DNA from: Pseudogymnoascus verrucosus
Taxonomy: Eukaryota
DNA: 64,000 nucleotides
Assembly (NCBI GenBank): GCA_001662655.1
Contig: KV460250.1
Direction: 5' to 3' (one strand)
In this document: positions 1 to 64,000 of the stretch, one piece after another
Numbering within the stretch: the stretch's first letter is position 1
How the letters are laid out: every line of letters begins with the position of its first letter
Made by a program: the position numbers and the translations under genes
Notes under the pieces: model-generated
Told to the model about the DNA's origin: nothing
The model's database searches: none
Seen by the model: only the letters and a program-made list of their open reading frames with translations

Positions 1-302
1 TATTACTAAATACTTGTTCTAAGGCTATAGAGGTTACTAGAACTACTAAATAGCCTAAGTAATAGGTAATAACTAGATATTAAGGATATTAGTATGCTTA
101 TAAGGCTATAGTTTAAGCATAACGTTAAGACGACGTCTGTAAAAAGAAGCCTTAGCTATGCTTGGCTACTCTTGGCATGTATCCGGATATATACTCGAGA
201 GTATCCGGATACGCCGGATACTCTTCAAATATCGCCGGGTAGGTATATACTCGAGGATATACCCGGATACTACGGGTATATTGGTATCCGTGCCGAACAC
301 TG
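1..302. mobile_element. Terminus of a degraded DNA transposon, probably hAT-like, continuing off the left edge
   Basis: Reverse complement of 283-302 is CAGTGTTCGGCACGGATACC, a CAGTG-type terminus. Subterminal CCGGATA repeats at 183, 205, 214 and 263, and palindrome GTATCCGGATAC at 201-212. Bases 1-160 are AT- and TpA-rich, as in RIP-mutated DNA. The other end is not in the window. Confidence 0.5.
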
Positions 303-398
303 GTGAGGAGGGGTGCGTGGGGTGGGATTCGTTTCCGGTGAATCTTGGTTAGAGATTTGTAGGGGCGATTGGGGTTAATGAAGTGAATGAGTTTCTAT

Positions 399-691
399 TA
401 AATCTACGTGGTAAATAATGTATCATACGATTCTCCGTGAGATAATACCTACTAAGGTTTGTGATGAGGTTTCCTGTTATGGAAGGGTAGAAGGTGGATA
501 ATGAGTAGGGGGATGGGGGGATTTATAATAAACTCTTTACCCTTCTTTCACCATATTGTTTTCTCTAGTTACTATAGCTATAACAACAACTGCATAAGTA
601 AGGCCGTCTATTTACTAAATCCACGTGAGAAATAGTATCATACGATTACCTACTACTACTAAATCCAGGTGAGAAATAGTATCATACGATT
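399..691 (+). repeat. Three direct copies of a ~34 bp motif
   Basis: TACTAAATCCA(C/G)GTGAGAAATAGTATCATACGATT at 613-647 and 657-691, with a diverged copy at 399-432. Confidence 0.8.
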
Positions 692-825
692 CTCTACGAG
701 CTAGCTATAACTAACTACCCACCAACCTCCTTTTATCAATGTGAACACCTTCCCTCTCTTCCTATGTAACAGATATTCACTTCACCACGACCACCACGAC
801 CACCACAACCACAACACCACCCACC

Positions 826-1284
826 ATGCAAAAATACACACCCTACTCCTCCTCCCTCCTCCCCTTCCTCCCCCTCCCCAACCGCCTCTCAATAATCGCC
901 CGCATGGCCCGTCTAAAGAGCCACCTCGACCCCACCAGCCGCCACTACTGGGCCATCGAGCAACACCCCAACATCCGGGCTGCCATACGGTTGTATGAGC
1001 TAGGGATGCTGGATGGGGTGGTGAGGGTTACGATTATGGGGGGGAGGGTTGTTAGTACGGAGGAGGAGGAGAGGTTTAGAAAGAGGGGGAGGGTGGAGTG
1101 TTGGTCTGAGGTGAGAAAGTCTATCTTTCCCCGGCTTGATGGCTTGGGGGGTTTGGTTTTGTTGTTTTGGTGGTGGTGAAGGGGGTGGGGGGGGGGAGAT
1201 GGGAGAAAGATGGAATGAGATGAGATGAGATGAAATGAAATGACTAACTGGTGCGTGTAGGGCGGGATGCATCACCAGTTTTAA
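826..1284 (+). CDS. Small hypothetical protein (~102 aa, 2 exons: 826-1110, 1261-1284)
   Basis: ATG at 826, GTGAGA donor at 1111, GACTAAC branch site and TAG acceptor at 1260. The splice stays in frame to TAA. No recognisable domain. Confidence 0.5.
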
Positions 1285-4024
1285 CCCCCTTCCTCCTCAC
1301 TCTCTTACTATACGATTTATTCGAGAAACAATAAGGTGAGAAACTGCTGTTGTGGTCATATATTCCACGTGACCATCATCCAAATAACCACGTGATCACA
1401 ACCATCCTGAAAATTCTTTATGTATCACGTGCGTCCATTGACAGAGCTCTAGGTCCAGCTCCAGCTGGACTCACTCGACCACTCGACCACTCGACTCGAA
1501 CAGAACAGGCGGTGAGGGGCAAAGCTTGATTAGGAGAGTTTTTCTGGTGTAGCCAATTGGGATGCCGTGGGGGGGTTGTCGTGTTGAGTGAGTGGTGGAT
1601 GGATGACTCGATTGGAGGGCGGGGTTAGTTGTAATCTGATTAATTGATTTGATTGATTGATTGTTAAGAGCGAGAGTGGGAGATAGGTCGTTTTGTTGGA
1701 GTGAGAGGTTTGTTTGTTCAGGATAGGTTATATTTTTATAGTTATATACGATTATTGAGGATGAGGCGCAGGATCTATCGTATAGCTTAGCTATCCCATC
1801 CCAACCAGCTCCTCAGCTCCTCCCAGCTATCCTACCTACCCATCCATCTACTGCGGGTTTGAGTTGTTCCTCCTCTCTTCTCAAACACAAGCGTCATCAT
1901 GCGCTATGTATCTGACTCGGGGTACTTCCTGTGTACACCCACTCCCCTCGGTACTTCCATGTCTCTCTTTCGCTTCTTTTATTCAATCAGAGCACAGTGA
2001 TTGGTTAAGGGGGCAGGGGCATATCATCATCCGACCGTCGAGTTTCTCCGTTCTGAGCCAGTGAGTGGAAGGGTACTTTTGGTAGCTAGCTACCCCTCCC
2101 CCTTCACTGGGTTGCTTTTATCCCATGTGGTTTATCGGTGGATAAGACGGAGCTTGGGGGAGCTCGGAGGTACTGTACAACAACTGGCTGGGAGAACACC
2201 CACGATTGAACCACACACACACGGGGGTAGCTGCGAACGGAGAGCTTTGTTGTGAAACGGACGGGGATGCCGAGTATATGTCTACGGTAGATATAGGATT
2301 GTGGGTAGGAGAGGGAGAAGTGGGATTTGGGATGTGTACGGAGGTGGCTATGGGATTGTTTAGGTAGGGTACTTACGAGTAGTATAGCTTTGTTTGGCCC
2401 ATAGCTACGATAACATAGCTCCCACTCGAGATACTTACAGCCACCTATCGACTATCGACGGACGACAAGAGGGGACACGACACGGCAGTCTTCATCCAAG
2501 TACCGTGCGTGTTCGTGTCGTGTGTTCATCTAGAGTGGTACATATACGATGCTACAGACTCGACTATATTAGTCTACCATAGAATAAATACAGCTCGACT
2601 ATGGACTATAGTGGTAAGTGGTACTCTAACAGGACTAAGAGGGGAAAGAAGACCCTTCCCTGCACCCTTTTCCCCTTCCTGCTCTTCCTGCCCTTATACC
2701 CTCACTCATGACCCTACTCTGCTCACTCAATGCTACCTTACAACCACCCTTCCTTGCTTCCTAAACATCCAATACTCACCCTAATACAGTAACAGTAGCA
2801 CATTAACACACACATCAACATACACATTAATCTGAACCATCTTGCCGAGCTACCTAGCATTATTACCACTTCGGTATGATTACCGTATGCACCCACGGGC
2901 CCTTACCTGCCACAGCACAGTTTCTTGCTTGTTTTTGTTCTTGTTTTGGTTTCGTTGCTGGCTTGGGTCACTCTATGTGGTACCTACCACTTACCACCTC
3001 TACTCTACCAGACACTACTCCCGTAACTCGACGATACTCGACGATACTCGAAGTACTCGGTCGGCCACACTCGACGACTCGAATACTCGTCTGTAGACCT
3101 CTCTGCTACCAATCTTTTGCTCTTACTCGTGCATACTATCCTAACTAAACTAACTAAACTACTACTAAACTGCTACTAAAACTACTATACTTACACTTAC
3201 ACTACTACAACTACCCTACTAGTCCTACCAAATCTTCCCCTTCTACCCAATTACACGACTCCCACGCCTACATCCTCGAGTCAACTACCTCTAAATTAGT
3301 ACCTCTAACGACCTCTAACAACCTCTAATAGTTAGTACCTCGAAAGAAGTCTAACCTAAGTGTACCTCTCCTCCTCCTCCCCCCATCCAGGTACTTCGCC
3401 CAGTTAGAGTACCTCGTCCCTCATCCTCTACATCATCCCACGCACACACATACATACATACACACATACACACACCTTCCTACCTCTCACCCCCGCCCCC
3501 AATCCTCCTCCTCCTCCTCTCACTCACTCACTCCCCTTCCGCCCTACCCACCGCCCACCACCCACCCACCTCTCCCACTACCACCACACAGACACAACCC
3601 AAGAGCTTACTTACCTACGAACCTACCTCCCCGACCACTCCTCAGCTTGCTCTACCTTCTTTCCCCCGAAACAACACACACAGAGCTGAACCTGCCCCGA
3701 CCATTCCCTCGCACCTACTATACCTCCCATCACACCCACCATCCATCTATCCGAGAAGCTTCACTTCCTCTTCAAACCCTCACCTCTCATCTCTAAACCC
3801 TCAATCCCCCCAAACCTCTCAGCTCCTCTCTCCTACATCCACCCCGCCCTCGCTTCACAACACCTCTTATCGCCATCCTCGCCCTATCGCCGCCACCACC
3901 ACCCACCAAGCGCCGCGCACAACTCGCACAATCCCGAGTATACGACGTACACAACTCTCACAACTTCCCAGCCCAAGCTCCAGCGCTCCGCATGGTGGGG
4001 ACCCTCGCCGTCGCTGCCGCCACC

Positions 4025-5702
4025 ATGCCGCCCCAGCGCTCTGCACTCACGTCGTCCTTCCCCCTCGCCGACGCAACGAATGAGGTTGTTTGTCCGCTGC
4101 GCAATCATGATGGTTCGGGGTGTCGGAAGAGGTGTCTCGGGGTGAGTTTCTGCGCCCGTTCCTCATTGCTCTTCGATAGCTCCTCGATAGCTTCTAGCTC
4201 CCATGACGACCGAGAATTACATCGCTGACCATGCTTTTGTTTCGCAGGAAAAACGATATCGCTCGATGCAGGAGCACATCCGTCGCGCGCACCCGGAACA
4301 TTACATCTCGAAGCTGCCGGCGACCGAGGAGAGCTTCCAGCTTATGATTAATACCCCGCCGTCGGAGAGACCGCAGCCCGCGCAGCAGCAGCAGCAGCAG
4401 CAGCAGGCGCAGCAGCAGTCGCTTTCGTCGACAGGTGCGTCGCTACCCTCTCAATCTCTCAATCCCACGTCATAAAGCTAATGTAGCTATAGCACACGCG
4501 CATGAGCGCAATCACTACGCTTCGTCTAGTGGTCCAGGGACACCGAGGAATATCGAAGAATACACCTCTGTGCCACCGATTGCTAATGCTGCGGCGGCAC
4601 TCGCGCAGTTGCATACTCATAAAGTCGAGCCGGAATGGGATTCTGATATGGTACGCTTCTTGTCCCCCAGGTCCTCTTCCAATACATTCCCCATCTAGTA
4701 CTTCTAGTATCAGGCAATTACTCACACCCCCTTCCCAGGAATGGCACTCCGACACCGAACTCCACCACCCCCGCAGCATGCTCTCCTCCATCGAGCTCCC
4801 CCCCCTCCGACGCCTCGACCACCCCACCTCATCCCCATACACGCCCCTCCCACGCCAAAACGACCGTCTCTCCGCACTCCTCTCGCACTCCCCCCCCAAC
4901 CGCTCTTCAACACTCCCACCTATCCGACCACCGCAGGGGCATGCGAGACCGCGCAAACAGTCGCTTAGTAGGCACGCGAGGGAGCCGCCGCATAAGAGAC
5001 ATAAGAGCCGTGATGGGATGGGGTTGGGGCATATGAGGAGGGGGAGCTATGAGAGGAAGGCTATGAGTGCTGAGCCGTCGGGGTTTGGGTATGGGAAGAG
5101 GTGGGAGGATTTGTTGGATGCGGCGACGAGTGCGACTAGTGATGTTGGGGAGGATAGGACGCCTGTATGTTTTTGTACCCCCCACCCAAGATTGGCGAAG
5201 AAGAGAGACTAACACAACGCAGCTTCCCGCATCCCCCCTCAGCGCGCCGAGGTCGTCACTCCCGCCAGCACAGATGCAGGCCTACACCGCCTCGCCCCTC
5301 CAACAAGCTCTCACACCCCCAGCTTATAACTTCTCCCCCCCCGCCCTCCCGAGCGTCGAGACGATCCCCACACCCGAGCGTCCGGACCATCGCATCCCTC
5401 ACGACCATCGCGGTCCTAATAGCGACCCCAGCAACGGTCCTGACAGGGGTCAAACCAACCGCCTCCCCGGCCTCCAGAATATCCCACCCCACCCCTCGGG
5501 CGGAGCGAACGTACAAATCTACTGCGCCGCGTGCCAGGGCGTTAGTTTACTCCGAGAGAGCTATGCGTGCACGGAGTGTGTGTGTGGGCTTTGTCAGATG
5601 TGTGTTGATGTCCTGATGGCGGGGCAGGGGGCGAGGAGGAGGTGTCCGAGGTGTGCGTGTGTGGGGGGGAGGTTTAAGCCTTTTCAGTTGGATGTTAGGT
5701 AG
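4025..5702 (+). CDS. Fungal zinc-finger protein (N-terminal C2H2-like, polyQ, C-terminal Cys-rich RING-like); exons 4025-4141, 4248-4434, 4493-4650, 4739-5164, 5223-5702
   Basis: Four canonical introns join the ORF pieces. Motifs CPL-x7-C...MQEHIRRAH and CAAC...CTECVCGLCQMC...CPRC. Confidence 0.85.
4382..4418 (+). repeat. CAG microsatellite encoding polyglutamine
   Basis: Interrupted CAG run inside exon 2 (QQQQQQQQAQQQ). Confidence 0.9.
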
Positions 5703-6622
5703 ACTATCGACTTTGCGGTGTGCGTTGAGTTGGTGGCGAGGTTTGATGGGGGATGGTTTGTGCTGACGATGACTTTGCTGGGGTGGTGAGGAGTGAGAAA
5801 GGGGAGTGATGATTTTTTTATGAGGTTGGGTTGGGGTTTGGTTGGGGGTGGTGTGGTTATTTTGTGATTTTTTTTGGGCGTTTTGACTTCCTGGATTATG
5901 GATTTATGGATTTTTACGGTTTATGGGGACTTATGGGTTGGGTTGGTGGGGGTTCTTTTGGATTTTTGGGGGGTTTGGCTTTGGGTATGGGGGTATGGGT
6001 TGGTTGGATGAAAGTTTTCCATGATTTTTGTTTGGATTTTATGTTTCAGTTTTTGGGTTTGGGCTGTGGGGATATTGAGATTTGAGGATTCTGCTTTTCC
6101 AACGAGGCCCTGAAGAGCTGGTTGGGAGGGGGAGGAGGGTGTAGATATAGATCTAACGCTCGAAGAGTGATGGGATGAAATGAGAGATTTGGAGAGATGA
6201 GAGATGATACGAGGAGCTGAGTTGAGTTGGGGATACAGTTCACAGGACTAGGGGAGGGGAGTTAGACGCATGCATGCATGGGATGGAGGTATAGATGAAA
6301 TCGATGGATTTATGATCTTTGATTTTGGTGTTTGTGTTTATGTTTGCGATGAACATTTGCGTTAGTGATGGTGTTTGTCTCGTGGTGTGTGTGTATGCGC
6401 TCGTGGAGTGAGATAGCGTATGTGTCCAGGAGAAGTCATAGAACAACTCGTTGATAGGCAAGGAGGTGGTGTCAGCTTGGGGTTCTGAGAGTCCTTCAAC
6501 CTGATATCATGGATACGCATCATATTGCACTCCGACTCTAGAGGTAGTGAGGTAGACTGACACGTGGTGGTGCTCCTTTCACCGCCGCGCGCCTACTTCA
6601 GTCCAACCAAGTAAACAAAGCA

Positions 6623-7154
6623 TCACTCCACGATCCCCGTACATAGGAACGAGCCAATCTGCTCATTGAACCCGGCGTACCGCTGAACATCGTCGACGGG
6701 GGTGAGATAATCAATCGTGAAATAGGGGCCCCTACAATCGCGGTCCCTTGCATTTGTAGCTCTGGCAGAGTAGGTAGGCCTGATCAAAGCAGGTTGGTTT
6801 ATGGGGCGGGCGGCGGGCGGACTTACTTGTGGAATCCGCAGATTCCTAGCGCGGGACTGAGGATCTTGACTGAGGATATGGAATCATTCCATGGGCCGTA
6901 GAGATCCTTTGGGCTGATGTTAGTCGAGAAATATGGTATGTATCTATGTATTCCCGAGAGAGAATGGAGAGCATAATAGCTGGATCCTGGATTCCTTGGT
7001 ACGGGAACTTACCACAGTACCCCCCTGTGGCTTTTATGTCAAGGCAATCTTCATAATTCGCGTTCTTGCAGATCCTGACCGCTGGCACTTCCTGTGCGGC
7101 GACTAGGGTGGAGAGAGTGCTGATGATGATGGTTGTGAGTCCGGAGAAGTGCAT
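6623..7154 (-). CDS. Small secreted Cys-containing protein, beta/gamma-crystallin-like; junction of exons 1 and 2 unresolved
   Basis: Signal peptide MHFSGLTTIIISTLSTLVAA. GTAAGT donors at 7012 and 6826. Repeated motifs WNDSISSVKI and FNEQIGSFLC. Stop at 6623-6625. The obvious acceptor at 6914 gives the wrong phase, so it may be frameshifted. Confidence 0.55.
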
Positions 7155-7254
7155 TTTTTTTTGTGGGAGTGGGGAGGCGTTGTTGTGGGTGTGTTGGAAA
7201 CTGAGTGAGTTTTGGGATATATTGCTTTATATGGAGGGAGATGGTGCGTTCTGT

Positions 7255-7377
7255 CTAGACAGCGAGGGGGGCAACTGCAGGCTTCTCCAGTTCGGCGTCT
7301 GATAGATCTGGTGTTGGGGTAGCTGATGCTAGGGCGGACAGGGTGCTGACGAGGGCTGCGAGCGCGGAGAAGTGCAT
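7255..7377 (-). pseudogene. Truncated paralogous 5' fragment of the neighbouring secreted-protein gene
   Basis: Encodes MHFSALAALVSTLSALASATPTPD...AV* (40 aa). The start context and upstream sequence resemble 7141-7230. Confidence 0.5.
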
Positions 7378-8299
7378 TTTTGTAGGACTTGGGAGGAGGT
7401 GTTGGTGTGCTGGAAATAGACTGCTTGTTGGGATATGGTGCTTTGATGTTGGGCGATGAAAAGCTGTAGATATCGAGGTAGAGTATCCTTTTGTAGATGT
7501 GTAGTTCGCTTGGGATTCGGATTTAAACTAAGATGAGGAAGAGAGTTGGTTGGTCGTATAGAATGAAAAATATAATAAATGTCAACAGGCCTAGAGCTGA
7601 GCTGAGCTGAGACAAAACATCTCTTGTTGGGATTTGCTTTAAATCGAGATGGCGAAGGGCGTTACTCGTACGGAATAAAAGATGCGGATTATATGTACTG
7701 ATCTCGAGCTGACCTGAGACAGAAAATTAATCTGTATCCAAGCAAGCCATCCCAAGGCCGTTGGGCGAACATATGCAGGGCCCCCTCCCAGCTCCCAACC
7801 CCAACTTGTGAGACAGAGACGGATATTGCATCTGTAGCGGGGTGTAGACATGTTTAGCGGTGAGTCTGGGAAACTCTATTTCCAATATCTTATTGCTTGT
7901 TCAACTGTTATTTGCTAGTGGATGTACGCCTATCGTTTTACCAGCTGCATATGGATGATGATGAAGTGGTATGAAGTAGGGGGCTGACTTCTAACAAGTC
8001 TTTTGGAGTTATCTGGTTTATGGCCTCGTCTACTTCAGAATACTGCATTATACATACTGTACTGTAATATGTGGCTTTGCAAAGATTTGATGCACCTGTG
8101 AAGTATACGGGACTAAGCTTAATCTTCTAACGGGCTTTAGGGAATAATAGACTTAATGTTTCGGCCTCTTATAAATTTTAATCAAGTCGACCGTCACTCT
8201 CTAGGCCAGCATTTATATTCAAATATTCTCCTTCTATGATATCAAATCCAATCGAATACAAGTGGGGCCTAGTTTGTGAGGAGAATTCTAGTTCAGATT

Positions 8300-8935
8300 T
8301 CATAGAGAAACAACATCTGCAGATACCGCCTCCAAGAGCTCCTTGTAAGCCTCGATGATACTCCCCCCCTGAGCGCTCCACGTTCCGCTACCACTAACCA
8401 GCTCTAAGTCTCCCCCACTCGAAGCCTTCACTAGAAGCTCTTTAGTTGGAAACGCCAGCCCGATCGTCTTCTCGATCGGTCTCATTCGTACCCCCTGGAG
8501 CACCTGCTTCAGCTGCGCATTGGCCTTGCCGCCGCCATGCCCGCCATAGCTCACAATCATGGCCGCCTTGCCTTTCCACTCATGGAATAGGTAATCAATG
8601 GCGTTCTTGACTACCGCTGGGTAACCCCAGTTGTACTGAGGGGTCACGAAGATGAAGGCGTCGTAGCGCTGGATTTCCCGACTCCAGCTCTGGGTGTGGG
8701 CGTGGTCGTACTCGGTGTAAGAGTGAATCTGGGAGGGGACGGCAGATTCGTTGAACATGGGGAGGTTCCATTCTTGGAGATCGATCACTGTAAGGGATGG
8801 CGGCTGGAGATTAGACGGCGTAGGTAGGCTGGCGGGTTTGATTGTTTCGATGATGAAGTTGGCAATCTGCGGACAGGCGCGTGGTGTGCGGGCGCTGCAG
8901 ATGATGACACCGATCTTGGGGCCAGCGGAAGCCAT
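8300..8935 (-). CDS. NADPH-dependent FMN reductase (flavodoxin-like; Lot6/SsuE family)
   Basis: Intronless, 211 aa. Motifs IICSARTPR, FVTPQYNWGYPAVVKNAID, SYGGHGG. Confidence 0.92.
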   Translation of the reverse strand: MASAGPKIGVIICSARTPRACPQIANFIIETIKPASLPTPSNLQPPSLTVIDLQEWNLPMFNESAVPSQIHSYTEYDHAHTQSWSREIQRYDAFIFVTPQYNWGYPAVVKNAIDYLFHEWKGKAAMIVSYGGHGGGKANAQLKQVLQGVRMRPIEKTIGLAFPTKELLVKASSGGDLELVSGSGTWSAQGGSIIEAYKELLEAVSADVVSL

Positions 8936-10232
8936 GGCTTGGTTTGGGAGTCAATGTTGCTAGTTGGGTTTTGTCGATGGAAATTCTCAGTAGATAGATG
9001 TTTACTTGTTTACGGGTAGATGCGTCCTTAAATACTTGGGTTAACTAGGTTAGAGAGCGAGATTTACCGAAAATGCATCTATCAAACGACACAGCGATAT
9101 TCGGTATTATACAACCCAATAATTGTTATAGCGCATGAATTCGTGTCTTTCGGGGTCAAGTGGTATTTCAATACCCATTGTTGCCTCGCACGTGGAGACA
9201 GAGAGGGGCCGCCGGAGAATTAGTATTATCCGGCACACCCCGACTTCGACTACGCGTATGAGTATACTCGCTGCTAGTATTTCCCGAAGGACCCGAAGGA
9301 CCCGAAAGACCGAAAGCAAGATTGGAAAAAGGTACTTTAAATCCGACAAGGTCCGTCAAGGAGAGCGGGAGCGCCAGAAGCTTGGCCTAAAGCTTACTTG
9401 CTTTGTGGAGTTGACCCTGCCAAGGATGGCGAGGGGGGATTGGACGGCGATATTGGAGGGTGGGAGCAGATGTGGACTTCTACTCCAGACATGACATACT
9501 TTGAGCTAATGGGTAGCATAGGATGTTACCATACTGTATATTCACAGTACGTTGCTAGGCTATATATTTATAATCGAGTATTTGTTCTAGATTATCCTGG
9601 ATTCCATTCATTAACATCCATAGTGGGCAGGCAATAAAGTGGGCCATCCGTTGCGACGTCGACATCATCTTCATGGGCTAGACTATCAGGAACCGCGATC
9701 CAGACAGTGAAGAGGTAAAACAACGGCAACAGGCCGTCATCACGGCCTAAAAGAAAAAAAACCCCCCCCCAATGTTCTGCTCTGCTAGCGACGAGGGTCT
9801 AAACCGAGCCAAGACAACATATCCGGGCAACTTTAAGGAGTGCTTTCGCATAGGCGCCGCCTGGAACGACGGCGTGCGGTTTTCATGGGTGCATCCGCTG
9901 GGTGCGGAGTTCCTCCTCCCCGGAAACCAGATCCCGTTCCACAGCCCGGATAAGGACTCGTATGTACAAAACGGGCAGATCGTACGCCTTGGTGTGTGCC
10001 ACGGGGCTCGCCGACGCCTTTCTCTGCTGTGACAGAATTGTAGACGGCACTTACGACCTCCGTGACAAAGAGAAGATGGCTAATGCGTTTTGGGCCTCTG
10101 CGAGCCGATGGCTAAATTTGTAGACGCACCTGAACATCTCATGCGCGGTTTTTGATATTATATGCGGGCTGTAAAAACAATGTAACATTATTTTATTTGC
10201 ATAAATTAACCATAATCTAATGGGCTCTACGT

Positions 10233-11800
10233 CTATGTATCCTCCTGGAAAAGATGCTCTTTCTTCATCTGATTTACATACCGAACCGCCCTCTCTTTGT
10301 CCCACGTAGAATCCGTTAGACTCCCAATAAGCACTTCCTTAACATCTTTAGCCATCTTCGTACTACCACAAATGTAGAACGCCGCGCCCTGTTCCACAAC
10401 CAATCTCCTCGCCTCCCTGCCCCTCTCTCGAAATTGATCCTGCACATAAACTTTCTGTTCGCCATCTCTCGAAAACGCGCAGTCGATGTTAAAAAATTTG
10501 TGCTCCCTTTTGCAATTTTCCCATTCGTCCGCATAGAGGAAGTTCTAAGAGGAAGACCGGCAACCGAAGAAGAGTAGCACCGGCCCAATGGTGAAGCCTT
10601 CGGCGGCGAGACCAGCGCGTTCTTGCACAAAAGCTCGGAAGGGTGCAATGCCGCTACCGGGCCCAACCATGATGATGGGTTTTCAAATATCTAGTGGGAG
10701 GCGGAGGGCGGAGGTGCGGATATGGGCGAGAACTTTACCTGCATTCGGAAACACAACTGGCATGTTAGAACGATTAGCCGTAGTACGTGTTGTGTCTCAG
10801 ATCGGAGCTGTCGGTGTAAGTCAATGAGGTAATTTGTTGTTAAGCCGTAGAACCTCTCTTCTGTGCCAGCAATCTGCTCATTCACAACGCCGACTGTGAT
10901 TGCTATCCGATGGGGGGAGGACTTAGGAGAAGATGCAATAGAAAAATAGCGAGATTGCAACTTTGGAAGCAACTGCACAAGCAAGGTAAACAGTGTCAAA
11001 GGCCATACCGTCATATCCTCCGAGTTAGCAAACTTCATTAACCTTCCAATAGTCCAGAAACTGTTGACTGTGAGGCCCAGGAACGTTGTCGTTTATGAGA
11101 TTCTTCAGCTTCCTTTTTGAGGAATCATTTGGCGCAAATGAGCGAGGAGAGTTACAGACTCTTGTGAGACAGGTTCGCATATATCAAGACAATCTGTGAG
11201 TAGGATTTCCCGTCTCGTTGCCGCCGGGAAAGAGATTTGTATAGGTAGACTCCCCATCGACTGTCACTGTTGATCTAATATTGATAGCAGAATGGAGCTT
11301 GCGCCCATCCCATCCGAATAATTGGATAAGCTTTTAAACTTCTTGGTTGGGATTTACTGGCCAGACGGCGATATGATCCCCACTTTCGTATTTGAATGAA
11401 TCATCCGCGTTCTTCTGACCAAACTCAATATGCAGATACGTTAGGGACAAGGCACTATTCAAGCTGCCACGTTGTATACCACCCTTCGTCAATTCCTTGG
11501 GTATCGCATATGGGAGCGTAGTAGACTTGGCCTCGGGCCTGCGTTGATTGCGACTTGTAGAGTTCCGTGTGCACAGTCCGGGTTTCCATATTTTTCTGCT
11601 GCATCCACTAATTCGATCTCCGCCTCATATTTCAATTGACGTGAATGTAGCTGTTCTCGACTGAGAGAATCTCCTAAGTGAGTTAAAATATTCTCTTTCC
11701 ACATTCTCCAATTGCGATCGGATCTTAGTGTTTCATCTGCTTTGCCAACAAAGCCAAGGCGTTGAGCGCTCCCGCTTGTCAGTGAGCGATCAACAACAAC
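10233..11800 (-). pseudogene. NADPH-cytochrome P450 reductase-like pseudogene
   Basis: Motifs [48 protein letters not shown] and LFQED are spread over different frames with stops. The N-terminus is missing. Confidence 0.85.
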
Positions 11801-12214
11801 AACGAAGCTGATATTTGCTGCTTCCCAATCCAAAAACAAAGTACCGGAGGTTGGGGACAACGGTAGATTCTACTGGTTGTGGTAATTATATGGCGCTTTC
11901 GTCCATTTCATAAGTTAAGGTTCCCTAGTGGACCTCATTATTCCAAGTGAGTGACTCGCCTACAAGATTATTCCTTCGGTTTAGTTTACTGTATGAGGCA
12001 ATTTGTTAGCGAGAGCCCTGGGTTTAGAATGTGCCGACCGAAAACGCGGGGTAGGCCACACCATAAGTAAGGCCGCAGCCCCATAGAATTTGGTGGCCTT
12101 GACGTAGGTAGGGGGCAGGGTCAGCTCAACTTCGTCCTGTATTTAACCACAAGTAGCATCCACCACGAGCACTAATACAAATAACTGCAACTAGAACATC
12201 AATCTCTGGCGATA

Positions 12215-14275
12215 ATGGCTGAAGCCTATAATGCAAGACGACGAGTCACAGTCGCATGCGATGTGTGCCGATCTCGGAGGACAAGGTGCGATAAACAAAA
12301 GCCAATGTGCTCATTTTGTGAGAGCCATGATATACAATGCACCTATCCGAGTGTGGCTCCTCCACCTCTTTCGAGGTAATGCCTGTCCCAATTCTCACAG
12401 AGTAAGCTTGCTAAAAATTGTTCGCCTTGTAGGCATGATGAAGGGATCGCTGGAATACAGGAGCGCTTAGATCATCTTTATGGCCTGGTATCCGTACGGC
12501 TTATTGGCCAAGAAGCTAGAATATTTGAAAGGCCTCCTGGATACCTTCCCGAATTGCCACCATTACGGGACTATCCACTCGACGAATCTATCATTAGCCG
12601 ACAATGGAGAAAGGAATTCCCGTTTATGACAATCCAGACCCCGTCGATGATGTGCTTGCTCGACCTCAATCCTAGGCTTGCGGCTCAGCTGGTAGCCAAG
12701 GAGAGAACTGATATTTCTGCGTTGTCTGCTCCAAATGAAGCGCTTGACCTCGAATTTCAATATGAGGATGCAATAAGGTTAGTGAGGACCGACGATAATT
12801 AAATGGGCTCCTACTTAAGTACTTAGGGTGTTCGGGGCTTTCTATGATAAGATGCATCATTGGTACCCTATTTTTTCGTCAGAAACCTTTGACTTTTATC
12901 TTGAGAAGCTTAGCAGCCCACTTAATCCATCGTCGGATGCTTGTCTTTTGCTGCTCGTGTGTGCCGTTGGCTCTATCGCACAATGCCCATCACTTACATC
13001 AGCCTACGACACACGACCTGACTCCCGATATATCAGCAGAGCCCTTTGCATGCTTCCTAATGTGCATTTTGAGTTTAGTTTGGCGAGCGTCCAGTGCCTC
13101 GTTCTTCTAAGTGTATACTATTGCTTTATAGCAAAACCATGCCAGGCTCATGATTACATTCTCATGGCGTCCTCGAAGGCCCAAGCCATACTCAAGTGGT
13201 ACGTATCAACGTCGCTATATTAATGGTCTAGCTCTAGCTAATTCGAGGATTAGTCGACTTTTTGAGGATGATGAAAGGCAGAGCGATATTCTTAGACGAT
13301 CATTTTGGTCGATACTCCTTATTGAAAGGTCCGATGTTCCGGATCGTTTTCAGTTTGTGATTAATGCTGATACTGTATTACTAGCGACCTTTCATACCAC
13401 ATTGATATGCCTGAAAGCAATATATGGAAATTTGACGATCGTATCCTCCTCCCAGGAGTACAGACCTCTTGGCAGCCATGTCGCGAGGACCAGCGGAAAT
13501 TACTATACAGCATGCGACCTACCCAAAGCTTTGGAATGCCCTCGGACACTCTTAAGGCCTACTTTCTAGCCCAAATTGCCATGTGCCGCATGATTCGCCG
13601 CTGCACCACCTCCGTAATAGTTTCCCAAGGCCAAGAGCGCTATTCTCCAGTCGTCGCCATGGAGCTCACATACCAACTTGATACCTGGCACAGTCACCTT
13701 CCTTCAAGTATACGTTTTGGGCACCATGATGTGACCGTACCACCTCCTGACAATTTTGTTCAGAATCTGAGCTCTTCCCCGACTTCGAGTGTCATGGCTA
13801 TGACTGGATTTCTCCAGATGCAATATTACCTATGTTTGGCAGGTATTTATTGGCCAGCAGTTCACAGTGTCATCAGCACCGAAAAATTAGAAGCAGCACC
13901 AATAGCTCACTGTGGACGGTTTTTCGAGTCTTACTTCGGTTTCGTCATAACCGCGGCATCACTGGTACCTAACTGTCCACATAACCCCTGGAGCATTTAT
14001 GCTAAGTAAGCTTGACACTTTTTAAATGGCTCCTAGATGTTATAAAAGGTGCCTAGTGCTAACGGATCTGTTCCGTATCTAGTCTTTTTATTACAACCAT
14101 GGCATGCTTCAAAGGAGCAAATGATCCATGCCTTCGATCAATGATTCGGCCGGGTGTAAGGCGCTGCTTTGCGATTGCCGCAGAGCTGTTTAAGATTGGA
14201 GATGCAGCTAAAATTAGCCCGGCAATAGGTAAGTTAGGATTAATATTAAGAGAGCGTGTTTTAGGGTCATATTAA
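12215..14275 (+). CDS. Zn(II)2Cys6 transcription factor with fungal middle-homology region (multi-exon)
   Basis: Exon 1 encodes ACDVCRSRRTRCDKQKPMCSFCESHDIQC. Later exons include HHWYPIF and RRSFWSILLIE. Canonical introns; stop TAA at 14273-14275. Confidence 0.88.
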
Positions 14276-14805
14276 ATAAATAAATGGGACTATGTATTGT
14301 CAAGGTTGTCAGGGCAGCGGTTTTAAATGTTGTCTACATTTAGAGTTTCTAGTAGCAAAATTTCTAAGAGCAAATTATGAAATAACAAAACCTCGACTTC
14401 GAAGTGAGATGAATATTCTTGTAGTTGGAATTGGACCTAATGGATCTAAGCTAATACTGGGGACTTTGTAAAGGCACCCCCTATATCAATATACTAACAC
14501 ACACTCCTCGAAAAAAGGACGGGGGTCATACGGAGAAGAATGAATAGTTGACTACACATAAGAAGCTATAAAATAAATGTGCAAGTATAGCATAGGTGCC
14601 TGTCAAGAGAAAAACGTAATCATGCAGCTACTGCCGCCGCATCTCAACGACTATCATGATAATCACAATCACAGTAAAATCCGCAGCACTTCTACCCCCC
14701 CAACCTTGTCAGAGAGAGACCGCCGGAGCTGATCTGTGAGGAAAATCACATTATAGATCACTACCTGGCCTTTTCCGCTATAAACCTCTAACGAATATTC
14801 GTCCA

Positions 14806-16624
14806 CTAAGGCCCGCAATCGATCGTAATAAATGTAGTTGAAGCGGTTGTTGTTTTCGTCAAGCTTGAGATTGAGCGTGAGGTCAAGGTTGAGACTAAGC
14901 TTGAGCTTGACAGTACGGGTACTAATCTATCGTAGGCAGAACCGATAGCTTGTGCTTTAACAGTAACCCCACTGGTGGGTCCTTCAGTCGAAAATAGTAA
15001 GACACCAGTACCACTGTCGTTCGGAAAAATTTGAGTTGACAAGGTGACTTCCCCTTCTCCTCCAAAGACCTCGACCGATGACCAGTCAACAAGGATTTGT
15101 ATTGTCACATTGCCATCGCTGGTTGGCGTCAACGGCGCATAGTATACATCTGCGAAGGTACTATCAAATCCAGTATTTCCAGATTTTGTCCTATCCACAA
15201 AAAGTTTACTTGTACCGAAGTCGTATCCAACACGTGTTTGCTGTGCTAAATCAGACGTAGCCCGTATAATGATACCAAATTGGGCCGCCGACAACGCGAG
15301 GGATGGGTCAGAGTTGGAAAAGGTCAATGTGATGTCGAGTGTTTTTCCGGAGAGTTTTAATCTCTGATTGCCTTCTGGAAAACTGTCCCAGGACTTCGAA
15401 TAGCTTCCCGACGTCTCTAGGGAAGCTAAGCCTTCAGCAGGTTGTTGCATTAAGGTTGCCTTCTTGTTGATTGTTTTAAGTGAGACCTTCCGCGGAACGG
15501 ACATAGCACTCCGCCAAGGACTTGTGGGGATCGATCCAGCGTATTGCCAGTTGCTCATCCACGCAATATTGTATCGATCTGTCATGGAAAGCCCATTGAT
15601 GGTAGCGGCAGCGTAAAAGTCTGGGCCCCAGTCCATCCAGTTGGTTTCATCCGCCATCGTCAAGTTGTCGTCTGGGCTACTTGTGTCGTCTGCAACAAAA
15701 TTTGTTCCGTCAAAATCTCCTACGAAGTATTGCGTGCCTGAGCCAACGACACCGGGGGGCCCGCCAGGATTGAGTCCAATTTGTAGAACCCATTTAATGA
15801 TTTCATTATCTCCGTCAAGAGGAAGAGGAAAGAAGCCGGGGCATTCCCAAACGCCCCCAACCGCATTCAATGGGCCAAACTCGCTGATGTAAGTCCAGTC
15901 CTTCAGATTTTCGGAGTTGTAAACAACTACTTTGTGGAGTTTAGCCAAAACCATAACCGCCACCCATTTCTGTGTGGATTCGTGCCAGAAAACGAATGGA
16001 TCGCGAAACTCTTCATGCTGATCCTCATATGGAGAGGGCGGTAGTGCAATGACAGGATTCCCAGCGTCATATGTGGTCCATGTCATGCCTTCATCGAGAC
16101 TGTAAGCAATTGATTGTGCTTGTGTGCCACCCTGGACCGTCTTTCCGCTTGGCAAAGTCTGGGTAATTGGATACTAAGAAAATCAAAAGTCAGCACTGTC
16201 CAACTAACAAATGTCGATTACTCACGTATGATGTATACATGGCAACAAAAGGTACATTTCCATTGGTACTGAAGCCGCTCATGTTCTGCGTATCGGCAAT
16301 CGCGGAGCCAGAGAAGAACATTTCAGTGATCTCACCTGGGTAACCACGAGCCAGAAGAGCAACTGGCTGATGCTCCCAGTGGATTAGATCACCACTGGTT
16401 GCATGCCCCCATGACATCGCTCCCCAGGTGATCCCTCCTGGGTTATACTGATAATACAAATGGTAGGTGCCATTGAAATAAACCAGCCCATTTGGATCGT
16501 TCATCCAATTTTTCGCGGGCGTAAAGTGATACTGAGGACGATAGAGCTCTGTATAATTATTCGCGGAAGCAACCTGTAGCACCAAAAGCCCAAGGGCTAT
16601 GGTTCGGCAAACCAAAGATCGCAT
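14806..16624 (-). CDS. Secreted GH32 beta-fructofuranosidase / exo-inulinase (intron 16174-16225)
   Basis: Signal peptide; catalytic motifs WMNDPNG, FRDP, WECP; C-terminal SSVEVFGG; Ser/Thr-rich tail. Confidence 0.95.
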
Positions 16625-16781
16625 GGTAGATCGATATCAACAGAGACGTGACAAAGAGGGCAGAGTCGTATTAGAATGAACTCGTGCGTACTCTGACCAG
16701 AGACATTGAAGTGCATGTTGCCAGTCTTATAGCCAGTCTTTATAGCTAGTTGTTTGTCTAGCTTTCCTTGGTTAACATGTC

Positions 16782-17085
16782 CCGAGATATCCCCCCGAGA
16801 ATTTTCCCCGAGGTTTACATTACACTGAGATTGTCCTAGATGTCAACTTCAGATAGAATAGCGGGGAAGCTGGGCACATGATGAACCGATGTTGTAAGTG
16901 CCCTGCCGCTCATACAGTAGTAAACATGGGGAAATACAGAGTTCAAGCAGATTATTGATTTAGCTCAAGTGAGTAAATCTGGGGTATCCATTCCCGTTGT
17001 CTAGTCTTTAGTTAGTCTTCCATACCAAACCCCAGAGATCACGTTGTCAGCGTGCTTTCGGCTCAAATTCTCGGCATTAGCGCGG
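16782..17085. promoter_or_regulatory. Candidate Zn2Cys6 binding sites in the divergent GH32 / hexose transporter promoter
   Basis: CCG-N10-CCG-N10-CCG at 16782-16810, CGG-N10-CGG at 17059-17074 and CGG-N8-CGG at 17072-17085. Several SYGGRG (CreA-type) sites nearby. Confidence 0.5.
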
Positions 17086-17779
17086 CACCTAGAAAAACCG
17101 TTTATTAAATTGGAATACGGCACCGCACATTATGCAGCCAAGCTATGAAAGGGTGCATTAGCTGGGAGCTAGCGGAGATCGGACAACATCAGCGACAAGC
17201 GAATCCCACTCCCGCACCAATCCTAGCCCCGCTTTCTAACGGCGAGGAGATGCTAAACTTTGCTTAGCTTTCTCCATCGCGGGCTTCGGTGGTAACAGCG
17301 ATTACCGAGGACGATCCAGGCCCTCCGGACATCCTGTCACGAAGCATCGATCCCTAACTCTGTTCAAGACGGCGATCACTGTCGTACACAGATTTAGTAA
17401 TTGCCTCATAATCACAGCCCGTTCTCCACAACTACTCCGCATATACCCCATGGAGAAACGTTATCTCCGCAAACCAATAATCCTGTGGAGATGCGACAAC
17501 AGTCAGGATATTCCCCCTCACGCCAAGGAAACATTCGATGGAAAGCCCGCTCTCCTTGTCTGATTTGGGGTCACCATAGTCTCTACTAATTGCTCACCTG
17601 TTGTGTTAGATATGTTTCTCAACTTGGATATGTAGAGTCAAAGCGTATCTGACTTGCATATAAAGATGTTGTTGTTCGCACTTTGATGTTCTTTCAAAAT
17701 TGTCAATCAACCATTGTTGAATCATACATTAGTAATAAGTCTCGAGAACAGATTTTCTACCAATTGAGCTTACTTCAAT

Positions 17780-19547
17780 ATGGGTCTCTTGTTAAAAAAG
17801 CCTGAAGGCACTCCTGGAAAGTCATGGCCAGCCATTTCGATTGGCTTATTCGTTGCCTTTGGGGGAGTTTTGTTTGGGTAAGTTATGGAGTTTTAGATGA
17901 TTGTCCATGCTGGTTCTATAACAGTGACCGGAGCTAACTCAACCAAAGATATGACACTGGTACAATCGGCGGCATTCTTGCTATGCCCTTCTGGCAAGAT
18001 ACATTTTCGACGGGATTTGTGAATAGTAGCGGCCATCGAGATGTAACCGCATCTCAGTCAGCCACTATTGTCTCGATTCTCTCTGCAGGCACTTTCTTTG
18101 GCGCGCTTGGAGCAGCCCCTGTTGCAGACACTATTGGTCGCCGCTGGGGCTTGATTGCCTCAAATGTCGTTTTCTGCGTTGGCGTCATTTTGCAAACTGC
18201 TGCTGTCGACATACCTCTATTCCTTGCTGGTCGCTTTTTTGCAGGATTTGGAGTAGGATTGATTTCAGCAATGAGTAAGTCAAAGACAAGGTACTTTGAT
18301 TAGTTTGCTTTACTAACACAGCCTATAGTTCCGCTTTACCAGTCTGAAATATCCCCAAAGTGGATTCGTGGTGTAATCGTTGGATCATACCAGTTTGCCA
18401 TCACTGTCGGGCTTCTACTGGCTTCTATTATCAACAATGCAACACACAATCGACAAGATACTGGGAGTTACCGCATCCCTATTGCAGTACAATTTGCCTG
18501 GTCAATGATACTTGTTAGTGGCATGTTAGTTCTCCCAGAAACACCACGATACCTCATCAAAAGGGACAACATGCCAGCTGCGGCGAAAGCTCTCGCAAAA
18601 ATTAGGCGCCTTAACGCAGACGACACGGCTATTCTAGACGAGCTTGCTGAGATTCAAGCCAATCATGAATACGAGCAGAGTTTAGGGAAGGCAACCTACG
18701 CAGATTGCTTTAAAGGGAACCTCCTAAAACGTCTCCTTACTGGCTGCCTTCTCCAAAGTCTACAGCAACTTACTGGCATCAACTTTATATTTTATTACGG
18801 AACTCAATTTTTCAAAAACTCTGGGTTTACAAACTCATTCATCATTAGCTTGATCACAAATTGTGTCAATGTAGTTTCAACATTGCCAGGCTTGTACGCC
18901 ATCGACAAATGGGGGCGCAGACCTGTTCTTCTTTGGGGGGCGGTTGGGATGTGCATATCTCAATTCATCGTCGCAATCCTAGGAACAACCACTACTAGCC
19001 AAGACTCTCTTGGAAACGTTATTGTACACAACCTCCCAGCTCAGAAGGGAGCAATTGCATTCATATGTTTCTATATTTTCTTCTTTGCGGCTTCTTGGGG
19101 TCCTGTTGCATGGTATGGAACAAACTCCATTCCCCCTTAGCCATTTTTTGATCGCTGGCTAACAAAATCCTGGCGAGCAGGGTCGTTACTGGAGAGATCT
19201 TTCCTCTCAAAGTTCGTGCTAAATCTCTTTCGATGACGACTGCTTCAAACTGGATGCTGAATTGGGCTATCGCCTACAGTACCCCATATCTCGTGAACTA
19301 CGGCCCAGGTAACGCAAATCTACAATCCAAAATCTTCTTCGTGTGGGGCGGCTGCTGTTTCGTTTGCATTGCATTCGTGTACTTCATGATTTACGAGACA
19401 AAGGGACTTACCTTGGAGCAAGTGGATGAGTTGTATGCCGAAGTTACTGATGCACGGAAGAGTGTTGGATGGACTCCATCTGTAACATTCAGAGAGACTG
19501 TGGATGGGGCTAATGAAAAGAAAAATGGTACTGTGCAGGTTGAGTAA
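17780..19547 (+). CDS. MFS sugar porter, high-affinity hexose transporter type (3 introns)
   Basis: Motifs FGGVLFGYDTG, DTIGRR, PETPR, QQLTGINFIFYYG, ETKGLTLE. Confidence 0.95.
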
Positions 19548-20611
19548 CAAGAAATAGCGGCGTAGAATCTTGCTGGTATGGCTAATATTTAACTGCTGTC
19601 CAACAGATCCGACACACGAATGTGGCGAGACAATAGTATCTTTAAGTTATTTAGATGTGCTGTTAAATAATATCACTGTCTATTTGGTCTCTTGTCTATA
19701 GCCTCAATACCAATGTTCTTATCTAATGTGTGAGTTGTATAACCGTAAGATCTTTGCGTTTCTGCAATTGAATGTTGTAGGTATGAATGTGAAATGAAGG
19801 CAGGTGAGAAGGTTTACGTCAACTATTGCAAAGTAATATCGCGGGTTTAAATAAATGTGCAACTAATGATACAGCGGTGAAACAGAGCCATAGGGATACG
19901 TATATTATTTTAGCCTTTTAGTTATGATCGAAGGTAAGTGACATTTCGATATCACAGAAACGAGTTTACAGAAACGAGTTGCATACGGGCAGAAACTCCA
20001 CAATTGTAGCATTAGTCTCGAAACTCAGTCAAGAAATATGGGCGAGGTAAATAGTGGGTTGGGGGCAGTATCTTCCATGTCACTTGCTTAGTAAAACTGC
20101 AACCAAGACCTTGGTTGCGTGTAAGCTGTGTAAGTTGCATAGGTCCTAAATAAGTTATTACATTTCTGTTCTATGTAGGTCTGTTCCTCTCCCAAGATAA
20201 TGACATGGATTTGAGGCCTTTTCTCTTGCTCGGAAACGACAGGGTTTGACTTGAGAATAGTAGAGCCGAGAAATATCACCGAGTTTAGTATTCTTAGTAT
20301 TTTTCGCCTATTTGAGTACTTTCGGCCTAATTATGGAGGCTCTAGGGACGGGAAGAGATTCTGGGGAATGGCCCACAGTAAACACGAACAAGTGCCCGGA
20401 CTATTTTTCAAACCCCCTCTAGTCGCATTTTGTCTCTGCACGACTTCAAAATCGTAAAAAACATCGAGCCACGTCCATCATGCCGCGTGGGCGAGTGATG
20501 CGTAGACCAAGCGCATATATATATTAGCCCACAGCTCTAATTTTGACAATTACCTTTTCGAATTTATACCCGAAGAAGCACACGTAGAGTCGTTCATTTT
20601 GAATTCCTAGT

Positions 20612-22499
20612 ATGGTTTCTAATGATTCGACCCCCGCGTCCAATGCTCTCCCACGAACTCATGGAGCCCACTCCAAAGTATCCATGGTCAACGGTGATCT
20701 CTCACATCTTATCAATGACGCAAACCACGCCACCCATGCTGAGAAGTCCATGACAACTTATCAGGCGTTCAAAACATACCCTAAGGCCATCATGTTCAGT
20801 ATTATTCTCTCCACGGCCATTGTGATGGAAAGTTATGACGGTTCGTCTCGGTTTTCCTATTTCATGCATATCGGGGCGGTTAGCATCCTGACCCAACCTC
20901 TCCTGTATTACTATTATCTGTTTGTTCATAACATAGTGCTGACTCTCGAAATTTAAAAAGTCCTGCTTCTAGCAAACCTATACGCATCGCCAGGCTTTGC
21001 AAAACATTACGGCTCTCTAACAGATGATCCTAAGCACCCGTATCAGATCCCAGCCCCCTGGCAAGCTGGATTGTCTAATGGCGCAGCCGCCGGGCAAATA
21101 CTAGGTCTTCTTATTAATGGAGTTGTGAGCGAGCGATTCGGCTACCGTAAGACAATGATTGTTTCACTAGCGGCCATGACAGCTTTTATCTTCATCCCTT
21201 TTTTCGCCGAGAATCTCATTGTTCTCGCAGTAGGAGAAATTCTTTGTGGGATTCCTTGGGGTGTATTTCAAACTCTCACCACAGCCTATGCCTCTGAGGT
21301 ATGCCCGACACAGCTTCGAGCCTATCTCACAACCTATAACAACCTCTGTTGGGTCTTTGGGCAACTAATTGGGTCTGGAGTCCTGCGTGCTCATGCGTTA
21401 GGGACAGATAAATGGAGCTATAAAATTCCTTTTGGTAATGTGCTCACCGCTTCTAGTGATGGACCTCTATGCTAACGAATCATAGCCATCCAGTGGATCT
21501 GGCCAGTTCCCATCTTAATCGGTGTTCTTTTCGCTCCAGAGTCACCATGGTGGCTCGTTCGTCGCGGCAGGATTGAAAATGCCAGGCAAGCTTTGCGGAA
21601 GCTGACCTCGTTCAAAGATGGGAACGGTTCGGTCGATGTCAATATTGATCAAACTTTAGCGATGATGGTCATCACTAATGAAACGGAGAAGGCTCTGGAA
21701 TCTGGCGTCAGCTATCTGGACTGTTTTAAAGGAAGCGATTTACGGCGAACAGAGATTGTATGCGCAACTTGGTCCATCCAGAGTCTCTGTGGAAGTACAT
21801 TTATGGGATACTCAACGTACTTCTACATTCAAGCTGGCCTTCCCACAGTTAATGCCTTTGATATGTCTATGGCACAGGTAAAACCTTGAACCTACCCCTG
21901 ACAATTTACACTCTAACAACCTGCAGTACGCCCTGGGAGCCATTGGTACAGTTGGTTCCTGGTTTCTCATGTCTTATGCAGGGCGTCGTACAATCTACAT
22001 CTATGGTCTCTCAATTTTAACTGTCCTGCTTCTCCTCATTGGGCTCGCCTCCTTCTCGAACAGCACAGCGACACCTTGGGCCATTGGCTCTCTCCTCCTA
22101 GCCTACACCTTTATCTACGATACCACGGTTGGGCCCATTTGTTATTCCCTTGTCTCCGAAATGCCATCTACTCGCCTCAAGACAAAGTCCATAGTCTTAG
22201 CCCGCTGTGCCTACAATATCTTTGGTATTGTCAATGGCGTAATTACGCCCTATATGCTTAACCCAACCGCTTGGAACTGGAAAGGGAAGAGTGGATTCTT
22301 TTGGGCTGGACTCTGCTTCTTCTGTTCCGTTTGGTCTTATTTCAGGTTACCAGAGCCGAAGGGACGCACCTATGGTGAGCTGGACGATTTATTTGCGAGG
22401 GGTATTAGCGCGAGGAAATTCAAGGGGGCTGTCGTTACTCTATGGCAGAGCGACGTAGAGGAAAAGGGCGTAGTGGTGCCTGTCGGGGCTAACGTTTGA
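20612..22499 (+). CDS. MFS alpha-glucoside (maltose/sucrose) permease, MAL11-like (3 introns)
   Basis: Motifs IVMESYD, SERFGYRKT, GIPWGVFQTLTTAYASEVCP, PESPWW, LPEPKGRTYGELD. Confidence 0.93.
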
Positions 22500-23198
22500 T
22501 ATAATTCCAAAGCAAACAAAACAGATATCTACCCATGACTCCTGTGCACTCTGCCGATGCTCTAGTTTCAACGATAAATTTCCCGTCACAGAATACAGAG
22601 TCTATTGACGTCCCAATGATTAGGCAACATTTCTAAATGTGCAATCAATAACCCTTTCCGCCTGTTTCCCATGCTGCCCTAACTTCCGTAAGGTGATAAC
22701 GGCTATGAGATGTGCATTCACCGACCACAAAGGGGTCGCTTTCGTAGCTTGTTACTCTACCACTTATTGCTCCTTGGCATCCAAACTCCGCGAAAGTCAA
22801 TTTTAAAGCCATAGTTTCTCCGCACTTTCCTGGGGGCATCCGTTGCTACCACCCTCCAAATTAAGATCTGGCAATACAGGGCTGTTCATACGAAGGTCCC
22901 TGCTTTATATCACCAAAGTTTGTACAATGAGAAAACGTGGAGACGTTTGCCGTTAACGCGCAGGTTTGAGACATTCGTTATATGGACGATGCGATCTCCG
23001 CGCACCAGAACACATCCCCGTAGGAGAATACCTCTATGTCTCACTTTCGGGTGTGTCGTGTGTGTCATACTAAAGCCCCTTGCTTCCATGCTAATCCCTA
23101 ACATTTCTCTATGAGATATGTTTTGGTTTGGGGACGCGAAATGTTATTCAAGATTGTAGCCAGAACTGTATTTATTCTTCGATAGACTGAGAACTACT

Positions 23199-23317
23199 AC
23201 ATACGACCATAGACTCAAGAGAATTGGGCATCCCGTCCGCTCTGCCATACACAAGCTTGAGATCGGTGGATTAGTAGTTGGGTGGGTGACCACCAGCGAA
23301 TACCCACTGTTGTATGT
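23199..23317 (+). rRNA. 5S rRNA (dispersed copy)
   Basis: ACATACGACCATAG...GGGCATCCCGTCCGCTCTGCC...TAGTAGTTGGGTGGGTGACCACCAGCGAATACCCACTGTTGTATGT; terminal helix pairs; followed by T-run Pol III terminators. Confidence 0.96.
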
Positions 23318-23487
23318 TTTTGCCATTTTTTGCCATTTTTTGCTCTTTTGGGCTGGATATGAGGCTGTGGAGAAAGCGTCGGTTTGGCCGCCTAGCCATA
23401 CTGACCGAGAGTCTAAGTAACTAGCATATCGATCGAAAAGGTAGCCGGGCCAAGCCTGAGCTCTCACCGAGACAATATCTATTTTCG

Positions 23488-24099
23488 ACGTACACGGATC
23501 GCTACAGCGCTGGAAATTATAGCAAGCTGGTAAGTTATCTCTTTAAATATGCTCTGAATAACTCTCTTGGAAGATATTACGATTCTGATCATATTCAAAA
23601 TAGCCTGCTATCGTCGGATCAAACGCTAATGAGCAATCCTCCTTGATAAATTGGCCTGGCCCAGCCGGCCCAAATATGACTCCGGTTCGCGAACAGACAG
23701 TATTAGGAAAGCTTTGTCCTGTATATTATAATTCCTAGGCTACGCTACAAATCGAGCTCCACCACTTTCTACTTCTACAACACGGCTAACTTCACCAACA
23801 TTTCCCCTCAACCCTGGGATGGTGCGTATCACACGTCAGAGCTACCATTGCTCTTTGGTACATACGCCGCGTACGGTGGTGCTTCGACGGCATTCGAGAC
23901 CGTGGTAGCCTTTCACTGGCAGGACCTGTACTTGGCTTTTATTCGGGATCCAGTAAATGGGTTGCCGGCAATGGGTTGGCCTGCGTATAAGCCGGATGGA
24001 TCTCCTATGGTATTTGCTGCCAACGGAATTGTGTCACAGCTGGCTCCTATGCTTGAGTTCTCAAATGAGTCTGTCGAGGTCTCGGAAACGTATGCATAA
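23488..24099 (+). pseudogene. C-terminal fragment of a type-B carboxylesterase
   Basis: Pieces YTDRYSAGNYSKL, PAIVGSNANE, GAYHTSELPLLFGT and FIRDP...GWPAY, with introns. No N-terminal half upstream. Confidence 0.7.
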
Positions 24100-24683
24100 T
24101 AAGCATGATCGGAAGCACGATATAATTACAATTTTGTTCATTATTGGACTCATTTCTAACTTTGCATTTCAATGGGGCTAGGAATCATGATGCTGTATAA
24201 TGAGTAGAGGAAGTCTACACAAATCTCGGCTAAACAGATGATGAAGGGACATCAAGCTACTAAGAGCAACTGTGCTTCATTTGAGAAGGCCTATATTTAA
24301 GTACTTTCTATCTACATGTTCCCGTGCCACCTCCGCTGCCACGAGGCCATCCCATATGCCTTCCCTACGAGGCTCTGCCAAGATTAGTGTAATAGCTTAT
24401 GTACGAAATGCTATATTTCTGTAATTGATAGCAACGTAGAATAAAGGGGGGACAGCTCCCATATTTAGAGAGAAGCGGGGTGTGGAATGGGGAAGTTCCC
24501 CATGGGCTGGCACCCACTTGGGCCGGCAACCCCCACATTCCCCGCCCATGATAAACTCGGGGGCCCCCTCTCTTTTTTATAAGGCTACTTACTAACAACC
24601 TTAGTTTGAGATACACCTCGCAACCCTACTACATCTTCGTGAACTACTTAACCTTGAAACCCAGGTTAACTTCGAAAGTAGCC

Positions 24684-26669
24684 ATGATGAATCGCATTTT
24701 AGATGCTTCTCAAGGATTTATCCTCGGTTTGGTATATCTCAAAGTGATTGCTATCTCCTGTATAGCTCTGTTTCTTGCCTGCGCAGTCTCCTACCTTCGA
24801 ACCGCCAATAAACCCGAGCTCGGCAGTGTTCCTGGACCACGTCTTGCAAGATGTAGCAACTTATGGAGATTACGAAATTCTGTGTCTGGGCTTGCTCCAC
24901 AGAACTTTCAGAAAGTCCATAAGACTTATGGAAAAGTCGTCCGTACTGGACCAAACCATATCTCCATATCAGATCCCTCTATGATTCCGGTTATATATGG
25001 AATTTCGAGCAAATATTCAAAGGTATGCTTTTTGAACAACTATACGTACTATAACTAACAGGGGCTTTAATAAGTCCGCATTTTATAATACTTTAAGTAG
25101 GTTCATCACACAATTGTTTTACTATAGCTTATTTATCAAGCACCAACTCTTGAGGACAAGCCTCTGTACAGTATCTTCTCTACGCAAGATCCAAAGCACC
25201 ATAGAGCCCTGAGAAGTGGTATAGCACAGAAATACTCGTTATCGTCGCTGCTCCAGCTCGAACCACTCGTGGACGAGGTTACGCAGAGCTTTGCTAAAAA
25301 AATGCGAGCTTTTAGCAACCCACCACTAGACGCTTCGCAACCTTATACAGCCAAAATTGTCGACATTGGAGAGTGGCTACAGTTCTATGCCTTTGACGTG
25401 ATCGGTTCTATCACCTTTAGCAAGACATTTGGCTTCCTAGACGCAGGCTTTGACTACACTAGAGTTATTGAGGGGATAGACTTTGGACTTAAGTACGCCG
25501 GGCTCATTGGGCAAATTCCATCCTTCCATCCATGGCTGTTTGGAAGCCCAATGCTGCAGAAGATTATAAGTTATATCCCAGGCGCAGAAAAAAAGGATCC
25601 GATACGAACAGTCTTACAGGTAACGGGTCACTGTCGTGGCGTTGTATTGCGCGGCTGATATTTTACCTAGATGATAAAAGATGCCCTAGCAACCGTCGAC
25701 ACAACTTCAAAAGAAACCTCACATGAGGACTTCCTAACCTTTTTGCAGAAACAGAACGAGAACGGAAGCTCAAAAATGAGCCAGAAAGATATGATGAACC
25801 ACTTGTTTGTTAATCTGTAAGTTTACTTGAGAACGACGATTTACGAACTGCTCTCATTGTGAAACAGCCTTGCAGGGAGCGACACGACTGCCATTTCTCT
25901 CCGATCAATATTCTATTTTTTGATGAAGAATCCGCGCACATTATCCAAATTGCAGGCAGAGATCTTTGCTGCGGATCAAGCTGGAATGTTCTCGGAAACT
26001 ATCACATACGCCGAAGCTCAAAAGCACATCCCTTACCTGTAAGTGCTTCTTGAGACATTACCCTATCGTCCTAAGCCAGTCTAAGATTACCCAGCGCTCT
26101 TGTTATCAAGGAATCACTTAGGCTACACCCTGCTGTGGCTCTTATGTTAGAACGAATCGTGCCCCAAGGCGGGTTAACGCTTCATGGGCATTACTTGCCT
26201 GCTGGCACAATCGTTGGTATCAACGCATGGGTTGTTCATTATGACGAAGATGTTTTTGGAGACCATGTTCATGAATTCCGCCCTGAGAGGTGGGAAGAGA
26301 GTAAGGACCCAGTGAAGATCGAGCAACTAAAGAGGATGGAAAGAAGCTTTTTAGCCGTACGTTAACAGCCATGTCTATGTTCTCAAAAGGATTCACATTA
26401 ATCGTAGTATATAGTTTGGTCACGGGTCGAGAACTTGTATCGGTGAGTCTACTTACCCCTTAATATTTATCTCGACGCATCTATGGACAAAGTCTAACTA
26501 TCCATCCACTACTATAGGGAAAAATATAAGCCTCTTAGAAATGAGTAAGTTTGTGCCGCAAATACTGCGCGAGTTCAGAATGGAGTGGGCGGGAAAGGAA
26601 GAGTGGACTGTTAATTCGACCTGGTTCGCTAAACAATCCGATGTTCTCGTAAGACTGCACTCTATATGA
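24684..26669 (+). CDS. Cytochrome P450 monooxygenase (multi-exon)
   Basis: N-terminal TM segment plus PGP, AGSDTT (I helix), KESLR (ExxR), FRPERW, and heme motif FGHGSRTCIG. Several short exons. Confidence 0.93.
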
Positions 26670-26707
26670 CACCCTAAGCACATTGTCACGATTACTGGGT
26701 GCTCTTG

Positions 26708-26753
26708 TAGTAGTTAGGTGGGTGACCACTAGCAAATACTCAATGTTGTATGT
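26708..26753 (+). pseudogene. 5'-truncated 5S rRNA pseudogene (3' 46 nt only)
   Basis: Matches 23272-23317 with 5 substitutions, four of them C>T or G>A. Confidence 0.85.
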
Positions 26754-27157
26754 TTTGTTATTTTGTTGCTCTTTTGGGCTAGCAACGTGACGATGGAGCA
26801 AGGGTCTCTTTGGCCAGCTTGTAGTAACTATATTGTCGACGTTACTCGCATAGACGAACGTGAAGTGAGCCAAGCCAGAGCCCTCGCCGAGACGGTATCT
26901 ATTTTCGGCGTCACCCCTATCCTATAATTCCGCGGATCCATCCTAACCATGCGGTGCTTTGAGGGCATTTACGGTGTTACTGTGGGGCTTCGCCGAATGA
27001 TTTTCTTGCCATTAGTCAGATATCTGGTCATCGTGCTCGAAAATCTCGAAAATCGGAAGGGATATAAACGCTTGAATGAAAATCGCTGGCCTCGTGACCG
27101 GTGGCGCGGCGGCAGTGCTGGGCGGCCGGAGGGCGGGAGTAAGTTGGGTCCGTCGCT

Positions 27158-27395
27158 CCGGTTATTCCCGTCACTGTTATACCGCTCGTTTGGGAGACAG
27201 ATAGGGGCTTAGACGGTCGGTTTTTTATTGTGGGATGGGGGTGTTTGGTATCATGATATAAGGCAGAGAGTATTATTTAATTATTTGAGGAGATATATCG
27301 TTTTTTTCTATTGTTGAGACTTGATCGTAGATATTTAATTATACGAAAGTTCATGGCCGCAAACGACCACGCTCAGGTAAGCCGGAGTAACTCGG
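27158..27395. promoter_or_regulatory. Two CGG-N7-CGG alternative-oxidase induction motifs (AIM)
   Basis: CGGAGTAACTCGG at 27383-27395 (+) and CCGGTTATTCCCG at 27158-27170 (-), upstream of AOX. Confidence 0.65.
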
Positions 27396-27846
27396 GATCA
27401 ATCGACCCTCAATCCTGAAACTTCCTCCCCAAGCCACTGACGAACGCAACGTCCCATACAAATGTCCAATTATTGATTCGGCGTCTGCTATTCCCGTAGA
27501 AAATAGCAATATTTTATTTGGTGAATCTGACTCAGAGGTAGTGCACTGCCAATGCAATTGCTTTCTTTACGAGTACCTTCCCGTACTATTCCCATTTCCT
27601 TACTATTCCCGTTCCAACATTCCTTCCCTGTCCCAATCGCGTCAGTTTGGACTCAGCCCTGCCGCTGTCAATATTTGATATATAAGACTCAGATCTCAGC
27701 TGTCTGAAGCCTCATGTAGGTTCTATATCGCCACCATTCTTCAAGTCATTACACCTTTACACTCCACTCTACACATTACAAGTTCAACTTGTTCACGTCA
27801 CTACTATACTGGTAGTTGATACTACTACTCCAAACACACATACGTC

Positions 27847-29067
27847 ATGTCAACAAACATGATCGCGGCACGAGCGCCCATGCTCACAGCACACGGGGCT
27901 ATGCTCCCCAGGATGTCCATGGCAACATCAAGACTCTGCCTCACGCCAATCTACAACACCAACGGGCGCACTCCCCAGCAGTCCCGCCACCTGAGTCTCG
28001 CAGCAAGGCCAGCCAGGCCAGTCCCGCACCACGCCGCCCGCCCAAGCCTCCAGCAACAACCCCTCTCAAAAAGGCAATTCAGCACCACTACCCCGCCACA
28101 GCTCGAGGAGAAATACTTCCCAGAGCCAAAACACCACCTCATCCGCACTACGCACCCAGCATGGGAGCACCCAGGGTATGCCCTCCAAACCCCCCCGTCC
28201 ACGTGACGACTCACTGACCCCCCTCCCAGATTCACAGAGGAGCAGATGAGGACCAACATCCGCTTCGAGCACCGCATTCCCGAGGACATGTCGGACCGCT
28301 TCGCGCTCTTCCTCATGCGCATGTTGCGCAAAGGCACCGATATCGCCACGGGATACTCCCACGACGTCACCGTCGCCGCTACAGCCTCCGACCCCACGGC
28401 GCTGGAGTCCACAAAGCCCTACAAGATGTCGGAGCGCAAATGGCTGATCCGCTTCATCTTCCTCGAGTCCGTGGCGGGCGTTCCCGGGATGGTGGCGGGG
28501 ATGCTGAGACATTTGAGGAGCTTGAGGAGGATGCAGAGGGATAACGGATGGATTGAGACGTTGCTTGAGGAGGCGTACAATGAGCGCATGCACCTCTTGA
28601 CGTTCTTGAAGATGGCGGAGCCGGGGTGGTTTATGAAGTTGATGTGTCTTGGTGCCCAGGGCGTTTTCTTCAACTCCATGTTCCTGGCGTACCTTATCAG
28701 TCCCCGCACCGCGCACAGATTTGTTGGGTACCTCGAGGAAGAGGCGGTACTGACGTACTCGCTTGTGCTTGCCGACTTGGAGGCGGGGAAACTGCCAAAG
28801 TGGGAGGGCATGCAGGCGCCTGATATTGCGATTGAGTACTGGAAGATGCCGGAGGGAAAGCGAACGGTGAAGGATCTCATCTTGTATGTGCGCGCCGACG
28901 AGGCGAAGCATAGGGAGGTGAATCATACGCTGGGAAATCTGAAGCAGGAGGAGGATCCGAATCCATTTGTGAGCACCTACTTTGATGCGGGGAAGCCACA
29001 TCCAGGCAAGGGAATTAAGAAGGGAGAATATAAGGGGACGGGGTGGGAGAGGGATGAGGTTATTTGA
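27847..29067 (+). CDS. aox: Mitochondrial alternative oxidase (intron 28176-28229)
   Basis: Basic presequence; di-iron motifs [33 protein letters not shown]. Confidence 0.97.
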
Positions 29068-29457
29068 GGGGGGTTTCTTCATCGTTTGATGTCTTTTTTA
29101 TTCTTTAAGGGGAGTTATTTGGGCGTTTCGGGACTGTTGGGCGATGGGTAGACGGGGATATTGTCCCCAATTCTCCTCTCTGGGAGTTTACGGGGTGGGA
29201 TTTGATTGTAAGACAGCGTTTGTTTCTAGCTTTACAAAAAGAAAGACTGTGTATCCACACTGCGCCGAAGATGCGTAAAGGGGCTATAGATAGACTATAG
29301 ATGTTTTTAGACGCAAGCCAACCTTCATAATAGAAATTCTCACAATGACCCATCATCCCTAACGTGCCTACTCCTTCCCCACGTAAATATAGAGTCTACA
29401 TATCATACCTGAGTCGCCCTTTCCTCACGGACTATTCAAAGATCGATATTATGTCAA

Positions 29458-30003
29458 TTGAACGGAAGGGCATCGAACTATGATAACCTTCATCCTGCAG
29501 CGCTCGATCGGATGATGGAGGGTATGGCTAAGAAGAGTCAGAAGCTGTGGAGCGTTATTGTGTGTGTGCAGGTTAGCTTGCAGAGCTTGGAAGTTGCCGC
29601 CAAGGGGTATAAGGAGGTAGAGAGTGAGAAAATGGAGAATGCATGATTGATGTGCCAGAGACTGTTGCCGTTGGTTGATGGGTTGTTGGAGGCGTATGAT
29701 GTGATGGCGGGGTTGGTGAATGTTGCGGGGAAGGAGGATCAGGACGGCATCTTGCGTGACTTGAAGGGAGGGCCGGACGAGAGGAGGGAGGTGGTGGCAA
29801 AGTTGATGAATATGTTGTCGTTGTGGAATTGGTCGACTCAATGGGTGACTCAGCTGACGGTGTTGAGGGAGGCGGTGGTGAGTGTGAGGGAGGAGGTGTC
29901 CGATAAGATGATCATTATGACTATGGAGCGGAATACTGTGAATCCGACAGCAGGGGAGGAGGGGGCATACAAGGAGGCAGAGATGATGAATCTGCAGAAC
30001 TGA
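29458..30003 (+). other. Possible hypothetical gene or pseudogene (one frame split by TGA at 29644-29646)
   Basis: Two abutting in-frame ORFs with helical, protein-like composition. No domain recognised. Confidence 0.3.
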
Positions 30004-30597
30004 GGAGGTGCGAGTTTAAGTTCGATACTTTCGGTTGGTTGGCTGTGATAGGCTCCTATTGCACGATTGTCTCGCAAGACACAAGGGCACAGCGATGAAA
30101 CAAAAATAGACATTGATACTATTCTTCAATGATATCTCTTACCCCTTTATCCCCCTTTTTAAAATCGTTGTCAAAGGAAACCGCCATCCCCATCCGGCGC
30201 CCTGTCCCTCCTAACAAAGGCTCAGAACCATCAAAGCCACCCCGTCCGAGTCCGAAAACAGCCCTCGAAGTATTCTGTAAAGAATCTCTTGTCCCTCACT
30301 GACTCGCTCTTTGATCCCAACTTCCTCTCCTTTCATTGCTCTGTCTCGTATCCCCTGCTTTCATACACAATTTTCATTTATTATCCCCTACTTTCATCCG
30401 AGTATCGATTGAAATTCTCCATTCCTTCTCTAGTAATATTCCCCATTTCCTTAACAGAGTTTGATACTCAGTACTCCATAATTCCCAGAACGAGTTTGAT
30501 ACTCGGAAAAGGTTCGAAATTGTCGCTATACACCCACATAATACAACATAATACATCACCAACAACACAACACAATACAGCAACAACACCGCCCAAA

Positions 30598-32346
30598 ATG
30601 GCTCGCCGAATCCAACGCGAACGCGACCCCAGGATAACCCGCATAACCCGCGCCGATGCCCGCGCCAACCCCGCTGTCCAAGCCGCCATAAACACCAGCG
30701 TGCTCGCCGCCCGAGGCCTCGCTGAGCCGCCCACATCCGCAGAAACAGCCGCCATCGAACAAAGCGTCGTGGATGCGCGGAACAATCATCCACCGCCACC
30801 GCCAAGGGAGACGAAGGAGGAGAGGCGTGTAAGGAGAGATAAGGAGAAGGCAGAGGCTGCCAAGAAGAATGCTGAGAGGGCTGTTAAGAAGGCCGCTGAG
30901 GCTGCTGAGGCTGAGGCTGCTGAAGCTGCTAAGGCTATTGAGGCTGTTGAGGCTGTTGAGGCTGCAAAGGCTCTTGAGGCTGTTGAAGCTGCGGAGGCCC
31001 TTGCGGCCATTAAAGCCGCTGAAGCTGAAGCGGCGAAGAATAAAGGTGGCAAAGGTAGCAAAGGTGGCAAAGGTGGCAAAGGTGGCAAAGGTGGTAAGGG
31101 CAAGGATGTGATCAGCGACACCAAGCTCAAAAGGCGGCTGAAGGGCGTAAAGTGGGAAGATCTTAGCGCGGAAGTTAAAGCGGAACTGCGTGCCTTCGTC
31201 GGGGCGGGAGGGAGTGTAGAGGGGTGGGAGAAAAAGCGGGCGGAGAAAGAGGCTTTGGATATACTTACTGAGCAAATTGGATATGAGTCTTCGGAGGAGA
31301 GCGGAGAGGAGGAGAGTGGAGAGGAGGAGGGTGGACAGGAGGAGGGTGGAGAGGAGGAGGGTGAAGAGGAAGAGGGTGGAGAGGAGGGTACCGAGGAGGG
31401 AACCGAGGATACTGACGAAGAGTATGAGGATGCGGAGGGTGGTACTGAGCCGGAGACCGAGAGTGAACCGGAGGTTGAGGGCGAAGAGGAGTATGGCCCC
31501 GATACTATTTCTTGTCCTGGGAGTACGGATATTGAGAGTGGTTTGGAGAGCGACAATGTCGAGGAGGATGGCATCAAATGGCACTGTGTCAACCCGAGGT
31601 CTCCCCCTACGACTGGAAACCAGACAGCCCATATCAACGGCGGCAGCTCAAACACTAAATATTCCAGGTTGGATCCAAATAAGTCGTTCAGGAAGAATGC
31701 GGTAGGGAAGAAGCGCAAGCCCGATGACTCGCCCGAGGAAAAGCCTGCGAAGAAGACCAAGCTCGACGACTATTCTGGCGGCAAAGTGATTACATGCTTT
31801 GGGCCAATAGACTACATTCCCAAACGTCGGGATATAGGCGCAAAGACAGCTGTGCCGAAAGATCCTCCCAAGGCGAAGAAACCTTCCAAGGCGAAGAAAC
31901 CCACCAAGGCGAAGAAACCCTCCGGGACGAAGCGCAAGGGCGGTGAGTTGCCCGAGCCAAACCCCTCGGGGAAGAAGCGCAAGGGCGACGAGTTGCCCGA
32001 GCCAAACCCCTCCGGCAAGAAGCACAAGGGTGACGAATTGCCCGAAGCAAACCCCTGGAAGAGGGGTAAGCGCGAGGAGACCATTATCTGCAGGTTTCCA
32101 GAACTTCCGACAGCAAAGAGTAAACGTGACGAGGGCATCATCTGCGCCTTACCATCAAGCTGGGGTATCGAGCGCCGGGAGCGACGCGCGAAGGAAGCCG
32201 TATTGGCTAACGCGGAGAAGAGCTCGGACAGGAAGCGTAAGAGTGACGAGGCGACTGAAAAGGAGTCGTCGAGGAAGAGAGTGCGTGAGGAGGAGCCGAA
32301 TGGTTCGAAGAAGGGTGCGGGTAAGAAGGTGGGGTGGCTTTGGTGA
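30598..32346 (+). CDS. Low-complexity, repeat-rich charged protein (probably nuclear and disordered)
   Basis: Long open frame with first ATG at 30598. AE-rich, GGK, poly-E, KAKKP and KRKGDELPEPNP repeats. Confidence 0.7.
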   Translation: MARRIQRERDPRITRITRADARANPAVQAAINTSVLAARGLAEPPTSAETAAIEQSVVDARNNHPPPPPRETKEERRVRRDKEKAEAAKKNAERAVKKAAEAAEAEAAEAAKAIEAVEAVEAAKALEAVEAAEALAAIKAAEAEAAKNKGGKGSKGGKGGKGGKGGKGKDVISDTKLKRRLKGVKWEDLSAEVKAELRAFVGAGGSVEGWEKKRAEKEALDILTEQIGYESSEESGEEESGEEEGGQEEGGEEEGEEEEGGEEGTEEGTEDTDEEYEDAEGGTEPETESEPEVEGEEEYGPDTISCPGSTDIESGLESDNVEEDGIKWHCVNPRSPPTTGNQTAHINGGSSNTKYSRLDPNKSFRKNAVGKKRKPDDSPEEKPAKKTKLDDYSGGKVITCFGPIDYIPKRRDIGAKTAVPKDPPKAKKPSKAKKPTKAKKPSGTKRKGGELPEPNPSGKKRKGDELPEPNPSGKKHKGDELPEANPWKRGKREETIICRFPELPTAKSKRDEGIICALPSSWGIERRERRAKEAVLANAEKSSDRKRKSDEATEKESSRKRVREEEPNGSKKGAGKKVGWLW

Positions 32347-32805
32347 GGTGTTTGATGAAAGGTTTGAAGTATGGGTTGTCTGTTTGGCGTTTGATGGGGT
32401 TGATTTGTTGATGTATGATAGATAGTGTTTTGTTTGTTTGTTTTCATAGATTTGTTTACTGCGCTCGAGTTGGTGTTCTTGGGTGTTGGTTATAGTTGTG
32501 TATTTTGCTTTCTGTGTGAATAGCGTTAGTTTAAGGAATCTTCGTTTTTATTTGGCTTACCTGACTCTGCCATTGTGATGTAATATATCGTTATGCTATA
32601 GTAGCAAAGTCTCACAAAGTAAGATCATCAGTATTGTGCGATTGCTTTGCTTCAAAATTGATCTTGTCATTGTAAAGCCCCTGGTATGATTTGAGCATGG
32701 AAGACAAGCGGATGAGCCTCTGCTATCCGCACAGGTATTGAACGCCGTCCCATCAAGAAAATACACAGTATAATACACACACCCACCTCACACTCCTCCA
32801 ACCCA

Positions 32806-34140
32806 TCAGATCGTCGCCCCATCCTCAGGTAAGTCCTCAATAACCCTCTCCACCATCTCCATCAACTGCTCCACATCCGGCCTCTCTCCCGGCTCAACCT
32901 TCAAGCACGCCCTCACCACCTCACGGATCCCATCATTGATCCCCGTATCCTCCTCCTGCCCCGCCTGATTCTTGCCTTTCTTCTGGCCACCAGCTCCCTC
33001 ATCGGGGAAGCGCCAGTCCCCGCTCAACACGCAGATACTCAGACTACCGCCCGTCTCATCAGAGCGCATCTCGAATGGCGACTTGCCCACCAGACACGCG
33101 TACAGCGTGCAGCCTAGCGACCAGATGTCGACCTTGGTGTCGATTGTCGAACCAGTCTTGACGTCGAAGAGCTCAGGCGCACGGTATGGCATTGTTGAGT
33201 GCTCGGCTGCTTGGTCTTGGATGGCGAGGGCTAGAGAGCGAGATGTAACTGGTGTGGGCGAGGGTTGGAGAGATCCAAGATCCATGAGGATGGGCTGTGT
33301 ACCATCGTCGTCGATCATGATATTTCCTGCTGGGCGTTAGACATTGCCACCTTGCTCTCGAATCAAGACTGCTTACCTGGTTTAATATCCCGATGTGCGT
33401 ATGCGCGAGCACCACCGGGCGCAACACCCTCTTGGCTCTGTGTCACCTCATCGTCCATCAATGGCTCGTGCTGCTCGCGATCCGACTCTTCGCCCCTGCC
33501 TCTCCTCCTCCCTCCTCCAGCTGCCTGAGCCGCATCCTCATCTGCCTCTGCCGCTTCAGCGCGTAACCTCTTCGCCTTGCCCGCGCCCTTCCCTCCGACT
33601 TTATACTCATGCATGGCCTTGAGGGCCTTGCACACGCCCAGGAACAGGACCATGAGCTTCTTCTCCGGGAACTTGGCGTGGTTGACCAGGTTGGCATTGA
33701 TGAGGTCTTGCAGGTTGCCGCGCCTGTAGTAGGGTAGCAGGATGTATACTGTCTTCGCGCTTGGGTCGGAGCGGTCGGCTGATATGGAGTGGTCGATGGC
33801 GTGGATGATGTTCTGGTGGGGGGTGAAGAGCGCGTAGGCTTCGACTTCCTTCATTGCTTGCGCGACGGATTCTTGGCCGAAGGGGCAGCGGATCTTTTTC
33901 AGCGCGTAGAGCGCCTCATTCGACGTATCTTGGACGAGGTAGACATAGGAGAAGCCGCCCTATGTTTGCATTAGCTGTGTCCGAATAGGAGGGAGGGGTT
34001 TGGGGAACAAGGGGACGTACCTCTCCAAGCAGCCGGAGGATCTTGAAGCTCCTGCTGTTGATCTTGAGTGTCGGCGACCCGGGAAAGCATGACATGCAAT
34101 TTGTGAGGGTGTAGATGAGGTCGAGGACGTATTGCGCCAT
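32806..34140 (-). CDS. ENV7: NAK-family Ser/Thr kinase, Env7/STK16-like (2 introns)
   Basis: Motifs LGEGGFSYV, ALKKIRC, HRDIKPGN, DLGS, YRAPE, DIWSLG. N-terminal Cys pair (NCMSCF). Confidence 0.9.
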
Positions 34141-35046
34141 GGTGATTGAGCTGTAGAAGCCACGCGTTCAGTACTATGGTGTCGAAGCCGGCGGCGCTCA
34201 AAGAGCAATTGAAAGGCCGCGATGGGTGATTGTCCCGAGCAAAATGTTACGAAACAGGTCGCAAATGCGCTGGAAGAGAGGTCGATGTTATCTTGGGGCG
34301 TTTTCTAATTATAGGTGTTGTAAATCAAAAAGGTTTGGTGGAGGATTGGGATGGATGATCTTCAGAAAGTAATCCTCAGCCTCAACCTTGTCCGCCGCAG
34401 TCGTCAGCGTAACCCACGACGTTCCCGCCATGCACGGCCTAGCCCGACTGGGAGTTCTACAACATTACGGGCAGATGCAGCGGCAGTGCATCAAAGCACA
34501 TTCAGTGAGGTGGGTAGCTAAGAGGGTTAAGAATGATTATCAAAGATTATAATACATTTAAAATGTGAATTTACCTTCCCTCCTAGAGAACCCATGCACT
34601 TCTGTGGGATGCCGTAGATATATATATATACTTTCGAAAGTGTGAACGTTGTCTTTGATTTATACTCGGGGTGGGAAAGAATATGTTGTTGGAACAAAAC
34701 ATGAACGCATTTTGGTTACATGGTCCCAATATTAAGTCCTCATCCTCAAAGATAAATAAAAAATATGATGACAACGATGACTTTCACGCTGTTGTCTAGT
34801 ATAAGATGCTGAAGAAGGTCATCAAGATGGTGAGAAATGAGAAGCCCGCCCAGTAAACTCGAGACACTGTCAGTAAGCGAGTCTACGTGATATGAAGCGG
34901 GAAAAAGGGACTGAAATGCAAAATAGAGACAGATAGGCAAGAGCGAACGACGAACAACAAACGGGTCGCTCTTGCTAATTTATATATCTTCGTAAAGTAG
35001 ATATCCGATAGAAGCTTAAAACTAAACTAAAAAAAATAAAAAGTCC

Positions 35047-35150
35047 AAAAATTGGTAGCTTCTCTTTGATTGAGCGTGTCATCCTTAGTGCAGGGGCCAT
35101 GCTAATCTTCTCTGTATCGTTTCAAAGTTGACCAAAATACCCGTAAAGGC
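35047..35150 (-). ncRNA. U6: U6 spliceosomal snRNA
   Basis: Minus strand reads ...GAAACGATACAGAGAAGATTAGCATGGCCCCTGCACTAAGGATGACACGC... (ACAGAGA box, AGC triad, ISL) and ends in a T run. Confidence 0.95.
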
Positions 35151-35320
35151 AAATTGTAGTGAGTTATTTAGGCAGATAGGGTTATAATGAGTCCCTGGGC
35201 TATGCACCACCATAAACAACATACATTCCTGCGAAACACTTAATAACACTAAGTAAATGTGCACCTCATCTTTCCCAAGTGTATCAATACAATAATCTTT
35301 TCGACCAAGGCTATCTCGAT

Positions 35321-36940
35321 ATGACCAATCTATCAGCCCCTGACGAGAGGTTCACAGTTTTCAGCGATCGCCAGAAGATCTTTCTTACCATCATCCTGAG
35401 CCTTGCTAACCTTGCGTCTCCCCTGGCTGCCACGAGCTACGTCCCACTACTGCCGCTCTTAAGTAGACTCTTTTCTACAAGTCTAGAAGCCATAAATCTT
35501 AGTGTCACTGTCTACGTGATATTCCAAGCGATATCGCCATCTCTGTTTGCCCCTTACGCAGACGTCCACGGTCGCCGTCCTGTCTTCCTTATCACATATT
35601 GCCTGTTCACCCTCGCATCTCTTGGCCTCGCCCTCAATGGTACTAAGTCATACGCTGGACTTCTAGTACTGAGGGCGCTGCAAAGTCTAGGTGCTAGTGC
35701 TGTACTCAGTCTCAGCTATGGCGTCGTGGCAGATGTTGCGATACCCTCAGAAAGGGGCAAGATGCTGGGTCCGATCGGGGCAATAGGAAACCTTGGAGTT
35801 TGCATTGGACCTGTAGTGGGAGGATCAATTGCCTTCGGAAGTGGAAATGTTAAGTGGGTATTCTGGTCTTTAGTGATCTTTGGAGGTGCGATGACCCTTG
35901 CGACTGGCCTAGTTTTTCCCGAGACTGGAAGGAACATTGTGGGAAATGGTGGCACACCTCCCACGGGTTGTTACCGAACTTGGTGGCGGGCTCTCTTCAG
36001 TCAGGAAGAAGGAAATGATGACGAAGCTATCCCAAGTGCTAGCAATAACGTCTTCGTTGTTGAGGCCCCAAGAGACAAAGCGATACAACATCGCTGGACG
36101 GTCTTGCTCCCCAAAAACCCATTTTTCGGGATTCGAATTATATTCTACAAGGACGCAGCTTTGGTTTTGTTTTTGAGCTCTATCTTCTATGCCACATACT
36201 ATTGCATCCAGGCGTCTATTTCAGTAATTTTTGAGTCGACCTACTCGTTTAATGCTCTTCAAGTTGGGTTGGCATACCTCCCAGGGGGCCTCGGATGCAT
36301 CATAGGCGCCACCTTCACTGGCAGTTTTATGGATCACAACTACAGAGTTACGGCTAATGAAATGGGACACGAGGTTGACAAGATTAAAGGTGATAACATG
36401 ATGGATTTTCCAATTGAGAGAGTGCGCACAAGATTCTGTTTGCACTTTTTGGTTTTATACACAGCAGCATTTGTAGGATATGGGTGGGCTGCCGAAACAC
36501 ATACTCACTTCTCTGTGTGTCTCATATTACAAGCTGTTTTGGGACTTTTTTGCATGCTCTTCAACATCGTATCACAAGCTCTCCTTATCGACATCTTTCC
36601 TGCAAACTCCAGTGCAGCTGCTGCTACAGGGAATCTTGCGAGATGTAGCCTCACGGCAATTCTCATATCTGTACTTCAACCAGGTCTTGACAAAATGGGT
36701 CGAGGCTGGTACTTTACACTGCTAGGCTTACTCAGTGGCCTTGGTGGCATTGTGGTCGTTCTCCTCATACGCTCAAGGGGACTACAGTGGCGAACTGAGA
36801 GGACAAAAGGGTCCCAAGAAGCCAAGTCTCCCGATAGTCCTCGTGGTAGCAACACTAATGTTTTGGACATTAAGCATTCACTAGATGAGATAAAGCACAG
36901 TCAATCTCAGGATGTTTGTGATGTCGAGAAGGCCTCCTAG
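35321..36940 (+). CDS. MFS drug:H+ antiporter (DHA1, Qdr-like)
   Basis: Many TM segments; motifs ADVHGRRP, LRALQSLG, ERG, GPVVGG, FPETGRNIVGNG. Confidence 0.92.
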   Translation: MTNLSAPDERFTVFSDRQKIFLTIILSLANLASPLAATSYVPLLPLLSRLFSTSLEAINLSVTVYVIFQAISPSLFAPYADVHGRRPVFLITYCLFTLASLGLALNGTKSYAGLLVLRALQSLGASAVLSLSYGVVADVAIPSERGKMLGPIGAIGNLGVCIGPVVGGSIAFGSGNVKWVFWSLVIFGGAMTLATGLVFPETGRNIVGNGGTPPTGCYRTWWRALFSQEEGNDDEAIPSASNNVFVVEAPRDKAIQHRWTVLLPKNPFFGIRIIFYKDAALVLFLSSIFYATYYCIQASISVIFESTYSFNALQVGLAYLPGGLGCIIGATFTGSFMDHNYRVTANEMGHEVDKIKGDNMMDFPIERVRTRFCLHFLVLYTAAFVGYGWAAETHTHFSVCLILQAVLGLFCMLFNIVSQALLIDIFPANSSAAAATGNLARCSLTAILISVLQPGLDKMGRGWYFTLLGLLSGLGGIVVVLLIRSRGLQWRTERTKGSQEAKSPDSPRGSNTNVLDIKHSLDEIKHSQSQDVCDVEKAS

Positions 36941-36991
36941 TCGTATTATAGGGGAGTAACTAAAATATACTAAACTCATTAGTAAATAACT

Positions 36992-37900
36992 CTATTTACC
37001 CACTACAGGAAAATAATTTTCCCAGTGATGCTCTTCCTTAAACCCTAGCACTTCCTTTACTTTCACATTAGACATTGGTGCCTCAAACTCGCCCATCTCG
37101 CGCGTAAACGGGGTATTGGGGCACTGCTCCTTTAGAAACTTCATTGTCGAGTTCTTGCTCGTAATCGAGTCATTCGTTGCGTTAAAAACCTGGAACCCCA
37201 ATCCCGATTTCTCCAACCCCAAATTGCAAATCTGCCCCAAATCCCTCGCATCCGTGTATGACCACGAATGGTTCTTCCACTTCTGCGGCTCATTGACATA
37301 GCTGTGGAACAGATCGTCTTTGTACTCATGCGGCTCAATTACGTTGCCAATGCGTAGGCAGTAGATGTCGACGTCAAAGCGGCGTGCGAAGCCCCGTGCA
37401 ATCCGCTCAATGCACATCTTGGAGATGGCATAGGTGTCCATGGGATTGACGTCAATTTCCTCGTCGATGGGGAAAGACTCATAGTCGATGTCACCGGACG
37501 CGAACGCAACGCCGTATACGCTCCCCGTGCTTGCGAGGATGATCTTCTTGACACCAAGCTTGCAGGCTGCATCAATAACATTGTAGGCCGAGAGGGTATT
37601 TATGCGAAATGTCTCGTCATCAGTGCAGAGCATGTTGCGTGCCATGCCGGCGAAATGGATTACAGCATGTGGAGTTGGAGGAGTTCCCGGTGGGTTTGGC
37701 GATGAGAGTTTGAATTGTCCGCAGAGGGCGTTGAATACTTGGCCGGGTTGCGTGAGGTCTGTTTTGAGGGTATAGACATTAGGCTGATTCAGCGGCTCGA
37801 GGTCGAGGTTTAAGACTTCATGGCCTTTCTTAAGGAGCTCGGGAATGACATGTCGTCCCGCTTTGCCAGAACCGCCAGTGAAAATAACTCGCTTGCCCAT
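36992..37900 (-). CDS. NAD-dependent epimerase/dehydratase (extended SDR)
   Basis: TGGSGKAG Rossmann motif and YAISK catalytic motif; intronless. Confidence 0.92.
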   Translation of the reverse strand: MGKRVIFTGGSGKAGRHVIPELLKKGHEVLNLDLEPLNQPNVYTLKTDLTQPGQVFNALCGQFKLSSPNPPGTPPTPHAVIHFAGMARNMLCTDDETFRINTLSAYNVIDAACKLGVKKIILASTGSVYGVAFASGDIDYESFPIDEEIDVNPMDTYAISKMCIERIARGFARRFDVDIYCLRIGNVIEPHEYKDDLFHSYVNEPQKWKNHSWSYTDARDLGQICNLGLEKSGLGFQVFNATNDSITSKNSTMKFLKEQCPNTPFTREMGEFEAPMSNVKVKEVLGFKEEHHWENYFPVVGK

Positions 37901-38339
37901 TTTCTAGAAGTATGTGAATTGTCACAATTTGAAAGGGATAGGATATAGATAGAAGCTAATCTTCTCAAGATTTTGAAGAGAGTGCGACTGAAGCTGAGGC
38001 TGACACAACCCCGCACTTGCCAAAAGCATGGGGTGATCTTAGCCGCAACTTGTCGACTCTCAACCCCATAGTTACAGCACGGATTGATTGGATGCATGCC
38101 ACTGTTGTCATCCTAGACTATCCTGCCGAAATCATCTTCAATTCTTGTTAATTGGAGCGTTAAATTTGTTAACAGTGTCATTTTGTCGTGGTTTTGAAAG
38201 ATAGTCTTGATTTTATGCTAGAATAATGTGGTTTTCCCTTTTCCTTTAAGTTCTAGGTAGACAGTACCAGAGACATAGCTACGAGTATTCTCAGAGGAAA
38301 GTCCTCGCCGAACCTTCTCACTAACTAATTTCTACACGT

Positions 38340-41300
38340 CTATCTAATAGTCAACCTTCCACCTTGCCTCCCTGGTAGCCTTCTACCAGCTCTCGGCCAA
38401 ACTCCTGTTTCATTAGTATCCAGTCCCCGTTTTATAACGGCAACCTCTTCTCCTCTAACGAATAGGATATCTCCAGACTTCGTAACACAAATTATCAACT
38501 CTAAATTCGAGCTTAACCAATCTGCAGGGACGAAGAAGTGACGCGTAACAGCGAATGTTTTCTGGTCTGTTGAGCAGATCCAGCCCGATGCATCTAGGAA
38601 GATGAGACGTTTACCATATGGGCCAATTAGGTATTCGACTTGCGATGACAGAGAGAGCGAGTTTGGAACTGGTTTTGCTGTTGTAGTTGATGAAGACTTA
38701 GGAGGTGTCTGGAAGGAGGCCGTAGGATATAGAAGTAGATTGAAGCGTTTGGTGTGAGCTTGTAGGAAGTGAGAGAATGATGTTGCTATGACCAGGTCGT
38801 CGTAGCAAGGAGTGATGGATTCAATGCTGGCTCCAAATAAACCGTCTCCCTCAAGGAGAATGCCAGTATCCCCAGTTAAGCAAGATAGTTTATCCCAGTC
38901 GAATATGTGGGCTGTATGTCCCGTTATCAAGATCACATCGCGTTTGTTCGGTAGAGCTGCCCAGCGATGCGGTCCATCGTCATCTCTCTTTCTAGTGGCT
39001 ACAATTGCATTTAAATCTCCTGTCATCTGATACAATGTATCCACACCTGGTGAACAAACCAGCATCCGAGTGTGGCCTTCGTTATTCAGGATTTGCTCAA
39101 TTGCGAATCCAGGCTTTAAATCAAACTGTGCGCCGCTCACTTGCCACTCATTTCTCACCCTAATTAATTTGTGCGTCATTATTCGTCCGGACGCAGCAGA
39201 GCTGCAAAGTATTTGACTTGTTGCGTCAACGAAGAGTGATAAAATGGATGCTCGGTCGGGATGCTTGTATAAAACCTTGATTTCCTTCCCATCTTTCGTG
39301 CTGTATAGGGATACAGAGCCGTCGCTCTTGCCGCACAAGAAAACAGCACCACTATCATGTTCGCAAATGGCCGTAATCAAGACTTCGTCTCCGGAATTAT
39401 CATATTGAAGCTCCTGATTGGCAGTGGAGACAGAGACAGTATCACTGTTGTCGGTCTCGTCATCTTGTCGCAGTAAAGCGACTGGGTTCCATATTTTACA
39501 TTGGGAACCTCGGCCAACAAGAAGCCGAGAACCGTCGCCGTTGAAGCAGAGAGCTTTGATTCCCCAATCTCGAGATTGGATACGAAAGAAAGGCTTGAGA
39601 GTCTCGAAATCAAAGACTTGTACCACACCAGAGGAATCAAAGCTGGCTAGCGTTCGCCCATTTGGAGAGACTGCTAGTGACTGTGCACTGGCTTGTACAC
39701 TTTCCTTTCGGCACCCATCGGCGGTATCAAAAACCACAATGTCTCCCTCGAAATAACTTACAGCAAAAAGAGTAGAGTCTGGTGCCGGGTTAAAGACCAC
39801 GGCGTACATAGTCGTATTTTGTCTCCTGTCATTTGATGTTGACAACCCAGTGTCCTTGTTATAGGTTTCATACCTCATGCTACCACTGAGATCCCAAACA
39901 AGGATGTCCTGCCCACGATAAATCCCAGCAAGCTGGTATTGGCTACCACTCATGGTAACATAACTCGGGCGGCGAAATGTTTTCGCCGGCCGACCTTCAT
40001 CGTCGATTGTCCACTCTAGAGGTTCCGCGGATTCTCCTGTTTCGAGGTCATATTCAACAAGCTCGTTGTTTCTCATTGCTGCAAGCAAGATTTGGTTTTC
40101 CTCTATGAAAATAACAGACATGCACATTTGGCGTAGATCGAATTTCCACGTTCGGGTCCATGAATCGAGAGACCATATCTGTAGCTTCTTAATACCACAA
40201 GTCGCCAGGATGCTTGAAGAGGTTGAAAATTGTATGAATCGAACTGCTTCGCCGCAATCAAGAAGCTTTACTTCCTGACAAGTTGTATCCTGATATATGC
40301 CCACTTTCCCAGTACTGAGCCCGATCGCAAAGAATTTGTCCGAGGATGCTATTGCTGTGACAATTGCATCCGAAAAATAGATTGTTGATAGGCAATCATC
40401 CCAAGCTGTAGCTGAGAGGCCAACAACAGAGATATCTCTTGGTGAGTTTCCGAACTGCCGCCTTATAGCGCTCTCAGGCGGACAAAAAGGTGGAATAAGA
40501 TTAAATATTGAGCTTGGCGAAGCAGTTAGGGAGCTTCCAAACTTAGTAGCTAGGCGGATGAGGTCAGACGACCAAGAATTGATGGTTGCTACATCTTGGC
40601 CTAGAAGAGACATGTGTTTTGAGCGACGTCGTAGAATATTTATAAACGAATTTCCAGTTTGAATGAGTCGATCGAGGCCATTGTGGGATGCTAAGTACTC
40701 TATCCACGGCAGTACATTAGGGGATGACAAGAAAGTCGCAAGTGCAACAATGAATTCATCGTCAGTAGAGTCGATGAATGTGATATGGTTCGATAAATAT
40801 TTACTGGCGTAGGCAACGAAAGGTGATCGAGTTGGAACTGCCCCGCTAGCACTTGGACGGCGCTTCACGCCCCCTATATCCGGACCAGAGAGATATTTTA
40901 GACATATTAGGGCTAGACGTTTATGCCCATCCTTTCGATTGATAGAAAAGTCAGAATCCTTATAGCGTAGCAGATATTCTTTCGCAGTCTGGTGTATGAC
41001 GTGTACTCGTGACTGAATATCCACATACACGAGCTGACCACAAGTCGTTTCAATTGCCCGTACAACACTGTGTATGCTATCATCTAAATCGAGCTCTAGG
41101 GCGTTATGAAGTTCCTCGATAGTCATAGGCCTTGCCGAGCAAACAACCCAATGTAGGATTGCTTTCGCTATATCGTTTCCTTGAGGTTCATCTGACATAG
41201 ACGTTAGGATCCTCGTGTATAGATCGTCCATATCGCTTGGTGTTTCCTCTAAAATGCGCTGTGTGTCTGAAACAGTTTGGACGTTGCTCAATTGCTGCAA

Positions 41301-43166
41301 CACTAGATTCACCCAGAGAAAGCACCCGGCGGACTTCTCCAAAATAGTGTCTACCATGACTTTGCGCTCCTCGTCTGTTGACTGTGGCAGATTGTGAATG
41401 TTGTCCTGCAAGTATAGAGCAATGTCGCTTTTCGTCTCATCTGACCCGATTGTCTCAGCGTATACTTTCGCTTTCAGGGCACTAAGATTTTTCGGGGCTT
41501 CAAAGCGACGTCGATGGGTGATGAAAACTCGTACATCGCAAATGTCGGTTAGTTTCAGAAGGTATGCAACAAGTTCCGTATTTTCTTTGCACTCATCCAG
41601 GGCATCTAATACCCAGTAGACCCTCTGGATCTTCAAACGCAATATCCCTTCCACAAATAGCTTTCTCCAAACAGTTCGATGATCTGTCGATTTACCGATA
41701 CTACCATCTTTGCTACAGATCTCAATGACTGTCTCCATGATATCTCGCTGAGCAACAGCCATTTGCCACGCCAAGGATAGTAGGCATAATGTGATCCGTG
41801 ACTTGTCCTTGTCCCCATGGGAGAAAAAATAGTAACAGCACTTTAGATCTGCATCTTTAAGATGCTTAATAACGAAGCCACATAATATAGACTTCCCCGT
41901 TGCTGGATTTGCGCTGACCCAGTAGATCCAGGGGTTCATTGAGTTTCTCCATTCTAGGAACACGTCCTTTCTTAAAATCCACTCGCATGATCCTGGCATT
42001 CTCACAGACTCGACTGCCATTAATTCATCACCAGGAGCTTCTGAAATTTGAAGGCAGAGATTCAACTGATCTTGCAGGGCGTCTAGATCCTTTTTGCTAT
42101 CAATTAGCAGTGGCTCATGCCTGAAACTGTGGATTGCCGCTGCCAAAGCGTTGCGGACAGTTCTGTAGTTGACATCGTCCCGGTTAAGAAACTTGACGAC
42201 GTGCCGATGATCCGCATTGAGATATGCTGTGCGCTCGTTACGATATCCTAAAGTCGCCATGTCTCGTTGTACGATAATTACTTTAGTCCCTCCTATGCTT
42301 ATCGGCATGGTTTCGTAGAAAGAATATAGTTGGAGCTCTTCACATAATGCCGGGAACTCATCGTTTATTGACTGTGTGATTTGAGAATTCCTATGAAGAT
42401 CCATAACAAATGGTCGAATTCCAGATGTTAGGTTAAGAATTTTAGTGAACGTCGTTGCTAAATCAGATCCACGATGAGGAGTAGCAAGAAAGAACATTGC
42501 CTTGGTGCGTATCCCAATCATAGTATATTCGTGTGAGGCTCGCGCAATTATGTATGATTTCTTAACGACAAGCCCGCCCATGCTATGTGCAGCAAAAACC
42601 AGCGGAATCTATAAAATATTAGGCTGGGCTTTCTCAATAATTCTAGAGTATTAAACTCACATCTGAATTTCTCTTTACAATTGCAGGGCAGTCCATTATC
42701 GCGACAAGAAGAGACTTCGCAAAGTCATGGATGTTTAGGGTGCTTTCTTTCGTCCAGTTCGAATCATATCCGAAAGAATGTATCCGTACATCGCTGAAGC
42801 CATCTTCATATGGCAGCCACCTTTCTGGCCAGTAGAGATTGGGATCCAAAGTTCCATTTTGGGATTCGGTCCAGGTACTTTGGGAACCTCCTCCAAGCCC
42901 GTGTACAAATATTAAATCTGCGATAGCATCTAACGGATCGTGTAGAGTGTTCAGTCCCAGCGGGCCTTTCTTGTCCACTACTGGAGATAGATCACTGGTG
43001 CTTGTGCTGTTTCTCGAGAAGGTCCGGCCGAAGATAGAAGGCGTAATACTCGAATTCGTTTTCCGCCTGTCCCCCGACCATTGCTGAGGTTCTTGGACTA
43101 TATCTCAGTTAACTTTAGGAGACACAAGATGGCTACATATAACCTACTTGCGTTCAATCTGTCCAT
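38340..43166 (-). CDS. Fungal NLR-type protein: alpha/beta-hydrolase (SesB-like) - NACHT - WD40-like repeats
   Basis: FVHGLGG and AHSMGG (joined across intron 42609-42660); P-loop SANPATGKS; Walker B VLDALDEC; HQTAKEYL; beta-propeller-like C-terminus. The start at 43166 is inferred via a short first exon. Confidence 0.9.
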
Positions 43167-44034
43167 CTCCCAGCACCGCGTTATGCGACACGCGACACGC
43201 AACAAGAAACTCCGTCTCTGTCGCACTCTATCGTGGAAGGCTAGTAATCTCACAAGGCTGGCAACATGAAGGGCCTTTTCCAGAGGCGGCAAATATTAGC
43301 CAATAGCAATTGGCCTTCGGTCCTGGTGTGAAGCCGTGAGGATTTGCGCAAGCTTCGCTTCAAGTTATGGTGTGCTCGGCTTCATTTCGACCTTGATGGC
43401 AAGGCGGCTAGGTAAAAGCGAACGATGACAGTTCCGAGGGAGGAGCAAATGCCCGTCGCTCCATGGGGGGCTGTTCTAACTAGTACAAATTGAGGGGTCT
43501 CTGCATATTCTCCAAGGATGTTGCAGAAATTCCTTCTGCTTAGCCATCCAGGTTAGATGTAGTGTGTTGGTTTATTAATAATCTGCAGTGATCCGTAACA
43601 GCTACCACTACAACTTGTAATAAATCTGACTATACTAAACGTTTCTACTTAGTTTCTTAACAATTATTTCACTTCTTCTTATAATCTGTTATATTTGCTA
43701 TAGCGGCCCATTTCTAAAAGTAAAAATTCGCCTAAGAATTTATAAGGCTCTGTACTAACCAGAGGCGCCCCGACTCCCCCCTGTCCAGGCGTAACGTACT
43801 ACATGCACTGTGCAACCTTCAGCCATGCAGGCAGGCATGCGGTCAGTTGTGTCTTGAATACTGATTTGTAGAGCACGCATCAGCCCCAAAGTTAGTTAAA
43901 GCGGCAGTAGGATTAATGAGAGTACTTAATAAGGCCTAACCCAACAGCGAGAAGGGAGGATTGTTGTAGTAGATTGCTCGTCTTTTTGAAAACTATCAAC
44001 CTGCAAAAGTGCCAAAGTGCCACAAGCCTGCAAA

Positions 44035-45518
44035 ATGCCTAGAGATTGGGATGCATCCGAGGACACAGAGAATGACGTGCCAGCATATGTCATTGAAACG
44101 GTTGATGATGCAGTGAAAGAATGTTAGACTACTGATTTTTAGTTACCACTGTGAGTTCATGCTAATGATATATCAGTTCTGCCACCTGGAACAGAAGTAA
44201 TCGATATCACTCCACACGGGTCATCATTCTGGACCCGAACAGCAGAGATCCAAACTCAACAGGCAGATGGTTCTGACCTCTCGTTTTTCATCAAGGTAAT
44301 TATAACAATTAATTAGAGGGTGTTCTAAACAAGGTACTAAATGCGTGTTAAGGTTTTGTATGGCGACAATGGGAAGCTCAACTCGAGGGGAGAATTTGCA
44401 TCAATGACTGCACTCCACGCAGCAAGTACGTCTAAGCTATATTCTCAGGCGTCTATAACAATATCCCTAATTATCTTGCTGCTAAGTTCTTAATTACTGA
44501 CTCCGCAAACCTACGTAGATCCAGAACTTACTCCACGACCAATCGCAGTCGGCACCTACCAGTCCGACCCTAAAGCCCACTTCTTCCTCTGCCAATTCAT
44601 GGACATGACCGATGAGCTGCCTGACCTCTACAACTTCCCCGCCAAACTCGCAAAGTTGCATGAGAACTCCGTCTCACCAACCGGCCAATACGGGTTTGGA
44701 ACTCCAACATGTCTGGGTGTTGGCCGCCCGCATTACCACAAATGGACCGATACCTGGGAAGAGTTCTACCTGAACTTCTTTCTAGACGTAGCTGGTTATG
44801 AGCAAGAGGTTCAGGGCCCCGATGAAGAGATGGCAGAGCTCGTAAAGGCTATTGCTGAGAAGGTAATTCCGAGACTATGTCGCCCGCTCGAGACTGGAGG
44901 CAGAAGCATTAAACCGCGTCTGATTCATGGCGATTTGTGGGATGGTAATGCCTCTGTCGTTATTGAGACTGGGCTTCCAGTTATCTTCGATGCGTGCAGC
45001 ATGTACACGCATAACGAGTGTAAATCGAACCATTCCTTCGAGCACGAGTACCTTATTAACCGACTGCATTAGATGAGCTTGCGCCTTTCGTTTTGCCCCG
45101 TCACAAGATGAATCGCCCCTACATCAAAGAATACATCAAGTTCTTCCCACCTTCCGAGCCCGTGGAAGACTTCGAAGACCGTGTAGCACTTTATGCTACG
45201 TGAGTATTCCGTATTGTGTAACTGATAGATTATCGAGTTAATCAAAACCTAACAGGCGTTTTGATATCATATCATCTTCGGTTTATCCTGGAAATCTGAG
45301 ATTCCGCAACTTGTAGGTTTGATTCCTCCCTACCTAGTGACTACTCCTAATTTAAATTTAGGGTTAAAATTGAGATGAGGAAGCTTGTTAACAAATATCC
45401 AAATGGGTATGCAGATTTTAAAGACACGTCTAAGTTGGATGCGAAGTTGACAAATGTAACCGAAGCGGCACCGTGGCAAAGTCTCGCCATACCAGGGAAC
45501 CAAGCTATCTCTACATAA
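44035..45518 (+). CDS. Fructosamine-3-kinase-like protein (multi-exon)
   Basis: Motifs SFWTRT, FFIKV, LAKLH, YGF, PRLIHGDLWDGN, IFDA, HNE. Confidence 0.88.
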
Positions 45519-45850
45519 ACACAATAGCACACCAGAACTTCTCAATCAGGGATTTTCAAACATTAACTCGAGTGATTCATTATATACTAGCCCACAACTA
45601 TCTCTACCCTCCCCCCCATCATATGTGTAGCCACCCATCATCATAAAAAGAAAACATTCATACAGTCCAGTCCAGCCATCAGTGGTATCATATCGCAACG
45701 CTAAATCTGACAACTCGTTGCATGTATTCGAAGAAAGCCTGTCCCTGAACTGGACCAAATCCTCCAGTAAAAGTAGAAGTGTGAATCGAAGGGACAAAAG
45801 AAAAAGTACGAAAAAAAAATCCATCAATGAACATTCGTTACCCCCCGGCC

Positions 45851-48489
45851 TTAGAAGGCATCTTCAAAGGGGCAGTCTACGCTCTCGTGCCCGTCGCGCT
45901 CGCAGAGTGCACACCATCTATTCACATCGATGACTCCGCTCTCCTTCCCAGCCACTGGCCCGTCGATGGAGGGGTTCGGGAGGATGGATACAGGGGGCGC
46001 ACTTGGCTTCTTTGCTGGCGACAGGGGAGCAGGTCTGTAGTTCTCCATCTTTGGTGGGTATGGCTTCAGTCCTTCGCGTGAGATGTCTCTGCCGTTGCGC
46101 GAGGGTGCAGGGGGGTTCGGGTTGTTCGCAAGGTGGGATCCAGTGTTATTGTTCGTCGTTGCTGACTTTGCGCCAAACATGTTTGTACAGGTGAGGATAT
46201 CGTGTCCGCCGGTCTCGCAAATCTCACACCAGAGGACACTGCCCTCAGTCGTGGCGGAGTAGGTGTCGCTCTCTGCCATCGTCTCGAGAGTATTGCCTCT
46301 CCTGTGGGTTTCAGGTGATCCTGGTGGCCTGTCGCGCCAGCTTCCGACAGAGCTGCGGACGTCCTTGTTGAGTTGCTTGTCTGCTGTGACGGTGCCGGTG
46401 CTTCCGATCGTGATTGCACTGGCGCGTTGATTCTTCAAAGAGCCAACAGTACTGCCTCTCTTGAGCTCCGCTAGTTCACGTTGAAGCTCTTCTTCGCGGT
46501 TAGATTTTGACTCGACCGTGCGGCGGAGCTCAGCAACTTCATTCTCTAAAGCTTCCCGTGCCTGGTGATCGTCTGCAGACTCAGACAATCCCTGGCTTTG
46601 GCGTTTGTTACGACTACCAACGCTGCCGTGTCGCTGTGTAGGGGTCTTTTGCGGGTCGGCGTCAGGTACCTGGTCGCGGCTGAGAGAGTGAATGATTGCT
46701 TTCAGGCCTCTGATTTCGTCGTCACGTTGTTCTAGCTCTTTTGATCCCGATGCTTCGTTCTGACGGGGCGCTTCTTGTTGAGCAGCTGCTGCTTTCTCAC
46801 GTTCGCGGCGCAGCTCCGCACGACCACGCTCGACTTCGCCTCGCAGGAACTCGACTTCTCCACGGGCCTCCGATTCACCGCGCCGAGCATCCTCCAGGCC
46901 CTCCTCGAGCTCCTGAACAAGCTCTTCTAACTGTTTCAGTTGAGCTGCGACGCTGTGCACGTCATCGCTTCGGTCCTGGTGCTCTCTGAGCTCCTGTACG
47001 AGGTCCTCGACCCTCTTCTCGTAGACACGTTCTGTCTCATTACTCGCCATCTCCAGTGTATCGATCGTACTCCTGAAATCCGCTCGGTGCGCATCGAATT
47101 CCGACGTAAGCATGGCGATCTTCTCGTTCTTCTCGCGCAGCAGCGTGCGCAACTGTGAAGTATCCCGATCCTCCATGCTACCCCTGTTCTTGCTCCCGGC
47201 ATCTGAGCCACCCATTAATGACTGGACCTCAGCCAAGCTGTTCTCCATCTCTGCAAGACTGGTCGCCTGTTCCTTCAGCTGCTTGTCTCGTTCCTCCAGC
47301 TGTGTTCGTAGCCTTTGAAGATCCTCTTCATGTTCTTTTGCTCTCGCCTCGGCAGGGCGCAACTTGGCATTGAAGGAGGACGTAGAGCCTAAGCTCTCAT
47401 TATTATTCGTAGTCCTAGCGGTGCCGATTGGTGTAGTTTCATCGTCGCTGTAGTTCATAGGCGCGCCGCCAAGGGCAGACGCACTCCTCGGTCCGGCGCC
47501 CGATTTTATAGGGTTTCTCGGGGTGAATGCGAGCTTCTTTGGCGGGTCTCCTGCTGTGTCTCTTGTACCTCTTACACTCTGTCCGAACTTCGCTGGTGTC
47601 GGGCTAGGCGCATAACGTGGAGCGCCCTTGGGGCCAGGTGTGCCACTAATCGATGGCCTCGAAGCCTGTGGTAGTCGCAAAGGTGATTCAGGTCTAGGGA
47701 GTGATGGTCTTGACCTCTTGAACTGCGGGCTTGGAGCGCGCCCAGGCCCTAGAGATTGGCTGAAGTTCGGAAGCGACGGAGTTGGAGGTGTGTAAGTTTG
47801 GTACCCCTGACCTCCGCGACTACTCCCCGGTGTCGTCGGTGTGTGAGGAAACGAGCTTCCAGATGTCGATCGTGAACTGCGGCGGGTGGCCCGCGCGACA
47901 GGAAGAAATATACCTGCGCCAGGTATGGAGGTCTTGAAGTACGAAACACTAAATAGGAGTCAGTGCCCATAGTTTGCGACACGGATCAGTGGGCTTACCC
48001 ATCAACGTCTCCATTGTTCTTGCCCCTTGAAGAGTACTCCTCGCTCAGCTCTACACCCGCGAACACTCCTTTCTTACCTGCCACAGTGCCCAGGAACTTC
48101 ACAGTTCCATGCATGTGCCCAGGTACGTCCACCAGCTCACCAACCTCCACCTCGCCCTCATCGCCCCTTGGTGTATGTTGTGCCATATTTCCCTGTCCCT
48201 CACTGATGATAGAATCCTCGTCCAGTACCGTACTCAATCCGTAAGTTTCACTAGCATCCGGTATGGTGGCCAAAGAGCCCTGAGTAAGCGCACTGAGTGA
48301 TGTCTTCCGCGCCAGGAGGCCGGCGACCCTACTGCCACCAAGAGTGGGTACAGGCGGGGCAGCGGCGTTGGAATATGCAGTGGAAAGATTAGGAGTCGAA
48401 ACTGTATTAATGCCGCCGGAAAGTTTGGTCAGAGAGGGTCGTGGTCGGAGGAGAGTGCGGCGCGGCGTTGGGGGTGTTTGGGTCGACAT
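45851..48489 (-). CDS. CLIP-170/Bik1/Tip1-like microtubule plus-end protein (intron 47949-47998)
   Basis: CAP-Gly domain (GVEL...GKNNGDVDG), long coiled coil, two zinc knuckles (CEICETGGH...C and CALCERDGH...C), terminal EDAF. Confidence 0.93.
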
Positions 48490-49118
48490 GGAGAACTGAG
48501 TTTCGTCCCTATTATTTATTTTGCCGGTCGCCGTTTGTTTTGGGATCGCGCGTCGGGGAGGCGGTACACTGCCGTCAACACACCACCACTACAACGGGGA
48601 AAACGTGATCAAAGTTCCCGCTGTGGATGCAAGGAGGAATGCCAGGACCCGTAACTACAGTAACTGGTAAAAACAAAGGAATTTAAAGTGGTCGTAGTCG
48701 TGGTGGTGGTGGTGGTCGTCGTCGTGAAAGTCGTCGTTGGATAGTTGCATGCTATGAACAGAACGTCGCATTCAGCAGCAATGTTTCCTTTGTTGTTGTT
48801 TAGCTGAAAGGAAAAGGTTCTTTTTCCCATTATTTACACTAACATGCTCGAGGTAACCCAGCATATGCGGGAGGGCGGTACGCACCAAGCAGTAATTGGC
48901 CCCTGCCCCTGCAGCTCACCGCCCAATGCCAATGGGGAAGTCATCGTCGGTCAGCATATATCCATGTCAGACACTCATATCCGACTTTACACTTTTAGCT
49001 GCAGAACTACGAGCATGCCAGGGAAGCGGCTCTGGGATGGAGCGGGTTTGAGGCACGAAAAAGGAGGTTCCAGACACAATCAAGTTAAGACTATTTTCTT
49101 TTTCTGCGGCTGATGGGC

Positions 49119-50213
49119 TTAAAGTTCAATGATATCCGTCATGGCTAGAGGTTGCGACCCATCATTCAGAACCATGACCTCCCGATTACGCCTCCGTAAA
49201 CGACGCTCTTCTGCACTCTGCTCAACTGGCCTCCTCGAGTCTCTAGCGACCGGGACGGTGCCATTATTAGTTGCCGCAAGTACCTCTTCCAGACTATACG
49301 TGATAACATCCCCACTAGGCCCAGTAGTCTGCCAGTACGGCGCGTCAGGGTGGTCACCATAAAGACTGTAGCCCTTCGTAAACCCAATTACATGTACAGA
49401 CTCAGGCCGTTCGATCAGACCCGTCGCGACAAGCTTCTGAACACCTCGCTGTTGCCCAGCTAACTTATGAACGATGTTTGATAGCGGATTGCCCCGTCCC
49501 GCTTCCTCTTGAAGGCGATATAAACAGAGGAAGCTCTTGTGTATCTCCTCGGTCGTGCTTCCCCAATTCTGCCGAGCAAGCCAGTGCTCAATAAAGCCTG
49601 TCTTGGCCAGGTATCGCGCCGATTGATCGCTAATCAGCAGCTCCAGCGTCATCAGCGCCACGTTCTCGGCCGGGTCGCGGAAGTCGAAGTCGTCGAATTC
49701 GCAGTCGTAGAGAGGGTAGTCGATCTCCGTAGCTAAGTTCTTGAGCGCTGCGACAATCGCCTTGATGACGCTGTGGTGGTAGACATCGGCGAGGGAACCT
49801 GTAGTACTACTTAGCAAGGGATTGTCGTTCGGTATGGGGGTTTAATTACTCTCACCACAGATCAGATGAAGAACCCTCAGGGCTTTCTCCCGTCTTTCGG
49901 GGTCCTTGCTCGTAACCTCCCACAGTAAACCACCAATGGTGTCGGTATCGTGGAGAGCCCTGTCAAGAACTATCCGCGACGCGACTCCTTGTATATCCTT
50001 ATTGTGGCTGCTGATGAGCTTCTCGAGCGTGCTGGGCATCAAAGCATCCTCGGTCTTCTGGTCGATGTACTGTGTCTTTGGCGCTGGCTGTTCAATTTCG
50101 GAAGCGTCACGGAAGGCAATGAGCATGTATCGCATGAGCCCCAGGGCTGCAACGACGGACACGCCCAGTCCTATAACCAGGATTCGGGTCTCGCCCGAGA
50201 TCTGGGACGCCAT
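49119..50213 (-). CDS. Fungal hypothetical protein with N-terminal TM segment (1 intron near 49795-49853)
   Basis: Two ORF blocks separated by an intron. C-terminal EERRLRRRNREVMVLNDG motif. Confidence 0.75.
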
Positions 50214-50478
50214 GTTGAAGTGACTACATGCGCTATTGTTGGTAGGTAGTGAAGACTCGTGAGGACTTCAGTGATCGATGAGTGAGGCACTGTTCTATTG
50301 AATAGGGAAGGCAAGGCTGACGACAATTACATGGCAACGACGGGTTCTGCCGCCCTCACCGCCCCGATAAGTGCTGGGTTCAACTGGATGGAGCACTAGC
50401 GAAAACTCGCTTGCAACCGGGCGCCAGTTTGTCATACAAATATTGAAATTGTCTGGCTAATTTAAACAAACAAGACAA

Positions 50479-50653
50479 ACTCCAGTGACGCGTTAGTACC
50501 CCAACTGCCCACTGCCTTCAGCTTACTGAATGCTAACGTTTGTTTCCACAGAGTGGTTAGCGTGTCGTTCTTATATTCTGCGGCGCAAGCTGCCTAATAT
50601 GATCTTTCTTCGTAGAGATGCGAAAGTCGTGGGTTCGACACCCACCTGGAGTA
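50479..50653 (+). tRNA. tRNA-Ile(UAU) in three exons (50479-50491, 50552-50575, 50618-50653) with a spliceosomal-type D-arm intron and a canonical 37/38 intron
   Basis: Joined exons give acceptor stem ACTCCAG/CTGGAGT, D stem ACGC/GCGT, D loop AGTGGTTA, anticodon TAT at 50572-50574, T arm GTGGG-TTCGACA-CCCAC and discriminator A. Poly-T terminator at 50673-50689. Confidence 0.9.
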
Positions 50654-51189
50654 TATCTTCAGATTACACCTATTTTTTTTTTTTTTTTTGCCTTTTATAT
50701 CTCACTCCACTATCTTTTAATACAACCTGTTACTAAATGTTAGTACACAGGAACGACATACCTGTGAGGTTCATGGCTTGACTTTTGTGTCCGCATATAT
50801 CGCGTATCCTCGTCGCTCTTTGCCATGCCAACGTAGATATGACAAAAAATGCTGAAAGAGAGGGAAAGCGACGATTTTACAGAAACTTCTCCCCCCCCCA
50901 AGACACGCAGCTCCACCTAGCTAGTAGGGATGTTATGCAAGCTCCACCGTAATTTTGATGCGGTGTGCTCCAGCTTTTAGCCTCCTTCCAGCGGCTGATG
51001 CGCTTGTTACTCTCTCAGTATGCCCATGCAGTATCACGATATTTCGTATCACGACAGGCAAAGTGAACTTCACAGTTTTTTACTTTCACAAGTCTCTGGT
51101 ATTCCCTTGCTATCCAATTCCGTTCCAGAAGTAGGGTATCTACAGAAACCGCCCACCAAACACCACGCGCCTTCCCCCCCATTCCGTGC

Positions 51190-54100
51190 TCACTTCTTCG
51201 ATTTCTTCCTGTTCTCCTTCTCCCTCTCGTACTGCTTAGACTCTCTCCCCTCCTCGCCCTGAATCTCCGCAATAAGTCTCTTGTACTTCTTCTCATACGC
51301 GGCATCACGCTCCTTCTTCTCCTTAAGACTCTCGCGAGCGATGAAGTTCGCGTCCTTGCGGAGCTCGCGCATGGCGCCCTTGCGCTCGCGCTTGTGCTCA
51401 GCCTTGAGCTTGGAGGACTCAGCGCGCTCACGGTCAGGATCGTAGTGCTTGTCGGGGTTGAAGGACTCCTCGAACTTAGGTATCGAGGTCTTGATGGCGA
51501 GGGGTTTGTGGTGGTGGAGCTCGAGTGGGCGGCGTGAGAGGCGCGCTTGGTTGAGCAGCACGGTGAGCTTGGTCGATGTTCTCGTCACGCAAGCCTGGGA
51601 ACACGTTAGTGAGGCCCCTCGTAATTATGTATTACAACATGGTTTTTTTTAGTAGAAATGTTTGCATCACGATGGCTGCGCGTCCGGGAAGAAGTACGGA
51701 TTTGCGGCACACCGGCCCATTGGGCGCTGCTGCTTGGTCACCCTCAACGAGCCCCAAACCCTTGCGGGTAAGGGTCTCAAGTATCGAGTGGCAAGCTCAA
51801 TATAAGCACATCTTCGGCGCAACAACAGTCATAAGAAGGACCGAATTGTAATTTGACATCCGTGCTGATTATAAAGAAAAAGACAAATTGAAAAGAAAGG
51901 GATAAGAAAAATATTTGAACATACAGTAGTGCTGCGTGGGAGATGTTCACGGCATGCCTTGCTTCCCAGGTGTTTGAGAACCTTCAGCGCAGGGGAGAAG
52001 GTCTCTGGGAACCCAGACTTTTCAGCCCAGACATCTGCCGCTGCATCGAAAAGCTTGATGCTTGTTTCCAACAAGGCGGCCTTAAGTTGGCTTTCATTCT
52101 CGGGTGAGAGATCTTGGATTGAGCAGTCCATTAAAGTTAACATCCTTGTCTTCTGTTCTGGAAGAGCGTTGAGACGAGAGTCGAATTTTGGCTCGTGGTA
52201 AGGGAAGTTGGCTGGAACATCGGCCATCTTTGTAGGTGCAAGGGCACACAATGTGTTTAAGAGGAAGGCGCCGACTTCGGGGACGTATCGCTTCGAGAAG
52301 CTTTGATACTGGATCGCTAGTGTAGCTAGATATATGCCAGTGGCATAATCCGAAAGATTCTGAGGAATCTTTTGGCCGAGGAAGCGGCCAATGCTCAACA
52401 TAGCTGGAGTAACTGCTTGGTGGAAATGATCCGAAGTAGGGAAGATGGTGCTGATGGCAGTGAGAAGCACCAAATCTCCACGGGTTGGTGCCAGAGCACG
52501 GGTTTCGTGGAGTTCTCCCAGATGCTTGCGGAAAGCATTTGCAGTGCCGATGGGGTAGGTCTTTGCCAATGAATGGATGTGTCGAACAACTTGCTCCAGG
52601 ACATCAAATGGTGGGAGTTCCGGTTGGTTCGCAAGGTATGATACATGATCAACTAGAGCAACCGTAAACTTGGCGAGCTTGCCCTTGTTCTCGGCCTTCA
52701 GCTGCGGATGATAAAGAGCTCTTATCCTCCTTACTACCGTAGGTAGATCTTGGATGTCGGTTGATTCGGTAATTTCGAGTAGCGAAGAGTGATCCTCTGG
52801 GCATGGAAACGTATAGGCAAGGTTTCCACTGACCCCATTGTTCGTTGGGAGGTCCCTGTCAGGAAGCGGTGCATTCGCTCCTGTTAAAAATTCGGGCCTT
52901 TTCGCCTCCTCAGTTGTAAGAAGACCATCCAGGAAATCATCCGCCGGCTCGTCCTCTCCGTCATCTCCGTTTTCAGAAGCACTTTCATCTTCGGAGATAT
53001 CGGCATCGGAGCCACTCGCTATTAAATCATCATCAAGAACGAAATCATCCTCATCTTCCACCCCTAACTCTTCATTAGTTGGCCGGCTGGGCTTGCCTTG
53101 AATGCCAGCACCCAAGCCAAATTCATCAACATGCTCGTCATAAACATCTTCATCCCCTTCAGGAGCTTGCGCATTCGGCTTGGGTTCCTCCTCTTCTTCC
53201 TCTTCTCCTTCCATGCGACGCAACCTCCTCTTCTCCATATCCTGGAGTTTTCTAGCTTCGTCTGCAAGCCTTTCCTCGTCCGTCTTTGAGCGCTCTGTTG
53301 GTACAGACTTCTTGTCTTGAGCCAACTGGCGCAGGCGAAGATCGTACTCTTTATCGAACTTAATCTTATCCGTGCCATTCAGTAACGCTGCCCTATCTGG
53401 GTTCATTCCAGCGACCTCGGCCGGCCTTGGTGCAGGCGGACGTCGGACTCCTCTTAACAAGGCCTGGATCTCAGCCATATCTTTGTCCAGCTCTTCTCGG
53501 ATATCTTCATCGTCATCCTTTCCTTGCTGGCGTTCATATTTGTGGAGTTTGGACTTGGCAATAAGTTCCTTCATAACTTCTTGCTTGGACTTTTTACGTT
53601 CCGGTAGGTCCTCGGCATCTTCGTCCTCTGAAGCGCCAGCGTCTGAGCCACGCCGCCTCTTCAACGTTTGGCGTTCTTCGTCCGATGGATGATCTTCGGC
53701 GTCAGACAACTCCAAGTCGTCTTCCTCAAAGTCATCTGCGAAGTCGGGTCCATCGAGAGATAGAGATTTCCCCATATGGGTAAGGCCAAGTCCATCTCCG
53801 TAATCATCATCTTCCAAATCAAACGCGGAGCTGTTCTTGTGTCGGCTTTGGATTTCTTGTGTGAAACGCTCCAGCATCTTATCCTCAGGTGCCATAGAAG
53901 GATCATTCTCTCCGAAACGTCGATCCATGATTCCTCCTACTTTATTACGGCGTTGCATCTCGACAAGAAGAGTTTTCCGACGGTTTTCTTCGCCCAATCC
54001 CTTCGTCACACCAGGTCGGTTCTTTACACTCTTGGATCCCGATGCGCCGCCGACAGTCCTTGAGTTTGTAACTTCAAACTTAGGACCCCTTGCGTTCGTT

Positions 54101-54282
54101 TTAATTTCGAAGGGATTGAATTGCTCACGGATGCCAGCAAGAGCGGCGGTCCGATTGACCCTCTTATCCTTATTCGTGCCATTTTGAGCATTTTTCTTCT
54201 TTTGGCTTTTTGATTGCTGAGGTCCCACAATACCCTGCTCTCGGAGAGAAGCCTTAAGCCTCTTCAGCTGTGAAGGAGGCAT
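51190..54282 (-). CDS. NOP14: Nucleolar protein Nop14 (intron 51595-51924)
   Basis: Motifs MPPSQLKRLK, NPFE, DRRFGE, LTHMG, KKSKQEVMKELIAKSK, FPTSDHFH, ERKGAMRELRKD. Confidence 0.95.
51656..51866 (-). ncRNA. Probable intron-encoded box H/ACA snoRNA
   Basis: Lies in an unusually long 330-nt intron. 5' hairpin closed by AGCAC/GTGCT, then an H-like hinge (ATATTGA), then a 3' domain closed by TTGC-CAC/GTG-GCAA, followed directly by ACA-TTT. Confidence 0.6.
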
Positions 54283-54692
54283 TGTTGTGGTGGGTGGTGA
54301 TTTGCCAGTCAGACACAGAATAAAAAAATGCTCAGAAATCTTTATCGGCGATTTTATCAACTTTAGCGCGTGCAGGGGTAGCTCCAGCCTCGCGACCAAC
54401 GGAAGGAACAACTCTCGACTATCAGCCTCGCGATAACCCAAGGTGCAAATAATTAAATCCGCAACACATCAACTGCAATAAGTTTGAATAAATCGCCAAT
54501 ACGTGCGTCAGGTAATTCTAGCTTTGGCGCTATTTTCTTTGGCGTGGTATTGAATTGCGCCTCCTGCCTATTCAAGCAGAAGGAATGAGCGATACTCCAG
54601 CCTCGTAACCAGCCCAGACTTTACGAACCTTACGTCTTGACACCAAACGTCTTCAAACAAGCATTTGCTGCGTTTACCATCCGCGGTACAGA

Positions 54693-55685
54693 ATGGCAAC
54701 CTCAAAGTCTCCTGATGCGGCTCCCCAAAGCCCTGAGGATGAGGAGGATGACTACATGTCTATGACCATCGCAGAGCCCACAGGCCCCAAAGTCAAAGAA
54801 ACATACACGCAACGCCGCCACCGCCTGCAACGCGAAGCAGAAGCACGCGCATACACCAAACCCAAAGCTGAGCGTGAAGCTGATGAAGCTGCCGCCCGAG
54901 AAGATGCCCTTCAGAGATCGCTATTATCTCATCCGACGACACAGAAGTCCAAGGGTCTGGCTATGATGTCAAAAATGGGATTCACGCCCGGAAAGGCGCT
55001 GGGCAAGGGAGACAACGCTGATGCGCGGACTGAACCGGTGGGTATCAGTATTAAGGAGGATAGGGGTGGAATAGGCATGGACAACGAGAAGAAGCGCCGG
55101 TTTAGGGAAGAAGTCGAGAAGGAGGGGAAGAGAGTGAAGGCTGACGAAGGGGAGTATCGAGAGAGGGTTAGGCGCGAACGCGAGGAAGGTCGTTTGGAAG
55201 GTTTAATTGGTACTGCGATGAGAGTTGCGGAGCGAATGGCTAGTGAGAAAGAGGAGGAATTGAGCACAGATGGGGGTGGCGACGTGCCGCCGAAGAAGGG
55301 TGCTCAGAGATCAAAACCGCTTAAAACTGTTAACATCCTTTGGAGAGGCCTGGTGAGGAAAAGGGAGGAAGCAGAAAGGGATAGGAGGATGAGATATGAC
55401 TTGCATCAGAGTCTGTCCAGGCTGCCGACCTACGATGATGAGGATGAGGATAAAGATGATAAGAAGGCTCTGGGAAAGACTCCTATACAGTATGCCTTGG
55501 TCGAAGATCTGGAAGAAGAAGATCCAGAATTGGAAGAGTTCAATGCCTTGGAGCCAGCAGAGAGGTTACAGAAAATTGTCAACTATCTGAGAGAAGAGTA
55601 TAACTACTGCTTCTGGTGCAAATACACATATCCCGACAAGGACATGGAGGGATGTCCAGGGTTGACGGAGGAAGATCATGATTGA
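54693..55685 (+). CDS. G-patch + DUF4187 protein (GPATCH11-like)
   Basis: DDYMSM, KGLAMMSKMGFTPGKALG...GIG, YLREEYNYCFWC...CPGLTEEDHD. Confidence 0.92.
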   Translation: MATSKSPDAAPQSPEDEEDDYMSMTIAEPTGPKVKETYTQRRHRLQREAEARAYTKPKAEREADEAAAREDALQRSLLSHPTTQKSKGLAMMSKMGFTPGKALGKGDNADARTEPVGISIKEDRGGIGMDNEKKRRFREEVEKEGKRVKADEGEYRERVRREREEGRLEGLIGTAMRVAERMASEKEEELSTDGGGDVPPKKGAQRSKPLKTVNILWRGLVRKREEAERDRRMRYDLHQSLSRLPTYDDEDEDKDDKKALGKTPIQYALVEDLEEEDPELEEFNALEPAERLQKIVNYLREEYNYCFWCKYTYPDKDMEGCPGLTEEDHD

Positions 55686-55873
55686 TGAACAGAAGATACC
55701 ATAGACACATCGAATACGCTATAATACTACATATGCATTAACAAATTCCAATGCCTACGTGAGATCTTATCCATTTAACAATTATAAAAAGGCTTTTAGG
55801 TATGGTTGAGAATTAAGGTGGGTATCATTGCTCAATATATGTTTACATATGTCCTATCTTACAAAATTACATC

Positions 55874-58480
55874 TTAAGAGGCCCAAGGTAGATTCTCGGG
55901 CACCCCCATCTCATGGGCTGCAGATCGTGCCAGATAATCGACACCTCCTACTCCAGCTTCCATGCGCAATTCCGAGGCTTCTGATGCCATCCTTACTTCC
56001 GCCGTAGAGCGTAGCAAAAGGCACAGTAGTTTCAGCGACTCTTCCGACTTATCCTCTATGCTCATGCCTTCAACATCAACGCCTTGATCCTCAAGCTGCT
56101 TGGTCCTGTCGTCCTTCAAGGTCTTCAGTACCTTCCCGACGTCACTAATTCTGCGCTGCGTATCTTTATTCAGATTCAGTCTGCGTGGCCTGTAGCCTGC
56201 AACATTCTTCACGCCGGCCTTTGCAATCTGTAGGACTATGCTTCGAACCGTCGCTTCATTCGGATACATTCCATACAGTCTCTGCATTGCCCTGAGTGCC
56301 ACGGCTGTCCCGATTTGGTCATCTGCTAGTCCAAAACAGAGAATAATCTGGTCGTACATTTCCCTTGCCAACTTTTCGTTTTTCCAGGTCGACGATTTGT
56401 TCATCTCAGCAAACAAGAATCTAGGTGACGGGTAACCAGCTTTCGAACGGTTGATTAACGGATCCACATGATCCTTCATGCTCTTCCACAGAAGAGCGAA
56501 AGTGTACTGGCTCGGCACTACTCTCTCTTGCTCCACAAAACGGACATAAAGACTCCAAACCCACGGGCGATGGTGCATAGCCGAACCAAGCTCCAGAAGG
56601 CTGTTGAGGAAGGCGGTATTAGGCTTAATCTCTGTTGCCTTGATCGCACCAAGAAGCTCCTGGACACGGTCTTTTTGACCGAGTTGCTGGTAGTGATGAA
56701 TGAGAACGGAAAAGGTTTCCAATGACGCTTGAGCTGAGACAGCAATGGATGATGGACGAATAAAGTCGTCCTTGGAAGTCTGGTCGAATCTGGCTCGCAC
56801 TGGGCCTTCCAAGGTGGATGTATAACGGTGCGACCTGTAGCGAACAAATTCGAGTCGTGCCGCAATCATTTTCCAAGCCATGGTGGTGCCTTTCTTTTGG
56901 TTCTCAGCGCTTCCAGTCCGGAACCATGCACCGATTATTCCGTTCAAATAGGTGGCATCTGGCCTTATATCGCGCTGCGACATCAGTTCAACGACTTGAG
57001 AGGCCCAATCGATTTCATCGTCCCCAACGAGTTTCTTTATCCAGCTACCAAAGAAGAACTTATTACGAAATTTTGGCGGCAAGACCGTGAGAGGATTGCT
57101 CCGAGTCCAGCTCGTCTCCTCGGGGCCGAGCTGGAAAGACTCCAAGGGCCGTGTACCTTTCAATCCCACAAATCGCGGGTATAGAGCTAGAGAATCATAG
57201 CTCTTGGCCACTGGGTCGTCAGTTAACATCATATCTCTGAACACAGCCAATGCTAGATCAGTTCTATTTGAAGTTAAGAAAATACCCGCTACGGCATCGT
57301 AATCCTGCATCTCCATGCTGCTTCCCATCCAAAACTTCAGCCGGACATACAATGCCCATGCCATCTGAATAGCAGAACTGTCAGGATATTCAGACCATGT
57401 TCGGATGAGAGGGATGAGGGCCCTGCTTTCTTTCACCGCTTTCAGGTCATTCAACAGGACATCTGCTGCCTCCTGCGCTCGAGCTGGTTGCTTGGATTTG
57501 GCTAGCATGACAACGCCCAATGCCCAATATTGGATCGCAGTCGCTTCAACAAGCGTTAATGACGACCGAACCGATTCCCATCTCGCCAGTGCATCCTTTT
57601 GATTTCCCTCGACGAATAATGCCTCGATATAGAGCAATGTCTGCTCTGGTTTGAGGGGCCTGTTGGCAGCCTCCATGTCGTTTCCCAACTGTATGACATG
57701 TGGCATTCGATCGGGGTTATCTAAAGCTTCAACAGATAACTCTTTCCAAAGCAATTGCCAGGTGCTCATGGGAACCTCCCCCCATGCAGCACAAAGCGTC
57801 TTTCTGCTGAGTGAATACCACCTCCATAATTCTTTTCGGTTCTTCAACGGCGCCGCAGAGGCTTTTTCAAGGGCCTCGTTCAGACGGGATATGTAGGCCT
57901 GCCCTTCTCTTGGGAATGAGTGCCGCGGTATTGAAACGTCGACGTCTTCAACTTCTATGGGTTCTATGGCTGCAGCTTGTCGTTTCTGCTTGGCCCGGAC
58001 CGGTTTGGCAATTCGTGTGCTAGGGCTGTCGATGGTTGCTGAACTTTCGATAGCTGGCGCTTTTAACTCTACTCCCAAGTCTTTTCCGAGCGCCCGGCGT
58101 AGAGATTCGACAAATTTCAGTTTCTCCTCCAACGTTCCCTCATGGGAACCCTCCACGGTCTCCGATAGCCTGGCGAGTTCATCTTCGTGGTCTTTTTGTT
58201 TCAAATCTAGCCCCTCAAGGATGTGGTCGTCTTCTCGAATATCAAGTGGCGCAAGTCGTCCATGTTCGTCCTGCTCGAATTGGCGAAAACTAACGGCCTC
58301 TTTGTTCAACCTGGGTTCAAGTTTCGGGGTAATTGGTGTCTTCTGAGGGGGGTTGTTGCGTCTCGATGAGATAGTTCGAACCGATGAGGGAAAGTACCGT
58401 GGGTGCTGTAGTTTTGTTATACACGATGGGCAAACATATCCCCTGCCTAATGCAGAGATGGGTGGTCTTAATGGTGGCAT
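55874..58480 (-). CDS. Mitochondrial pentatricopeptide-repeat (PPR-like) protein
   Basis: Basic presequence with YVCPSC and helical repeats (e.g. RPDATYLNGII, KPNTAFLNSLL). An alternative upstream ATG lies at 58528. Confidence 0.8.
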   Translation of the reverse strand: MPPLRPPISALGRGYVCPSCITKLQHPRYFPSSVRTISSRRNNPPQKTPITPKLEPRLNKEAVSFRQFEQDEHGRLAPLDIREDDHILEGLDLKQKDHEDELARLSETVEGSHEGTLEEKLKFVESLRRALGKDLGVELKAPAIESSATIDSPSTRIAKPVRAKQKRQAAAIEPIEVEDVDVSIPRHSFPREGQAYISRLNEALEKASAAPLKNRKELWRWYSLSRKTLCAAWGEVPMSTWQLLWKELSVEALDNPDRMPHVIQLGNDMEAANRPLKPEQTLLYIEALFVEGNQKDALARWESVRSSLTLVEATAIQYWALGVVMLAKSKQPARAQEAADVLLNDLKAVKESRALIPLIRTWSEYPDSSAIQMAWALYVRLKFWMGSSMEMQDYDAVAGIFLTSNRTDLALAVFRDMMLTDDPVAKSYDSLALYPRFVGLKGTRPLESFQLGPEETSWTRSNPLTVLPPKFRNKFFFGSWIKKLVGDDEIDWASQVVELMSQRDIRPDATYLNGIIGAWFRTGSAENQKKGTTMAWKMIAARLEFVRYRSHRYTSTLEGPVRARFDQTSKDDFIRPSSIAVSAQASLETFSVLIHHYQQLGQKDRVQELLGAIKATEIKPNTAFLNSLLELGSAMHHRPWVWSLYVRFVEQERVVPSQYTFALLWKSMKDHVDPLINRSKAGYPSPRFLFAEMNKSSTWKNEKLAREMYDQIILCFGLADDQIGTAVALRAMQRLYGMYPNEATVRSIVLQIAKAGVKNVAGYRPRRLNLNKDTQRRISDVGKVLKTLKDDRTKQLEDQGVDVEGMSIEDKSEESLKLLCLLLRSTAEVRMASEASELRMEAGVGGVDYLARSAAHEMGVPENLPWAS

Positions 58481-58640
58481 AAGTCGTGCTGTTTGTGTTT
58501 TGTCGTCGCAAAATCTGGACGGGTTCATCTATAATTATTTTAGGAGCACTGGCCACCGGCCACTGGAACGCGACCCAGCATTTATCTTAGCGGAACGCGC
58601 GCGTTCCCCGTGATCCATCCCATAGACAACCACATATGAA

Positions 58641-61096
58641 ATGTCAGTAGACGCCAACCAAGCTGCTCTTGATGGCACTGAGCACCAGGTATATATATAA
58701 CATTAGCTCTGTCGAATAGACCTAACGTCGCAAACAGACCGTGTATGTTTTTGGACCCTCCAATGGCGCCACCCATGAGCAGCCACGGCCATCAAAGAGG
58801 CGGAAGGTCGCTAAGAAGCCCAAGGAGGGTGAGAAAGGTGGCCCAAAAACCTACTTTCCAACCCTTTTAAATAATACCGAGAGCTCTGAATGTGTCTTAC
58901 TACGACAAAAGCTTTATGAAGATTCGTGGGCCGCCATAGAGTCGCAGATATTGGTTAGCTCGCCCATTCCGTTTATCAGCCTCCTACTTACCATCTGTTT
59001 CCAGTCAATCCTGGGTGAAGCAAATGAAAAGACTCTCTCAGAAATCACTAATTTCCTAAATCTATCTATAACTGCAAAGTAAGAAGATCCTCCGTTGTCT
59101 ACGATGTCGCCGCTAATATTTGTAAAGAAACCTTGAGGGTATCCCAACTGGTTTAATCACCACTGGGCAAAACACGGCTTCTCAAGAACTTTTGTTTAGC
59201 CAGCTCGCAGAGCGTGTTCACAGTGAAACTAACGCTCTCATTGTTACGATTCGACCAGGGGATGCGAGTAATCTCAAAGCTGCCCTCAAGAAGCTAATCC
59301 GTGATGCGACAAATACTGACCACGACGACGAAGATGAACGATCGGCATCTTCAGTCCCAGGTGTAAGTTCACATGATCCATGACAGCGTTATCCGGTGCA
59401 AAAGCTAACAGACTCCAGGGCCATAAATTTTTGAATTATGACTTGCAGTTGCTTCAAAATCATTTGAAGACATCCAAGCATAAACAAGTTGTAGTTGCCT
59501 TTCAAGACAGCGAATCATTTGATAGTACCCTTCTAACAGAGTTGATTGAACTATTCCAGTATGTTATTCCTTCAACCTGCTTAACAGATGTCTAACTATT
59601 TCAGGTCATGGGTGGACCGTATACCCTTCGTGTTACTATTTGGAATAGCAACGTCCATCGAGCTGTTCCATGAAAGACTTCCTCGATCAGCGACATTATG
59701 CCTGCAGGGCGTTCAATTCGATGTTGAGCAGACATCTAAAACCCTCGTAACGATATTTCAGAAGGTCATTGCTAGTCCTGATATACGCCTACGTCTTGGG
59801 GGGGGCTTCATAGCGGCGCTCCTGGAACGCCAACATGATCAAGTGTACAGCTTGCAAACATTCATAGCTGCTTTAAAGGTATGTGTACCATGCTACCGGT
59901 ATATTGATTATTATGGGGCTGACCAGAAACTACAGTATGCATACATGTGCCATTTCTATGCCAACCCATTGAGCATACTTTTGGGCAGTTCAGATGATCT
60001 TGAGTCCACCGTAGTGCCTCTATTTCAACCAGAGCATGCAGAGGCAATGCGTATGCTTCCATCATTCAAAGCGATGGTAGAGCATCACATTGAGGAAGGC
60101 GACATAGATGGCTTGAAGGATTTGATCAATTCGGACGAAGAGTTAGTTCAGCTCGCGGTCAAAACTCTTCAAGAAAAGGATCTCATGATGTTTACCAATC
60201 TGAGGCGGCTCGCATCTCTCCACGCAGTACTATCAATCAGCACAAGCGCCCCCACTGATCCGATAGAACTGTATGTCAAGTTCTTCGCTGACAAATTCCG
60301 CGAGTCGGACTTTATTCAGGATGCAATCAATTCCTGCAAACGGTATGCTCCAGCAGAAGTTATTGCTTTGGCTGGTGTTGTAAAGGGGATCCTTGCGAGG
60401 GATAGTGACACAGGTGAGGCCGAAAGTTATTCAGCCTCTGAGGATGAGTTTCTGGAGGCGATATCTGCCCTTGAGGACGAAACAGTTGCATTGATACAAG
60501 AAGCCGAAGAATCCGGGACGCCTCTCCAAAGCAAATATACCATGCAAAGCCAGACTCTGCGAACAACCGTCGTAGCCCAAAAAGTACAGCTCAGCAAACG
60601 AGAGTTTGTTCTTTCCAAGCAGGACGCTGCATTCACCTCGATCATCGAAAAACTCGCAAGAACCCTAGAGCAGTATTTCAATTTCGACTCCCCGCAAGAC
60701 CTGTTCCTTAACGAAATCTGGATTTACGACTCAAAATCCCCATATCGAGAAGTCTTCACCCCACGGCCACGCCACGCGATCGAGCGAGCGCTGTCGGTTC
60801 CCCATGACTACCTGGGCTGCACGTGTTGCAAGGCCGCTGGTGGCCTGTCTTCCTCACACCCTGCAACGGCTACACTGTACCAGCTTTACCTGGAAACTGG
60901 GGGGCTCATCAACGTCTTTGACTTATGGTCAGCATTCCACACTATAGTGGGTGCCGATGATGACGAAGAACGAGACGAGAGGAGCTGCTTAATGCTGTTT
61001 TACAAGGCGCTGGCAGATCTGAGGCTGTTTGGGATGGTGAAGAATAGCAAGAAGAAGACGGATCATTTGGCGAAATTGTCTTGGAAGGGACTTTGA
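58641..61096 (+). CDS. ORC3: Origin recognition complex subunit 3 (multi-exon)
   Basis: Motifs FQDSESFD, IPFVLLFGIATS, YAYMCHFYANPLS, LYLETGGLINVFDLW; winged-helix-type C-terminus. Confidence 0.94.
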
Positions 61097-61227
61097 TATC
61101 TATTTGTTTAATGAGCCATTTCCTAATCTCTTGCGGTCTTGTATTGTGGACCCCAAGTGTATATCAACATATAACTCCCGCTTTGCATCAAATTATATAC
61201 AAGATGTTCAAAGCACTCTTTCTGAAT

Positions 61228-62703
61228 CTATTCCGTAGACCCTGACTGCTTCGCCACTGTGTTATCTTGGCCGGTGTCTAGCCTCTGGTCAGCACTATCA
61301 TTGCTTTGTCCCTTCTCTAACCGGCGTCGTTTATACGCGTCGCCATCCCACCCATGTTCCAATCCAACCATTTTGCCAGTAATTAAGCCTTTGGTCGTGA
61401 GGACCACATTCACAATCCAAATCATCACAAGAGTGATTGTGAGCGCAGTTGACCATATTGAGAATGCCGGCGAGTCCAACAATTTACCCAGTTGAATGCA
61501 TGCATTTGTATAAACGCCCTAAAACCAATGAGTTAGTAACACTTTGGTATTATTAACGTCTATCAGGAGCTGACTCACCCAAGGGAATACGAGAGACCAA
61601 GCTCCCAGCCCAAAATTCAACCCTCGCCACTCCCCACGCTTGTTGAAGCCCGAGTTCAGGACGCTTATGATGGCGAAAACCCACCAAAACGTGCCCTGGC
61701 CCCAGGCAATCAAACCTGCAAACATGCTCGCAAATCCTATTGGACCTGCCGCATCCATGGTGAGAAATACCCCCCGGTTGTATTTAGCAAAGCTCCCCCT
61801 CGTCACAACCTCGCCCAGGATCTGTAACGCGAAGCTACCTTGGCCCCAAGGCCCGCAGAGGATCATGTCTTGATATATGGTCGTCCCAGCTGGAGATGAT
61901 TGATCGAAGAGGCGGGCCATGAAAATTGTAGCAACGGCAAATGCAATGGGCAGAGCCATTCCAATGAGCAGGTAGGACACAATAATGACAGGGACCTGGA
62001 GTCCTTCGTCTAGCTCACCATAACGGCATACTACACCTCCTCCTGCAGCAGCCGTGAGAGCTGCAATCACTGGAAGGTTTGCCACTGGGGATAGTCCTCG
62101 AACCCCAGGAGCTTCATTTTTCATGAAGAAGTAGTTGATCCCAATGCAAGCAACAACAGCCATAGCTGCGTTGATCCACCAGAGCACAAGGCTCGCCATA
62201 CCCCAGCCCGGCCCCCAGGCGTCAACCAAACTGAGATCTATCATCTGGATGATGCTGGTAAAGGTGATAGAAATACTGGCAAGACATGCTGTCTCCCCTA
62301 TTTCGGTCCTGAGGGTCTCGGCGACGACTTTTGGAAATATGACGATCTTGAGGGCGAATATGGCGAGTAGTAACGTTAGGAAAATTATGGTAAGGAGCCA
62401 GAATATGTAGGAAATTATATTCAGCCCAGTAAATTGGTATTTCAGCTGATGTAAAATGACAGCAATTATACCGGTCCCTTGTGCCACGAGAAACCACTAT
62501 ATTTGTTTTTTGTTAGTAAATGCCTACAAATATTCCTCACAAAGCCCCTTAAGCCCCTTTTGACATATTAAAATAACTTAGAAAGAGAGCCTCTTATCTC
62601 TGCCGTAGAAAATAGATTAATGGAGCCCTACTTGTGTTTTGAAATTCCGAAGTGCGACTGTGACAGGCGTTTCCTGCTTGGTCATGGTCGGAAGCGTTGC
62701 CAT
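61228..62703 (-). CDS. TDT/SLAC1-family anion transporter (Ssu1/Mae1-like; 2 introns)
   Basis: NFKTQ|WFLVAQGTG, about 10 TM segments, GPWGQGSF, WSLVFPW. Confidence 0.9.
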
Positions 62704-63409
62704 GGTCCGCGGAAATACCATATCCCAACTCAACCCTCACTTTTTGCCAGGCGCGGCAAAACCCTCAACGTTATGACTTATGGATAGTGTCTAGGGACAT
62801 CTGATATCAAACTGATGGCGATAAGGTGATCCTATTCTGAAGTTTAATAAAATATAAATGCCATAGAAGACATGTTGCAATGTTGATCAGACCTAGTTTT
62901 TGTTGACAAAGAGCAATCACGGCATGACGTATCCCTGTAGCACCAAAGCCGACCTAGTTATTTTAACCACAGGGACTTTTTATGTACAAGTGTCCGTCTC
63001 GGACATTCCGAGGAGTATATACATAACGCAAGGGGGCGGAAAAATTCATTCTACGGAGAAAAATAATAGTTATACAGCTAAATATGAAAGAATCCAAGGA
63101 CTGCGAGCATTGGAAACACTCGCTGAAATTTTACAGAAAAGAATATTTCATACACAAGAGCTCTTTCAAGTTTTGAAAACCATCGTATTTTTCATATATG
63201 CTAGCCATATCACATCTAGACTTAAGCTGCAGATCAAATACTCCATGATTGCAGTGATCAACGCCAAGGTAATGCAATCGTATTCATTTACGCTCCGCTC
63301 AAAGCCCCGAATTGCACCCGTCTTCAACCCAAAACCGGTGTCTCCCAACACAACCGCCCTGCATCTGCATTCATAATTGTCCATAAAACTCCATGAGAAG
63401 TAAGGGGTA

Positions 63410-64000
63410 TCAAGCTAAGGCTCGGTCAGCATATATACACACAGTTTGCTCGTCCGCACACACATATCACTTCAGGCTAACGCCACCAATGCGTTTCGCT
63501 AGCCTCTCCTCGCTATCGTTTTCAAACGGCGAGGGACGCTTTTGGGGACGCTCACCAGTAGATTGAAGAATAGCCAGCAGTGTAGCCCATCCATCCGTAC
63601 TAAGCAGCTGATACCCATCAGCAAGGTCGTGTTGGGTTGCAACACGGCATAACAGCGCCTCCTCGTCCTGAACGATGTTAGTAATGTTCTCAGCAAAAAA
63701 TCCAATGCATCTGAAGCCCTTACTTTGTTTAAAATGGCCATATTACGCAAGAAACATAGGAGGTGGAAGTCCGAGACGGCCTCGATGCCCGTGTCGGATC
63801 TCTTAAGCTGTCCGTCTGGTCGGAGGCCAATAGCTTGGCTAACCGACTTGTATTCCTGTGACTGCCCAATCGCCTCTCGGTTTTCAACAGGGAAGGCAGA
63901 GGGTGGTGCGGTGAATGCCGGCTTGGGTTCTTGCGGGAAGCCATGGGTCAACGTAACAAGGAGATATTCCACCGGGAAAGACGGCTTGGCATTCTCTTGG
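63410..64000 (-). CDS. NPL4: Npl4 (Cdc48 cofactor), 3' end only
   Basis: [27 protein letters not shown]. Stop at 63410-63412 if the last intron is spliced, or 63467-63469 if retained. Confidence 0.93.

Follow-up and report, generated by a model that had tools for sequence, protein, structure and literature searches.

The window analysed here, a stretch of 64,000 nucleotides, carries on its plus strand a 73-nt tRNA coding sequence divided into three exons of 13, 24, and 36 nt. Exon 1 (50479-50491) contains tRNA nucleotides 1-13, namely the acceptor 5' strand ACTCCAG, U8 and G9, and the D-stem 5' strand ACGC, and its sequence is shared without change by 10 unique related loci. It is followed by an intron of spliceosomal type (intron 1, 60 nt, 50492-50551), placed between nucleotides 13 and 14. 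Exon 2 (50552-50575) provides nucleotides 14-37: the D loop AGTGGTTA, the D-stem 3' strand, the anticodon stem 5' strand, and the loop CUUAUA with the anticodon UAU. After a second intron at the canonical 37/38 site (intron 2, 42 nt, 50576-50617), exon 3 (50618-50653) supplies nucleotides 38-73, including the B box GGTTCGACACC (50632-50642), the acceptor 3' strand CTGGAGT, and the discriminator A73 (50653). As read directly from the sequence, the two acceptor strands, at 50479-50485 and 50646-50652, are complementary. This distant pairing of ACTCCAG with the tRNA 3' end had been proposed in a first-pass annotation of the same DNA, and it held at every coordinate.

When both inserts (50492-50551 and 50576-50617) were excised, ARAGORN called a perfect 73-nt tRNA-Ile(tat) cloverleaf, in which the D arm is restored by the joining of C13 to A14, as had been claimed, and the invariant tRNA nucleotides are all present (U8, A14, GG in the D loop, U33, TTCGA in the T loop, and A73). 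On the native sequence ARAGORN called no tRNA, and it called none when the 42-nt insert alone was removed. With the 60-nt insert alone removed, it returned a tRNA with an anticodon-loop intron and a miscalled anticodon. The first-pass annotation had predicted a full Ile call from the deletion of 50492-50551 alone: a tRNA call does appear, but it becomes Ile(tat) only once the 42-nt insert is removed as well. Indeed, ARAGORN run with -i placed the anticodon-loop intron ambiguously and miscalled the anticodon (Arg, Trp, Gln, and others). In the related loci described below, the canonical intron was therefore cut out by alignment, and the tRNA was then called without -i. The Rfam search of the native stretch gave no tRNA match at the gathering score or at E ≤ 10, and the native gene thus escaped both tools, as had been expected of standard scanners.

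The GT-AG placement of the 60-nt insert is the sole one yielding the mature sequence. As a chance control, we removed GT/GC..AG segments with a branch-like motif from both strands of the window: of 13,044 removals, only two gave a tRNA call spanning the junction, and both belong to the present locus, namely 50492-50551 and its variant 50492-50553. Apart from the Ile(UAU) locus, candidate-intron removal found no further split tRNAs in the window. On the basis of the sequence, the model of a tRNA-Ile(UAU) gene with a spliceosomal-type intron at 13/14 and a canonical intron at 37/38 can be considered confirmed.

Intron 1 carries the signals of a U2-type spliceosomal intron. It opens with the 5' splice site GTTAGT (50492-50497), which fits GTNNGT, and closes with the 3' splice site CAG (50549-50551). 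Its YTRAY-type branch motif GCTAAC occupies 50532-50537, and the branch A (50536) is 15 nt away from the 3' end. The extent and the signals attributed to this insert in the first-pass annotation were thus verified. The putative mRNA introns of the window provide a term of comparison: eight were found to bridge open reading frames (ORFs), seven of 52-60 nt and one of 106 nt, with GTRMGT-type donors, YTRAY branch motifs, and YAG ends. The 60-nt insert therefore matches them in size and signals, in agreement with the likeness already noted for it. This ORF-bridging test was adopted in place of a strict regular-expression count of mRNA-like introns, which gave 6 in the window versus 0-5 in shuffles (mean ~2.4), a value not clearly higher. 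An A-box/B-box-like element spotted by eye inside the D-arm intron was dropped as a candidate, because its likeness to a B box was partial, limited to one lineage, and unconserved.

Intron 2 is an ordinary canonical tRNA intron. It lacks a GT donor, as earlier described, and its TATGA (50598-50602) is complementary to tRNA nucleotides 33-37, which would form an anticodon-intron helix. The canonical introns of the related loci also show the TATG motif, and the outer helix of intron 2 scores 3/3 in a bulge-helix-bulge test. The canonical intron is present in 37/37 related loci and starts with GT in none of them. In location, in the lack of splice-site signals, and in the ability to pair with the anticodon, intron 2 resembles the intron of yeast tRNA-Ile(UAU). 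According to the part of PMC4090602 that deals with yeast, the 37/38 intron of pre-tRNA-Ile(UAU) is the element recognised by Pus1 and is required for the pseudouridylation of U34 and U36 by this enzyme, and nuclear modification precedes the cytoplasmic splicing of the tRNA. What is new at this locus is the company of intron 2, a spliceosomal-type intron which would have to be removed first.

We gathered relatives of the gene by scanning metagenome contigs for the exact 24-mer of exon 2; the count covers the genes sharing this exon, and Ile-UAU genes with another exon 2 lie outside it. The scan returned 37 loci, 25 with non-canonical introns and 12 with the canonical intron only. The non-canonical introns occupy nine sites (3/4, 13/14, 15/16, 46/47, 53/54, 55/56, 61/62, 63/64, and 67/68), number from one to four per interrupted gene, and are 47-69 nt long. 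For the 33 unique introns that were parsed, the equivalent placements include GT-AG (30), GC-AG with the donor GCAAGT (2), and GG-AG (1), the last being the GGAAGT donor of a single lineage (L011 = L020). In 32/33 of them a YTRAY branch motif is located 9-17 nt before the 3' end, and the remaining one has CTAAA. All the spliced alignments (22/22) gave a 73-nt tRNA-Ile(tat). The position of the D-arm intron is kept in 19/37 loci, with the splice signals retained. In L004, as well as in L016/L018/L028, the D-arm intron is displaced two bases downstream (ACGCAG/G[TC]...CAG/TGG, slashes marking the boundaries), and the shift keeps GT/GC-AG, which argues that the boundary follows the GT/GC-AG rule and not the tRNA position. 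The ortholog comparison proposed in the first-pass annotation thus bore out its expectation, since the D-arm intron is kept and diverged in sequence while GT, branch, and AG are conserved; it also brought to light seven further positions besides 13/14 and 15/16.

These data bear on another reading of the 60-nt insert, as an ectopic tRNA intron of the bulge-helix-bulge type that is cut by the tRNA splicing endonuclease as in archaeal, red-alga nuclear, and nucleomorph genes. Ectopic and multiple tRNA introns of this type, some of them non-canonical introns interrupting the D and T arms, are described for Archaea, Cyanidioschyzon merolae, and nucleomorphs in the relevant parts of PMC3728597 and PMC4090602. 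The likeness extends to the regions interrupted (D arm, variable region, T arm, and acceptor stem), to the presence of several introns per gene, and to their being missed by gene finders. Furthermore, the 53/54 intron of L024/L032 scores 10 and 9 of 10 in a crude bulge-helix-bulge test. However, those introns are bounded by bulge-helix-bulge motifs and cut by the endonuclease, whereas here we found GT/GC-AG ends, a branch motif, and the length of the host mRNA introns. In the same test the window's D-arm intron at 13/14 scores 6/10, the random level (mean 6.25, sd 1.21), and the 33 non-canonical introns average 6.70, although the score discriminates weakly (mean 7.47 for canonical introns versus 6.25 for random sites) and is not a strong test. 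Also at variance with this reading are the GT-AG or GC-AG ends of 32/33 unique introns, the branch motif and the host mRNA-intron length common to all of them, which are features that the endonuclease does not require, and the two-base boundary shift preserving GT/GC-AG in L004 and L016/L028. We consider removal of the insert by the endonuclease very improbable. Another intron class independent of the endonuclease consists of the self-splicing group I introns in tRNA genes of bacteria and plastids, reportedly described by Reinhold-Hurek and Shub in 1992. Unlike the intron studied here, those run to hundreds of bases, are located in the anticodon loop, splice themselves, and carry neither GT-AG ends nor branch signals.

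Then, we considered whether the gene is alive. A pseudogene broken by a fortuitous insertion, its task being covered by another, intact Ile-UAU gene, would agree with the lack of spliced RNA among the RNA-library contigs (see below) and with the GG donor of the L011/L020 copy. On the other hand, the exons of 10 unique loci are 73/73 identical to those of the window, whereas their D-arm introns are 40-58% identical and their flanks ~40%, a pattern which indicates that the gene is not a pseudogene. Judging from these alignments, the exons are under strict purifying selection and both introns are drifting. The same lineage that has the GG donor preserves its acceptor stem by compensatory changes, matched by changes in the P1 box described below. 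The retention of the intron position with splice signals in 19/37 loci, the terminators kept in 23/23 genes, and the very existence of RNA-library contigs also argue against a dead gene. No uninterrupted copy of the window's mature-sequence type occurs among the 37 loci, in a search whose pattern was able to catch one, and the captured loci with the acceptor 5' strand ACTCCAG or ACTCCTG carry at least one spliceosomal-type intron in 22/22 cases, an indirect hint that an interrupted gene may be the organism's sole AUA decoder. Overall, we give the pseudogene explanation very little credence. As related fungi keep mRNA-type introns at nine places of this same gene, the comparison suggests that tRNA-Ile(UAU) probably needs the spliceosome.

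Two pairings involving intron 1 were also examined across the related loci. The P1 box CACTG (50510-50514) pairs with exon nucleotides 5-9 (50483-50487), forming an exon-intron helix that in relatives reaches nucleotide 12, and the P2 hairpin TTCAG/CTGAA (50517-50530) is located just upstream of the branch site. P1 and P2 together were paired in 89.9% of cells, versus 23-48% with slid partners. Compensatory changes occur in the helix and in the hairpin alike. Three pairs are altered on both sides, for instance in L011, where the exon change A6U accompanies a U-to-A change in the intron, and the covariation score was 0.161 versus 0.072 in shuffles, with 0/500 shuffles as high. The fold z-scores of exon 1 plus the intron were modest (-1.1 to -3.3, eight sequences), and P1 and P2 are absent from the minimum-energy fold of the window's own lineage, in which the branch region is paired with the 5' splice site.

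The locus is represented in contigs from RNA libraries. X1 (190 nt) starts at 50480, X14 (199 nt) at 50474, and X2 (198 nt, classed as RNA by guess only) at 50476; all reach 50663 plus 6-10 masked letters, ending at ~50669-50673. Together they delimit, on the plus strand, an unspliced RNA of ~195-200 nt (50474-50673), probably the primary transcript, although DNA may be present in RNA libraries. The flanks are covered by no RNA-library contig, and X19, a probable DNA run, continues upstream to 50359. Since these contigs begin at the tRNA 5' end, stop at the T-run, and contain both introns, they fit a Pol III precursor. Both introns are retained in 3/3 RNA-library contigs, and no spliced joint was reported in the contigs of X1, X14, X2, or X19, in a kind of material where contigs drop rare forms and ordinary libraries lose mature tRNAs, so that this result is neither an argument against splicing nor a demonstration of it. 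As the spliced junction was not seen, splicing itself is something that we infer.

The same contigs could be taken to mean that the inserts are never removed and that the ~195-nt RNA is itself a stable, tRNA-like non-coding product, a reading which would also agree with the conserved intron structure. Against it, the conserved parts are exactly those that rebuild the canonical cloverleaf, and the inserts vary by lineage in number (one to four), position (nine sites), length, and sequence, which is not expected of a functional 195-nt RNA. Moreover, long precursors are better represented than 73-nt modified tRNAs in ordinary RNA-seq. A stable 195-nt product is, in our opinion, hardly plausible.

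Regarding transcription, a TATA-like element, TAATTTAAAC (50448-50457, plus strand), lies 22-31 nt upstream of the tRNA 5' end and may be a TFIIIB/TBP site; AT-rich or TATA-like stretches occur at similar distances in the related loci. Downstream, a run of 17 T (50673-50689, plus strand), similar to a Pol III terminator, is located 19 nt past the discriminator, and a T-run of at least five is found 8-32 nt downstream in 23/23 fully parsed interrupted genes, the window included. The longest T-run inside the introns is of at most four in 31/33 introns, with a run of five T in L035 (position 46) and in L016 (position 15). The B box of the window gene (50632-50642) is intact, while the A box (nucleotides 8-19) is split by the 60-nt intron, so that the internal A/B promoter is not contiguous. 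In relatives, the B box is split in L002/L005 and abutted by introns in L024/L032. A split A box, and a B box split or abutted in relatives, are awkward for a Pol III promoter driven by TFIIIC.

Spliceosomal splicing is normally coupled to Pol II, and Pol III transcripts are not known to be spliced in animal cells. This coupling, the promoter boxes split or abutted in the loci named above, and the runs of five T inside two introns would all suit a Pol II precursor. Such a precursor, either a short non-coding RNA or a part of a longer transcript, would lose its intron to the spliceosome and release the tRNA by RNase P and RNase Z after splicing, on the model of small RNAs encoded in introns or host genes. 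However, the regular presence of a terminator-like T-run past the discriminator, the scarcity of such runs inside the introns, and the intact B box of the window gene are at odds with it. The RNA-library contigs are discrete as well, starting at 50474-50480 and stopping at the T-run, and do not look like part of a longer transcript. Finally, the fission yeast U6 gene, transcribed by Pol III, has an mRNA-type intron containing the B block, as stated in the passage of PMC5855946 concerned, and it is thus a spliced Pol III transcript. We regard a Pol II precursor as unlikely, and transcription of the window gene by Pol III as fairly likely.

Taken together, the evidence argues with good confidence that an ascomycete fungus has here a functional nuclear gene for tRNA-Ile(UAU), the D-arm intron of which would be removed by the spliceosome. 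In the proposed pathway, Pol III would transcribe the gene, as the upstream TATA-like element, the intact B box, and the T17 terminator suggest. The nuclear spliceosome would then take out intron 1, with U1 binding at ACGC/GUUAGU and U2 at GCUAAC (branch A 50536), and with CAG as the 3' splice site; C13 would be joined to A14, and folding of the D arm and of the tRNA body would become possible. In this step, the conserved helix between exon nucleotides 5-9 and CACTG and the hairpin preceding the branch site probably serve to present or hold the 5' exon, which is very short. Only after the loss of intron 1 would RNase P and RNase Z, and likewise the tRNA splicing endonuclease and its ligase, recognise the mature domain, and the endonuclease and ligase would then remove the canonical 37/38 intron.

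We lean, by a small degree, towards extending this pathway to an entire clade of filamentous ascomycetes. There, the only decoder of AUA would derive from a Pol III transcript that needs the spliceosome before the tRNA machinery, and some members would combine one endonuclease intron with as many as four spliceosomal ones, leaving exons of 8-13 nt. P1 and P2 would be a built-in device for a 13-nt uncapped 5' exon, and tRNA genes would be an unrecognised class of spliceosome substrates that finders systematically miss. A regulatory tie between AUA decoding and splicing, put forward in the first-pass annotation, is a speculation.

The textbook rule is that protein enzymes remove nuclear tRNA introns, independently of the spliceosome. 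If true, the presence of an mRNA-type intron, conserved and under selection, in a tRNA that is essential and of low copy number would break this rule, and it would offer a natural case of two splicing systems acting in order on one short transcript. It would also imply that uncapped RNAs of Pol III type, with micro-exons of 8-13 nt, can be handled by the spliceosome, and that tRNA genes form a class of spliceosome substrates not recognised before. As ARAGORN and Rfam both miss the window gene, some 'missing' tRNA genes in fungal annotations could be explained in this way. Furthermore, nine insertion sites in one 73-nt gene provide material for the study of spliceosomal intron gain. Within the papers that could be searched, we found no description of spliceosomal-type introns in tRNA genes. 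A 2026 review restates the removal of nuclear tRNA introns by protein enzymes without the spliceosome, and a 2014 review on tRNA introns contains the word "spliceosome" 0 times.

The closest parallel is found in the fungal U6 genes mentioned above, where a short intron with pre-mRNA splice signals interrupts a small, highly structured Pol III RNA gene, the promoter elements are displaced, and the transcript has to pass through the spliceosome as its substrate. Tani and Ohshima reportedly described mRNA-type introns in the U6 genes of Schizosaccharomyces pombe and other fungi in 1989 and 1991. The origin of these introns is usually explained by reverse splicing at the catalytic centre, an account that is not applicable to a tRNA. 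The present case also differs in that the host is a tRNA, that relatives have up to four introns per gene over nine positions, and that an endonuclease-type intron lies alongside. The window contains a U6 gene of its own (35047-35152), which is uninterrupted.

We reread the sequence at 50479-50689, where the first-pass annotation had placed a tRNA-Ile(UAU) gene with a spliceosomal-type intron in the D arm and a canonical tRNA intron, and the coordinates, the acceptor pairing and the signals of the D-arm intron were all as it had described. The 5′ acceptor strand, ACTCCAG (50479-50485), is perfectly complementary to CTGGAGT (50646-50652), after which comes A at 50653; TG and ACGC (50486-50491) account for U8, G9 and the D stem's 5′ strand. 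Intron 1, of 60 bases (50492-50551), starts with GTTAGT, contains GCTAAC at 50532-50537 and ends in CAG. It is followed by exon 2, AGTGGTTA GCGT G TCGTT CTTATA (50552-50575), by a 42-base insert, intron 2 (50576-50617), and by the remaining tRNA, which runs to 50653.

The annotation had proposed a comparison of native and deleted sequence, made here with ARAGORN. No tRNA was called in the native sequence, with intron mode on or off, or when the 42-base insert alone was deleted; deletion of 50492-50551 alone gave a tRNA with an anticodon-loop intron, and deletion of both inserts gave a perfect 73-nt tRNA-Ile(tat) cloverleaf. The Rfam tRNA model had no match to the native stretch at the gathering score or at E ≤ 10, and ARAGORN made no tRNA call in the whole window, so that both tools bore out the expectation that scanners would miss the gene. 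GT-AG is the sole placement of intron 1 that yields this particular mature sequence. As a chance control, we deleted in turn each of the 13,044 segments that start with GT or GC, end in AG and contain a branch-like motif, on either strand of the window: only two deletions produced a junction-spanning tRNA call, both at the tRNA-Ile(UAU) locus (50492-50551 and a variant whose 3′ end differs by 2 bases). The initial observation is thus confirmed by the sequence, by ARAGORN and by this control.

Intron 1 had also been said to resemble the mRNA introns of the window in size and signals, and this agrees with the eight putative mRNA introns that bridge long ORFs there: seven measure 52-60 nt and one 106 nt, with GTRMGT-type donors, YTRAY branch motifs and YAG ends. 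The 60-nt insert reads as a typical intron for this genome. The window is fungal; the Nop14-like protein adjoining the tRNA is nearest to ascomycete clusters, and a dispersed 5S rRNA gene lies at 23199-23318 on the plus strand (Rfam, 74.2 bits), dispersed 5S genes being usual for filamentous ascomycetes. The tRNA occupies, on the plus strand, the gap between two minus-strand genes, the 5′ end of one whose ORFs reach about 50267 and the 3′ end of the Nop14-like one (about 51190), and therefore lies outside any other gene's intron or exon.

Exact matches to the 24 bases of exon 2 were then sought in metagenome contigs, giving 37 loci (L001-L037) that were parsed via spliced alignment, candidate-intron removal and ARAGORN. 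Twelve are conventional tRNA-Ile(UAU) genes with the 37/38 intron only (L007, L008, L010, L012, L014, L019, L022, L025, L026, L029, L033 and L036), and the other 25 carry additional introns. These lie in the D arm at 13/14, as in the window (19 loci), or at 15/16 (four loci: L004, L016, L018 and L028), and elsewhere at 3/4 (L006), 46/47 (L002, L005, L030, L031, L035 and L037), 53/54 and 61/62 (both in L024 and L032), 55/56 (L002 and L005), 63/64 (L002, L005, L035, L016 and L028) and 67/68 (L001). Two genes, L002:534-843 (+) and L005:380-691 (-), have five introns, spliceosomal-type at 13/14, 46/47, 55/56 and 63/64 plus the canonical one, leaving exons of 13, 24, 9, 9, 8 and 10 nt. All 22 well-scoring spliced alignments gave a 73-nt tRNA-Ile(tat), one of them (L029) being really an uninterrupted gene with an acceptor unlike the window's. 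In L006 the acceptor stem has two mismatches as long as the 69-nt GTAAGT...CTAG intron is kept, and seven perfect pairs once it is deleted. In L016:531-755 (+) and L028:470-695 (-), the 63/64 intron opens with a stretch (GTACGTCTA...) similar to the exon sequence that follows the intron (...CAGGTCTA), so that ARAGORN can also build a slightly imperfect tRNA with this intron left in; the similarity may reflect an origin by local duplication.

Among the 33 unique non-canonical introns, parsed automatically and 47-69 nt long, equivalent placements include GT-AG in 30, GC-AG with a GCAAGT donor in two and GG-AG in one (L011, identical to L020). Of these, 32/33 have a YTRAY motif at a distance of 9-17 nt from the 3′ end, and the remaining one has CTAAA; the introns of L006 and L030 have the same signals. 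The ortholog comparison that the annotation had called for thus found the GT/GC, branch and AG signals kept in metagenome loci though the introns had diverged. The introns at 15/16 (ACGCAG|GTATGC...CAG|TGG in L016/L028, a GCAAGT donor in L004) show that the boundary obeys a splice-site rule rather than a tRNA position. No canonical 37/38 intron has GT at its start. The D-arm intron of L011:530-697 (+) and L020 starts with GGAAGT, a non-canonical donor; this gene looks maintained all the same, because changes in its acceptor stem (A6U with U67A) and in its P1 box (U to A) match each other.

Intron 2 of the window is an ordinary tRNA intron, located at 37/38, whose TATGA (50598-50602) is able to pair with nt 33-37. 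The yeast Ile-UAU intron is a recognition element for Pus1, according to sections of a 2014 tRNA-intron review (PMC4090602). Removal of the D-arm intron by the endonuclease was also considered, using a crude bulge-helix-bulge score (maximum 10) that is a weak test: the window intron scored 6 and random sites 6.25 (sd 1.21), with means on this crude score of 6.70 for the 33 non-canonical and 7.47 for 17 canonical introns. There was no sign of the motif at the window intron by this test and, combined with the splice signals, this makes endonuclease removal unlikely. In the same crude test, the 53/54 introns of L024:292-558 (+) and L032:427-692 (-) scored 10 and 9.

In ten unique loci, all 73 exon bases are those of the window, with identities of 40-58% in the D-arm intron, 57-67% in the canonical intron and about 40% in the flanks. 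Closer relatives also have 100% identical exons, with 97% (D-arm intron) and 87% (upstream) identity in L017, and 74% and 58% in L021. In L011 the change of A6 to T in the 5′ acceptor strand is compensated in the 3′ strand. A decaying pseudogene is excluded by the exon identity, the diverged introns and flanks, and this compensatory change. All 22 captured loci with ACTCCAG or ACTCCTG as 5′ acceptor strand have spliceosomal-type introns, and an uninterrupted copy would also have matched the search pattern; this suggests, without proving it, that those genomes have no such gene besides the interrupted one.

When the 14 unique 13/14 introns are aligned, the box CACTG is invariant (CGTCACTG in most lineages) and complements exon nt 5-9, or as far as nt 12, to give helix P1, and a hairpin (P2) terminates immediately 5′ of the branch motif. 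Overall, 89.9% of P1 and P2 cells pair, versus 23-48% with partners slid by 1-3 columns; three pairs changed on both sides, including exon A6U with intron U-to-A in L011, and the covariation score was 0.161 versus 0.072 in shuffles (0/500 as high). P1 and P2 form the minimum-energy structure in 6/8 single-sequence folds (z-scores -1.1 to -3.3). In the best fold of the window lineage the 5′ splice site pairs with the branch region (CGUUAG with CUAACG), the CAGUG/CACUG and UUCAG/CUGAA pairings being still possible. We infer that P1/P2 is a selected structure presenting or holding the very short 5′ exon.

A run of at least five T occurs 8-32 nt past the discriminator in all 23 interrupted genes that were parsed (T17 at 50673-50689 in the window). 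The longest T-run is at most four in 31/33 introns and five in two; the T5 run in the L016 D-arm intron equals that locus's terminator in length. In the window gene the B box is intact and intron 1 splits the A box; in L002/L005 the B box is also split, after GGTT, and a T10-T11 run lies downstream of the gene. The 53/54 intron of L024/L032 ends ...TTTAG immediately before TTCGACAC, and its last G therefore restores a B-box-like AGTTCGACAC in the DNA. Upstream of the window gene is a TATA-like TAATTTAAAC (50448-50457). The upstream 50 nt were compared among the window gene and L001, L002, L005, L023, L024, L032, L034, L035 and L037: one group of loci has a conserved ...TTCAAACATGCCAA immediately 5′ of the tRNA, and the window has a related A/C-rich stretch, TAAACAAACAAGACAA. 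Both stretches are possible upstream promoter or start-site elements.

Among public sequencing runs, 24 rows from 13 studies contained between one third and one half of the words sampled, which fits a gene that alone is near-identical in several organisms. Contigs were aligned from two metatranscriptomes (X1, X14), one run guessed to be RNA (X2) and one that is probably DNA (X19). X1, X14 and X2 gave one contig each, of 190-199 nt, starting at 50480, 50474 and 50476, respectively, and stopping 6-10 letters past 50663, where the T-run starts. All three retain both introns, with 0-1 differences plus a single-base insertion in X14. The only in-gene differences from the window are C>A at 50522 (X14, X2), in the P2 hairpin loop, and, in X14, one A inserted after 50499, where the intron is unpaired between its 5′ splice site and the P1 box. 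X19 extends upstream to 50359; its five differences and its 9-base insertion all lie upstream, and within the gene it has none. The contigs fit a primary transcript made by Pol III and about 195-200 nt long, bearing in mind that RNA libraries can contain contaminating DNA; no spliced form was present among the contigs of the four runs, which cannot prove its absence.

The reading of a spliceosomal-type D-arm intron beside a canonical one is supported by gene model, conservation and signals, and we infer the splicing itself. An RNA polymerase, probably Pol III and less likely Pol II, would transcribe a ~195-nt precursor, from which the spliceosome would excise intron 1 in the nucleus, joining C13 to A14; the tRNA body would fold next, to be acted on by RNase P, RNase Z, the splicing endonuclease and its ligase. 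The regulatory link between splicing and AUA decoding that the annotation had put forward is speculative.

No description of spliceosomal introns in tRNA genes was found in the full-text literature searched, which covers few subscription journals, and the portions of genome papers checked are silent on them. Parts of a 2026 review of non-canonical splicing present tRNA splicing as independent of the spliceosome; the 2014 review (PMC4090602) contains zero occurrences of "spliceosom" and lists only endonuclease-type eukaryotic non-canonical introns. Judging from its sequence, the D-arm intron is itself of an ordinary spliceosomal kind; what lacks precedent is its host, a tRNA gene. The nearest precedent comes from fission-yeast U6, which has an mRNA-type intron, as described in passages of PMC5855946. 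In the genome studied here the mRNA-type intron is in the tRNA, while the U6 snRNA gene (35047-35152, minus strand; full-length Rfam match, 1-105 of 105, 86.7 bits) has none.
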